From Candidatus Methanoperedens sp. (GTDB lineage: Archaea; Halobacteriota; Methanosarcinia; Methanosarcinales; Methanoperedenaceae): a stretch of 32,000 nucleotides of DNA. The DNA lies in contig JAPZAR010000007.1 of the NCBI GenBank assembly GCA_027460535.1, positions 139,307 through 171,306 of the forward strand, in the 5' to 3' direction. Both the position numbers and the translations under genes were made by a program. The notes below the pieces were generated by a model, which saw only the letters and a program-made list of their open reading frames with translations, was not told where the DNA came from and did no database searches. Of the stretch, positions 1-32,000 are shown piece after piece (position 1 is the first letter of the stretch; each line of letters opens with the position of its first letter).

Positions 1-1
1 T

Positions 2-895
2 GAGGACCTTGCATCCTATACGGACAGGATCATTGTGCAGGTCGCATCGGGAAGGTTCGGAGTGACAAGCAAGTACCTGAACAACAGCGCTGTGGTAGAG
101 ATCAAGATAGGGCAGGGCGCAAAGCCGGGTATTGGCGGACACCTGCCAGGTGAAAAAGTAGGCGAGGATATCTCAAAGACGCGCATGATACCCGTGGGCA
201 CGGATGCATTATCACCCGCCCCCCATCACGATATATATTCTATCGAAGACCTATCGCAGCTCATATATGCGATAAAAGAAGCAACGGATTACAGGAAACC
301 TGTATCTGTCAAGATAGCGGCGGTGCATAACGTCGCAGCCATCGCAAGCGGGATCGTTCGCGCCGGCGCGGATATAGTGATGATAGATGGGTTCCGCGGA
401 GGAACAGGAGCAGCGCCCATGATAATCAGGGACCATGTTGGGATTCCCATTGAACTCGCACTTGCCGCCGTGGATGACCGGCTCAGGCAGGAAGGGATAA
501 GGAACAGGGCATCCATACTCGTAGGCGGAAGTATCAGGCAGAGCGCCGATGTCGTAAAAGCCATAGCGCTGGGCGCAGACGCCTGCGTTATAGGAACGGC
601 CTCTCTCATAGCCATGGGCTGCCGCGTATGCCAGAAGTGCTACACCGGCAATTGCGCATGGGGAATAGCAACCCAGAAACCTGAGCTTGTGCGCCGCCTG
701 AATCCTGAACTTTCGGCTGACAGGCTTTGCAATCTTCTTACCGCATGGGGTCATGAGATACAGGAAGTGCTGGGCTCACTTGGCATTAATGCCATCGAAT
801 CGCTGCGGGGAAGCAGGGAGCGGCTGCGTGGCGTGGGTCTTAACCAGGAGACGCTGGACATACTCGGGATCAAGCATGCCGGGATAGGACAGTGA
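2..895 (+). CDS. gltB: Glutamate synthase FMN-binding domain protein (archaeal split GltB, domain 2); 5' end cut by the window edge
   Basis: The frame is open from nt 2 (EDLASYTDRIIVQVASGRFGVT...), so the GTG at 35 is not the real start. GltS FMN/Fe-S domain hallmarks are present: KIGQGAKPGIGGHLPGEKV, SPAPHHDIYSIEDL, IDGFRGGTGAAP and the Cys cluster CRVCQKCYTGNCAWGI. Confidence 0.9.
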   Translation, partial: EDLASYTDRIIVQVASGRFGVTSKYLNNSAVVEIKIGQGAKPGIGGHLPGEKVGEDISKTRMIPVGTDALSPAPHHDIYSIEDLSQLIYAIKEATDYRKPVSVKIAAVHNVAAIASGIVRAGADIVMIDGFRGGTGAAPMIIRDHVGIPIELALAAVDDRLRQEGIRNRASILVGGSIRQSADVVKAIALGADACVIGTASLIAMGCRVCQKCYTGNCAWGIATQKPELVRRLNPELSADRLCNLLTAWGHEIQEVLGSLGINAIESLRGSRERLRGVGLNQETLDILGIKHAGIGQ

Positions 896-921
896 TTTGT
901 ATGAAGAATTTTAATGAGAAG

Positions 922-1000
922 GAACCGCAGATAAACGCAGATGAACGCAGATTTGTTCTTGTATCCACCCTTATCCAAGTTCAACCGCGGTTACTTTTTG
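922..1000 (+). repeat. Interspersed short-period repeat element, copy C (short form)
   Basis: ccgcagataaacgcagatgaacgcagattt gives three ~10-bp CGCAGAT sub-repeats. The element ends in caaccgcggtt followed by a T-run (ttactttttg). It begins 27 nt after the gltB domain-2 stop and has the same architecture as the copies at 7285-7699 and 8470-8587 read on the minus strand. Confidence 0.6.
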
Positions 1001-1049
1001 ATGATTTGATTAATGCTGAAACATGTGGCATTGAGGGACGTGACGCTTT

Positions 1050-1778
1050 ATGAGAATCGATGCAAAAGGCATGCATTACAGGCCGTTAAACAAAATTATC
1101 CGCGATGCGGTTGCAGCAGGCGAAAAGGAGTTCGAGCTAGATAACGTGGGCGGGCAGAGGTATATCGGGGATGGATTGAACGAAACCGTTAGGATCACCA
1201 TCAACGGCACACCGGGGAACGACCTGGGTGCTTTCATGAACGGTCCGAAGATCATAGTCAACGCGAACGCCCAGGACGGCATCGCGAACACCATGAATGC
1301 CGGCGAGATAATCGTACATGGCAATGTGGGCGATATCATAGGTTACGGCATGCGCGGCGGGAAGCTGTACATCAAAGGAGATGCAGGATACCGCGTCGGG
1401 ATACACATGAAGGAGTATAAGAAACAGGTGCCGGTAATCGTGACAGGCGGTACAGCAGGTGACTTTTTCGGGGAATATATGGCAGGCGGGATATTGATCC
1501 TTCTTGGCCTGAACGGGAAGGATCCGATCGCGGGTGATTATGTGGGAACGGGAATGCACGGCGGAGTGATATATATCCGTGGAAAGGTTGACCCGTATCA
1601 CCTTGGAAAAGAAGTGAACTGCCTTGAATTGAATGAAGAGGATTTGAAGCTCATTGGTACTTTCCTTAAGGAGTACTGCGAGTATTTCGGGTTCGATTTC
1701 AATGAAGTGATGGGCGGGAAGTTCACGAAGCTTGTCCCGTTATCCGTTCGGCCGTATGGGAATTTGTATGTGTATTAA
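1050..1778 (+). CDS. Glutamate synthase GXGXG domain protein (archaeal split GltB, domain 3)
   Basis: Reiterated Gly-rich beta-helix motifs: NGTPGNDLGAFMNG, VHGNVGDIIGYGMRGGKLYIKGDAGYRVG, VTGGTAGDFFGEYMAGG, GTGMHGGVIYIRG. It lies directly downstream of the FMN-domain gene. Confidence 0.85.
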   Translation: MRIDAKGMHYRPLNKIIRDAVAAGEKEFELDNVGGQRYIGDGLNETVRITINGTPGNDLGAFMNGPKIIVNANAQDGIANTMNAGEIIVHGNVGDIIGYGMRGGKLYIKGDAGYRVGIHMKEYKKQVPVIVTGGTAGDFFGEYMAGGILILLGLNGKDPIAGDYVGTGMHGGVIYIRGKVDPYHLGKEVNCLELNEEDLKLIGTFLKEYCEYFGFDFNEVMGGKFTKLVPLSVRPYGNLYVY

Positions 1779-1883
1779 ACGTTCTTTATTTTCTTTGAAC
1801 ATCTCTCACATCTCTGGATTGGAACGGCTGCGTCTCATTCAGGGGCAACGAGATAGCAATAAAAAAATGAAAACTCTTTTTAT

Positions 1884-4800
1884 TCACACTGGATGAGCAT
1901 AAATACTCAGTCCCTGTCCAAAATACGAGTCATAGATGTGCTGATATACCACATCACACTTGTGTTGAAATAACTCTTTTGTATAGCTTACTGGCAGTTC
2001 CTCATCCAGAACCACTTCAATAGATTGTCGCACAGCAGCCCGTGATTGCTGGCGCTTTCTCCAATCGAGAACGAGTTTCTCCTGTTTAAGTGTTTCAAGA
2101 AGGTCATGAGCCACCTTCTTTACCTCTTGCTCCTCCTTCTTGCTCAGAATCATCTCAGGTTTTACCAGGAGGTCGAAGACTGCTAATTCCTCCTCACTAA
2201 GATTCTCCGAAATTCCTCTCTTTTCTTCTGCATTGAGTCCCTGGGCGAATTCAACAAGATTGGCGAAGAATGTTTCCACATTATAGGAGCCTGAATTGTA
2301 TTCATCTATCAGTTTCTGAAACTTCTCCAGGTAATTCACCCTGCTCTTGTTTAATCGAACCATTTGCATCAGTTTGCGATTAATTGCGCCCCTCAGTTTT
2401 TCAGCCTCAATCCGCTTTCGACTTTTCTCAAATTTCTCCTTCAGCGCCTCAAAATCGATCTGGCTCAAATCCACAAGGCGATATTCATCGGACCTTTCCC
2501 GGATAACATATCCTTCAGTGGCGATGGACTCGTCCAGCAGATTTTCGACTGATTCCATAACTTCAGAAATGTCAGTTTCAGGAGACAGAGAACGAATTGT
2601 TTCTGCAATTTTAGTGAAAAGCAGCTGTTTCGGGCCGAACTCGTTGGCTGCCGGGTCAGGGAGGATAGCCCTGTATATTCTGACCACACTAGCTGCCATC
2701 GAAAGGTACTTTGCCTTTGATTCGTCGCTGGTCAATATTGCATCAGTAGCATCATCAATCAACTTGACACGCTCAAAACCATAGGCTGCCTGTATCTTCG
2801 AGATGTCAATGCCTCGTTCTGTGCAAAATGCCGTGGTCTCCAAAATCAACTGCTTTAGTTGATCAACGAGCACACTCTTGTCCTTTACCGGAGTTTCGCC
2901 TTCTTCTATTCCGCCGCCTGAGCCAGAACCGTAGATTGCCAGTGCTTTCTGCAGGTTCCTGAACACTCCAACATAATCCACTATCAGACCATTTGACTTA
3001 TCTCTGAAAACCCGGTTTGCCCGTGCTATGGTCTGCATGAGGGTATGGTTGCGCATGGGTTTGTCAAGGTAGATGGTGGAACAGGATGGTACATCAAAAC
3101 CCGTCATCCACATGGCGCACACGAATACGATGCGGAACGGGTCATCCGGGTCCTTGAACTTCGTATCGAGGTCCTCTTTTACGATTCTCTTGCGATGGAC
3201 AGCGATATCTAATCCCTTTTTCTTAAAGTCTTCAATTTCATTTTGCGATTGAGACACCACGACCGCCATGTCAGTATCTTCCATAAATTTGATTTTTTCT
3301 TCAAGTTCCTTTTTCTCGGATTCTCCACATTTTACAAGCTTAATCTTCAAATCCATCTGATACAATTTCCAGTACTTTTGCACCTTATCGTACATCCGAA
3401 CAGCAGTTGCTTTGTCAATGGAGAAGACCATTGCCTTCCCAAATTGCCCGCGTCCCATGAAATGAGTGACAATGTCATTGGCTATCTTCTCCAGCCGGTC
3501 ATCCCTTGTTATCAGGTGGTATTCTCGTGAAAACTCACGCTCAAGTTTATTCTCCTGGTCTGGATCGAGTTCAGCCTCATCGATGAGGCACTGCAGGTCT
3601 TCATTCAGTTCCCTGTTGGTCAGTTGAAGCTCTGGGATGCGATTTTCATAATAAAGAGGAACCGTGGCGCCGTCATCTACAGACTGCTTGAAGTTGTAGA
3701 TGCTGACGTAGTCCCCGAAAACCTCTTTTGTCTTTTCTTCACCGATAATGAGAGGCGTGCCTGTGAAGGCGATGAATGCCGCATTGGGGAGAGCATTGCG
3801 CATGTTCAGGGCAAGGGCATCGTACTGGCTGCGGTGCGCCTCATCCGTGATGACAATAATATCTTTGCGAGCTGAAAGCATGGGATAGGTCTCGCCCTTC
3901 TTTTTATGGAACTTCTGGATGAGTGTGAATATGTAGCGGTGGTCTTCACGCAGCAGCTGCTTTAAGTGTTCTCCGCTCTCTGCCTGCACCTGCTCTTCAG
4001 TCACGGCGCCAGCGCCTGCAAAGTTCTTGTATATCTGGTTGTCCAGATCCTGTCTGTCGGTCACGATAACGAACGTGAAATTACCGGGAATTTTTCGCAA
4101 TACTTTCTGCGAAAAGAAAACCATGGAGTAACTTTTCCCGCTGCCCTGCGTATGCCAGAAGACCCCTAAGCGACCTCTATTCTTTTCGATCTGCTTCAAT
4201 GCCTCAGTAGCGTTATTCACACCAAGGTACTGGTGGTTCTTCGCAACCAGCTTCACAATCCCGCCGCTGGCTTCGCTGAATAGCATGAAATTCTCAATAA
4301 TGTCAAGAAGGCGCGCCGGCTCGCATGTTCCCCTGATCATTGTATCCAGTGAAACAATACCCTCCTCGCCTTCTCTGTTTATCTTTTTCCACTCTGCGAA
4401 GTGCTCCCACTCAGCGGTCATACTGCCTATTTTGCTCTGGCTTCCGTTTGAAAGAATGATTAAACCATTGTACCAGAAGATCTGGGGGATTGCGTTCTTG
4501 TAGTCGCGCAGGTTATCCCTGTATGCATGTTCCAGACGCTTGTGTGATGCCTTAAGTTCGATAAAGACCAGCGGCAGGCCATTTACGAAACCAACAAGGT
4601 CGGCGCGACGCTTGTACATCTCACCCGTTACCCAGAACTGCGATGCAAGGAAGAAATCATTATTCGAAGGTTCATTCCAATCGATTACACGTACGTTCTC
4701 AACGGTCTCTTCATTTTCTTTGCCCCGGAAAGAGACTTTCACGCCGCTCTTCATCAAGCGGTAAACCTCCCGGTTGGCATTCGCCGGGCTCATGATGCTG

Positions 4801-5045
4801 CGATCGCGCGTCAGTTCTTCGATGGCAAGCTCGATGGCTTCTGGTGGCAGGTCGGGATTCAGGTGCACAAGCGCGGCGCGCAGGCGGGGGAGAAGGACGA
4901 CTTCGCTGGAGGTTTCGCGCCCGAGCGTGCCATTTTCTCCGAATTTTTCGTAGAAGCAGTTTGCGATCTTCCAGCCCAAATCTGAAAAGAGTTCGATGGC
5001 GGGCTGTTCAACAAGGGAATCTTCGGAGTAATCACTCATTGCCAT
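1884..5045 (-). CDS. hsdR: Type I restriction enzyme R subunit (HsdR), 1053 aa
   Basis: SF2 translocase motifs HTQGSGKS (Walker A), VITDEAHRSQ (DEAH box) and QTIARANR (motif VI). The N-terminus (SEDSLVEQPAIELF) and the length are typical of HsdR. The frame is uninterrupted. Confidence 0.93.
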   Translation of the reverse strand: MAMSDYSEDSLVEQPAIELFSDLGWKIANCFYEKFGENGTLGRETSSEVVLLPRLRAALVHLNPDLPPEAIELAIEELTRDRSIMSPANANREVYRLMKSGVKVSFRGKENEETVENVRVIDWNEPSNNDFFLASQFWVTGEMYKRRADLVGFVNGLPLVFIELKASHKRLEHAYRDNLRDYKNAIPQIFWYNGLIILSNGSQSKIGSMTAEWEHFAEWKKINREGEEGIVSLDTMIRGTCEPARLLDIIENFMLFSEASGGIVKLVAKNHQYLGVNNATEALKQIEKNRGRLGVFWHTQGSGKSYSMVFFSQKVLRKIPGNFTFVIVTDRQDLDNQIYKNFAGAGAVTEEQVQAESGEHLKQLLREDHRYIFTLIQKFHKKKGETYPMLSARKDIIVITDEAHRSQYDALALNMRNALPNAAFIAFTGTPLIIGEEKTKEVFGDYVSIYNFKQSVDDGATVPLYYENRIPELQLTNRELNEDLQCLIDEAELDPDQENKLEREFSREYHLITRDDRLEKIANDIVTHFMGRGQFGKAMVFSIDKATAVRMYDKVQKYWKLYQMDLKIKLVKCGESEKKELEEKIKFMEDTDMAVVVSQSQNEIEDFKKKGLDIAVHRKRIVKEDLDTKFKDPDDPFRIVFVCAMWMTGFDVPSCSTIYLDKPMRNHTLMQTIARANRVFRDKSNGLIVDYVGVFRNLQKALAIYGSGSGGGIEEGETPVKDKSVLVDQLKQLILETTAFCTERGIDISKIQAAYGFERVKLIDDATDAILTSDESKAKYLSMAASVVRIYRAILPDPAANEFGPKQLLFTKIAETIRSLSPETDISEVMESVENLLDESIATEGYVIRERSDEYRLVDLSQIDFEALKEKFEKSRKRIEAEKLRGAINRKLMQMVRLNKSRVNYLEKFQKLIDEYNSGSYNVETFFANLVEFAQGLNAEEKRGISENLSEEELAVFDLLVKPEMILSKKEEQEVKKVAHDLLETLKQEKLVLDWRKRQQSRAAVRQSIEVVLDEELPVSYTKELFQHKCDVVYQHIYDSYFGQGLSIYAHPV

Positions 5046-5142
5046 TCTCTATGTCAGATTATTATTTAAAGATACGTATATATTAACTTCACTCTTGCTG
5101 AACAATAAGTTTTAACTTATCATAAATCTTAAGGCATATACA

Positions 5143-5442
5143 ATGTACAGCGAAGATTCTGTTTCGGAAATCACTTCTGATCTCAGTCATGTGATAGGCT
5201 TACCTGAGACCGAGCTTATCCACAGAGGCTTAATATCCTTTATGGAAAAGGAGATCCGGCTTGCTGAGGCGGATATAGCTGATCTTGTGGACAGATATAA
5301 TGTTGCCTCGAAAGAGGATCTGTACGAGGCGATCAGGTCTAAAAAGATACCAAGCCATCCAGCCTGGGAAGATTATATTATCTGGAAGAATAAGGAAAAA
5401 TACATCAAAGACCTGAAAGCGCACCTCGGTAAGGTACAGTAG
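5143..5442 (+). CDS. Hypothetical 99-aa protein, putative partner/antitoxin of the downstream DUF6516-like gene
   Basis: Its stop TAG (5440-5442) abuts the ATG of the next ORF (5443). I recognise no family. The N-terminal segment GLPETELIHRGLISFMEKEI resembles the helix of RHH-type antitoxins, which is weak evidence. Confidence 0.5.
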   Translation: MYSEDSVSEITSDLSHVIGLPETELIHRGLISFMEKEIRLAEADIADLVDRYNVASKEDLYEAIRSKKIPSHPAWEDYIIWKNKEKYIKDLKAHLGKVQ

Positions 5443-5823
5443 ATGCTTTTAACGTATAAAACGCTTGAAGAGGTAGCCAGGACAGAATTTTCAGATATTG
5501 TTAAAGATACGGCGCTAATTGGCGGCAGGTCTGCACAGCCTAATAAGCTGAGGATATACCTAACAGACGGCAGTTTCCTTGATGTCTGGCTTAGTGAAGA
5601 GGAGGATTATTCATATCACTGGGAGCAAAGGGCTGTGAGGGGCTTGATCCATCGATGGGATAATGCCCCTGATCATCCTGAGATCGAGACTTTTCCGAAC
5701 CATTTTCATGATGGTAAAGAAAACAATGTCCTGAGCAGTCGATTGAATGCTGATAATAGAGTTGCATTCAAAGATGTTCTTGGTTTTATCAGGATTAAAT
5801 TAAAGGGATTCCATATTCACTGA
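5443..5823 (+). CDS. DUF6516 / TumE-family-like protein (putative toxin component), 126 aa
   Basis: YSYHWEQRAVRGLIHRWDNAPDHPEIETFPNHFHDG matches my recollection of the His-rich hallmark of DUF6516 proteins (Y.YHW ... RYDNAPHHPE..TFPHHKH). Its 3' end overlaps the hsdS 3' end by 7 nt, convergently. Confidence 0.6.
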   Translation: MLLTYKTLEEVARTEFSDIVKDTALIGGRSAQPNKLRIYLTDGSFLDVWLSEEEDYSYHWEQRAVRGLIHRWDNAPDHPEIETFPNHFHDGKENNVLSSRLNADNRVAFKDVLGFIRIKLKGFHIH

Positions 5824-7160
5824 ACCGAAATGTCGATATTCTCCGCGTCCACCTCGCCAGAGATGAGCTTCGGCAGCAGCAGGTCGCGGGTGCGGCGGAA
5901 GTTGGCGTTTTTTGCAAACATTTCAATAATGCTTTTATGCATCGGAGAGCTGATTTCAGTAAATCTATCTTGTATGCTTCTTGGAGGAAGCAAAAAACTT
6001 GTTTTAGCAATAGTTTCCCTCCCAAGCTCCGTTTGGCCAGTAGAGCCGATGCCTTGACTATCAAAGTGTGGTTCAAGGGTTGACATATAAGAGCCAAAAT
6101 AATCTATACTTACCTTATCATTCGGCCGAACGATAGTGACATGAGAATCCACTGTACAATCAGGAATTTCCTTATAAATTTGAGCAATACGTCCAAGTGT
6201 TCCGATACCCGTTGAATTTATCAGGACATCACCAAATTTTATGGATTTCTCCACTGGAATTTTCGAAGCGTGCCTTCGAACTAAATCCTGATTGAATTTG
6301 CCTTCCCTAATGCATTTCTGATTGATTACAATTTGTGACGATTGGTCATCATACTTAGGCGAAACACCACGGTTAATATAATCACTAACATCTCGAATTG
6401 TTACTACTTCCCATCCCTGCGGTATCATCCCAAGCTCCGACTCCACCATCCTCACCTTCTCATGCCCCGGAAACCTGAGATTAACAAACCACTCGCGGTA
6501 GAGCGCCTGCGCCATCTCTTCCAGTATTTTGATGCGCCGCGTGTTGTTCTCGATGAGGTCGTCGTAGGCGCTGAGGATGGCGGCGATTTTGCTTTGCAAT
6601 TCGACTGATGGTAGCCAGAACATATAAGCATTAATTTGTGAAGGGCTGATATGTGGTACAGACACACCAGTTACGATCGGCTTAATGTAATCTGTAAACG
6701 ATTGATCAGCGATGACATACCGCAGATATTCGGTTAACAATCCATTTATTCCACGCAATCGGGCTACCCGTTGGACTAATAGGCAAGGAGGATCGTGCTT
6801 TTTAACCCAAGCGTACTTGAGACCAGCTTCAATCCAAGGTCGATCCATCGCTAGGATTACGTCACCACGTTTAAGTAAATATCTGGTGAAATCACCTGAC
6901 TTTGATAACGGCCAGAGCTTGACCCCCTCCCAGCGCAAACAGCCTTGAGCAACATTATCGCCACGTAATAGTTTGATTGATTCCGAATCATTGGTGTATT
7001 GGGCACTTTTGAACGGAAAACCCGTTAGTAGATCGATGTGTTCTCCGAGTTTGACCAACCTCCAAGATGTCTTCACACTTGCGTTCAAAGTACAGCCAGC
7101 AGTAGTTCCTTCACTTTCTTTTTTGGTTGTCTCACCATTTATTACATTATTTGCCATCAT
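5817..7160 (-). CDS. hsdS: Type I restriction enzyme specificity subunit (HsdS), two target-recognition domains
   Basis: The central conserved spacer is IAAILSAYDDLIENNTRRIKILEEMAQALYREWFV and the C-terminal conserved repeat is RRTRDLLLPKLISGEVD. The preferred start is ATGATG at 7160/7157, preceded by GGAGGTGGG. The ORF-track start at 7208 lacks an RBS. Confidence 0.9.
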   Translation of the reverse strand: MMANNVINGETTKKESEGTTAGCTLNASVKTSWRLVKLGEHIDLLTGFPFKSAQYTNDSESIKLLRGDNVAQGCLRWEGVKLWPLSKSGDFTRYLLKRGDVILAMDRPWIEAGLKYAWVKKHDPPCLLVQRVARLRGINGLLTEYLRYVIADQSFTDYIKPIVTGVSVPHISPSQINAYMFWLPSVELQSKIAAILSAYDDLIENNTRRIKILEEMAQALYREWFVNLRFPGHEKVRMVESELGMIPQGWEVVTIRDVSDYINRGVSPKYDDQSSQIVINQKCIREGKFNQDLVRRHASKIPVEKSIKFGDVLINSTGIGTLGRIAQIYKEIPDCTVDSHVTIVRPNDKVSIDYFGSYMSTLEPHFDSQGIGSTGQTELGRETIAKTSFLLPPRSIQDRFTEISSPMHKSIIEMFAKNANFRRTRDLLLPKLISGEVDAENIDISVQ

Positions 7161-7218
7161 CCCACCTCCCTCCCTCTCTCGCTCTGCCGTAGTCCTGAAA
7201 GCTGGCACTTCAAATTTG

Positions 7219-7259
7219 ACAGGATAACAGGATAAACAGGATTAAGAGCATATCCTGTT
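7219..7259 (-). promoter_or_regulatory. Candidate operator/promoter-associated repeats upstream of hsdS
   Basis: ACAGGAT occurs at 7219-7225, 7227-7233 and 7236-7242, with an inverted copy ATCCTGT at 7252-7258. An 8-bp stem aacaggat/atcctgtt (7235-7242 / 7252-7259) has a 9-nt loop. The cluster lies 60-100 bp upstream of the hsdS start. Confidence 0.4.
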
Positions 7260-7284
7260 AATCCCATCTGAAAAATCACCGAAC

Positions 7285-7699
7285 TAAAAAACCGCGGATG
7301 ATGGCGCCCAGAGTCACGCCTCTGGAGGGCGTGTCCACGTCGACTGTCACGCCAGTCGATTGCGTGCACACGTATGCCAGCGCACTGGCATACGTGGACG
7401 GGCGTCCTCAAGGGGCGCAACCCTTGACGTATGCCCACAGGCATACGTGTGCGCGGAGTCGAGAACCCGCAGGGTTTCGGCGTGATAAACGCAGATACCT
7501 TTGTGCCAGATGCCGGATTTTTCAGAGAAGAGCAAACGTGATGGAACACGGATTGCGCGGATGCGCGCGGATCCGTGGAAATCCGTCCAATCCGTGTTAT
7601 CCGTGTTCTGCGTTGCGGTTTTAGCACGTTTCCAGACCTGAGCGCGAAGGTCGCGGAGACTTCTGAGCTTTGCGTTCTTTGCGTACTTTGCGGTTCTGG
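7285..7699 (-). repeat. Interspersed short-period repeat element, copy A (expanded form with ~260-bp GC-rich insert)
   Basis: Read on the minus strand it runs as follows: ccgcaaagtacgcaaagaacgcaaagc (9-bp CGCAAAG sub-repeats), then cacggataacacggattggacggatttccacggatccgcgcg (ACGGAT sub-repeats), then an insert (7298-7560), then ccgcgg + tttttt. It is collinear with copy B apart from the insert and a ~45-bp segment. It begins about 110 nt downstream of the 63-aa gene stop. Confidence 0.7.
7367..7452. repeat. Nested palindrome / multi-hairpin module
   Basis: gcacacgtatgcc (7367-7379) is the exact reverse complement of ggcatacgtgtgc (7440-7452). Between them the 9-mers ggcatacgt and acgtatgcc occur again, and there is an inner hairpin caaggg..cccttg. 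In total there are four alternating copies of one 9-mer. Confidence 0.7.
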
Positions 7700-7812
7700 A
7701 TATTTCTCATCCATAATGCCCAACAATATATTTTATGGTCTGTTTTTAATCTATAAAGTCATAAATATTTGGTTAGGTTCAAATCAAAGAAAAAGTTGCG
7801 GAGAGAAATGAA

Positions 7813-8004
7813 TTAAGATGAAACGGTTTTCGCATCAATTTTTCCAGACATCAGCCCTTTCTTTTTCCGGGCAGGCACATCATCAACATATTTATAAGAA
7901 ACAACCTTTGTTTCATGTGGCCCTTCCCACTCATCTGGTTTGATCGGCGATGCTTCTATATCTTTTATCGCCTTTTCCCTCTCTTCTTTAGTGTATTTTT
8001 TCAT
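7813..8004 (-). CDS. Hypothetical 63-aa protein, putative antitoxin partner of the BrnT-like gene
   Basis: It starts 5 nt after the stop of the upstream BrnT-like ORF. It is Lys/Glu-rich and I recognise no family. The assignment rests on position only. Confidence 0.4.
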   Translation of the reverse strand: MKKYTKEEREKAIKDIEASPIKPDEWEGPHETKVVSYKYVDDVPARKKKGLMSGKIDAKTVSS

Positions 8005-8009
8005 TGATA

Positions 8010-8297
8010 CTATGTTTTACATCTTTCCCTATATAAATTCTTATAGCCGTCCGAAGGCTCATAGGCAGTAAGCAGATAGAATCTCTGAGTAGATTGCTGT
8101 GTCAGCACCACCATAAGGATTCTGCCCTGAGATTCACCCAATATAGTATATCTTATTTCTCCAGCGGTCTTAATCTTCCGGGAATAGGTCAGCCCATTAA
8201 GTACATTGAAAACATCCGAAACGCTAACACCATGCCTTTTTATATGGTCTTCAGCATCAGGTCCGGCTATTAACTCAATCCTTTTCCAATCAACCAT
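8010..8297 (-). CDS. BrnT-like (DUF497-like) toxin candidate, 95 aa
   Basis: DHIKRHGVSVSDVFNVL resembles the KHGVSFEEA segment of BrnT. RYTILGESQGRILMVVLTQQSTQRFYLLTAYEPSDGYKNLYRE resembles the '..G....lvVv.t.r...iriITAr.a...E...Y' core. The TATA-like tattaaaa (complement of 8322-8329) lies about 27 nt upstream of the ATG, which would fit a leaderless mRNA. Confidence 0.5.
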   Translation of the reverse strand: MVDWKRIELIAGPDAEDHIKRHGVSVSDVFNVLNGLTYSRKIKTAGEIRYTILGESQGRILMVVLTQQSTQRFYLLTAYEPSDGYKNLYRERCKT

Positions 8298-8381
8298 TTA
8301 AGCTTGAATAGTCCACACCGGTTTTAATACTTTCGAAACTCAGTGGGTATAAAATCTTTTAGGGTTACAATAGCTTAATTT

Positions 8382-8447
8382 GGCAGACAGTGTCTGCCGA
8401 TTTTAAAAGGGTAATTTATCGATATCGATTCGTGACGCACTGCGTCA
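8382..8447. promoter_or_regulatory. Cluster of three different perfect palindromes upstream of the BrnT-like cassette
   Basis: The three are ggcagaca-g-tgtctgcc (8382-8398), atcgatatcgat (8418-8429) and tgacgca-c-tgcgtca (8433-8447). They lie 85-150 bp upstream of the cassette start and directly downstream of repeat copy B. Confidence 0.45.
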
Positions 8448-8469
8448 TAAATTTGAAAATTCACATCAT

Positions 8470-8587
8470 AAAAAAACCGCGGTTGACGTGGATACGCGCG
8501 GATCTGTGGAAATCCGTCCTATCAGTGTCATCCGTGTTCCGCACTGTGGCTGTGCTTTGCGCTCTTTGCGTCCTTTGCGGTGGGCTG
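8470..8587 (-). repeat. Interspersed short-period repeat element, copy B (compact form)
   Basis: Read on the minus strand: ccgcaaaggacgcaaagagcgcaaagc ... cacggatgacactgataggacggatttccacagatccgcgcg ... caaccgcgg + ttttttt. It begins about 35 nt downstream of the 45-codon ORF that follows hsdM. Confidence 0.7.
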
Positions 8588-8622
8588 CGCCAAAATTAGA
8601 AGCCGACATTTCAACAGTCATA

Positions 8623-8760
8623 TTATTCATCAGATGCCTCAACCATTTTACGCTTCTTCGCGATTTTTGTTCTTTTTTCAACAAGGGCTTCGAATTCATC
8701 TGGCATATAATCCTCCAGGTTCAATAACAGCACTCCCTTCGTTTCAGCCTCTTTTTTCAT
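8623..8760 (-). CDS. Hypothetical 45-aa ORF translationally coupled to hsdM
   Basis: Its ATG (8760-8758) overlaps the hsdM stop TGA (8759-8757) as ATGA. The product is [45 protein letters not shown]. It is below the ORF-track size cut-off and I recognise no family. Confidence 0.3.
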
Positions 8761-10307
8761 CCGGCTTCCAGCAGCCTCTCAACATTCTCAGCAATACGCC
8801 CTTCCAGTTCCCGCGCCTCTACATTAAGCGTTTCAAGCTCCTCGTTCAGTTCCTCAAGGCGTTCCTTGAAATCAAAATCATCAGCCTCGCGTTCAGCCAC
8901 TCCAACATAGCGCCCCGGGTTCAGGCTCCAGCCCTGCGCTTCAATCTCGGAAAGTTCAGCCACTCTGCATAAACCGGGAACATCCACGTATTTAACATCG
9001 GGGAACTTCTCTTTCAACATCGGCGCGCTGCCGTTCGTTGTTTCAGGCTCCTCGCCCCGATATAGCCGCACGATATTGGCAAGGAATTCGATTTGATCAG
9101 GCATGAAGTCTCGATGGGCGCGGTCAACCTGATGGAATATATACCGTGCGTCCAGAAAGAGGACTTTGTCCTTGCGCGGCGTTTTTAACTTGCCGCGGTC
9201 GAGGAACCAGAGAGTGCATGGCAATGTTACCGTGTAGAAGAAGTTCGAGCCAACGGCAACCATTACATCTACGGCGCCAGCTTCAATAAGCGATTTTCGG
9301 ATATCCTGCTCGCTTCCGCGGGCGTCGCTGGCTGAGTTTGCCATCACGAATCCACTGCGACCACCCTCATTCAGAGCGCTGTAAAATACCTGGATCCAGA
9401 GATAGTTGCCATTATCAGGCTTTGGCATGCCAAATGGGAAGCGGGGGTCGTCCTTGATACGCTCCTTGTCCACTCTATCGACGTTAAACGGTGGATTTGC
9501 CATCACGAAATCGAATTTGCCAAAGCTTTTGTGGATATCTTCGTAGTAGCTGTTGCCCTCGCGAATATCTCCAGAGAGACCATGAACCGCGAGGTTCATT
9601 TTGCACAGGCGCACAGTTTCAGCGGTTTTTTCCTGACCATAAACGCTTATCTCAGAATTGGGATTCTTCTTGTGGTTTCCCACGAAACGCGCACTCTGGA
9701 CGAACATACCGCCTGAGCCGCAGGCAGGGTCAAAGATGCGCCCGTGATAGGGCTCGATGACCTCGACTATGAGTTTAACAATAGAGGTGGGTGTAAAGAA
9801 CTCGCCTCCCTTCTGCCCCTCGCTCATGGCGAACTTGCCCAGGAAATACTCATAGATCTTTCCAAAGGCATCGCCTTCAATGTCCATAGGCACAGAGTTG
9901 AATGTCTTTAATAATTCAACCAGGGTGCTGTTATCGAGGTGATTATATGTCTTGGGCAGAATGTCTTTGAGCTCTTCGTTCTCAGCCTCGATGGCGCGCA
10001 TCGCTTCGTTGATGGCCTTTCCAATATCAGCACCTTCTGGCAGGTTGAGAAGCTTGGAGAATCTTGAGGCTTCAGGCAGGTACAGCACACCGCGCGCCTG
10101 GTAATCTGTTTTGCCGACGGCGCGCCTGTCTGAACTTTTACCTGCCAGCTCCTTCTGGGCTATAGTAAACTTGTGATCAGCGTAACGGAGAAAGATCAGT
10201 CCAAGAACCGGGACTGAGTATTCCGAAGATTTTAATTTAGAATTTGCCCGTAGCTCGTCTGCGGCAGACCACAGACGTTTTTCAATCTCGTTATGATTGC
10301 CTGCCAT
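8757..10307 (-). CDS. hsdM: Type I restriction enzyme methyltransferase subunit (HsdM), 516 aa
   Basis: The N-terminus has the HsdM_N signature [36 protein letters not shown]. The AdoMet motif is [11 protein letters not shown] and the catalytic motif is [11 protein letters not shown]-terminal coiled coil is present. Confidence 0.93.
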
Positions 10308-10760
10308 TTTTGCGCCTCATTTCTCCTTCCTTGTTTGACCCGCTAAGGACGATAGGCATCCTTTAGTTAGACCGAACATATAACTTAGTATATATTGATA
10401 AGCATATTGTCTTAAATGCAATATCGAATTATGGATTTAAATTTAAATATGTCTCCTTTTGGCTTTGTCATACCAACTCTTCCTGAGCCTTGAAGAGGAG
10501 GAATTTCTGGGGCTGTTCGCAGAATATGAGCCTTATCCCCCAAAGTCCTCAGACGCATGGAATCGAAATCATAACGGTGGCTAAAATTTATGTACGATTA
10601 ATAACAATGATTTCTTATAATGTATGTAATCCTCTCCCTTTAATTAAAAAATAGACGGGAATAAAGATGGGGAAAGGATTCGGGATAATTCATGCCTGGG
10701 GAAGCGGTTCTGGTCAGCGGGGCTCTTAATTGCTCATTTATCATTGAAATGAGGTAACGG

Positions 10761-11612
10761 ATGGAAATTAAAAGAATAGGGGTGATAGGTGCAGGGATTA
10801 TGGGAGGAGGAATAGCCCAGGTCGCTGCACAGAGCGGTTATGAGGTAGTCCTGGAAGACCTGAACGAAGAATATGTAAAAGCAGGATTCACAAAAGTAAA
10901 AGAAAGACTTGAAAGAAGGGTAAGTGAAGGAAAAATTGAAAGCAAAGAGAAAGACAGGATCCTCTCGAATATAAAAACCTGCACAAGCCTGGAGGATTTT
11001 GGAAATGTTGACCTGGTGATCGAGGCGGTGGTAGAAAATGAAGATATTAAAAAACAGATTTTTAAAGAGCTTGATAGAATATGCCCCAGCGATATCATTT
11101 TCACAACCAATACCTCTTCAATATCAATAACCAGACTTGCCCGGGTCACAGAAAGACCGAAGATCTTTGCTGGTATGCATTTCATGAACCCTGCGTACAT
11201 AATGAAACTTGTGGAGGTGGTCCGGGGGTTGCACACGTCAGAGGAGACAATAGATGCGGTGAAAGCAATAGCTGAAAAAATGGGTAAAATCCCTGCTGTT
11301 GTCAATGATTCACCAGGCTTTGTAGTGAACCGTTTGCTTATGCCCATGGTAAATAATGCCATCTACTGCCTGCAGGAAGGGGTTGCTGCCAGAGAGGACA
11401 TTGATACCATCATGAAGTTTGGGGCAAATCATCCGATGGGACCGCTTGAGCTTGCGGATTTTATTGGCCTTGATATTTGCCTTAATATTATAGGGGTCCT
11501 TCATTCAGAACTCGGAGAGAAATATATGCCTTGTCCATTGCTTCGAAGAATGGTAGCTGAGGGAAAGCTCGGGAGAAAAAGCGGAGAAGGATTTTATGAA
11601 TACAGGAAATGA
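10761..11612 (+). CDS. hbd: 3-hydroxyacyl/3-hydroxybutyryl-CoA dehydrogenase
   Basis: Rossmann motif IGVIGAGIMGGGIAQV; family segments include NTSSISIT, HFMNPA, EVVRG, PGFVVNRLL and DFIGLD. The 283-aa length fits. Confidence 0.85.
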   Translation: MEIKRIGVIGAGIMGGGIAQVAAQSGYEVVLEDLNEEYVKAGFTKVKERLERRVSEGKIESKEKDRILSNIKTCTSLEDFGNVDLVIEAVVENEDIKKQIFKELDRICPSDIIFTTNTSSISITRLARVTERPKIFAGMHFMNPAYIMKLVEVVRGLHTSEETIDAVKAIAEKMGKIPAVVNDSPGFVVNRLLMPMVNNAIYCLQEGVAAREDIDTIMKFGANHPMGPLELADFIGLDICLNIIGVLHSELGEKYMPCPLLRRMVAEGKLGRKSGEGFYEYRK

Positions 11613-12371
11613 ACTCGTAAAGATTGAGAAGAAAAAGGATATCGCGATTCTAATATTGAACAGACCTGAAGCTATGAATGTCCTGGATACCAGAATGCTT
11701 CAGGAATTCGGGTCTTTTTTGACCGAGCTTGAGAATGACAAAGAGATTAGAGCCGTAATTATAACCGGTGAAAAAAATTTCTGCGCGGGGGCAGACATTA
11801 AAGAAATCAAAATAAAACATCCGGCGGAAGCAGAAATGTTTTCAAGGCTGGGTCATAGAGTCTTCAATCAGCTTGAAAATATTGAAAAACCGGTGATCGC
11901 TGCAATTAAAGGCTATGCACTGGGGGGAGGATGTGAACTTTGTCTTGCCTGTGACATAAGGATCGCTGCCGATGATGCAAAATTCGGCCAGACTGAAATC
12001 AATCTTGGTCTTATTCCCGGGTTTGGAAGCACCCAGCGGCTGACAAGACTCGTGGGGATAGGGAAAGCAAAGGAGATGATACTTACGGGTAGGATTATAG
12101 GCGCAAAAGAGGCAGAATCAATCGGGCTTGTCAATATGGTTGTGAAGAATGAAGAGCTTGCGAAAAAGGCAGAAGAAACTGCACAGGTTCTGGCTCAAAA
12201 AGCCCTCTAACTATTAAAATAGCTAAAATGTTGATAAATAAGAATCTGGAAATGAAAAAAGGACTTGAGATGGAGATAATTTCGTTCTCCGAATGCTTTG
12301 CCTCCCAGGATCATATGGAAGGTATAAACGCCTTCCTGGAAAAGAGAAAGCCCAGGTTCAAGGGTAATTGA
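11596..12371 (+). pseudogene. Enoyl-CoA hydratase (crotonase), interrupted by a single-base frameshift near 12202-12207
   Basis: Frame 1 (11596-12210) encodes the crotonase core (NRPEAMNVLD, FCAGADIKE, AAIKGYALGGGCELCLACDIRIA) and stops at TAA 12208-12210. The expected C-terminus (PLTIKIAKMLINKNLEM...FSECFASQDHMEGINAFLEKRKPRFKGN) continues in the frame starting at 12204 and ends at 12371. One extra C in the CCC run would restore a crotonase of about 259 aa. Confidence 0.8.
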
Positions 12372-12379
12372 TCTTTAAA

Positions 12380-12601
12380 ATGTCCGAAAAATTCGACGTC
12401 ATAATTGTAGGCTCTGGGCCAGGGTGCAGCAGCTTATTCGCTTGCAAAGATGAGGTATTGATGGTAGAGAAGGGCAAGTATCCTGGGGCTAAGAATGGCG
12501 GGAGGATGTATGTGCATCGGTATCTGCTTCATGCATGCAATAAAGTCCATGATCACTTTTTCTTTTTTTTTATTATGGTCTTAGCATCAGTGATTCAATA
12601 A
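12380..12601 (+). pseudogene. 5' remnant of an FAD-dependent ETF-quinone oxidoreductase (FixC-like) gene
   Basis: MSEKFDVIIVGSGPG...VLMVEKGKYPGAKNGGRMY matches the N-terminal dinucleotide-binding segment of FixC/ETF-QO, with small deletions. Similarity is lost after about 45 codons, and the frame runs into a T-homopolymer and the convergent acd stop. Confidence 0.55.
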
Positions 12602-13794
12602 GGCGCGAACTCTTTTCCCAGGATCTCTCTGCCAATAATTATCTTCATGATGTTTTGTGCTCCCTCAGCCCCTATAATATAGGAAGCCACGCCCCTTAAT
12701 CCCCGTTCAAGCCCTGCTTCTTTGGTATAGCCGTATGCCCCATACCATGTCAATACGTCCCTAATGATATCAAAAGCCACGGTTGGCGCAATGAGCTTGG
12801 CACTGGCTACCGCTTTATTTATTTCATTATGGCTGAATCTTTTTTCAGCGTACATCCGGTCAACCATCCAGACCGCTTTGTAAACCATTAATTTTGCAGA
12901 TTCAAGTCTTATAAAATCCTCGGCCATTTGAAACTGGATTCCCTCGAACTTTGCAAGGGGGCTCCCGAAAATGTGCCTTTCTTTTATATATTCAATTCCG
13001 GATTCCAGGGCTTTCTCAGCAGCACCTATGCATGCGGCTGCCACAAGCGTCCGGGCGCAGTTAAAACCCTCCATCGCGTAATAAAATCCATTATTCCATT
13101 CCCCTATGAGATAATGAGCAGGTATCTCTACATTGCTGATATTTATAGTGCCCGTGGATATTCCTTCTCTCCCCATCTGCTTAAAAATGCTGGTAGTTAT
13201 CCCTGGTATATCTTTTACCGGAAGGTAGCAAAGCGACAGGCCTTTATGCTTAAGTTCAGGACTTGTCTTTATGATGGCCACATAACCTCCTCCATATCTG
13301 GCAGCTTCCCTGACACCGCTTATGAAGGTCTTTGCGCCATTTACCACCAGTTTATCACCCTTTTTTTCCATCATAGTTGACATTGCTGCTATATCCGAGC
13401 CTCCACCAGCTTCAGTCGAGGCTATACCCAGAAATTTTTTTCCATTCGTTACTTCGGGAAGAATTTCTTCCTTGGCTTTCTTGTTTCCATATCTATTCAT
13501 CAGGAAACCCCAGCCTGCTTCTACGAGGTAATAAACAGCAGTCGCCATGCTTATATCGGCTCTGGCTATTTCTTCGGCTGCTATTGCGGCCGTGGTGAAG
13601 TCTGCACCCTGCCCGCCGTACTCTTCTGGAATGGTTATACCAAGAAGTCCCATAGCCGCCATATCTTCCACGACTTCACGAGGGATCTCTCCACTCTCAT
13701 CGATTTCGCGGGCACGCGGAGCAAGCTTTTTATTGCAGAATTCCCTCACAGACTTTCTGAAAAGTTCCTGTTCTTCAGTAAAGGAAAAATCCAT
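12595..13794 (-). CDS. Acyl-CoA dehydrogenase
   Basis: N-terminus MDFSFTEEQELFRKSVREF; further ACAD features are GSDIAAMST, WITNG-like FISGV and the C-terminal YEGAQNI-like IGAEGAQNIMKIIIGREIL. The start at 13794 is preferred because ggggtaaaa precedes it; an alternative ATG lies at 13806. Confidence 0.85.
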   Translation of the reverse strand: MDFSFTEEQELFRKSVREFCNKKLAPRAREIDESGEIPREVVEDMAAMGLLGITIPEEYGGQGADFTTAAIAAEEIARADISMATAVYYLVEAGWGFLMNRYGNKKAKEEILPEVTNGKKFLGIASTEAGGGSDIAAMSTMMEKKGDKLVVNGAKTFISGVREAARYGGGYVAIIKTSPELKHKGLSLCYLPVKDIPGITTSIFKQMGREGISTGTINISNVEIPAHYLIGEWNNGFYYAMEGFNCARTLVAAACIGAAEKALESGIEYIKERHIFGSPLAKFEGIQFQMAEDFIRLESAKLMVYKAVWMVDRMYAEKRFSHNEINKAVASAKLIAPTVAFDIIRDVLTWYGAYGYTKEAGLERGLRGVASYIIGAEGAQNIMKIIIGREILGKEFAPY

Positions 13795-13903
13795 TTTTAC
13801 CCCCATAATGTTATTGCTTTGTTGTTAATTAAGTTATCTCATCTCTTTAGTTAATTTAATAACCTCGAAGGAATTCTAAGGGACAGAAGAAGAGGAAAGA
13901 CAT

Positions 13904-15031
13904 ATGACCCAATACAAAATCCCAGTTATACCCGGCGACGGGATCGGCCCTGAAATAATCAGAGAAGGACGCAAGGTACTTGATGCGGCAGGCGAGAGAT
14001 TCGGCTTCGATATCGAATGGACTGAATACCCCCACGGCGCTGACCACTACCTTGAAACGGGCGAACTCATTTCTGAAGATACGTTAAAGGACCTTTCCCG
14101 ATTCAAGGCCATCTATTTCGGCGCAATAGGCGATGAAAGGATAAAACCCGGGATCCTTGAAAAAGGCATTCTTCTTACCATCCGCTTTTATTTTGATGAG
14201 TATGTCAACCTCCGCCCTGTGAAATTACTGGAAGGAGTCTGGACACCCCTCAAAGACAAGACTCCGAAGGATATCGATTTCGTGGTGGTGCGCGAGAATA
14301 CCGAGGATTTCTATATAGGCATAGGCGGGCGCGCTAAGAAAGGAAGGAGCAAGAAAACGCTTGAGGTCATACGGAATTTGTATAACGTGAAATTCGGCCT
14401 GGATATTAATTCGGACAGCGAAGAGATAGGCTACCAGCTAGGTCTTATCAGCAAGGAAGGCACGCGGCGTGTCATCCGCTATGCCTTTGAGCTTGCAAAG
14501 GACAGTAAAAAGCATCTCTCTTCAGTGGATAAAGCAAACGTGCTCTCGGATATATACGGGTTCTGGCGCGAGGAGTTCACATCCATTGCTGCAGAATACC
14601 CGGATGTAAAGACGGATTTCAATTTTGTGGATGCCATAACGATGTGGTTCGTTAAGAACCCCGAATGGTTCGATACAGTTGTGGCCCCAAACATGTTCGG
14701 CGACATCATCACTGATCTTGGCGCGATGATACAGGGCGGTCTTGGTCTCGCCCCTGGCGGCAACATAAACCCGGAAGGCACAAGCATGTTCGAGCCAATA
14801 CATGGAAGCGCACCCAAATACAAAGGCCAGAACAAAGTCAACCCAATCGCAACCATCTGGGCGGGGTCACTCCTGCTTGACCAGATAGGTGAAAAAGATG
14901 CAGCATCAGCCATCGTCAGGGCTATAGAGCAGAATATCGTCAATGGAGAGGTGAAGACCTACGACATGGGAGGGTCAAATACTACCTCCGAAGTCGGAGA
15001 CGATATCGAGAGATTGATAAAGGAAGGTTAG
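13904..15031 (+). CDS. Isocitrate/isopropylmalate dehydrogenase-family enzyme (tartrate / D-malate / 3-IPM dehydrogenase-like)
   Basis: [53 protein letters not shown] and [21 protein letters not shown] are beta-decarboxylating dehydrogenase signatures. The N-terminus resembles the tartrate dehydrogenase subgroup. Substrate cannot be assigned. Confidence 0.8.
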
Positions 15032-15112
15032 AAAATCCCCTGATGCCAAAAGGCAGATATCATTGTAATTCATGTAAGCTGCAGCGGGGTCTTTTTCATC
15101 CGTTCTTAAATT

Positions 15113-15799
15113 ATGGAAGAGAGTGAACTAATCCAGACCGGGCCTGACAATGTATTCACCTTGAAACTTGAGGGTTCCAAAAGGCTGTTATCGAAAAATC
15201 TCCTTCATGGAAGTGTTTACGGAGAAAGGCTGGTAGCTGTAGGAAAAGACGAATACCGCATCTGGGATCCCTACCGCAGCAAACTTGCCGCCATAATATT
15301 AAAAGGCGCGTACATTCCGATAAAAAAGGATTCCCAGGTTCTTTATCTCGGGGCTGCCAACGGGACCACGGTCAGCCATGTTTCAGATATTGTATCGGAT
15401 GGCACTGTTTTTGCAGTGGAATTCTCGCCAAGAGCAATGCAGGACCTTCTCAGCGTGTGCATTTCAAGGATCAACCTTATCCCGGTGTTTGCAGATGCCG
15501 GGCATCCCGGCTCATACACGAATCTGGTTCCTGAAGTGGACTTCATATACCAGGATGTTGCCCAGCGTGAACAGGCATTGATAGCGATCCGAAACGCCGA
15601 AGTTTTCCTCAAGAAAGATGGTTTTCTGATTTTGATGATCAAGTCCAAGAGCATTGATTCTGCAAGAAAGACAAAAGAAGTTATCAATGATGAAATAAAA
15701 AAATTGGAGGATTATTTTAAGATCAAAGAACTGATATATCTGGAACCTTATCATTCAGACCATATGGCGGTTGTTGCGCAAAAATATCTCACTTCATAA
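15113..15799 (+). CDS. flpA: Fibrillarin-like rRNA/tRNA 2'-O-methyltransferase
   Basis: YRIWDPYRSKLAA, VLYLGAANGTTVSHVSDIV, VFAVEFSPRAMQDLL and IYQDVAQREQA are canonical archaeal fibrillarin segments. Confidence 0.9.
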   Translation: MEESELIQTGPDNVFTLKLEGSKRLLSKNLLHGSVYGERLVAVGKDEYRIWDPYRSKLAAIILKGAYIPIKKDSQVLYLGAANGTTVSHVSDIVSDGTVFAVEFSPRAMQDLLSVCISRINLIPVFADAGHPGSYTNLVPEVDFIYQDVAQREQALIAIRNAEVFLKKDGFLILMIKSKSIDSARKTKEVINDEIKKLEDYFKIKELIYLEPYHSDHMAVVAQKYLTS

Positions 15800-15807
15800 C
15801 GGCATCT

Positions 15808-16371
15808 ATGAATCTTTATTCTACATTTGTTCTTATAGTTCTGTATATGGTAATCACGTATCATATCATAGCTCTGAAGTACAGGAAATCCTATGGATTT
15901 ACATATTTTGGCAAAATTTCAAAAATATTCCTTGTCTCCCTTCATGTTTTCATTGTGGTCACAAATATACTTCTTTATTTCTGGCTGATATTAAAAGATT
16001 TTAACCCCATTTCCGAAATATTTTCAGCACTGGGGTTTCTGTTATTTGCCGCCGGGATCTTCATAATATTCTGGGGAGGTTATTCTCTTAGAAAAGCAGT
16101 TTTCGTTCCAGAAAATAAGCTGAGGGTCGTAGGACCTTTCATCTATGTCCGCCATCCCATGTACCTGGGCGGGATTATCGGTGCATTCGGGCTCGCGCTG
16201 TCTGCGGGTTCGTTTCTAGCCCTCATTTACTCAATCATCCTTGCTGCTGTACTGTCGCATATTGCAGATGCTGAAGAAGAGGATCTGACGGCAAGGTTAG
16301 GCCAGCAATATACTGAGTATATGGAAGCAGTACCCAAGCTCTTACCTCGCATGACCGTTCATGATTCTTGA
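15808..16371 (+). CDS. Isoprenylcysteine carboxyl methyltransferase (ICMT/PEMT)-family membrane methyltransferase
   Basis: Polytopic membrane protein with the C-terminal signature VRHPMYLGGIIGAFGLAL...AEEEDLTARLGQQYTEYMEAVPKLLP. Confidence 0.7.
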   Translation: MNLYSTFVLIVLYMVITYHIIALKYRKSYGFTYFGKISKIFLVSLHVFIVVTNILLYFWLILKDFNPISEIFSALGFLLFAAGIFIIFWGGYSLRKAVFVPENKLRVVGPFIYVRHPMYLGGIIGAFGLALSAGSFLALIYSIILAAVLSHIADAEEEDLTARLGQQYTEYMEAVPKLLPRMTVHDS

Positions 16372-16397
16372 ACGAATATTTCAAAAAGATGAGGGAT

Positions 16398-16568
16398 TCA
16401 CACCAATCTTCTGGTTAATATCCAGAAAATTGCGAACAGAATGACCACTGCAATCATCTTCCAGGTGTTTCCACAGCAACATCCAATGCTTTCATGAACA
16501 TCCTGCAGCTTTGCGCTATTTGTTGCTATTTCATTGTTTTTAATTACTTCGTTTTTTGAAACATCCAT
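16398..16568 (-). CDS. Possible 56-aa small membrane protein (CCC motif + one TM)
   Basis: An ATG..TGA frame not in the track: MDVSKNEVIKNNEIATNSAKLQDVHESIGCCCGNTWKMIAVVILFAIFWILTRRLV. It lies on the same strand and downstream of the 81-aa ORF and the binding-protein gene. No homology is known to me. Confidence 0.25.
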   Translation of the reverse strand: MDVSKNEVIKNNEIATNSAKLQDVHESIGCCCGNTWKMIAVVILFAIFWILTRRLV

Positions 16569-16588
16569 TTTTTCACATCCGATTCTGT

Positions 16589-16834
16589 TTATTGAAGACT
16601 AGAGATTGATGATTCAAATAGGTTTGCTTCAACTTCGAAAATGGATTTTATAGATTTCCCGAGCCGCCATGTGAACTGGTAGAAGTATGTTTGCTTATTC
16701 TTCTTGGCCTTCTCAAAATCAGCTGATATTGTTTCATTTCCGGGGCGGCCCTGTTCATAAATATTATATCCAAATTGTGTATTCCCTCTGGATTTCCTAT
16801 GGTCACTCGCTTTTATTAACAAATTCAAGAACAT
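16589..16834 (-). CDS. Hypothetical 81-aa protein
   Basis: ATG-initiated ORF immediately downstream of the binding-protein gene on the same strand. No recognisable motif. Confidence 0.3.
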   Translation of the reverse strand: MFLNLLIKASDHRKSRGNTQFGYNIYEQGRPGNETISADFEKAKKNKQTYFYQFTWRLGKSIKSIFEVEANLFESSISSLQ

Positions 16835-16903
16835 ATATGCTGCTTAACTTAACAGAATCCGGGCCTGCTATTCTCCAACATGTTTGTTCATAATAAAACA
16901 ATC

Positions 16904-18136
16904 TCAATCCTGATTCGTTAATGAATCAAATGGATATTTGGCAGCACGTTCCCATGTGAAGAGTCCATGCTTTTCTTTGATTACCCAGAAGTCGTAACTT
17001 GCAAACTTGCGGTCGCCCGCCTCGTTAAATTCGGTAGAACCTGTGGCTCCACTAAAAGACGCCGCTGTACGGATTAGTGTTTTTTTCAACACATTAATGT
17101 CGGCACTCTTGTTTGAATCAATGTATGTTAAAGTTGCCAACCATAAGGCATCGTAGGCGATAATACCGAATGGATGTGCCGTCCCTTCTCTTTCTTTAAC
17201 CATTTCTTCAATGTCTTTGATCTCTATGGAGCAGAACGGGTTTGAGAAATTTGTTTCCGCTGCAAAACGTGCCGCTTCCGCATTATTGAGCAAATCATCA
17301 TCAAAAGCTGTGCCGTCACTGCCGTACCATTTGACTTCAGATAAGGAACTTGTATTTGAATTCGCGGACTGATTCTGCGCTTTAGTGAAGAGAGTGACAA
17401 CTTCATTAAAGCCGATGAAGTGAACTGCAACCTTATCCTTTCCATATTTATTTACTGCCTGGCTCACCTTTGAACTCATGGTATCCAATTCAGACGAGAA
17501 ATCCGTCCCTTGTTCGTACCGTATTCCATCAGGTACTGTGCCGCCTAAATTCTCAAATCTAGTCTTGGTAGCTTCTGAGAGTCCATCACCCCATACGTCG
17601 CCACGCCAGACTGGTACGACTATTCTTATTCCGTCTTTCCACATCAGGGCAGCCATGGCTTCGGCTTGATGTGTGTCATCAGGCAACAGGCGGAACACAT
17701 TGTCTCCAGCGATAGCAAGTGAATGTGCCGTACTCCCATGACTTATCAATATAATACCTTTTTCATCGGCGTAGGGTTTAACAGCTTCAAGCTCTTTGCT
17801 GGAGTCGGGACCGATTACGAATATTATGCCGGACTTTTTCAGTTTCTGGAGTTTTTCTAAAGCAACCGAAGGATTAGACTCGGTATCCTCGATAACAAGA
17901 CGGACCTTCATTCCATTTGCCTCTATATCTTCGGCCGCCAGCTCCAACGCAGCCTTAGCTGCCCGTCCGCTAAAAGATAATTCTCCGGTGAGAGGCAATA
18001 GGGCGCCTATAACAATCTCATTTGAGGTGTTAGTTGAAGTGGAGATCTTCCTATTATATTGAACACAGCCGCTCAAAGAAATGACAAGTATAAACAAAAC
18101 AAGGTATGATATTATTTTTGTATTATCTTTTCCCAT
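16904..18136 (-). CDS. Type-1 periplasmic-binding-fold substrate-binding lipoprotein (Leu/Ile/Val-binding family), orphan
   Basis: N-terminal hydrophobic segment with the lipobox-like LSGC. IGALLPLTGELSFSGRAAKAALELAAEDI and the later GPDSS / YGSDG segments fit the branched-chain amino-acid-binding family. No permease or ATPase genes are adjacent. Confidence 0.7.
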   Translation of the reverse strand: MGKDNTKIISYLVLFILVISLSGCVQYNRKISTSTNTSNEIVIGALLPLTGELSFSGRAAKAALELAAEDIEANGMKVRLVIEDTESNPSVALEKLQKLKKSGIIFVIGPDSSKELEAVKPYADEKGIILISHGSTAHSLAIAGDNVFRLLPDDTHQAEAMAALMWKDGIRIVVPVWRGDVWGDGLSEATKTRFENLGGTVPDGIRYEQGTDFSSELDTMSSKVSQAVNKYGKDKVAVHFIGFNEVVTLFTKAQNQSANSNTSSLSEVKWYGSDGTAFDDDLLNNAEAARFAAETNFSNPFCSIEIKDIEEMVKEREGTAHPFGIIAYDALWLATLTYIDSNKSADINVLKKTLIRTAASFSGATGSTEFNEAGDRKFASYDFWVIKEKHGLFTWERAAKYPFDSLTNQD

Positions 18137-18315
18137 GACGTTACTCTCCCGCTATGTTAATCCCACATTACTACCCATTCTCATTTACAGAGATCCTCCG
18201 TGATAAACAATCATTGAATATGGTACTCACATAAAGTTGTGATTTGATTGCCATGATGAAAAAATGCAAAATACATATTATTTTATTTTTCATTTTATCA
18301 CCTTTTTATTTATTC

Positions 18316-18609
18316 TTAGGCTTCATTTTTTCCCATGATTGCTATTAAGTCTCTCAATCCTCCGCCAATAATCCATACGATTGCCATTACTGCCCCGAAC
18401 ACTAGAGAGCGCGGCCACTCGCCATAACTTATGCCCGTATAAAGCATTAATATGATGCTTGCAACGAGCCAGCTGGCTGCACCAGAAGGAATTACATTAG
18501 TTTTTAGTCTGCCGGCGACGTAGCCACCCACCTTTGAACAAGGGAATCCTGCCAAGAAGTTCCCAGGTTTTCCAGTTCTATTTTTCAATGAATTTTTTGA
18601 GGTTTTCAA
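18316..18609 (-). CDS. Hypothetical small membrane protein (2 TM); start uncertain
   Basis: Two hydrophobic helices: SWLVASIILMLYTGI and LVFGAVMAIVWIIGGG. The track start at 18609 is TTG and overlaps the upstream gene by 32 nt. An in-frame GTG at 18531 is an alternative. Confidence 0.35.
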   Translation of the reverse strand: MKTSKNSLKNRTGKPGNFLAGFPCSKVGGYVAGRLKTNVIPSGAASWLVASIILMLYTGISYGEWPRSLVFGAVMAIVWIIGGGLRDLIAIMGKNEA

Positions 18610-18838
18610 GATCTTTAGATTGAGCGTCCAGTTTGGATTCTATATGTTGAAGCATTGTTTCGAATTCTTTCTGGGTTTTCCTATTTTCATCCGATCCAGA
18701 TGTTAGATAAACAGTGACTATCAGGGCGACAAAGAACAGGAAAAATACCACTAAAAAATCCATTCTTACAAAACTCAGTATCAATAGCACAATCATGAAT
18801 GCCCAGATGCCAATAATTGCTGTATTTTTAGTTTCCAT
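18578..18838 (-). CDS. Hypothetical small membrane protein (2 TM + C-terminal coiled coil)
   Basis: ATG start with agaggt upstream. TM segments are IIGIWAFMIVLLILSFV and FLVVFFLFFVALIVTVYL. The tail is charged and helical (KEFETMLQHIESKLDAQSKDLENLKKFIEK). Confidence 0.45.
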   Translation of the reverse strand: METKNTAIIGIWAFMIVLLILSFVRMDFLVVFFLFFVALIVTVYLTSGSDENRKTQKEFETMLQHIESKLDAQSKDLENLKKFIEK

Positions 18839-18910
18839 AGTTATTTTACCTCTTTAATTTAATAGATAAGTAATCATCAGTTTCTTCCTGGTAATCATTT
18901 TATTCAGCTT

Positions 18911-19180
18911 CTATTGTTTTTGCATTTCTAGAAATATGATTGAGATTAAGCAACCTAAACCACCAAGAAAAAAGAGAACGGCTCCTATTGTACAGAATGA
19001 ATTTATCGACCCTTGAAGAATAGCCGAAAATTGGACTGTGTCCATGCCACCGCCATGTGCTCTCAGATATGCATTTGCTGCTTCAATTCCCCATCCAGCA
19101 CTATTTATTACTATTACTAATCCTATAATGAACGTTATTAAAGATACTTTAGGTAAATTTTGAAGTTTCAGCTTATTCAT
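18911..19180 (-). CDS. Hypothetical small membrane protein (2 TM)
   Basis: The preferred start is the ATG at 19180 (MNKLKLQNLPK...), preceded by aaggag 8-13 nt upstream. TM segments are VSLITFIIGLVIVI and FCTIGAVLFFLGGLGCLISIIFL. Confidence 0.5.
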   Translation of the reverse strand: MNKLKLQNLPKVSLITFIIGLVIVINSAGWGIEAANAYLRAHGGGMDTVQFSAILQGSINSFCTIGAVLFFLGGLGCLISIIFLEMQKQ

Positions 19181-19422
19181 AATTACATACTCCTTTTCCA
19201 ATATTATTATATATTTATATATATTATGTTCTCTCCATCTCAATCTAGCTCGCCGATCGTAATACGATAATATTCATCGCCCACCCTGATATTTGAAGCA
19301 GGCATACTGACTCCATGTTATCTTTGTTTATCCATCATCTTATTCTCCTCTCCTGAAAAATTTACCCAGCAATAATGTGATTGCCGCAAGTAAAAGATAG
19401 AAGGGATTATAATATCTATCGT

Positions 19423-19802
19423 TCATCCTGCACCTCCTGTGTCGCCCGCAATCCTCCCATCGCGCATGGTTATTATTCTGTCCGACTGCTCTGCAACAGC
19501 CATATCATGGGTCACGACAATAATCGTCTGGCCCCTTTCACTGAGCCCTATCAAGAACCACCAACACCATTGATTCAACATCCGAATCCCATATCAACGA
19601 GGTCTCCTTCTGTCAGAAGTTCGACAGGAGGTTCTCTTATCAGTATGACTCCGCCTCCCATATCCTTCAGTTCAAATTCTGCGCTGTATCTGATTATTTT
19701 TCTTTCAAAATAGATGTCAGCCATCCTATTTCCATTTACCAGACCTTCGAACATGCTTGAAATAAGCATTCGAACCCTGGCATACGCCACTTGTTCACCC
19801 AT
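19423..19802 (-). pseudogene. 3' relic of an ABC-transporter ATP-binding gene (MacB/LolD-like), frameshifted and lacking the Walker A half
   Basis: Frame a (19581-19423) encodes LIGLSERGQTIIVVTHDMAVAEQSDRIITMRDGRIAG, i.e. the H-loop and C-terminus of an ABC ATPase. Frame b (19802-19575) carries a degenerate Walker B region (VILIREPP in place of ILADEPT) with no LSGGQ signature. No N-terminal half lies upstream. Confidence 0.6.
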
Positions 19803-20017
19803 ATTGATCCTCCTATATTGGTTTTAACCGTTTCAAGATCTGTCGATGAGACAAACCTCAATCTTTAGTACAACTTCTTTATACTTAAACTTGTCGATTT
19901 ATAGTCAAGTCTAGTTAATATTTACCATAAGCTATATGATTGTATAGTAAGAGCATTGAGTAAATATAAGCAAAACTATATTAATTAATACACCAATTTT
20001 ACGAAAAAAGGAGCTAG

Positions 20018-20362
20018 TTGCAAACAGGTATAGAAAGGATGAAAAATATGAGTCCACTCGAAAAGTTATTTGGTAAAACGGCGCAGCTAACTGTGCTGGA
20101 ATATCTCATGCAAAATAAAGGAGAAATAAATTATCTTTCTGGAATAGCCCAAGGCACTGGTTTATACCATTCCAGCGTGGCAAGGGTAATTGGGCCTCTT
20201 TTGGAAAATAACATAATTGTCGAGAGGAAGATTGGAAAACAGATTCGATCGTTCACTCTTAATGAAGAGAATAAAGCCACACAGCTTCTAATGACTTTTT
20301 ATGAAGAACTGAAACCCGTGCTGAACGATCAGCAGCCCTCGAAGAAAGCGGGAGAGAAATAA
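20018..20362 (+). CDS. Winged-helix transcriptional regulator (small, archaeal type)
   Basis: TAQLTVLEYLMQNKGEINYLSGIAQGTGLYHSSVARVIGPLLENNIIVERKIGKQIRSFTLN has a wHTH layout (H2-turn-H3 followed by a beta wing). The start is either TTG 20018 (aaggag 4 nt upstream) or ATG 20039. Confidence 0.6.
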   Translation: MQTGIERMKNMSPLEKLFGKTAQLTVLEYLMQNKGEINYLSGIAQGTGLYHSSVARVIGPLLENNIIVERKIGKQIRSFTLNEENKATQLLMTFYEELKPVLNDQQPSKKAGEK

Positions 20363-20513
20363 TGAAGGCGCGTCTTCCAAAGCAAAGAGATTTAAAAAAG
20401 AATTCTAAAAGGTGAAATAAATGTGGAATAGAGAAACTGGTTTGTAGGGTGTATTATAAAGTTTTACAGTCCAATCCCTGCCTATAAAATATGAGTAAAT
20501 GATGTGGTAAACC

Positions 20514-21023
20514 ATGAAGAAAAATATCGATGATAAGATCGTTGAGTTGATAAAAAATAATGATAATATCTCCAATTCAGAGATATCGCGGATATTGGGA
20601 ATCCCGGAAAAAGACGTTGAAAGACGGATCAGAAGTTTTTCTGATGTGAGACAAAAGATATTGATCGTGGATGACGAGATGGCGACACTTCTTCCATTAA
20701 AGAGATCCCTTGAAGCAGAAGGTTACAATGTTATCGAAGCCTATGATGGTTATGAAGCAGTAGAGAAATCAAAGACAGAAATGCCGGAACTGATTATCCT
20801 TGATCTCATGCTGCCGGGAATGAACGGCTTTGAAGCATGCAGTCAGCTAAAAAAAGATGCATATACGGAGAAAATCCCTGTGATCATGTTGACTGCCAAA
20901 GATGAAGTACACGACAAAGTGGAAGGTCTCGAAATAGGTGCGGACGATTATGTTACAAAACCATTTATTCTCAACGAGCTTAAAGCCCGCATAAAAAGTG
21001 TGCTCAGAAGATCAAAAGAATAA
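20514..21023 (+). CDS. Response regulator: short N-terminal HTH + receiver (REC) domain
   Basis: REC motifs are KILIVDDE, IILDLMLPGMNG, VIMLTAK and GADDYVTKPF. The ~45 N-terminal residues (IVELIKNNDNISNSEISRILGIPEKDVERRI) look like an Lrp-type HTH. Confidence 0.85.
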   Translation: MKKNIDDKIVELIKNNDNISNSEISRILGIPEKDVERRIRSFSDVRQKILIVDDEMATLLPLKRSLEAEGYNVIEAYDGYEAVEKSKTEMPELIILDLMLPGMNGFEACSQLKKDAYTEKIPVIMLTAKDEVHDKVEGLEIGADDYVTKPFILNELKARIKSVLRRSKE

Positions 21024-21036
21024 CAGGGGGTAGTAT

Positions 21037-22845
21037 GTGAGAATACGGTCAGAACTAATCCTTTTTTTCCTGATAATATCAGTAACGCCGCTGTCCGCCG
21101 TCGTTTACGTATCCTATGAACACAGCAAAGAAGATATCCGTGATTCTGTTATGGCAAATCTCCTTGTCGCGACCGAAAATACCGGCCGTGCAATAGATAA
21201 CTGGATGTACGCAAGAAAGGTTGACGTAAATCTCATTTCCACGATTGCCGGTACCTCTGAAAAAGAAAAGCTCCAGAAATACCTGGGCGCTTTTGAAAAT
21301 GAACACGAAGGCGTTTATGAAGAATTCTTTATGATCGATCCTGACGGGAATATAATAATCTCCACTCTGAACCGCACTGGGAATGTTGGCAAGGAACTTT
21401 ATTTTACAGAAGCGCGGGATGGAAAACAGTTCATGTCCGATGTATCATTGTCCGGTATCACGGGTTTACCTGAAGTAATAATCACAAACCCGGTCAAGAA
21501 GAACGACACGATTACCGGGGTACTGGGTGCAAGGGTCAGTATGGAGAACCTGAACATGATAATCCAAGGCATTGATATTGGAAAATTAGGGGAGATATTC
21601 ATAGTTAACAATAAAGGCGAGCTGATTTTTCACAAAAACAGATCTAAAATCCTGCATGAAAAAATCAATAATAATCTTGCGGTCAGAGAAGTGACATACG
21701 AAAAGAGAGGAATAGGTGATTATGTCAATTATAAAGGCGAAAATGTACTGGGATCTTACTATTGGCTGCCGCTTTATAGATGGGGACTGATAGTGGAAAA
21801 GAACAAAGACGAGGCATATGCCGGCGTTCTGACCCTGGGAAAAGAGACTACGATCATTTCACTTTTTGCCGTTCTAAGCGTGGTTCTTCTTGCAGTGGTA
21901 ATCTCGAAAAGAATGACAGAACCCATAGAATCCCTGAAAAATGGAGCATACGGTCTTCCAAGCGGTCACTTCAAACCTGTAGCAGTCTCTTCAAAAAATG
22001 AGATAGGGGAACTGACAGAAATATTTAATCAAACCGCCGAAGAATTGTTAGATATAAGGAAAAAGCTTGAAAACAGGATTGAGCTTGCAAATAAAGATCT
22101 GGAGGAAAAGAACAGGGAACTTATTCGTGCCAACGAAGAGTTGAAAAAACTGGACAGCCTGAAATCAGATTTCATCTCTCTGGTCTCGCACGAGCTAAAG
22201 ACACCTCTTTCGGCCATAAAGACATCAGCCGAATTCCTGGAATCCGAAGATATCCTGGATATCGATGTTGAGAAGGAAATGCTTAATAATATCATAATGA
22301 ACATCGACCGGCTGACCCGGTTGATCAATGATATACTGGACCTTTCAAAGATTGAAGCCGGGAAGATGGAATTTCGATTCGAAAAGGTGAATGTTGCAGA
22401 AATAGTGAACGTTGCTCTTGAGAATATCAAATATCTTGCATTGAAGAATAATATAACAATTTCCCTTGACATCCCGGAGAACATTTCATCTGTGCTTGCG
22501 GATAGAGAAAAGCTTATTATAGTGCTCAATAATCTCCTTGGTAACGCATTAAAATTCACACATAATGGTGGTAGAGTCCTTGTGTCAGCAAAGGAAGAGA
22601 AAGATAATGTCGAGATCAGAGTTAAAGATACAGGCATAGGGATAGATACCGATAAATTATCAAAGATATTTGATAAATTTTATCAGGCAGATAGCACCTC
22701 CCGAAGAAAAATAGGCGGCAGCGGGCTTGGGCTTACAATTTCCAGCGGGATCATAAGGGCACATGCCAGTGAAATATATGTGGAAAGCGAGCCAGGGAAA
22801 GGCAGTACTTTTTATTTCAGGCTGAAAAAATTTGGTAAAAAATGA
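21037..22845 (+). CDS. Sensor histidine kinase with extracytoplasmic Cache-like domain, HAMP, HisKA and HATPase_c
   Basis: GTG start. There are two TM segments (aa ~7-27 and ~265-290) flanking a ~240-aa sensor domain. Other motifs are a HAMP-like linker, the H-box SLVSHELKTPLSAI, and the ATPase boxes LLGNALKFT, DTGIGI and GGSGLGLTIS. Confidence 0.88.
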   Translation: MRIRSELILFFLIISVTPLSAVVYVSYEHSKEDIRDSVMANLLVATENTGRAIDNWMYARKVDVNLISTIAGTSEKEKLQKYLGAFENEHEGVYEEFFMIDPDGNIIISTLNRTGNVGKELYFTEARDGKQFMSDVSLSGITGLPEVIITNPVKKNDTITGVLGARVSMENLNMIIQGIDIGKLGEIFIVNNKGELIFHKNRSKILHEKINNNLAVREVTYEKRGIGDYVNYKGENVLGSYYWLPLYRWGLIVEKNKDEAYAGVLTLGKETTIISLFAVLSVVLLAVVISKRMTEPIESLKNGAYGLPSGHFKPVAVSSKNEIGELTEIFNQTAEELLDIRKKLENRIELANKDLEEKNRELIRANEELKKLDSLKSDFISLVSHELKTPLSAIKTSAEFLESEDILDIDVEKEMLNNIIMNIDRLTRLINDILDLSKIEAGKMEFRFEKVNVAEIVNVALENIKYLALKNNITISLDIPENISSVLADREKLIIVLNNLLGNALKFTHNGGRVLVSAKEEKDNVEIRVKDTGIGIDTDKLSKIFDKFYQADSTSRRKIGGSGLGLTISSGIIRAHASEIYVESEPGKGSTFYFRLKKFGKK

Positions 22846-23876
22846 AAAAATATATCTACGTTATAATTATAATAACTGTATTAATATTATCTTATGCAGG
22901 TATCAGTCTCTATGAAAAATCCCATGCCCAGAAGATGATATATGTTGTTTCAATGACTCCGGAAGAGATGAGTGCTTCTCTAAAAGACGGAACAATAGAC
23001 GGTTTCATTTCCTGGGAGCCTTATCCTGCCAAGGCCGCGGCTGATGGTTATGGCAGGTATCTCGTTAATTCAAAAGACGTATGGGCTAATCATCCAGGAT
23101 GCGTCCTGGCAATATCTGAACACTTTACAGATGAAAACATGATAACAGCACTTGTATGGGCACAAATAAAGGGTACAAGGTTCATCAACGACCCAGAAAA
23201 CCGGGAAAAGGTCGCAAGATATGGTTCAGAGTTTGTGGGAGTTGATCTGCAAGTTGCATCGGAAGCGATCAACAATACGATATATATCGAATTCCCTGAT
23301 AAGAACGAGATGAAGATGGGTTTTGATATTTTGGATAAAGCCGGAGGTTTCAAGAACAGTCCGGATGATGTTGATGGCTTTCTGTCGAGAATAACCCTTG
23401 ATAGATATTACAGCGATATCAAAAAACATTTGGATGCTGATCCTGATTGGATCCCACCTGCCGTTAACGGGAACCTCAGATTCGGCTTCATAGATGGAAG
23501 TATCCACTATCTTGCGGTTTATGTAGCGCAAAAAGAGGGCTATTTTGATAAGGTTGGCCTTACTCCTGGCAGAAACCTTCAGTTCATGCGATTCAGGAAC
23601 GGACTGGCAATAACAAATGCTTTCACTCACAGGGAAGTGGATGTGGCCGCCTTTGGCGAGACCCCACTTTTGAGGTACTGGATAAATGATAACGGAAAGC
23701 TCTACATTATCAGTGGAGTTATTTCAGGAGGTACTGCGCTGGTGGTGAGAAAGGATTCAGATAAGCATTCTATAAATGATCTCAGCGGCAGTACAATAGC
23801 CACTCCGGGGTTTGGTTCGATTCAGGATGTCGTAATGAGAAAGATGTTCGAAGGGTTTGAGATAAAGGCGGTGTGA
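22842..23876 (+). CDS. Membrane-anchored SsuA/NMT1-type (NitT/TauT family) binding protein with apparently circularly permuted domain order
   Basis: ATGA overlap with the kinase stop, and an N-terminal TM anchor. Residues ~35-190 (MTPEEMSASLKDGTIDGFISWEPYPAKAA...) match the canonical C-terminal part of SsuA-like proteins. Residues ~212-344 (LRFGFIDGSIHYLAVYVAQKEGYFDKVGL...INDLSGSTIATPGFGSIQDVVMRKMF) match the canonical N-terminal part. Confidence 0.65.
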   Translation: MKKYIYVIIIITVLILSYAGISLYEKSHAQKMIYVVSMTPEEMSASLKDGTIDGFISWEPYPAKAAADGYGRYLVNSKDVWANHPGCVLAISEHFTDENMITALVWAQIKGTRFINDPENREKVARYGSEFVGVDLQVASEAINNTIYIEFPDKNEMKMGFDILDKAGGFKNSPDDVDGFLSRITLDRYYSDIKKHLDADPDWIPPAVNGNLRFGFIDGSIHYLAVYVAQKEGYFDKVGLTPGRNLQFMRFRNGLAITNAFTHREVDVAAFGETPLLRYWINDNGKLYIISGVISGGTALVVRKDSDKHSINDLSGSTIATPGFGSIQDVVMRKMFEGFEIKAV

Positions 23877-24061
23877 GCCACCACTCCATTTGCATGTGAC
23901 CAAGCCAAAGAATCTCACCTGGAAACCATCGATCCTCAAAATGCAATTTTATGAAATCTTTTCTCATTTCCATAATTATTTTCAAATAATGAGCAAATAA
24001 AAATTGTGGAAGCGCCTGATTGCCAAGATTTGTCAACGTTGGAAATAAATATACACTTACG

Positions 24062-24080
24062 AAAGTTTTTATATAAAAAG
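24062..24080 (+). promoter_or_regulatory. Archaeal BRE/TATA promoter of ftsZ (leaderless transcript predicted)
   Basis: cgaaag (BRE-like) is followed by tttttatataaaaa centred at about 24073. That is 26-27 nt upstream of the ATG at 24099. Confidence 0.5.
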
Positions 24081-24098
24081 GATCAATTGAATTCTGGA

Positions 24099-25097
24099 AT
24101 GAAGGAACTGACAGAATTAAGAAAGGAAGCAAGACCATCCGTGGCAGTGATCGGCCTTGGGGGCGCAGGAAGCAATATCATAACCTATCTTTCGGAGAAA
24201 AAGATCGGCGGTGCTAAAATAATAGCTGCCAACACCGATATCAACCACCTTGTCCTGCAGAGGGCAGATAAGTTACTGCTATTGGGAAAAGAGAGATGCA
24301 AGGGAAAAGGATGCGGCGGGTTCCCGGAAGTGGGGGGAGAATGTGCGCGCGAAAGCGAGGTTGACATAAGGAAGGAACTTGAAGGAATTAACATCATATT
24401 CATTGTTGCGGGGCTTGGCGGCGGGACAGGAACGGGTTCGGCTCCCGTCGTAGCGGAAATTTCCCGATCTATTGGCGCACTCACCATCGCTTGCCTGACA
24501 ATGCCTTTTGAGATCGAGTACCTGCGCCGAGAAAATGCAAAGAAAGCAATTCTTTCGCTCTCTAAAACCTGCGATTCCGTGGTGCTCATCGACAACACCA
24601 AACTTCGCAAAGTCGCCGGGAACCTGCCTCTTAAAACGGCTTTTGCCGTGGCAAATACCCTTATCGGCTCCCTTATAAAGAGCATCACAGAAACCATCAC
24701 GGAACCTGCCCTGATGAACCTCGATTTCGCGGACCTGAAAGCCGTGCTTGAAAAAGGAGGCATTTCATCATTCGGGATCGGGGATGGAGATGGTGAGAAC
24801 CGCGTGGTGAAAGCCGTGGAAAGCGCGATAGCTGCGCCGCTCCTTGATATCCCGGATCTTTCCGCATCGCACGGTTTACTTGTAAATATCATAGGCGGGC
24901 AGGACATGACTCTCGATGAAGTGGCGAAAATCGGGGAACTGATGGTGCAGCATGTCTCAAAAACAAAGCGCGTCATCTGGGGGGCGAAAATAGATGAAAC
25001 AATGACTGGGCGCATCCGCGTAATAGCATTGTTCGCAAGTGTTGGAAATCCTTTTGAGACTGGATCAAAGGATCGGCCTGAACCGCAGATTAATTAA
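24099..25097 (+). CDS. ftsZ: Cell-division GTPase FtsZ (archaeal FtsZ paralogue)
   Basis: VAVIGLGGAGSN, NTDINHL, GCGGFPEVG, AGLGGGTGTGSAPVVAEI, NLDFADLK and IWGAKID are tubulin/FtsZ signature segments. The start at 24099 is chosen from the TATA spacing; the track ORF begins at a GTG at 24006. Confidence 0.88.
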   Translation: MKELTELRKEARPSVAVIGLGGAGSNIITYLSEKKIGGAKIIAANTDINHLVLQRADKLLLLGKERCKGKGCGGFPEVGGECARESEVDIRKELEGINIIFIVAGLGGGTGTGSAPVVAEISRSIGALTIACLTMPFEIEYLRRENAKKAILSLSKTCDSVVLIDNTKLRKVAGNLPLKTAFAVANTLIGSLIKSITETITEPALMNLDFADLKAVLEKGGISSFGIGDGDGENRVVKAVESAIAAPLLDIPDLSASHGLLVNIIGGQDMTLDEVAKIGELMVQHVSKTKRVIWGAKIDETMTGRIRVIALFASVGNPFETGSKDRPEPQIN

Positions 25098-25170
25098 TAG
25101 GATATTATACTTTGTTATCCATGTAATATGTTAAGCATATTAAACTATTAGTTTTGTTGCGACCTGATTT

Positions 25171-26085
25171 TTATAACTCAACCCCCGCTTTTGATGCTTT
25201 CACCACAAGATAATTGACAAACGCTGAGCAAGATACCAACATGAACTTCGCATCTTCAAAATCCAGATTAGGCTCATCTGATAATCCATGGCGAATCCCT
25301 TCTGCAGCATTTGTATAAAAATATAATTCTTTAAAAGCTCGTGCCAAAGCGGGATGCATCTTCATCTTTTTTCCTCTTTCTATTGCCTCTATGGCAGTTG
25401 TTAATGTTGCAGTTTTATTATTTGATATTAACTTGCAAATTGCTTCAACTGCACTAATAGATTCTTTAACAGAGTTTCTATAATCAGGAGATTTTCTATC
25501 TGCAAGTAAATCCAGTGATGTCTTTAAATGAATTTTGATAGCTTTTAATGAATCAGGAATCTCTAATGCTTCTTCTATTTCAGCAATTTCTTCTTCTTTT
25601 GTTATTTGTGTAATCTTCCCCCCAACAAATCGACAACCTGATAATTCTTTCTCTAAAACATGATTACAGTAATCGATAAATTTGGGATTTACTAAATTAG
25701 TTTCATCAGGATAATTATTGGCTATAAATTCTGTAAAATCATAAACTTCATACCATTCACATTTAAAGAAGTATTTCCTTAAAATTTTGTAATTTAGTTC
25801 CCACCAATCAGGGTTTATTGTATCAATCGGAGTCTTGAAGTAGTCATGCCATAATCTATTAATTAAGGTCCAGATTTCTTTATGGTAGCTACGCCACTTA
25901 TAATCTGAACTTATTTGATTCCAATAAGAAACAGTTAAAGCATTCCATAGACCATTTCTCAACTCATTATCCATAGAATCAACTTGTATAATATTTTTAA
26001 CTGGCTTAATGCCCTTCCGTTGAGAAAATGATTCCATATAGTCTTCAGCATAGTATCTTTGTTTCTCAAATAACTTCCGATGCAT
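25171..26085 (-). CDS. AbiJ-like abortive-infection protein candidate (AbiJ-NTD4-like N-terminus, helical C-terminal domain with RH motif)
   Basis: FSQRKGIKPVKNIIQVDSMDNELRNGLWNAL matches my recollection of the AbiJ N-terminal domain 4 consensus (FS.R.G..P....IQ...md..LRN.LWN). The C-terminus has NAAEGIRHGLSD in a helical context, which could be a HEPN-type active site. An alternative start is ATG 26037 (MESFSQRKG). The gene is visibly AT-rich. Confidence 0.55.
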   Translation of the reverse strand: MHRKLFEKQRYYAEDYMESFSQRKGIKPVKNIIQVDSMDNELRNGLWNALTVSYWNQISSDYKWRSYHKEIWTLINRLWHDYFKTPIDTINPDWWELNYKILRKYFFKCEWYEVYDFTEFIANNYPDETNLVNPKFIDYCNHVLEKELSGCRFVGGKITQITKEEEIAEIEEALEIPDSLKAIKIHLKTSLDLLADRKSPDYRNSVKESISAVEAICKLISNNKTATLTTAIEAIERGKKMKMHPALARAFKELYFYTNAAEGIRHGLSDEPNLDFEDAKFMLVSCSAFVNYLVVKASKAGVEL

Positions 26086-26124
26086 CTTTATATTATCTCA
26101 TCAATTAATGTGTGGGTCGAAAAT

Positions 26125-26358
26125 ATGATTGAAACAGATTATATTAAAAGAAAAATCGAATACTTAAAATACACAACAACCACGTATACTGCAGCGTTAA
26201 TAGTTATTCTTTGGAAAATATATACAGAACCTTACTTTTTCAATAATCTGGGGCTGGGTGAAAACGAATTTTTAATAGGAATAGCTTTTGTCTTTATGTG
26301 TTTGGCAATAATTAGTAGTATTCAATGGCATCAGCAAATAGAGAAATTAAACAATTAA
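26125..26358 (+). CDS. Hypothetical 77-aa protein with two TM helices, divergent from the AbiJ-like gene
   Basis: MIETDYIKRKIEYLK, then TTYTAALIVILWKIY and FLIGIAFVFMCLAIISSI. It has the same AT-rich composition as the neighbouring gene. The track start at 26080 would overlap the AbiJ-like start. Confidence 0.35.
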   Translation: MIETDYIKRKIEYLKYTTTTYTAALIVILWKIYTEPYFFNNLGLGENEFLIGIAFVFMCLAIISSIQWHQQIEKLNN

Positions 26359-26486
26359 CCCCAATACAAGATATATTCCCTTTTGCCATATGGCATTACG
26401 GGATCAAGTGAAAACACCCTCATAATCCATTGCTAAGAAGGATATGTGTGTTGGTGGGATCTAAAAGAGAGAAGCACCCGGCTGAA

Positions 26487-27173
26487 TTATCCTGAAAGGA
26501 GAGCCAGGCAACTTTCAAGCGTACCGTTCCCCACGATATCAGGAAATATGCCACGTTTTCGCATTGCTTCGGCGGTTTTCTGGCCTATTGCGGCAACCTT
26601 TAGCTTTCTTGCATGCTCCATACCAAAACCTGATGATTCAAACGACATGGCACTTGTAAAGATCACTGCATCCGCTTCTTTTAATTTTTCTGAAATATTT
26701 TTTTCCACAGACCTTAATCCGTATGCCGGAGCTTCGACTATTACTGCTCCTCTGGATACAAGAGAAGTTCTCAATTCAATATTCGGAACCTCGGCGCGGG
26801 CTATGCCTATGGATTTACCGGCGATATTCCCGAGGTACCTCACAAAGTTCTCGGATGAGAACGAGTCTATGACCTCGCTGGCCACGCCGTATTCTTCCAC
26901 TTTCTTTGCTGTTTTTGGGCCAACACTCACTATCCTTACTTTTTTTCCCGGCGTTATCTTCTCAAAAAGTTTCTCAACCCCGAGAGCGCTCGTGAAAATC
27001 AGGATGTCGATCTTATCTTTTGAAATCATGTCGCAAAGATGATGAAGAGGCCCGGGGTCTGTGGGATCTGTTGCCTTCATGGTTGGAACCAGGATCGCTT
27101 CGTGGCCGTAGCGGGCAAATAGCTCTTCTATACCCTGGGATTTTTCTTCCAGTTTCGTGACAGCAATTTTCAT
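26487..27173 (-). CDS. hemD: Uroporphyrinogen-III synthase
   Basis: A 228-aa two-lobe HemD-like pattern: ILVPTMK, IDILIFTSALGVE, IVSVGPKTAK, DAVIFTSAMS, VAAIGQKTAEA. Confidence 0.7.
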   Translation of the reverse strand: MKIAVTKLEEKSQGIEELFARYGHEAILVPTMKATDPTDPGPLHHLCDMISKDKIDILIFTSALGVEKLFEKITPGKKVRIVSVGPKTAKKVEEYGVASEVIDSFSSENFVRYLGNIAGKSIGIARAEVPNIELRTSLVSRGAVIVEAPAYGLRSVEKNISEKLKEADAVIFTSAMSFESSGFGMEHARKLKVAAIGQKTAEAMRKRGIFPDIVGNGTLESCLALLSG

Positions 27174-27215
27174 ACAAATGAAAACTCACGCATCAAAGCA
27201 TAATGCTTTTGTTCA

Positions 27216-28535
27216 TTGGCAGTTCATGGGATTGGCATGGAACTATCCATAACTTTACTGCTCATCTCAATGTTTTTCGGCTTTCTCCTCGGCATTATCT
27301 CAGGTCTAACCCCGGGAATCCATGTAAATAATTTTGCCCTTATCCTCGTGGCATTGTCACCGCTTTTCATGGATCTGGGGTTCGCTCCCTTTTACGTCGC
27401 TGTGATCATCCTTTCAAATTCCATAACCCAGACGTTCCTCGATATCATCCCCTCGATTTTTCTTGGGGCGCCGGAAGCCGATACAGCACTTGCAGTCCTG
27501 CCCGGGCATGCGCTTCTTGCGGAGGGGAAAGGATCTGAAGCCGTGCGTTTATCCGCCATTGGTGCCGCGGGTTCAGTGGTTGTTTCTTTATTGATGGCCG
27601 TTCCGCTAGCGTTTTTCTTCCTGAACATCTACGGCACGATAAACTCATTCATCGGATGGATACTTGTTTTAATTGTCCTTTTGATGATAGCCACCGAGAA
27701 CGGAGAGGTGGTTGAGGGACAGGGATCGCTGGTACATCTCAAATTCAAGATGTATGCGGTGTTCCTGTTCCTGATATCAGGCTTTCTGGGGATGTTCGCG
27801 TTTGATAATCAGGCATGGATGTCGCCGCTTGTAAAATTCGGTGAACCCTCAATACTTCTTCCCCTCCTTTCCGGATTGTTCGGAGCATCAATGCTGGTGA
27901 TCAGTCTCATGACGAAATCCGAAATACCACCCCAGAAAAGGGGAAGCGCGTTCGTGCTTCCCCGAAAAAGAATTGTCAGGGGATTACTGACCGGGAGCGC
28001 AGCAGGTTCTTTTGTGGCATGGCTTCCCGGGGTCTCTTCGGCAGTGGGCACCATTATCGCCCGGCTCATTATACCGGAGGAAAAGGATGAAAATTCGTCA
28101 AAAGAATTCCTGATTTCCATAAGTGGAGCAAATACCGCAAATGCTATCTTCAGTCTGATAGCGCTTTTCATTATCCACAAGGGCAGAAGCGGGGCAATGG
28201 TAGCGATCGACAAACTTGTCAATGTGAGCGAGTGGGATTTTTCCATGGTGATTATTTTATTGATCGTAATTGTATCTATCTCAGTGATTTCTTATTACAC
28301 CACCATCTTTCTCGGTGACAGAGTATCGGGTTTCCTGTCAAAAGTCAATTACTCGAATTTATGTGCCACTGTGTTAATAGGCCTGTCTTTTCTGGTTTTT
28401 ATGCTCACCGGCCTGTTCGGATTTATCATATTCCTTATATCCACGCCGGTCGGGATGATCGCATCATTTGCAAAAATAAGAAAAACGCATGCAATGGGGG
28501 TAATATTGTTGCCTGTGATAATGTATTTCATTTAA
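27216..28535 (+). CDS. TctA/DUF112-family polytopic membrane transporter
   Basis: About 11-12 TM helices. Duplicated PG motifs (ISGLTPGIHVNNFA and FVAWLPGVSSAVGT) are characteristic of tripartite tricarboxylate transporter TctA-like / DUF112 proteins. Confidence 0.6.
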   Translation: MAVHGIGMELSITLLLISMFFGFLLGIISGLTPGIHVNNFALILVALSPLFMDLGFAPFYVAVIILSNSITQTFLDIIPSIFLGAPEADTALAVLPGHALLAEGKGSEAVRLSAIGAAGSVVVSLLMAVPLAFFFLNIYGTINSFIGWILVLIVLLMIATENGEVVEGQGSLVHLKFKMYAVFLFLISGFLGMFAFDNQAWMSPLVKFGEPSILLPLLSGLFGASMLVISLMTKSEIPPQKRGSAFVLPRKRIVRGLLTGSAAGSFVAWLPGVSSAVGTIIARLIIPEEKDENSSKEFLISISGANTANAIFSLIALFIIHKGRSGAMVAIDKLVNVSEWDFSMVIILLIVIVSISVISYYTTIFLGDRVSGFLSKVNYSNLCATVLIGLSFLVFMLTGLFGFIIFLISTPVGMIASFAKIRKTHAMGVILLPVIMYFI

Positions 28536-28663
28536 AACCGAGCATCCTTTCTCTGTGATCCCCGGCTGGTGAAGCTCTGCCGTGCTCTTTACAAGCGTCT
28601 CGGCCAGATCCATCCACCTGTACTTGCCACCAAAGAGATGTCGAATTCATATTTTGAGTCCGA
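28483..28663 (+). repeat. Direct repeat, left copy (last 16 codons of the permease gene plus ~130 bp downstream)
   Basis: Collinear with 30416-30586 at a constant offset of 1933 through the core. 28521-28588 is identical over 68 bp to 30454-30521. The flanks are diverged, with a 6-nt and a 4-nt indel to the right. Confidence 0.85.
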
Positions 28664-28723
28664 AATATCCTTCATCAACCGGTTTGCCATATCCCCAACT
28701 TCTTCCGGTGTATATACTACCAT
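28589..28723 (-). pseudogene. Possible N-terminal stub of a purine/type-I phosphoribosyltransferase gene
   Basis: MVVYTPEEVGDMANRLMKDISDSKYEFDISLVASTGGWIWPRRL* resembles the PRTase N-terminus (..ytweev....a.kl......fD.ivaiarGG..pa..l). It stops after 44 codons, exactly at the edge of the 68-bp identical core. Confidence 0.3.
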
Positions 28724-28870
28724 TCCCCCCTCGTTTAAGAGCTGCCCTTAATGCTTATTAGATTCCAAACCATAAGAAATATAAACCCCTGTTCTCATAT
28801 AAAAGTGGATTTGTAGAATAGCAATGGTGGATAGGAACTAAAGACTCAAACACCAGGATTCTTAGACCCA

Positions 28871-28916
28871 TAAAAAAAAATGGAGCTCAGTCGTTTCAAA
28901 AGGGCAACTGAGCTCC
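28871..28916 (-). terminator. Perfect 10-bp stem-loop followed by T9 on the minus strand (intrinsic-terminator-like)
   Basis: ggagctcagt (28882-28891) pairs with actgagctcc (28907-28916) around a 15-nt loop. The plus strand has A9 at 28872-28880, which is T9 after the hairpin on the minus strand. No minus-strand gene lies upstream of it. Confidence 0.4.
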
Positions 28917-29015
28917 AGCTTTGCCCGAAGGCACGGTAAGGTATACTTTGAGGTCATTAAAAGGTTGCTCAATTGTGCCTCCGAGGGAACAGATAAACAA
29001 TAGGAGGAAAATAAG

Positions 29016-29789
29016 ATGAGAAATAAAGGAATGCAATTAGGTGCAGTGCTTGTGGCGATGCTAATTGTGAGTATGTTATTTGTACCTGCAGTGAGCGCAC
29101 AAGCGGAAAAAGAGAAAGTGAACAAAAAAATAGTGAAGATAATTCAGCTTCAACCAGAATCTGGTAGCGAAGTCATCCTAAATTCATCTAATGCAACCCG
29201 ATGGTCAGATGATTCAATATCCTTTGGTGGCAGTGGTGAGAAGCGAGTGGGTGAGCCTGCATTATATTTCAGCATTGAAGTAAATATCTCAAAGGGAACT
29301 TACAAAACAATCAAACGGAATATTTCAAATGATATCGAATTCACGCCTGTCTTAAGCAAAGTTGAAATCTACAATAATGAACTTGTCCCGAATATTTTGA
29401 CAGCAGGGGTAAAACCAGGAACATGGTTAGCGACAATTCAGATGATTACCAAGGATCCAGCTTTGTGGGATCTTGCAAAAACAACCCATACTCTGACGTG
29501 GACCGTAAATCCCAGTGGAACCGTGACATATAAAGGACGCATAGACAGCTGCTGGGCAGCCAATCCATCTCCCCTTAATACACATTGGTATGTGGATTCA
29601 TGCAATTTCCAGGGCAGCTATTTATATTCAGCCGATTATACGGCTCTCTTCTCAACGGTTGATAATAAATTCCATAATTGGGATTTCATGAATCAAAACC
29701 AAGCCACTTATGTAGAGCACTGGAATCAGATTAAAGGAAGAAATGATGGATACTATAATTACTGGATTGATTTTGTGTATGCAAGTTAG
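29016..29789 (+). CDS. Secreted protein of unknown function (Sec signal peptide; Trp/Asn/Tyr-rich C-terminal half)
   Basis: The RBS aggagg lies 9 nt upstream. The signal peptide is MRNKGMQLGAVLVAMLIVSMLFVPAVSAQAE. The C-terminal part has two Cys (RIDSCWAANPSPLNTHWYVDSCNF) and many W/N/Y residues. I recognise no family. Confidence 0.7.
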   Translation: MRNKGMQLGAVLVAMLIVSMLFVPAVSAQAEKEKVNKKIVKIIQLQPESGSEVILNSSNATRWSDDSISFGGSGEKRVGEPALYFSIEVNISKGTYKTIKRNISNDIEFTPVLSKVEIYNNELVPNILTAGVKPGTWLATIQMITKDPALWDLAKTTHTLTWTVNPSGTVTYKGRIDSCWAANPSPLNTHWYVDSCNFQGSYLYSADYTALFSTVDNKFHNWDFMNQNQATYVEHWNQIKGRNDGYYNYWIDFVYAS

Positions 29790-29833
29790 AAAATCTCCCT
29801 ATTTTTATTTTTTTATTATCTCGAGGTTTGTTC

Positions 29834-30382
29834 ATGGCAATTCAAGATCATAAAGAAGTTATTTGGATGAGCCTGCTATTCGCTCTTACAATCGGCATAT
29901 TACTTTTAATGATCAAAGGAAGAACAGCATCAAAGCATAAGGTCTTTGGTTCTATTCCTCTCTCATTGTCAAATGTTTTATTAACTTTTTCATTTCTTCA
30001 GGTATTAGGAATCGGGTTAATGGTCGTTCTCATAGGAATTTTCGGGAATAATATTTCATCTAACAACCCCCTCAGTGTCGTACTTCAGTTTGTTGCTGTT
30101 TTTTATGGACAAATTATTACTATATTTACTATATTTGGAACATTATATATAATGTTTAAAGAGCATAATAAACCACAAAGAAGGGCATTCGATTCAGCTT
30201 CAATCATTTTAGTGAATGATTTATTGTTTCTTTCCGTTTTATGGGCATGGTCGTATGGAAAAACACTAATCTTGCTCAATATAATTTTAATACTATTTCT
30301 TATTATAAAAAATCAACATTATAAATATCCATTTATTGCAGTTTTGATCCTCAGTATATACTTTGCATACTGGATATGGTAA
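29834..30382 (+). CDS. Polytopic membrane protein of unknown function (5-6 TM)
   Basis: ATG at 29834 with gaggt 6-7 nt upstream (the track start at 29828 is TTG). The sequence has successive hydrophobic helices and is very AT-rich. I recognise no family. Confidence 0.6.
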   Translation: MAIQDHKEVIWMSLLFALTIGILLLMIKGRTASKHKVFGSIPLSLSNVLLTFSFLQVLGIGLMVVLIGIFGNNISSNNPLSVVLQFVAVFYGQIITIFTIFGTLYIMFKEHNKPQRRAFDSASIILVNDLLFLSVLWAWSYGKTLILLNIILILFLIIKNQHYKYPFIAVLILSIYFAYWIW

Positions 30383-30415
30383 TATGTTTTAAGTCAATGA
30401 GTTTTGCTGAGCCAT

Positions 30416-30586
30416 AAACGCACGGGATGGGAGTGATTTTGCTCCCTGTGATGATGTATTTCATTTAAAACCGAGCATCCTTTCTCTGTGATCCCCGGCT
30501 GGTGAAGCTCTGCCGTGCTCTCTACAATGACCTGCATCCGTCAGCAAAACCTGACACCAAAGTGAAGTCGGGTTCATTGAGTCCGA
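30416..30586 (+). repeat. Direct repeat, right copy (displaced 16-codon remnant of a permease 3' end plus downstream sequence)
   Basis: It encodes *THGMGVILLPVMMYFI*, against THAMGVILLPVIMYFI* in the intact gene. Four of the six changed codons are synonymous. The core 30454-30521 is identical to 28521-28588. Confidence 0.85.
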
Positions 30587-30775
30587 GGTTCTGTCAGGTC
30601 TTAGGTTGATTGCGACACCTGTCAAAAATCGGTTGATAAAAATAAACGATGGATGGAATTTTATCGGGACATATACCAAGTTAAAAATACCAAAACAGTC
30701 TATATGTTCGAAGGCAACAAGTAGCAGATTCCAAATATCCATGTTACCGACCCCAAAATCCCATATCGCTCATTT

Positions 30776-31298
30776 ATGATATTCATAGATGGTGCTATCT
30801 AAGAAATAAAATGCGGAATACATTTGGACACGATAATATAAAATTTGGTATATTATCATCGCTTCTTGTTCAGAGTCAAATTCTCTTGGGGTAATCAATA
30901 TGGAACTTGTAAGGGTATATTATTACGATGCAATAGTTGATTTTAGAGATGATTCAGAAAAACATCAAGAGCAAGAGTCTTATTTTAAGAGGATTCAAAA
31001 AATTAATAATTACGAAGTTAAACTTGGGAGACTTATAAAAACAGGCAAGAATAACAATGATTATCGACAAAAAGGGGTTGATGTTCTTTTGGCGATTGAT
31101 ATGATTAGTAAAGCCCATTTAGATCACTATGATATTGCGCTTCTTTTAGCAGGGGATGATGATTATTTAGACATGGTAAAATCAATAAAAGATTTTACTG
31201 GGAGAAGGGTTTATGGGGCTTATTTTGAGAATAGTGCTTCAAAGAGATTGGTCGAATTTTTCGACATGCGAATCCCCATGACAGATGATATGATTTAG
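30776..31298 (+). pseudogene. NYN-domain (LabA/DUF88-like) ribonuclease gene, disrupted near the 5' end
   Basis: The 30900-31298 ORF has the NYN core ELVRVYYYDA, KGVDVLLAIDM and ALLLAGDDDYLDMVKSIK. The expected N-terminal catalytic segment MIFIDGA is encoded at 30776-30796 in another frame, with an in-frame TAA following at 30800-30802. A frameshift near 30835-30845 is also needed. Confidence 0.6.
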
Positions 31299-31501
31299 TA
31301 AACTTGTTGATATCAAGTAATAATTCAAAAAGGTTGATACTGCCGCAGATAAACGAGATGCCGCTTGTGAAACAGCCGATTGATAATGTTGATATAAGCA
31401 AGCTGATGGATGATTTTGTGTGAAAAGCGGTTTCGCGAAAGAAGGATGAAGCATGAAATAGGTTCTAACGAAAACTTATTTTAGTTAAACGAATAATTAG
31501 T

Positions 31502-32000
31502 ATGTGCATTATAATGAATGAAATAATTCCAGATAGAGTTAATAAAATCGCACAAATAATATCCGAAGTATCGCATTTAAACGAAACCGATATGTTCATC
31601 CTGCTGACCCTGCTTGCCGACAGTACGATCACCAATGCGGAGCTTGCAAAAATATTGAAATTCAAAGACGGGAATTCTGCGGCATATCACACACGCACCA
31701 TGCAACAGGAAGGAATAATTGACCGATATACCATTGTTCCCAACTGGAAACGTATGGGGCTGGCAACGGAATTCATCGTACTGGCTGAAGCGGAGAATGA
31801 AGAACAACTGCTTGAGATCGAGAAAAGGAATATAATAATGGCAGATGAATATGCAACGATACAAGGAGATATTGTTGTAAAGGAGACAATCTCAGGTTGT
31901 GTAATCCTTAAGGATGTCTTCCACTGTTTCGGTGATAAAACGATGGCGATAATAATCGGAAGAGCAACATCTGACCAGGATGCTGCGGTCTATTGCAAGA
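31502..32000 (+). CDS. Lrp/AsnC-like transcriptional regulator (3' end beyond the window; not in the ORF track)
   Basis: Open frame from ATG 31502 (or 31514) to the window edge. The HTH is ITNAELAKILKFKDGNSAAYHTRTMQQEGIIDRYT, followed by a RAM/ACT-like beta-alpha segment LATEFIVLAEAENEEQLLEIEKR. Confidence 0.55.
   Translation, partial: MCIIMNEIIPDRVNKIAQIISEVSHLNETDMFILLTLLADSTITNAELAKILKFKDGNSAAYHTRTMQQEGIIDRYTIVPNWKRMGLATEFIVLAEAENEEQLLEIEKRNIIMADEYATIQGDIVVKETISGCVILKDVFHCFGDKTMAIIIGRATSDQDAAVYCK

Follow-up and report, generated by a model that had tools for sequence, protein, structure and literature searches.

What are the two small genes that lie between hsdS and hsdR in a Type I restriction-modification (R-M) locus of Candidatus Methanoperedens (ANME-2d), and do they belong functionally to the restriction enzyme? 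In the window, by which we mean the whole 32,000-nucleotide stretch of DNA analysed here, a 99-aa and a 126-aa ORF are found antisense to the surrounding hsdR and hsdS genes (Table 1), and the original prediction saw in them a possible, undescribed toxin-antitoxin (TA)-like or abortive-infection module functionally tied to the R-M system. Judged by its sequence, the pair has all the genomic hallmarks of type II TA modules, and we consider it most likely to be a TumE-TumA superfamily member, a type II TA cassette belonging to an archaeal/Chloroflexota subfamily with an MJ0235 antitoxin; the genes are called tumA (99 aa) and tumE (126 aa) below. This assignment draws on the TumE domain, the two-gene architecture, a portable promoter with its palindrome, the variable genomic context, an empty site and a mode of decay in which the antitoxin is retained.

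The layout described originally held in all its sequence statements, namely two abutting plus-strand ORFs joined as TAG-ATG, a 7-nt overlap with hsdS and a 97-bp AT-rich spacer. The tumA stop codon (TAG, 5440-5442) directly abuts the tumE start codon (ATG, 5443-5445) and the two genes share one frame, while the tumE stop codon (5821-5823) interlocks with the hsdS stop codon on the minus strand (5817-5819), leaving 5817-5823 common to the two convergent genes. The spacer between tumA and hsdR (5046-5142) has a G+C content of 24.7%, compared to 43.2% for the window, and measures 103 bp when hsdR is started at Met3 (5039), as the gene callers and the orthologues have it; for hsdS the start at 7160 given by the gene callers yields 447 aa, compared to 463 aa for the ORF. 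Both small genes are real genes and not chance ORFs, since the databases hold 376 relatives of TumE and 234 of TumA and both genes were called on four independent contigs in the same arrangement as in the window. Proteins identical to TumA and TumE are recorded in metagenome-assembled genomes of Candidatus Methanoperedens, and the host is this genus rather than Methanosarcina. A second tumAE copy was not found within the window, and among the Rfam models for structured RNA none matched 4800-10800 up to an E of 0.1. Another small pair is situated between hsdS and hsdM and carries direct repeats on its flanks; the BrnT_toxin profile scored 29.2 bits on its 95-aa ORF, below the cut-off of 34.5, and the precomputed record is likewise weak.

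Table 1. Features of the hsdR-hsdM region, with coordinates in the window and the basis of each call.
Feature	Coordinates	Strand	Basis
hsdR, Type I restriction subunit (likely start 5039)	1884-5045	-	ORF; Pfam HSDR_N, ResIII, SWI2_SNF2, T1RH-like_C (identical contig)
hsdR promoter block ATTATTATTTAAAGATrygTATATATTAAC, outside the cassette	5046-5087	-	conserved next to hsdR
Inserted cassette, ~0.74 kb (tumAE with its own promoter)	about 5088-5830	+	bounded against the L095 empty site
tumA promoter/operator block (candidate operator)	5098-5142	+	conserved upstream of paralogues
Perfect palindrome ATAAGTT-TT-AACTTAT (7-2-7), candidate antitoxin operator overlapping the TATA-like element	5105-5120	.	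palindrome scan
tumA-like ORF, 99 aa	5143-5442	+	ORF list
tumE ORF, 126 aa	5443-5823	+	ORF list
hsdS, specificity subunit	5817-7160 (gene call); 5817-7208 (ORF)	-	weak Methylase_S match
Second small pair: 63-aa partner (7813-8004) and BrnT-like toxin (95 aa, 8010-8297)	7813-8297	-	ORFs
hsdM, methyltransferase subunit	8757-10307	-	ORF; HsdM_N and N6_Mtase

The 126-aa protein, assigned to DUF6516/TumE in the original prediction, contains the motif YSYHWE...IHRWDNAPDHPEIETFPNHFHDG in its translation, and the profile search bore the assignment out: it matches Pfam PF20126 (TumE, formerly DUF6516) with 66.3 bits at a cut-off of 23.4 (E 2.5e-18), residues 38-118 aligning to profile positions 1-78 of 81. 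Against the NCBIfam equivalog NF045777 'toxin TumE' it reached 26.7 bits at a cut-off of 90, with the core motif alone aligned, so that the protein is a member of the family and no equivalog of the validated TumE. There is also a weak match of residues 55-98 to component B of PDC-M44 in PADLOC (PDC-M44B, E 6.3e-7); PDC-M44 is, however, a candidate system only, and the 99-aa protein has no match to its component A. Among 22 relatives the invariant residues include D55, Y56, H59, W60, E61, R71, D73, N74, A75, P76, H78, P85, H87, F88, H89 and G91, a set that may constitute a metal-binding or catalytic cluster.

The AlphaFold2 model of TumE (pLDDT 81, pTM 0.78) is an alpha+beta fold with a helix at residues 2-15, six DSSP strands of at least three residues plus short bridges, and a helix at residues 105-124, in agreement with the published fold, in which two helices pack against a sheet of about seven antiparallel strands (PMC10584680); the most conserved segment, residues 62-100, is modelled at pLDDT 59-69. 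The TumA model (pLDDT 89) is all-helical, with four helices. Foldseek searches with both models, as proposed originally, returned no significant match: for TumE the best PDB hit had an E of 0.2, with weak Bet v 1/START-like matches at a TM of about 0.3, none of them usable, and the best BFVD hit (E 0.12) was not usable either, and for TumA only generic helical hairpins at E 1.9 or worse were obtained from the PDB. At the sequence level, the TumE profile found nothing among PDB sequences and the TumA profile gave one chance match (E 1.1). TumA matches Pfam HTH_17 weakly and below the cut-off (E 0.011), and neither Foldseek nor the PDB sequence search revealed a recognised DNA-binding fold in it.

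The 99-aa partner was at first thought to fit no family. It turned out to belong to Pfam PF27273 'MJ0235', according to the precomputed annotation on the identical protein P0121, and the same family is precomputed on all 120 listed of the 234 TumA relatives. A TumA profile search of 1.84 billion representative proteins yielded 164 clusters, nearly all of them stand-alone proteins of about 90-100 aa.

A system of this kind has been described and tested, which leaves the claim of an undescribed system unsupported. Durairaj et al. (Nature, 2023; PMC10584680) found that a small partner gene usually precedes DUF6516 genes and named the system TumE-TumA. Six gammaproteobacterial TumE toxins halted the growth of E. 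coli and were neutralised by their partners, and one of them, from Allochromatium tepidum, blocked the incorporation of 35S-methionine, that is, translation; an RNase activity was proposed in that study, without proof (PMC10584680). The same work reported that TumE subclusters use unrelated antitoxins and already covered archaeal members, and the cluster to which the validated subcluster 1a belongs has a remote RelB homologue as partner family (PMC10584680). The pair in the window resembles this system in the TumE domain scoring above the Pfam cut-off, in the conserved core rich in His, Asp and Glu, in an alpha+beta fold whose terminal helices pack against an antiparallel sheet, in the bicistronic arrangement with the partner gene upstream and in having no PDB relative. 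It differs in its antitoxin, an MJ0235 (PF27273) four-helix protein instead of a remote RelB homologue, and in its archaeal host, the validated pairs being gammaproteobacterial.

The association of the two genes is a general one. An MJ0235-type gene lies immediately 5′ of tumE in about 62 out of 80 species-representative genomes having a TumE relative, including every genome whose TumE is at least about 40% identical, and the partner was upstream of tumE on all contigs inspected. The hosts of the pair comprise Methanoperedens, ANME-1, Methanobacteria, Methanomicrobia, Halobacteria, Chloroflexota, Bacteroidota and KSB1; the distribution is patchy, with many close relatives of 70-95% identity across Methanoperedens genomes and metagenomes. 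Close paralogues were found in contexts as different as a TA cluster (L005), the vicinity of a type I-D CRISPR-Cas locus (L006) and the interval between methanogenesis and ATP-synthase genes (L008). In L005 and L011 an intact MJ0235 gene is followed by a TumE fragment.

The survey of homologue neighbourhoods proposed originally did not reveal a family-wide association with R-M systems. Using the HsdR, HsdS and HsdM of the window as tblastn queries, R-M genes were detected near TumE in only about 5 of the 80 genome loci, roughly 75 of the 80 lying outside R-M loci, and no neighbour family recurred in more than 2 of 149 neighbour ORFs (Pfam/PADLOC, within 4 kb, 22 loci). Two loci are orthologous to the window, L010 (BLZ2; HsdR 86%, HsdM 94% and HsdS 38% identical) and L017, so that tumAE adjoins hsdR in three Methanoperedens species; near the TumE of L014, L074 and L089 weak HsdM-like tblastn matches were obtained. 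In L014, tumAE is placed between hsdS and hsdR (the latter preceded by a PIN gene) of a different, EcoEI-type Type I R-M system, where it adjoins a DUF4258/MqsA-like pair. The independent embeddings thus number at least two, out of roughly ten separate contexts in the Methanoperedens clade. We read this as TA modules clustering generically in R-M and defence islands; some selective link of tumAE to R-M loci may nonetheless exist, since the pair stands beside hsdR in three species and was independently embedded in L014.

The upstream region of tumA travels with the pair. The block ACAATAAGTTTTAACTTATCATAAATCTTAAGGTATATAcAATG is conserved 5′ of the Methanoperedens tumA paralogues across differing genomic contexts, and contains a TATA-like element, TTTTAACTTA, about 24-33 nt 5′ of the tumA ATG, suggesting that tumA is probably transcribed without a leader or with a very short one. 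In the 1.85 Mb of loci fetched, the core of the palindrome, TAAGTTnnAACTTA, was confined to a position 37 nt 5′ of tumA starts, truncated remnants included. The hsdR-proximal block (ATTATTATTTAAAGAT..TATATATTAAC) is distinct from the tumA block and is kept beside hsdR in BLZ2, L017, L095 and L091, with or without tumAE. A bidirectional operator common to tumA and hsdR was considered and rejected in view of about 95 extra bp that split the two promoter blocks in BLZ2 and L017. As the tumA block is conserved across contexts, its palindrome is exclusive to tumA upstream regions in the 1.85 Mb and the two promoter blocks can be separated, the cassette appears to be autonomous.

Comparison with R-M orthologues delimited the insert. 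Towards hsdR the similarity to them breaks off near 5086/5087, and towards hsdS near 5829-5833. L095 represents an empty site, in which no more than about 30 bp separate the 3′ end of hsdS from the hsdR promoter block, and this bounds the insert as given in Table 1. The final three hsdS codons and the stop codon are thus made of cassette DNA, and the C-terminal tail of HsdS after ...GEVDxxxxD varies among orthologues and alleles. We also considered terminal repeats or a target-site duplication at the cassette ends and rejected them: the paralogues are unlike one another past the tumE stop codon, and the C-terminal tails of TumE differ. Transposon-like ends were not found; a TTCACT...TGAAC similarity at both junctions of the window is absent from the paralogues.

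To follow the fate of the junction, 80 metagenome loci of the same R-M lineage were fetched by means of the HsdR N-terminus. tumAE was absent from all HsdR orthologues at 82% identity or less. A 5′-truncated tumA is retained in L090, L092, L093 and L098, the promoter palindrome being kept in the first three, and despite the tumA remnant tumE was not detectable in L090, L092 and L098; in L093 and L096 the contig ends before or within the position of tumE. The tumE position is occupied by a DUF4258-type pair in L090 and by a DUF429-type protein together with a metallo-beta-lactamase-fold protein in L092, and the junction of L099 holds only an MqsA-like gene. In L017, conversely, hsdR is broken into fragments and tumAE is intact. 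Retention of the antitoxin with loss of the toxin is, at the sequence level, as expected for a TA module.

The junction itself proved to be a general hotspot for defence and TA cargo in this R-M lineage. Among 53 orthologous loci having both gene ends on the contig, the gap between hsdS and hsdR is 23-38 bp in eight, and the other 45 carry cargo of 0.5-5.7 kb. The cargo families include GmrSD (9), DUF5655 (9), DUF429 (9), DUF3800 (6), SIR2 (3), DarT with Macro (2), Fic (2) and DUF4258 (2), as well as SMC/AAA-type and OLD/AAA-type ATPases. This agrees with published descriptions of the site (PMC12255303; bioRxiv 10.1101/2024.01.29.577857). Type I R-M loci often hold embedded defence genes, 'guilt-by-embedding' is a validated predictor (bioRxiv 10.1101/2024.01.29.577857), and DarTG2 lies between hsdS and hsdR in the RRDM island of EPEC, a site that is likely a recombination hotspot for defence genes (PMC12255303). 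DarTG2 is comparable to tumAE as a TA pair at this junction, and DarT with Macro occupies the same junction in two of the orthologues studied here; it differs in that it acts by DNA ADP-ribosylation and is co-oriented with the R-M genes under the RptR-controlled island promoter, whereas tumAE is antisense and self-promoted. The idea that embedding in the R-M locus is meaningful therefore stood in its general form, the junction being a known defence/TA hotspot and L014 offering a second embedding, but a specific tie to the R-M system did not emerge.

Taken as a TA cassette, the pair would work as follows. TumA would bind and neutralise TumE, and would repress its own promoter at ATAAGTT-TT-AACTTAT, which overlaps the TATA-like element. 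Upon depletion of the antitoxin, free TumE would arrest growth by blocking translation, an effect shown for a gammaproteobacterial TumE. Its activity would probably be that of a metal-dependent hydrolase or an RNase, built on the cluster D55/H59/E61/D73/H78/H87/H89. The cassette came to the hsdS-hsdR junction by insertion, as one item of cargo at this hotspot. Its most likely function there is that of an addiction and/or abortive-infection module working autonomously, rather than of a part of the restriction enzyme.

Whether defence is part of its role is a question that is compatible with the TA explanation rather than opposed to it. A stand-alone abortive-infection module, in which infection would deplete TumA and free TumE independently of the R-M system, and which would be sited at the junction by the clustering of defence genes, seems to us possible and still rather doubtful. 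The company at the junction and the match to a PADLOC candidate lend some support to a defence role: the same site holds GmrSD, DarTG, SIR2, OLD/AAA-type ATPases and Fic in the orthologues, TumE matches component B of PDC-M44 (6e-7), other copies adjoin CRISPR-Cas and TA clusters, and guilt-by-embedding has predictive value (bioRxiv 10.1101/2024.01.29.577857). However, many copies are located among housekeeping genes, a defence phenotype is unreported for any TumE-TumA pair (PMC10584680), and relatives that would hint at an arms race were lacking on the viral side, with none in IMG/VR contigs, no PHROG match and none usable in BFVD.

A guardian of the restriction enzyme resembling PrrC, with TumE held latent through the R-M complex or through antisense or promoter coupling and set free once a virus blocks restriction, is very unlikely. 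PrrC of the EcoprrI Type IC R-M system is likewise embedded between hsdS and hsdR, and TumE-family toxins, like PrrC, target translation (PMC10584680; PMC12707154); moreover, tumAE overlaps hsdS convergently by 7 nt, has a promoter divergent from that of hsdR and was embedded independently in the EcoEI-type R-M system of L014. Nevertheless, PrrC is a single large protein, an ABC-type ATPase with an anticodon nuclease, without an antitoxin and held latent by the R-M proteins, while tumAE is a two-gene cassette with its own antitoxin and a portable promoter, on the strand opposite to the R-M genes, and has no sequence or domain similarity to PrrC, consisting of a TumE domain and a separate partner gene. 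Furthermore, PrrC occurs almost nowhere but inside Type I R-M loci (bioRxiv 10.1101/2024.01.29.577857; PMC12707154), whereas tumAE is near R-M genes in about 5 of 80 loci and absent from most of the orthologues. The nearest R-M orthologues lack it, retain no more than a truncated tumA or have different cargo, and in L017 it survives beside a degraded hsdR. The functional tie to the R-M system proposed originally thus went unsupported, given a promoter of its own, mostly unrelated contexts, and absence, decay or replacement in the closest R-M orthologues.

The reading that the two genes are not a TA pair, and that in this subfamily they instead encode a small regulator and a protein without toxicity, either an enzyme or one that binds nucleic acids, serving housekeeping or regulation, is hardly probable. 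It could appeal to the validated pairs being all gammaproteobacterial and outside the MJ0235 subfamily, to a score far under the NCBIfam equivalog cut-off, to the copies found among housekeeping genes and to the failure of PDB and BFVD searches to reveal an activity; against this speak the patchy distribution with 70-95% identical relatives in variable contexts, the portable promoter with its palindrome, the upstream gene being kept where the downstream gene is lost and the core motif held in common with the validated toxins.

Highly improbable, in our estimate, is a co-option of tumAE as a Type I R-M guardian within Methanoperedens, for which its position beside hsdR in at least three species and the second, unrelated capture could be cited. 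It is conceivable that antisense transcription into hsdS ties the release of TumE to the status of the R-M system, or that TumA binds near the hsdR promoter; if true, either coupling would make the pair an archaeal two-component analogue of PrrC.

The conceptual gain from this locus is small; TA and defence genes embedded between hsdS and hsdR have already been published (PMC12255303; PMC12707154; bioRxiv 10.1101/2024.01.29.577857). As a TA cassette, the pair brings methane-oxidising archaea into the TumE-TumA superfamily, with MJ0235 as a distinct antitoxin family, and shows the hsdS-hsdR junction as a cargo hotspot in archaea as in bacteria. In practical terms, it offers a precisely bounded cassette of ~0.74 kb, the candidate operator ATAAGTT-TT-AACTTAT, natural empty, full and decayed alleles, and invariant residues for mutagenesis, which make the subfamily a convenient system for finding the biochemical activity of TumE.

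The pair tumAE, composed of the putative antitoxin gene tumA and the putative toxin gene tumE, was also found in a Type I R-M locus of EcoEI type (L014), where it is placed between hsdS and a PIN gene followed by hsdR, and where a DUF4258/MqsA-like pair and a nucleotidyltransferase gene lie between hsdS and hsdM. This R-M system is unrelated to that of the window, and tumAE is there a separate instance of the same embedding. At L017, whose R-M system is orthologous to that of the window, the hsdR beside an intact tumAE is broken into at least four frames and shortened, with about 630 residues that align. Either the gene is a pseudogene, or its state is an artefact of how this short-read MAG was assembled.

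Coordinates of the features in the window and in the comparison loci
Locus	Position	Strand	Feature
Window	7157-7714	-	185-aa ORF, gene-caller prediction
Window	7813-8297	-	second small pair, between hsdS and hsdM: BrnT-like 95-aa toxin and 63-aa partner
Window	7266-7301/8451-8486 and 7549-7618/8480-8549		repeats bracketing the BrnT-like pair
L005 (= L011)	2601-3147		second MJ0235-family gene (98 aa), then 70-aa ORF
L010 (Methanoperedens sp. BLZ2)	741-13303		R-M locus orthologous to the window's, with other cargo
L014 (uncultured Methanoperedens-like archaeon)	2652-13928		EcoEI-type Type I R-M with tumAE
L017	144-1850		hsdR adjoining intact tumAE
L090	4186-4407		shortened tumA
L092	7685-7891		shortened tumA

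In the BLZ2 locus, the end of tumE is overlapped by an MqsA-like ORF, a YhcG/DUF1016 PDDEXK nuclease gene is located between hsdS and hsdM, and AbiEi/AbiEii genes occur on both flanks. HsdM is 94% identical to the window protein whereas HsdS reaches only 38%, which indicates a swap of specificity.

Between hsdS and hsdM the window carries the BrnT-like protein, whose score is under the Pfam cut-off, and its partner, to which no family was assigned. One copy of a repeat element stands on each side of the pair (short form about 135 bp, long form about 435 bp), each terminated by three TTTGCG heptads (7669, 8556). The arrangement looks like a MITE-flanked insertion; the gene set in the matching part of the BLZ2 locus differs. 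The 185-aa ORF overlaps the hsdS start by 4 nt, crosses the repeat element, has no Pfam match and is probably not a genuine gene. A beta-oxidation-like cluster of this methane-oxidising archaeon (3-hydroxyacyl-CoA dehydrogenase, enoyl-CoA hydratase and acyl-CoA dehydrogenase; 10761-13806) immediately adjoins the R-M locus.

Four metagenome contigs (L090, L092, L093, L098) carry a tumA of 68-73 aa that lacks the N-terminal part, starts with MFIEKEIRL and keeps 78-84% identity. No tumE was detectable in L090, L092 and L098; its position falls outside the L093 contig. The promoter palindrome upstream of tumA, a candidate operator, is intact in L090, L092 and L093. The shortened gene could have been kept as an orphan antitoxin with an anti-addiction role, or it could be just a leftover. 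At L005, the 70-aa ORF is 36% identical to part of TumE, and the locus is a further copy with the antitoxin intact and the toxin truncated, clustered with DUF4258/MqsA and acylphosphatase-domain genes.

Within the same R-M lineage (metagenome loci L101-L169), the hsdS-hsdR gaps hold GmrSD, DUF5655, DUF429, DUF3800, SIR2, DarT with Macro, Fic and OLD/AAA-type genes. Several recurrent cargo ORFs in these gaps have no Pfam match, for example a 114-aa ORF accompanying a recurrent 275-aa ORF in L101-L107, and are candidates for 'guilt-by-embedding'.

Follow-up and report, generated by a model that had tools for sequence, protein, structure and literature searches.

The stretch of DNA analysed here (32 kb in length, called the window) is part of the chromosome of Candidatus Methanoperedens and carries, in the last 16 codons of a gene for a TctA transporter, a two-gene cassette that encodes no integrase and brings its own replacement gene end. 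The inserted unit measures 1,933 bp (about 1.9 kb). Such an integration footprint is of a kind already known, the unusual feature being a cargo without an integrase. Separate assemblies of this strain (L041, L044) show the structure as well, which excludes an assembly artefact. Methanoperedens archaea are anaerobic methane oxidisers, and their gene flow is closely studied because of the giant 'Borg' elements. Their large plasmids are another reason for this interest (PMC9674854). The locus exemplifies gene flow on a small scale in these archaea: it is a hot spot within the terminal codons of a conserved permease gene, invaded by no fewer than three unrelated kinds of DNA, and the downstream gene order changes there exactly at the stop codon.

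Table 1. Features of the TctA locus and its cassette (tail positions are counted back from the end of the TctA stop codon).
Feature	Position in window	Strand	Basis or remark
TctA-family permease gene, intact	27237..28535	+	Pfam TctA, E=1.9e-62
Putative insertion/crossover zone AAACGCATGCAATGG, codons K-T-H-A-M-G, tail -53 to -39	28483..28497	+	Junctions of five occupied loci
Left repeat, attL-like: working TctA tail and 128 nt downstream	28483..28663	+	Repeat alignments
Left copy of 68-bp identical tract	28521..28588	.	Exact run; downstream of comparative junction
Cassette-specific left spacer	28589..28748	.	Sole homology: 28589-28663 with 30522-30586
44-aa ORF in left spacer	28589-28723	minus	Probably spurious; no family match
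Conserved leader: upstream block, hairpin, promoter elements, RBS, signal-peptide codons	28749..29103	+	
Leader hairpin	28882-28891 / 28907-28916		Compensatory changes
Leader invariant motif GCCCGAAGGC	28923-28932		
Leader TATA-like element ATTAAAAGG	28956-28964		
Leader RBS GGAGG	29003-29007		
Cargo gene 1, c257: secreted, mostly beta-strand protein, function unknown	29016..29789	+	Signal peptide and homologues
Cargo gene 2, c184: predicted membrane protein, 5-6 TM segments, partner of gene 1	29834..30382	+	Hydropathy
Conserved cassette right end, 'P-arm', TCAATGAGTTTTGCTGAGCCATAAAC	30394..30419	+	26 nt
Right repeat, attR-like: displaced 16-codon tail and stop (30418-30468), then 118 nt homologous to 28536-28663	30416..30586	+	
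Right copy of 68-bp identical tract	30454..30521	.	Exact run
93-aa ORF (o93)	30461-30742	minus	No homologues found
Variable AT-rich islet, remainder up to next core gene	30587..31513	.	GC 0.335 for 30587-31600
NYN-domain gene	30900-31298		PADLOC HEC-09 match, 9e-14; candidate defence gene
Lrp-like core gene	from about 31514		

The cassette is bounded by two collinear direct repeats, described in an earlier note made from the sequence alone and confirmed by our alignments: 102 of 112 positions are identical without gaps (28483-28594 and 30416-30527), and a gapped homology continues to about 28663 and 30586 (181 versus 171 nt, 81% identity over the whole, 5 gap openings). The longest exact run at the offset of 1933 has 68 nt and falls where that note had placed an identical core with diverged flanks, 29 of the 38 positions of the left flank being identical between the copies. 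Such a repeat is negligible as a chance event in 32 kb (about 1e-32 expected, by our own estimate), and 68 consecutive matches at a flank identity of about 0.8 have a p of about 3e-7. The tract comprises the last four sense codons of TctA (MYFI), not five as first counted, with the stop codon and 53 nt downstream; no significant fold was detected in it (z +0.7 to -1.4).

The left copy of the repeat is the working tail of TctA, whereas the right copy contains the displaced one. The TctA reading frame opens at 27216, and homologues align from 27237. The target gene has been restored, TctA being intact with a fragment of it at both ends of the cassette. The displaced remnant, THGMGVILLPVMMYFI, indeed has a stop codon just before it and differs from the intact tail in 7 codons, with 5 synonymous and 2 non-synonymous changes (instead of four synonymous out of six as initially reported). 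A tandem array of TctA paralogues was rejected, as a tblastn search with TctA finds one copy in the window and the repeat contains no more of TctA than its last 16-17 codons; such a paralogue is not the source of the remnant. The DNA between the repeats had been called much more AT-rich, which is overstated: its GC content is lower (0.366 for 28664-30415, versus 0.432 for the window and 0.465 for TctA), the shift is moderate, and most of it comes from the membrane-protein gene (0.306). The tetranucleotide distance of the cassette lies in about the top 10% of windows.

The cassette belongs to a family of Methanoperedens modules in which a leader with promoter and signal peptide heads a secreted protein and its partner, a membrane protein or lipoprotein. 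Copies of the leader, 66-87% identical, were found at L026, L013, L035 (three copies), L055 (four), L053, L057, L058 and L048, modules of this leader family also form arrays at other loci, and at least 177 protein clusters at 50% identity carry the common signal peptide; the leader has no match in Rfam. Homologues of c257 were found only in Methanoperedens, the four closest (P0002-P0005) at 51-57% identity, and its AF2 model is poor (pLDDT 43). The c184 protein is 44% identical to the partner gene product in L035 and 83% to that of the intact copy in L048. Neither protein has a match in Pfam, NCBIfam, PHROGs or PADLOC, in agreement with the earlier description of two genes of unknown function, and the c257-c184 pair is present at a non-TctA locus too. 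The 26-nt right end is identical at 24 of 26 positions to those of L026 and L048 and at 21 of 26 to that of L013. Because it is more conserved than coding DNA and the adjoining DNA cannot be aligned, this segment suggests a functional end.

The comparison with relatives gave 34 orthologous Methanoperedens TctA loci. An identical TctA protein of 432 aa (P0008) is encoded on 6 other contigs, and in all six same-strain contigs the cassette is present or the contig ends in the repeat. In the closest relative, L045 (85% aa), TctA is followed by 90 nt and then by lipoate-ligase genes, without a cassette. At L048, the leader, c257, c184 and the 26-nt end all show 87-93% nucleotide identity to the window cassette, a decayed TctA-tail remnant adjoins them, and the right flank is collinear (87%, 83%) with the DNA directly after TctA in the cassette-free L028 and L033; the secreted-protein gene is dead there and its membrane partner intact. 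Since the cassette is 87-93% identical but TctA only 74.6% (window versus L028), the cassette is younger than the host split, and these alignments demonstrate its transfer between lineages. L013 and L026 share this architecture and the 26-nt right end (21-24 of 26 positions) but have other cargo (proteases, S8 among them). The insert at L009, 837 nt long, is unrelated; its tail of 42 nt is foreign and ends YFF*, and the native tail is displaced. L002 and L004, 93-96% identical to L009, are empty at this site. The empty sites that the earlier note had proposed to look for thus exist for the L048 cassette (L028, L033) and the L009 insert (L002, L004), but among the relatives searched none was found for the window's own right flank.

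At L059, TctA (91% nucleotide identity to L028) breaks after ...GCGATGG, at -39/-38, and within about 50 nt of the break lies a gene of the Phage_integrase family (E=3.5e-22), followed by MazE and ArdC-like genes. This integrase is 36-37% identical to those of archaeal pleomorphic viruses. The same target site is therefore used by an integrase-encoding element, which has no sequence in common with the cassette and does not restore the TctA tail; the right end of the element is not on the contig, which leaves no link to the 26-nt end. The boundaries of all five occupied loci (window, L048, L013/L026, L009 and L059) fall within 15 nt, from -53 to -39, a zone that corresponds to the left edge of the repeat. 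Three database TctA proteins are truncated in this zone, ending KTHAMEG or KTHAMGV. Across 36 Methanoperedens loci, similarity extends to the TctA stop codon and no further, and the genes that follow are not the same (LplA, MFS, Prismane and others). The comparison shows the last codons of TctA to be a recurrently used insertion site.

The earlier note had read the identical core within diverged flanks as an attL/attR footprint. The insertion at the 3' end of TctA stands, whereas the 68-bp block as att core does not, given that the boundaries at the five occupied loci sit 25-40 nt upstream of it. Gene conversion, mentioned as an alternative in the same note, fits the block better, the two copies differing at 9 positions between the element/target boundary and the block. 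Because all junctions lie in a stretch of 15 nt that ends some 25 nt before the block, the latter is most likely a gene-conversion or crossover-associated tract and not a recombinase core. The position where the two copies turn from different to alike varies between loci: L009 has it at the left edge, L013 at the right edge and the window at -15 to +53.

As stated before, no integrase lies between the repeats, and domain searches found no recombinase anywhere in the 32-kb window; nor is an integrase among the 25 most frequent, out of 101, Pfam families of 118 ORFs at most 4.3 kb downstream of TctA at 36 loci. As for the integrase that the note suggested searching for by its association with the 68-bp core, none could be tied to this cassette; a tyrosine-integrase element lies at the same TctA codons in L059. 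Pattern scans of viral contigs and of a metagenome collection gave no circular or free form. The idea of a remnant or trans-mobilised element agrees with an integrase-less insertion that restores its gene, but no integrase is tied to the cassette. An insertion sequence or MITE was rejected, as there are no convincing terminal inverted repeats (the best pairs are 75-78% complementary and misplaced), the duplication of 171-181 nt is long and diverged and there is no transposase. An integron cassette was rejected as well: no integrase was found in the window or in the arrays of L035 and L055, and the repeated units are promoter and signal-peptide leaders of 230-750 bp, which, judged without a formal attC scan, are not attC-like.

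We favour, with modest confidence, the explanation that the repeats are the junctions of an insertion into the recurrently used TctA site, that this site is an integrase-type target, that the cassette is a satellite or a stripped remainder and that the 68-bp block arose by conversion. The insertion would have occurred at the K-T-H-A-M-G codons (tail positions -53 to -39), leaving the two repeats as left and right junctions. The unit consists, in order, of the replacement TctA tail with about 128 nt, the promoter/signal-peptide leader, the secreted-protein gene, the membrane-partner gene and the 26-nt right end. Because the inserted unit carries its own TctA tail, the permease stays intact, and the native tail would have been pushed rightward, where it survives as the remnant. 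The site would be an att-type target of archaeal tyrosine integrases, since the integrase-bearing element of L059 breaks TctA at the same codons, and an integrase would also have moved this particular cassette, which, having no recombinase, would be either a satellite moved in trans or what is left of a larger element. The 26-nt right end, together with the AAACGCATGCNATGG sequence, is a candidate recombinase substrate. Gene conversion between the two repeats, already diverged by then, would have made the 68-bp block identical, either at the crossover or afterwards. Several observations run counter to this explanation: cassette and window lack an integrase, the L059 element is unrelated in sequence and leaves the tail unrestored, the switch point between the copies varies, neither an empty allele for the window's own right flank nor a circular form was found, and leader-headed modules form arrays at other loci with boundary repeats of 600-750 bp and no integrase nearby.

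An insertion driven by homology, without any integrase, is possible but rather unlikely in our view; the 68-bp block would then be the heteroduplex or conversion tract of the crossover itself. Either the donor repeats would have recombined into a circle with one tail, which entered the resident TctA tail by a single homologous crossover (Campbell-type), or a linear donor fragment would have been anchored by TctA homology and its far end joined illegitimately. No recombinase lies in or near any cassette, and the switch point between the copies differs among L009, the window and L013, a variability that homologous recombination explains more easily than a fixed crossover. The homology in the window reaches 128 nt beyond the stop codon, far above the need of an att core, and the leader-cassette arrays at the UbiA locus (L035) and at L055 are bounded by long repeats of 80-97% identity, typical substrates of homologous recombination; the same mechanism was proposed for T6SS effector-immunity arrays (PMC5361080). 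However, three unrelated kinds of insert share a 15-nt target boundary, one of them with an integrase there, which random capture of tails would not produce, the 26-nt right end is better conserved than expected under neutrality and, at L009, the TctA body is native to -43, leaving 42 nt of about 85% homology as a very short anchor.

The right repeat could also be the left end (tail and about 120 nt) of a member of this element family that integrated earlier and was pushed rightward by the present cassette, in which case the DNA from 30420 to about 31500, with o93 and the NYN gene, would be its remains. This tandem accretion, a refinement of the favoured explanation and not an exclusive alternative to it, is unlikely: 30587-32000 holds no third tail copy, no 26-nt end and no leader copy, and the right flank is common to no relative. 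It would account for the homology between 28536-28663 and 30469-30586, otherwise unexplained, and agrees with AT-rich DNA that runs to about 31600 (GC 0.31-0.35) and contains a candidate defence gene, with the next core gene beginning only at about 31514, and with the successive displacement seen at L035 (three copies of UbiA fragment and leader). A plain local duplication followed by decay, in which the right copy would be all that is left of a tandem TctA paralogue or segmental duplication passed on vertically and never mobile, is very improbable. Between the window and L013/L026, leader and right end diverge (68-92%) to much the same degree as host genes (about 70%), and an old vertical structure is possible there; but nothing TctA-like lies between the repeats beyond the few repeated codons, the cassette stands on different right flanks in the window and L048, cassette-free alleles exist, lineages with about 75% identity in TctA have cassettes that are 87-93% identical, and the gene pair of the cassette occurs away from TctA. 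The comparison of L048 with L028 and L033 largely refutes this duplication.

Taken together, secreted-protein modules with one common promoter/signal-peptide leader have been shuffled between loci and lineages, and they carry gene ends, which here is the 3' tail of TctA and, in the L035 contig (Methanoperedens_BLZ2), the 5' end of UbiA. Quite tentatively, these data may reflect an undescribed Methanoperedens cassette system in which recombinase-free modules with the end of a housekeeping gene are inserted in trans, restore the gene each time and stack into arrays, an integron-like system with gene-end restoration in the place of attC that perhaps serves effector/immunity exchange between strains. 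If the modules are moved in trans by integrases of plasmids or viruses, they offer a testable mechanism for the exchange of extracellular enzymes or antagonism/immunity genes in uncultured archaea; if the locus is no more than the eroded scar of a prophage-type element, it is a routine example of a familiar footprint.

Several known systems share parts of this organisation. Integron cassettes, and IMEX, which borrow the host Xer recombinase, are small, recombinase-free, inserted at fixed sites by a recombinase encoded elsewhere and found in arrays. The Methanoperedens cassettes are likewise small, without recombinase and arranged in arrays; they differ in that no IntI, attI or attC-type site was found here (short of a formal attC scan), in that they carry a promoter, a leader and a piece of the target gene, and in that their target is not a dif site. 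In genomic islands at tRNA/tmRNA genes (Islander definition) and in dusA islands, a tyrosine integrase adjoins one junction, whereas here only the unrelated L059 element has one; dusA islands, which enter a protein-coding gene at its 5' end (PMC4482086), are the nearest parallel to the UbiA 5'-fragment repeats of L035. The T6SS effector-immunity arrays of Vibrio cholerae and the orphan modules of Rhs and CDI systems also consist of two-gene modules (a secreted effector and a small partner) inserted successively beside a conserved anchor, with older modules and anchor fragments shifted downstream, and the dead secreted-protein gene with an intact membrane partner at L048 resembles an orphan immunity gene. 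In contrast to these systems, no secretion machinery or toxin domain was identified for the cassette, and unrelated housekeeping genes (TctA at its 3' end, UbiA at its 5' end) serve as anchors, combined with a common promoter/signal-peptide leader; the pair may have a toxin/immunity function. Like the cassette, e14 and phage 21 integrate within the 3' end of a protein-coding gene, the icd gene of E. coli, where e14 supplies a new 3' end that leaves icd intact and displaces the native end as the pseudogene icdC. The two copies differ mainly at synonymous sites in both cases, with 9 synonymous and 2 non-synonymous codon changes between icd and icdC of E. coli MG1655 (153/165 identical) and 5 and 2 here. 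Whereas e14 measures 15 kb and has its own integrase and excisionase (intE, xisE), the cassette, in an archaeal host, is a 1.9-kb unit devoid of a recombinase that replaces only 49-53 nt of coding sequence, and its repeats remain alike for about 120 nt past the stop codon and include the 68-bp conversion-like block.

A real integration-type footprint lies at the tail of the TctA-family permease gene (Pfam E=1.9e-62), a site that is used recurrently in Methanoperedens. The window is Candidatus Methanoperedens chromosome, in which FtsZ, an AbiJ-like islet, HemD, TctA, the cassette, an NYN-domain gene and an Lrp-like gene follow one another, and no tRNA, Rfam family or recombinase was found across its 32 kb. 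The cassette carries two genes, c257 (secreted protein) and c184 (its membrane partner), and is bracketed by the collinear direct repeats with a 68-nt identical core that the earlier note had described; these are real, and they recur in L041 and L044, independent assemblies of the same strain. The samples from which L041-L044 come are ERZ27247940, ERZ27247996, SRR20964297 and SRR15677233. DNA between the repeats has a GC content of 0.366, compared with 0.432 over the whole window. The core takes in the final four sense codons of TctA, not five as first counted, together with the stop codon, and runs 53 nt further downstream. The right copy does hold a 16-codon remnant behind a stop, with seven codon changes, five of them synonymous, where four of six had been claimed. 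The 49-nt tails were too short for a phylogeny to tell which copy is native. Folding of the 68-bp block, tested as a terminator and as an sRNA, was not significant (z +0.7 to -1.4), and the repeat contains no tRNA (ARAGORN) and no known RNA family (Rfam, gathering and E-value thresholds). Minus-strand ORFs over the repeat (93 aa; 40/44 aa) were rejected as a convergent gene: they have homologues in no locus and no family matches, their frames are not the same in the two copies, and they are probably non-coding.

Coordinates of the features discussed, by window or locus
Feature	Where	Coordinates	Remark
Direct repeat, ungapped	window	28483-28594 / 30416-30527	102/112 identical
Identical 68-nt block	window	28521-28588 / 30454-30521
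End of gapped repeat homology	window	28663 / 30586	81% identity
Stretch between 26-nt end and tail in putative attP			AAACGCATGCNATGG
Conserved leader copies	window	28749-29103
Conserved leader copies	L035	4207-4470, 7701-7931, 9822-10090
Conserved leader copies	L055	295, 2872, 5717, 7286
Conserved leader copies	L053, L057, L058
UbiA 5' end + leader repeats	L035	3725-4474, 7316-7924, 9339-10092	bracket three different two-gene modules
Deletion at c257 3' end	window	~29771	39 nt (13 codons) missing
The same 39 nt, present	L041	12535-12574	also in L044
Destroyed secreted-protein gene	L048 (reverse complement)	130-470	~510-nt deletion + frameshift
Intact membrane-partner gene	L048 (reverse complement)	474-1020	83% aa identity
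Sequence resembling tRNA gene 3' end	L005	~4500-4580	opposite strand
HemD remnant	L011	9602-9670	last 23 codons
Duplicated fragments, first pair	L013	11794-12039 / 13291-13538
Duplicated fragments, second pair	L013	11046-11248 / 12030-12232
AbiJ-like islet	window	25100-26480	GC 0.32
NYN-domain gene	window	30900-31298
Lrp-like gene	window	31514-32000 (window end)
Lrp-like gene, UbiA neighbour	L035	2512-2994
Repeats between hsdS and hsdM	window	7266-7618 / 8451-8549	78-81% identical

TctA orthologues are present in 34 Methanoperedens MAG loci (69-83% amino-acid identity), and across the 36 loci compared, DNA similarity ends without exception at the stop codon of TctA. The genes that follow vary by locus (LplA, an MFS gene, a Prismane gene and others); in the closest relative, L045, lipoate-ligase genes begin 90 nt after TctA, a compact arrangement shared by L018 and L031. 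On these alignments the stop codon is a breakpoint. Mosaic analysis of the window's TctA was uninformative because its closest relative reaches about 80% nucleotide identity at best. Two other loci give further signs of gene ends around TctA as rearrangement points: in L005 the sequence right after TctA resembles, by eye, a tRNA gene 3' end, and in L011 only the end of the upstream HemD is left.

Of 35 loci compared for this feature, four (the window, L009, L013 and L026) have a displaced TctA tail. In the window, the cassette right end (TCAATGAGTTTTRCYGAGCCATAAAC) adjoins this tail; its 26-nt sequence TCAATGAGTTTTGCTGAGCCATAAAC precedes the remnant in the window, L013 and L026 with 21-24 of 26 positions identical, whereas the surrounding DNA is unalignable among the three and the identity of TctA is no more than about 70%. 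A reading of the 26-nt end as decayed TctA codons is unsupported, with only TTTGC in common in our reading of the alignment. The three inserts also share a leader of about 200 nt upstream of their first gene and differ in cargo, c257 and c184 in the window, as opposed to S8 or other proteases accompanied by lipoproteins in L013 and L026. Immediately left of its displaced tail, L013 carries duplicated gene pieces, from the interior of LplA and from the 3' end of the 329-aa cassette gene, a patchwork which indicates repeated illegitimate joining in that islet.

Alignment of the junctions places all boundaries between element and target at tail positions -53 to -39, counted back from the end of the stop codon. 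The 68-bp block had been proposed as the att core; the comparative boundary lies 25-40 nt upstream of it, with nine differences between the copies in the intervening stretch, and because of this we read the block as a putative gene-conversion or crossover-associated tract between diverged repeats rather than as a recombinase core.

Evidence of mobility comes from L048 and L009. A single scan of the metagenome with the 26-nt end as query returned one true match (L048) and five chance matches. In L048 the leader comes first, then a c257 that a 510-nt deletion has inactivated, c184 in intact form, the 26-nt end and a decayed tail; beyond the tail the DNA is collinear with that directly after TctA in L028 (87%) and L033 (83%), both of which lack the cassette. 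The window cassette is 87-93% identical to that of L048, and the window TctA is 74.6% identical to that of L028. L009 is an independent case. Compared with L002 and L004 (TctA 93-96% identical) it has an insert of 837 nt, which includes a gene with a SEC-C motif and a foreign tail that ends in YFF*, and its native tail is displaced rightward. The empty sites that the earlier note proposed to look for exist for the sister cassette and for L009, and none was found within the strain, where every contig with identical TctA carries the cassette. Two Logan contigs end at 28550; this is not evidence of polymorphism, since a k=31 assembly graph, which we assume was used, would break there in the 68-bp repeat. 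Searches for a free or viral form with the core, 26-nt end and leader patterns gave no matches in viral contigs, and the cassette has no match in plasmid or phage collections.

The cassette belongs, as a non-autonomous member, to a family of secreted-protein modules specific to Methanoperedens. No c257 homologues were found outside Methanoperedens, and the AF2 model of c257 has a pLDDT of 43. Many Methanoperedens genes for unrelated secreted proteins start with a conserved leader, about 200-350 nt long. It comprises a hairpin that shows compensatory changes, a TATA-like box preceded by an invariant GCCCGAAGGC, and an RBS; it also encodes the nearly invariant signal peptide MKxSKGMQLGAxLAAMLLLSMAFVPAVSA, and has no Rfam match. 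The signal-peptide profile collected 177 clusters at 50% identity (31-425 aa, many truncated), few with Pfam matches, all of these peptidases; in each module, the second gene codes for either a lipoprotein or a multi-TM protein. Three modules lie on the L035 contig (record Methanoperedens_BLZ2), and the c257-c184 pair is the last of them. In front of every module stands a repeat of 600-750 bp (93-97% identical) that joins a 5' fragment of UbiA to the leader, an arrangement that mirrors, at the 5' end of a gene, the TctA-tail duplication. Four tandem modules headed by the leader occur in L055, and L057 and L058 hold additional arrays. The Lrp-like gene lies about 1.1 kb downstream of the c257-c184 module in the window and about 7 kb upstream of it in L035; as the two copies are 76% identical at the amino-acid level, the same core gene stands within a few kb of the pair at both loci, and the insertion sites differ.

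The cargo itself varies. The window c257 lacks 13 codons that are retained in same-strain contigs and in all homologues (270-271 aa), a strain-level in-frame deletion. In L048 the dead secreted-protein gene beside an intact partner is the pattern that would be expected for an orphan immunity gene.

Other features were noted in the window. FtsZ and HemD, adjacent in L003, L005 and L019, are separated here by the AT-rich islet, whose AbiJ_NTD4 protein gives a match to PDC-S32, a candidate defence family in PADLOC (E=2e-111), and no flanking repeats of this islet were found. Just beyond the right repeat, the NYN-domain gene has a PADLOC match to the candidate system HEC-09 (E=9e-14) and lies in AT-rich DNA (GC 0.31-0.35). 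In the type I restriction-modification locus, hsdS and hsdM are separated by diverged direct repeats, rich in CGGAT/ATCCG, that flank about 0.9-1.2 kb.

One locus has an integrase at the same site. The TctA protein P0031, which ends ...KTHAMEG, led to L059, on the contig Ga0436474_0017054 of JGI 3300038455, where TctA (91% nucleotide identity to L028) is interrupted after ...GCGATGG and followed by a tyrosine-recombinase gene whose product has a zinc ribbon and matches Pfam Phage_integrase at E=3.5e-22. Next come MazE, a protein of 626 aa and an ArdC-like protein. Integrases of archaeal pleomorphic viruses share 36-37% identity with the L059 enzyme, which has no relative in viral contigs. Two further TctA homologues, P0107 and P0109, end exactly ...KIRKTHAMGV, which could reflect either one more insertion into the hot spot or contigs that happen to break at this same base. 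Methanoperedens plasmids encode phage-type integrases (PMC9674854), and we infer that the window cassette would have been moved by an integrase acting in trans.

The cassette could also be the stripped remnant of an element, or could have been moved by homologous recombination, a reading favoured by the absence of an integrase near any cassette, by the locus-to-locus variation in where the two copies become alike, and by the 128 nt that the window repeats share past the stop codon. Given this homology beyond the gene, the right repeat may stem from an older element, since displaced, of which it would be the left end; the AT-rich DNA runs on to ~31500 and holds a candidate defence gene.

The structure in the window has the same footprint as prophage e14 in Escherichia coli icd, where the last 165 nt of icd lie within the element and the displaced icdC comes after it, with 153/165 positions identical and nine synonymous and two non-synonymous codon changes between icd and icdC. 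The kind of footprint is already known; the variants that are new here are its target, its lack of an integrase and the family to which the cassette belongs.
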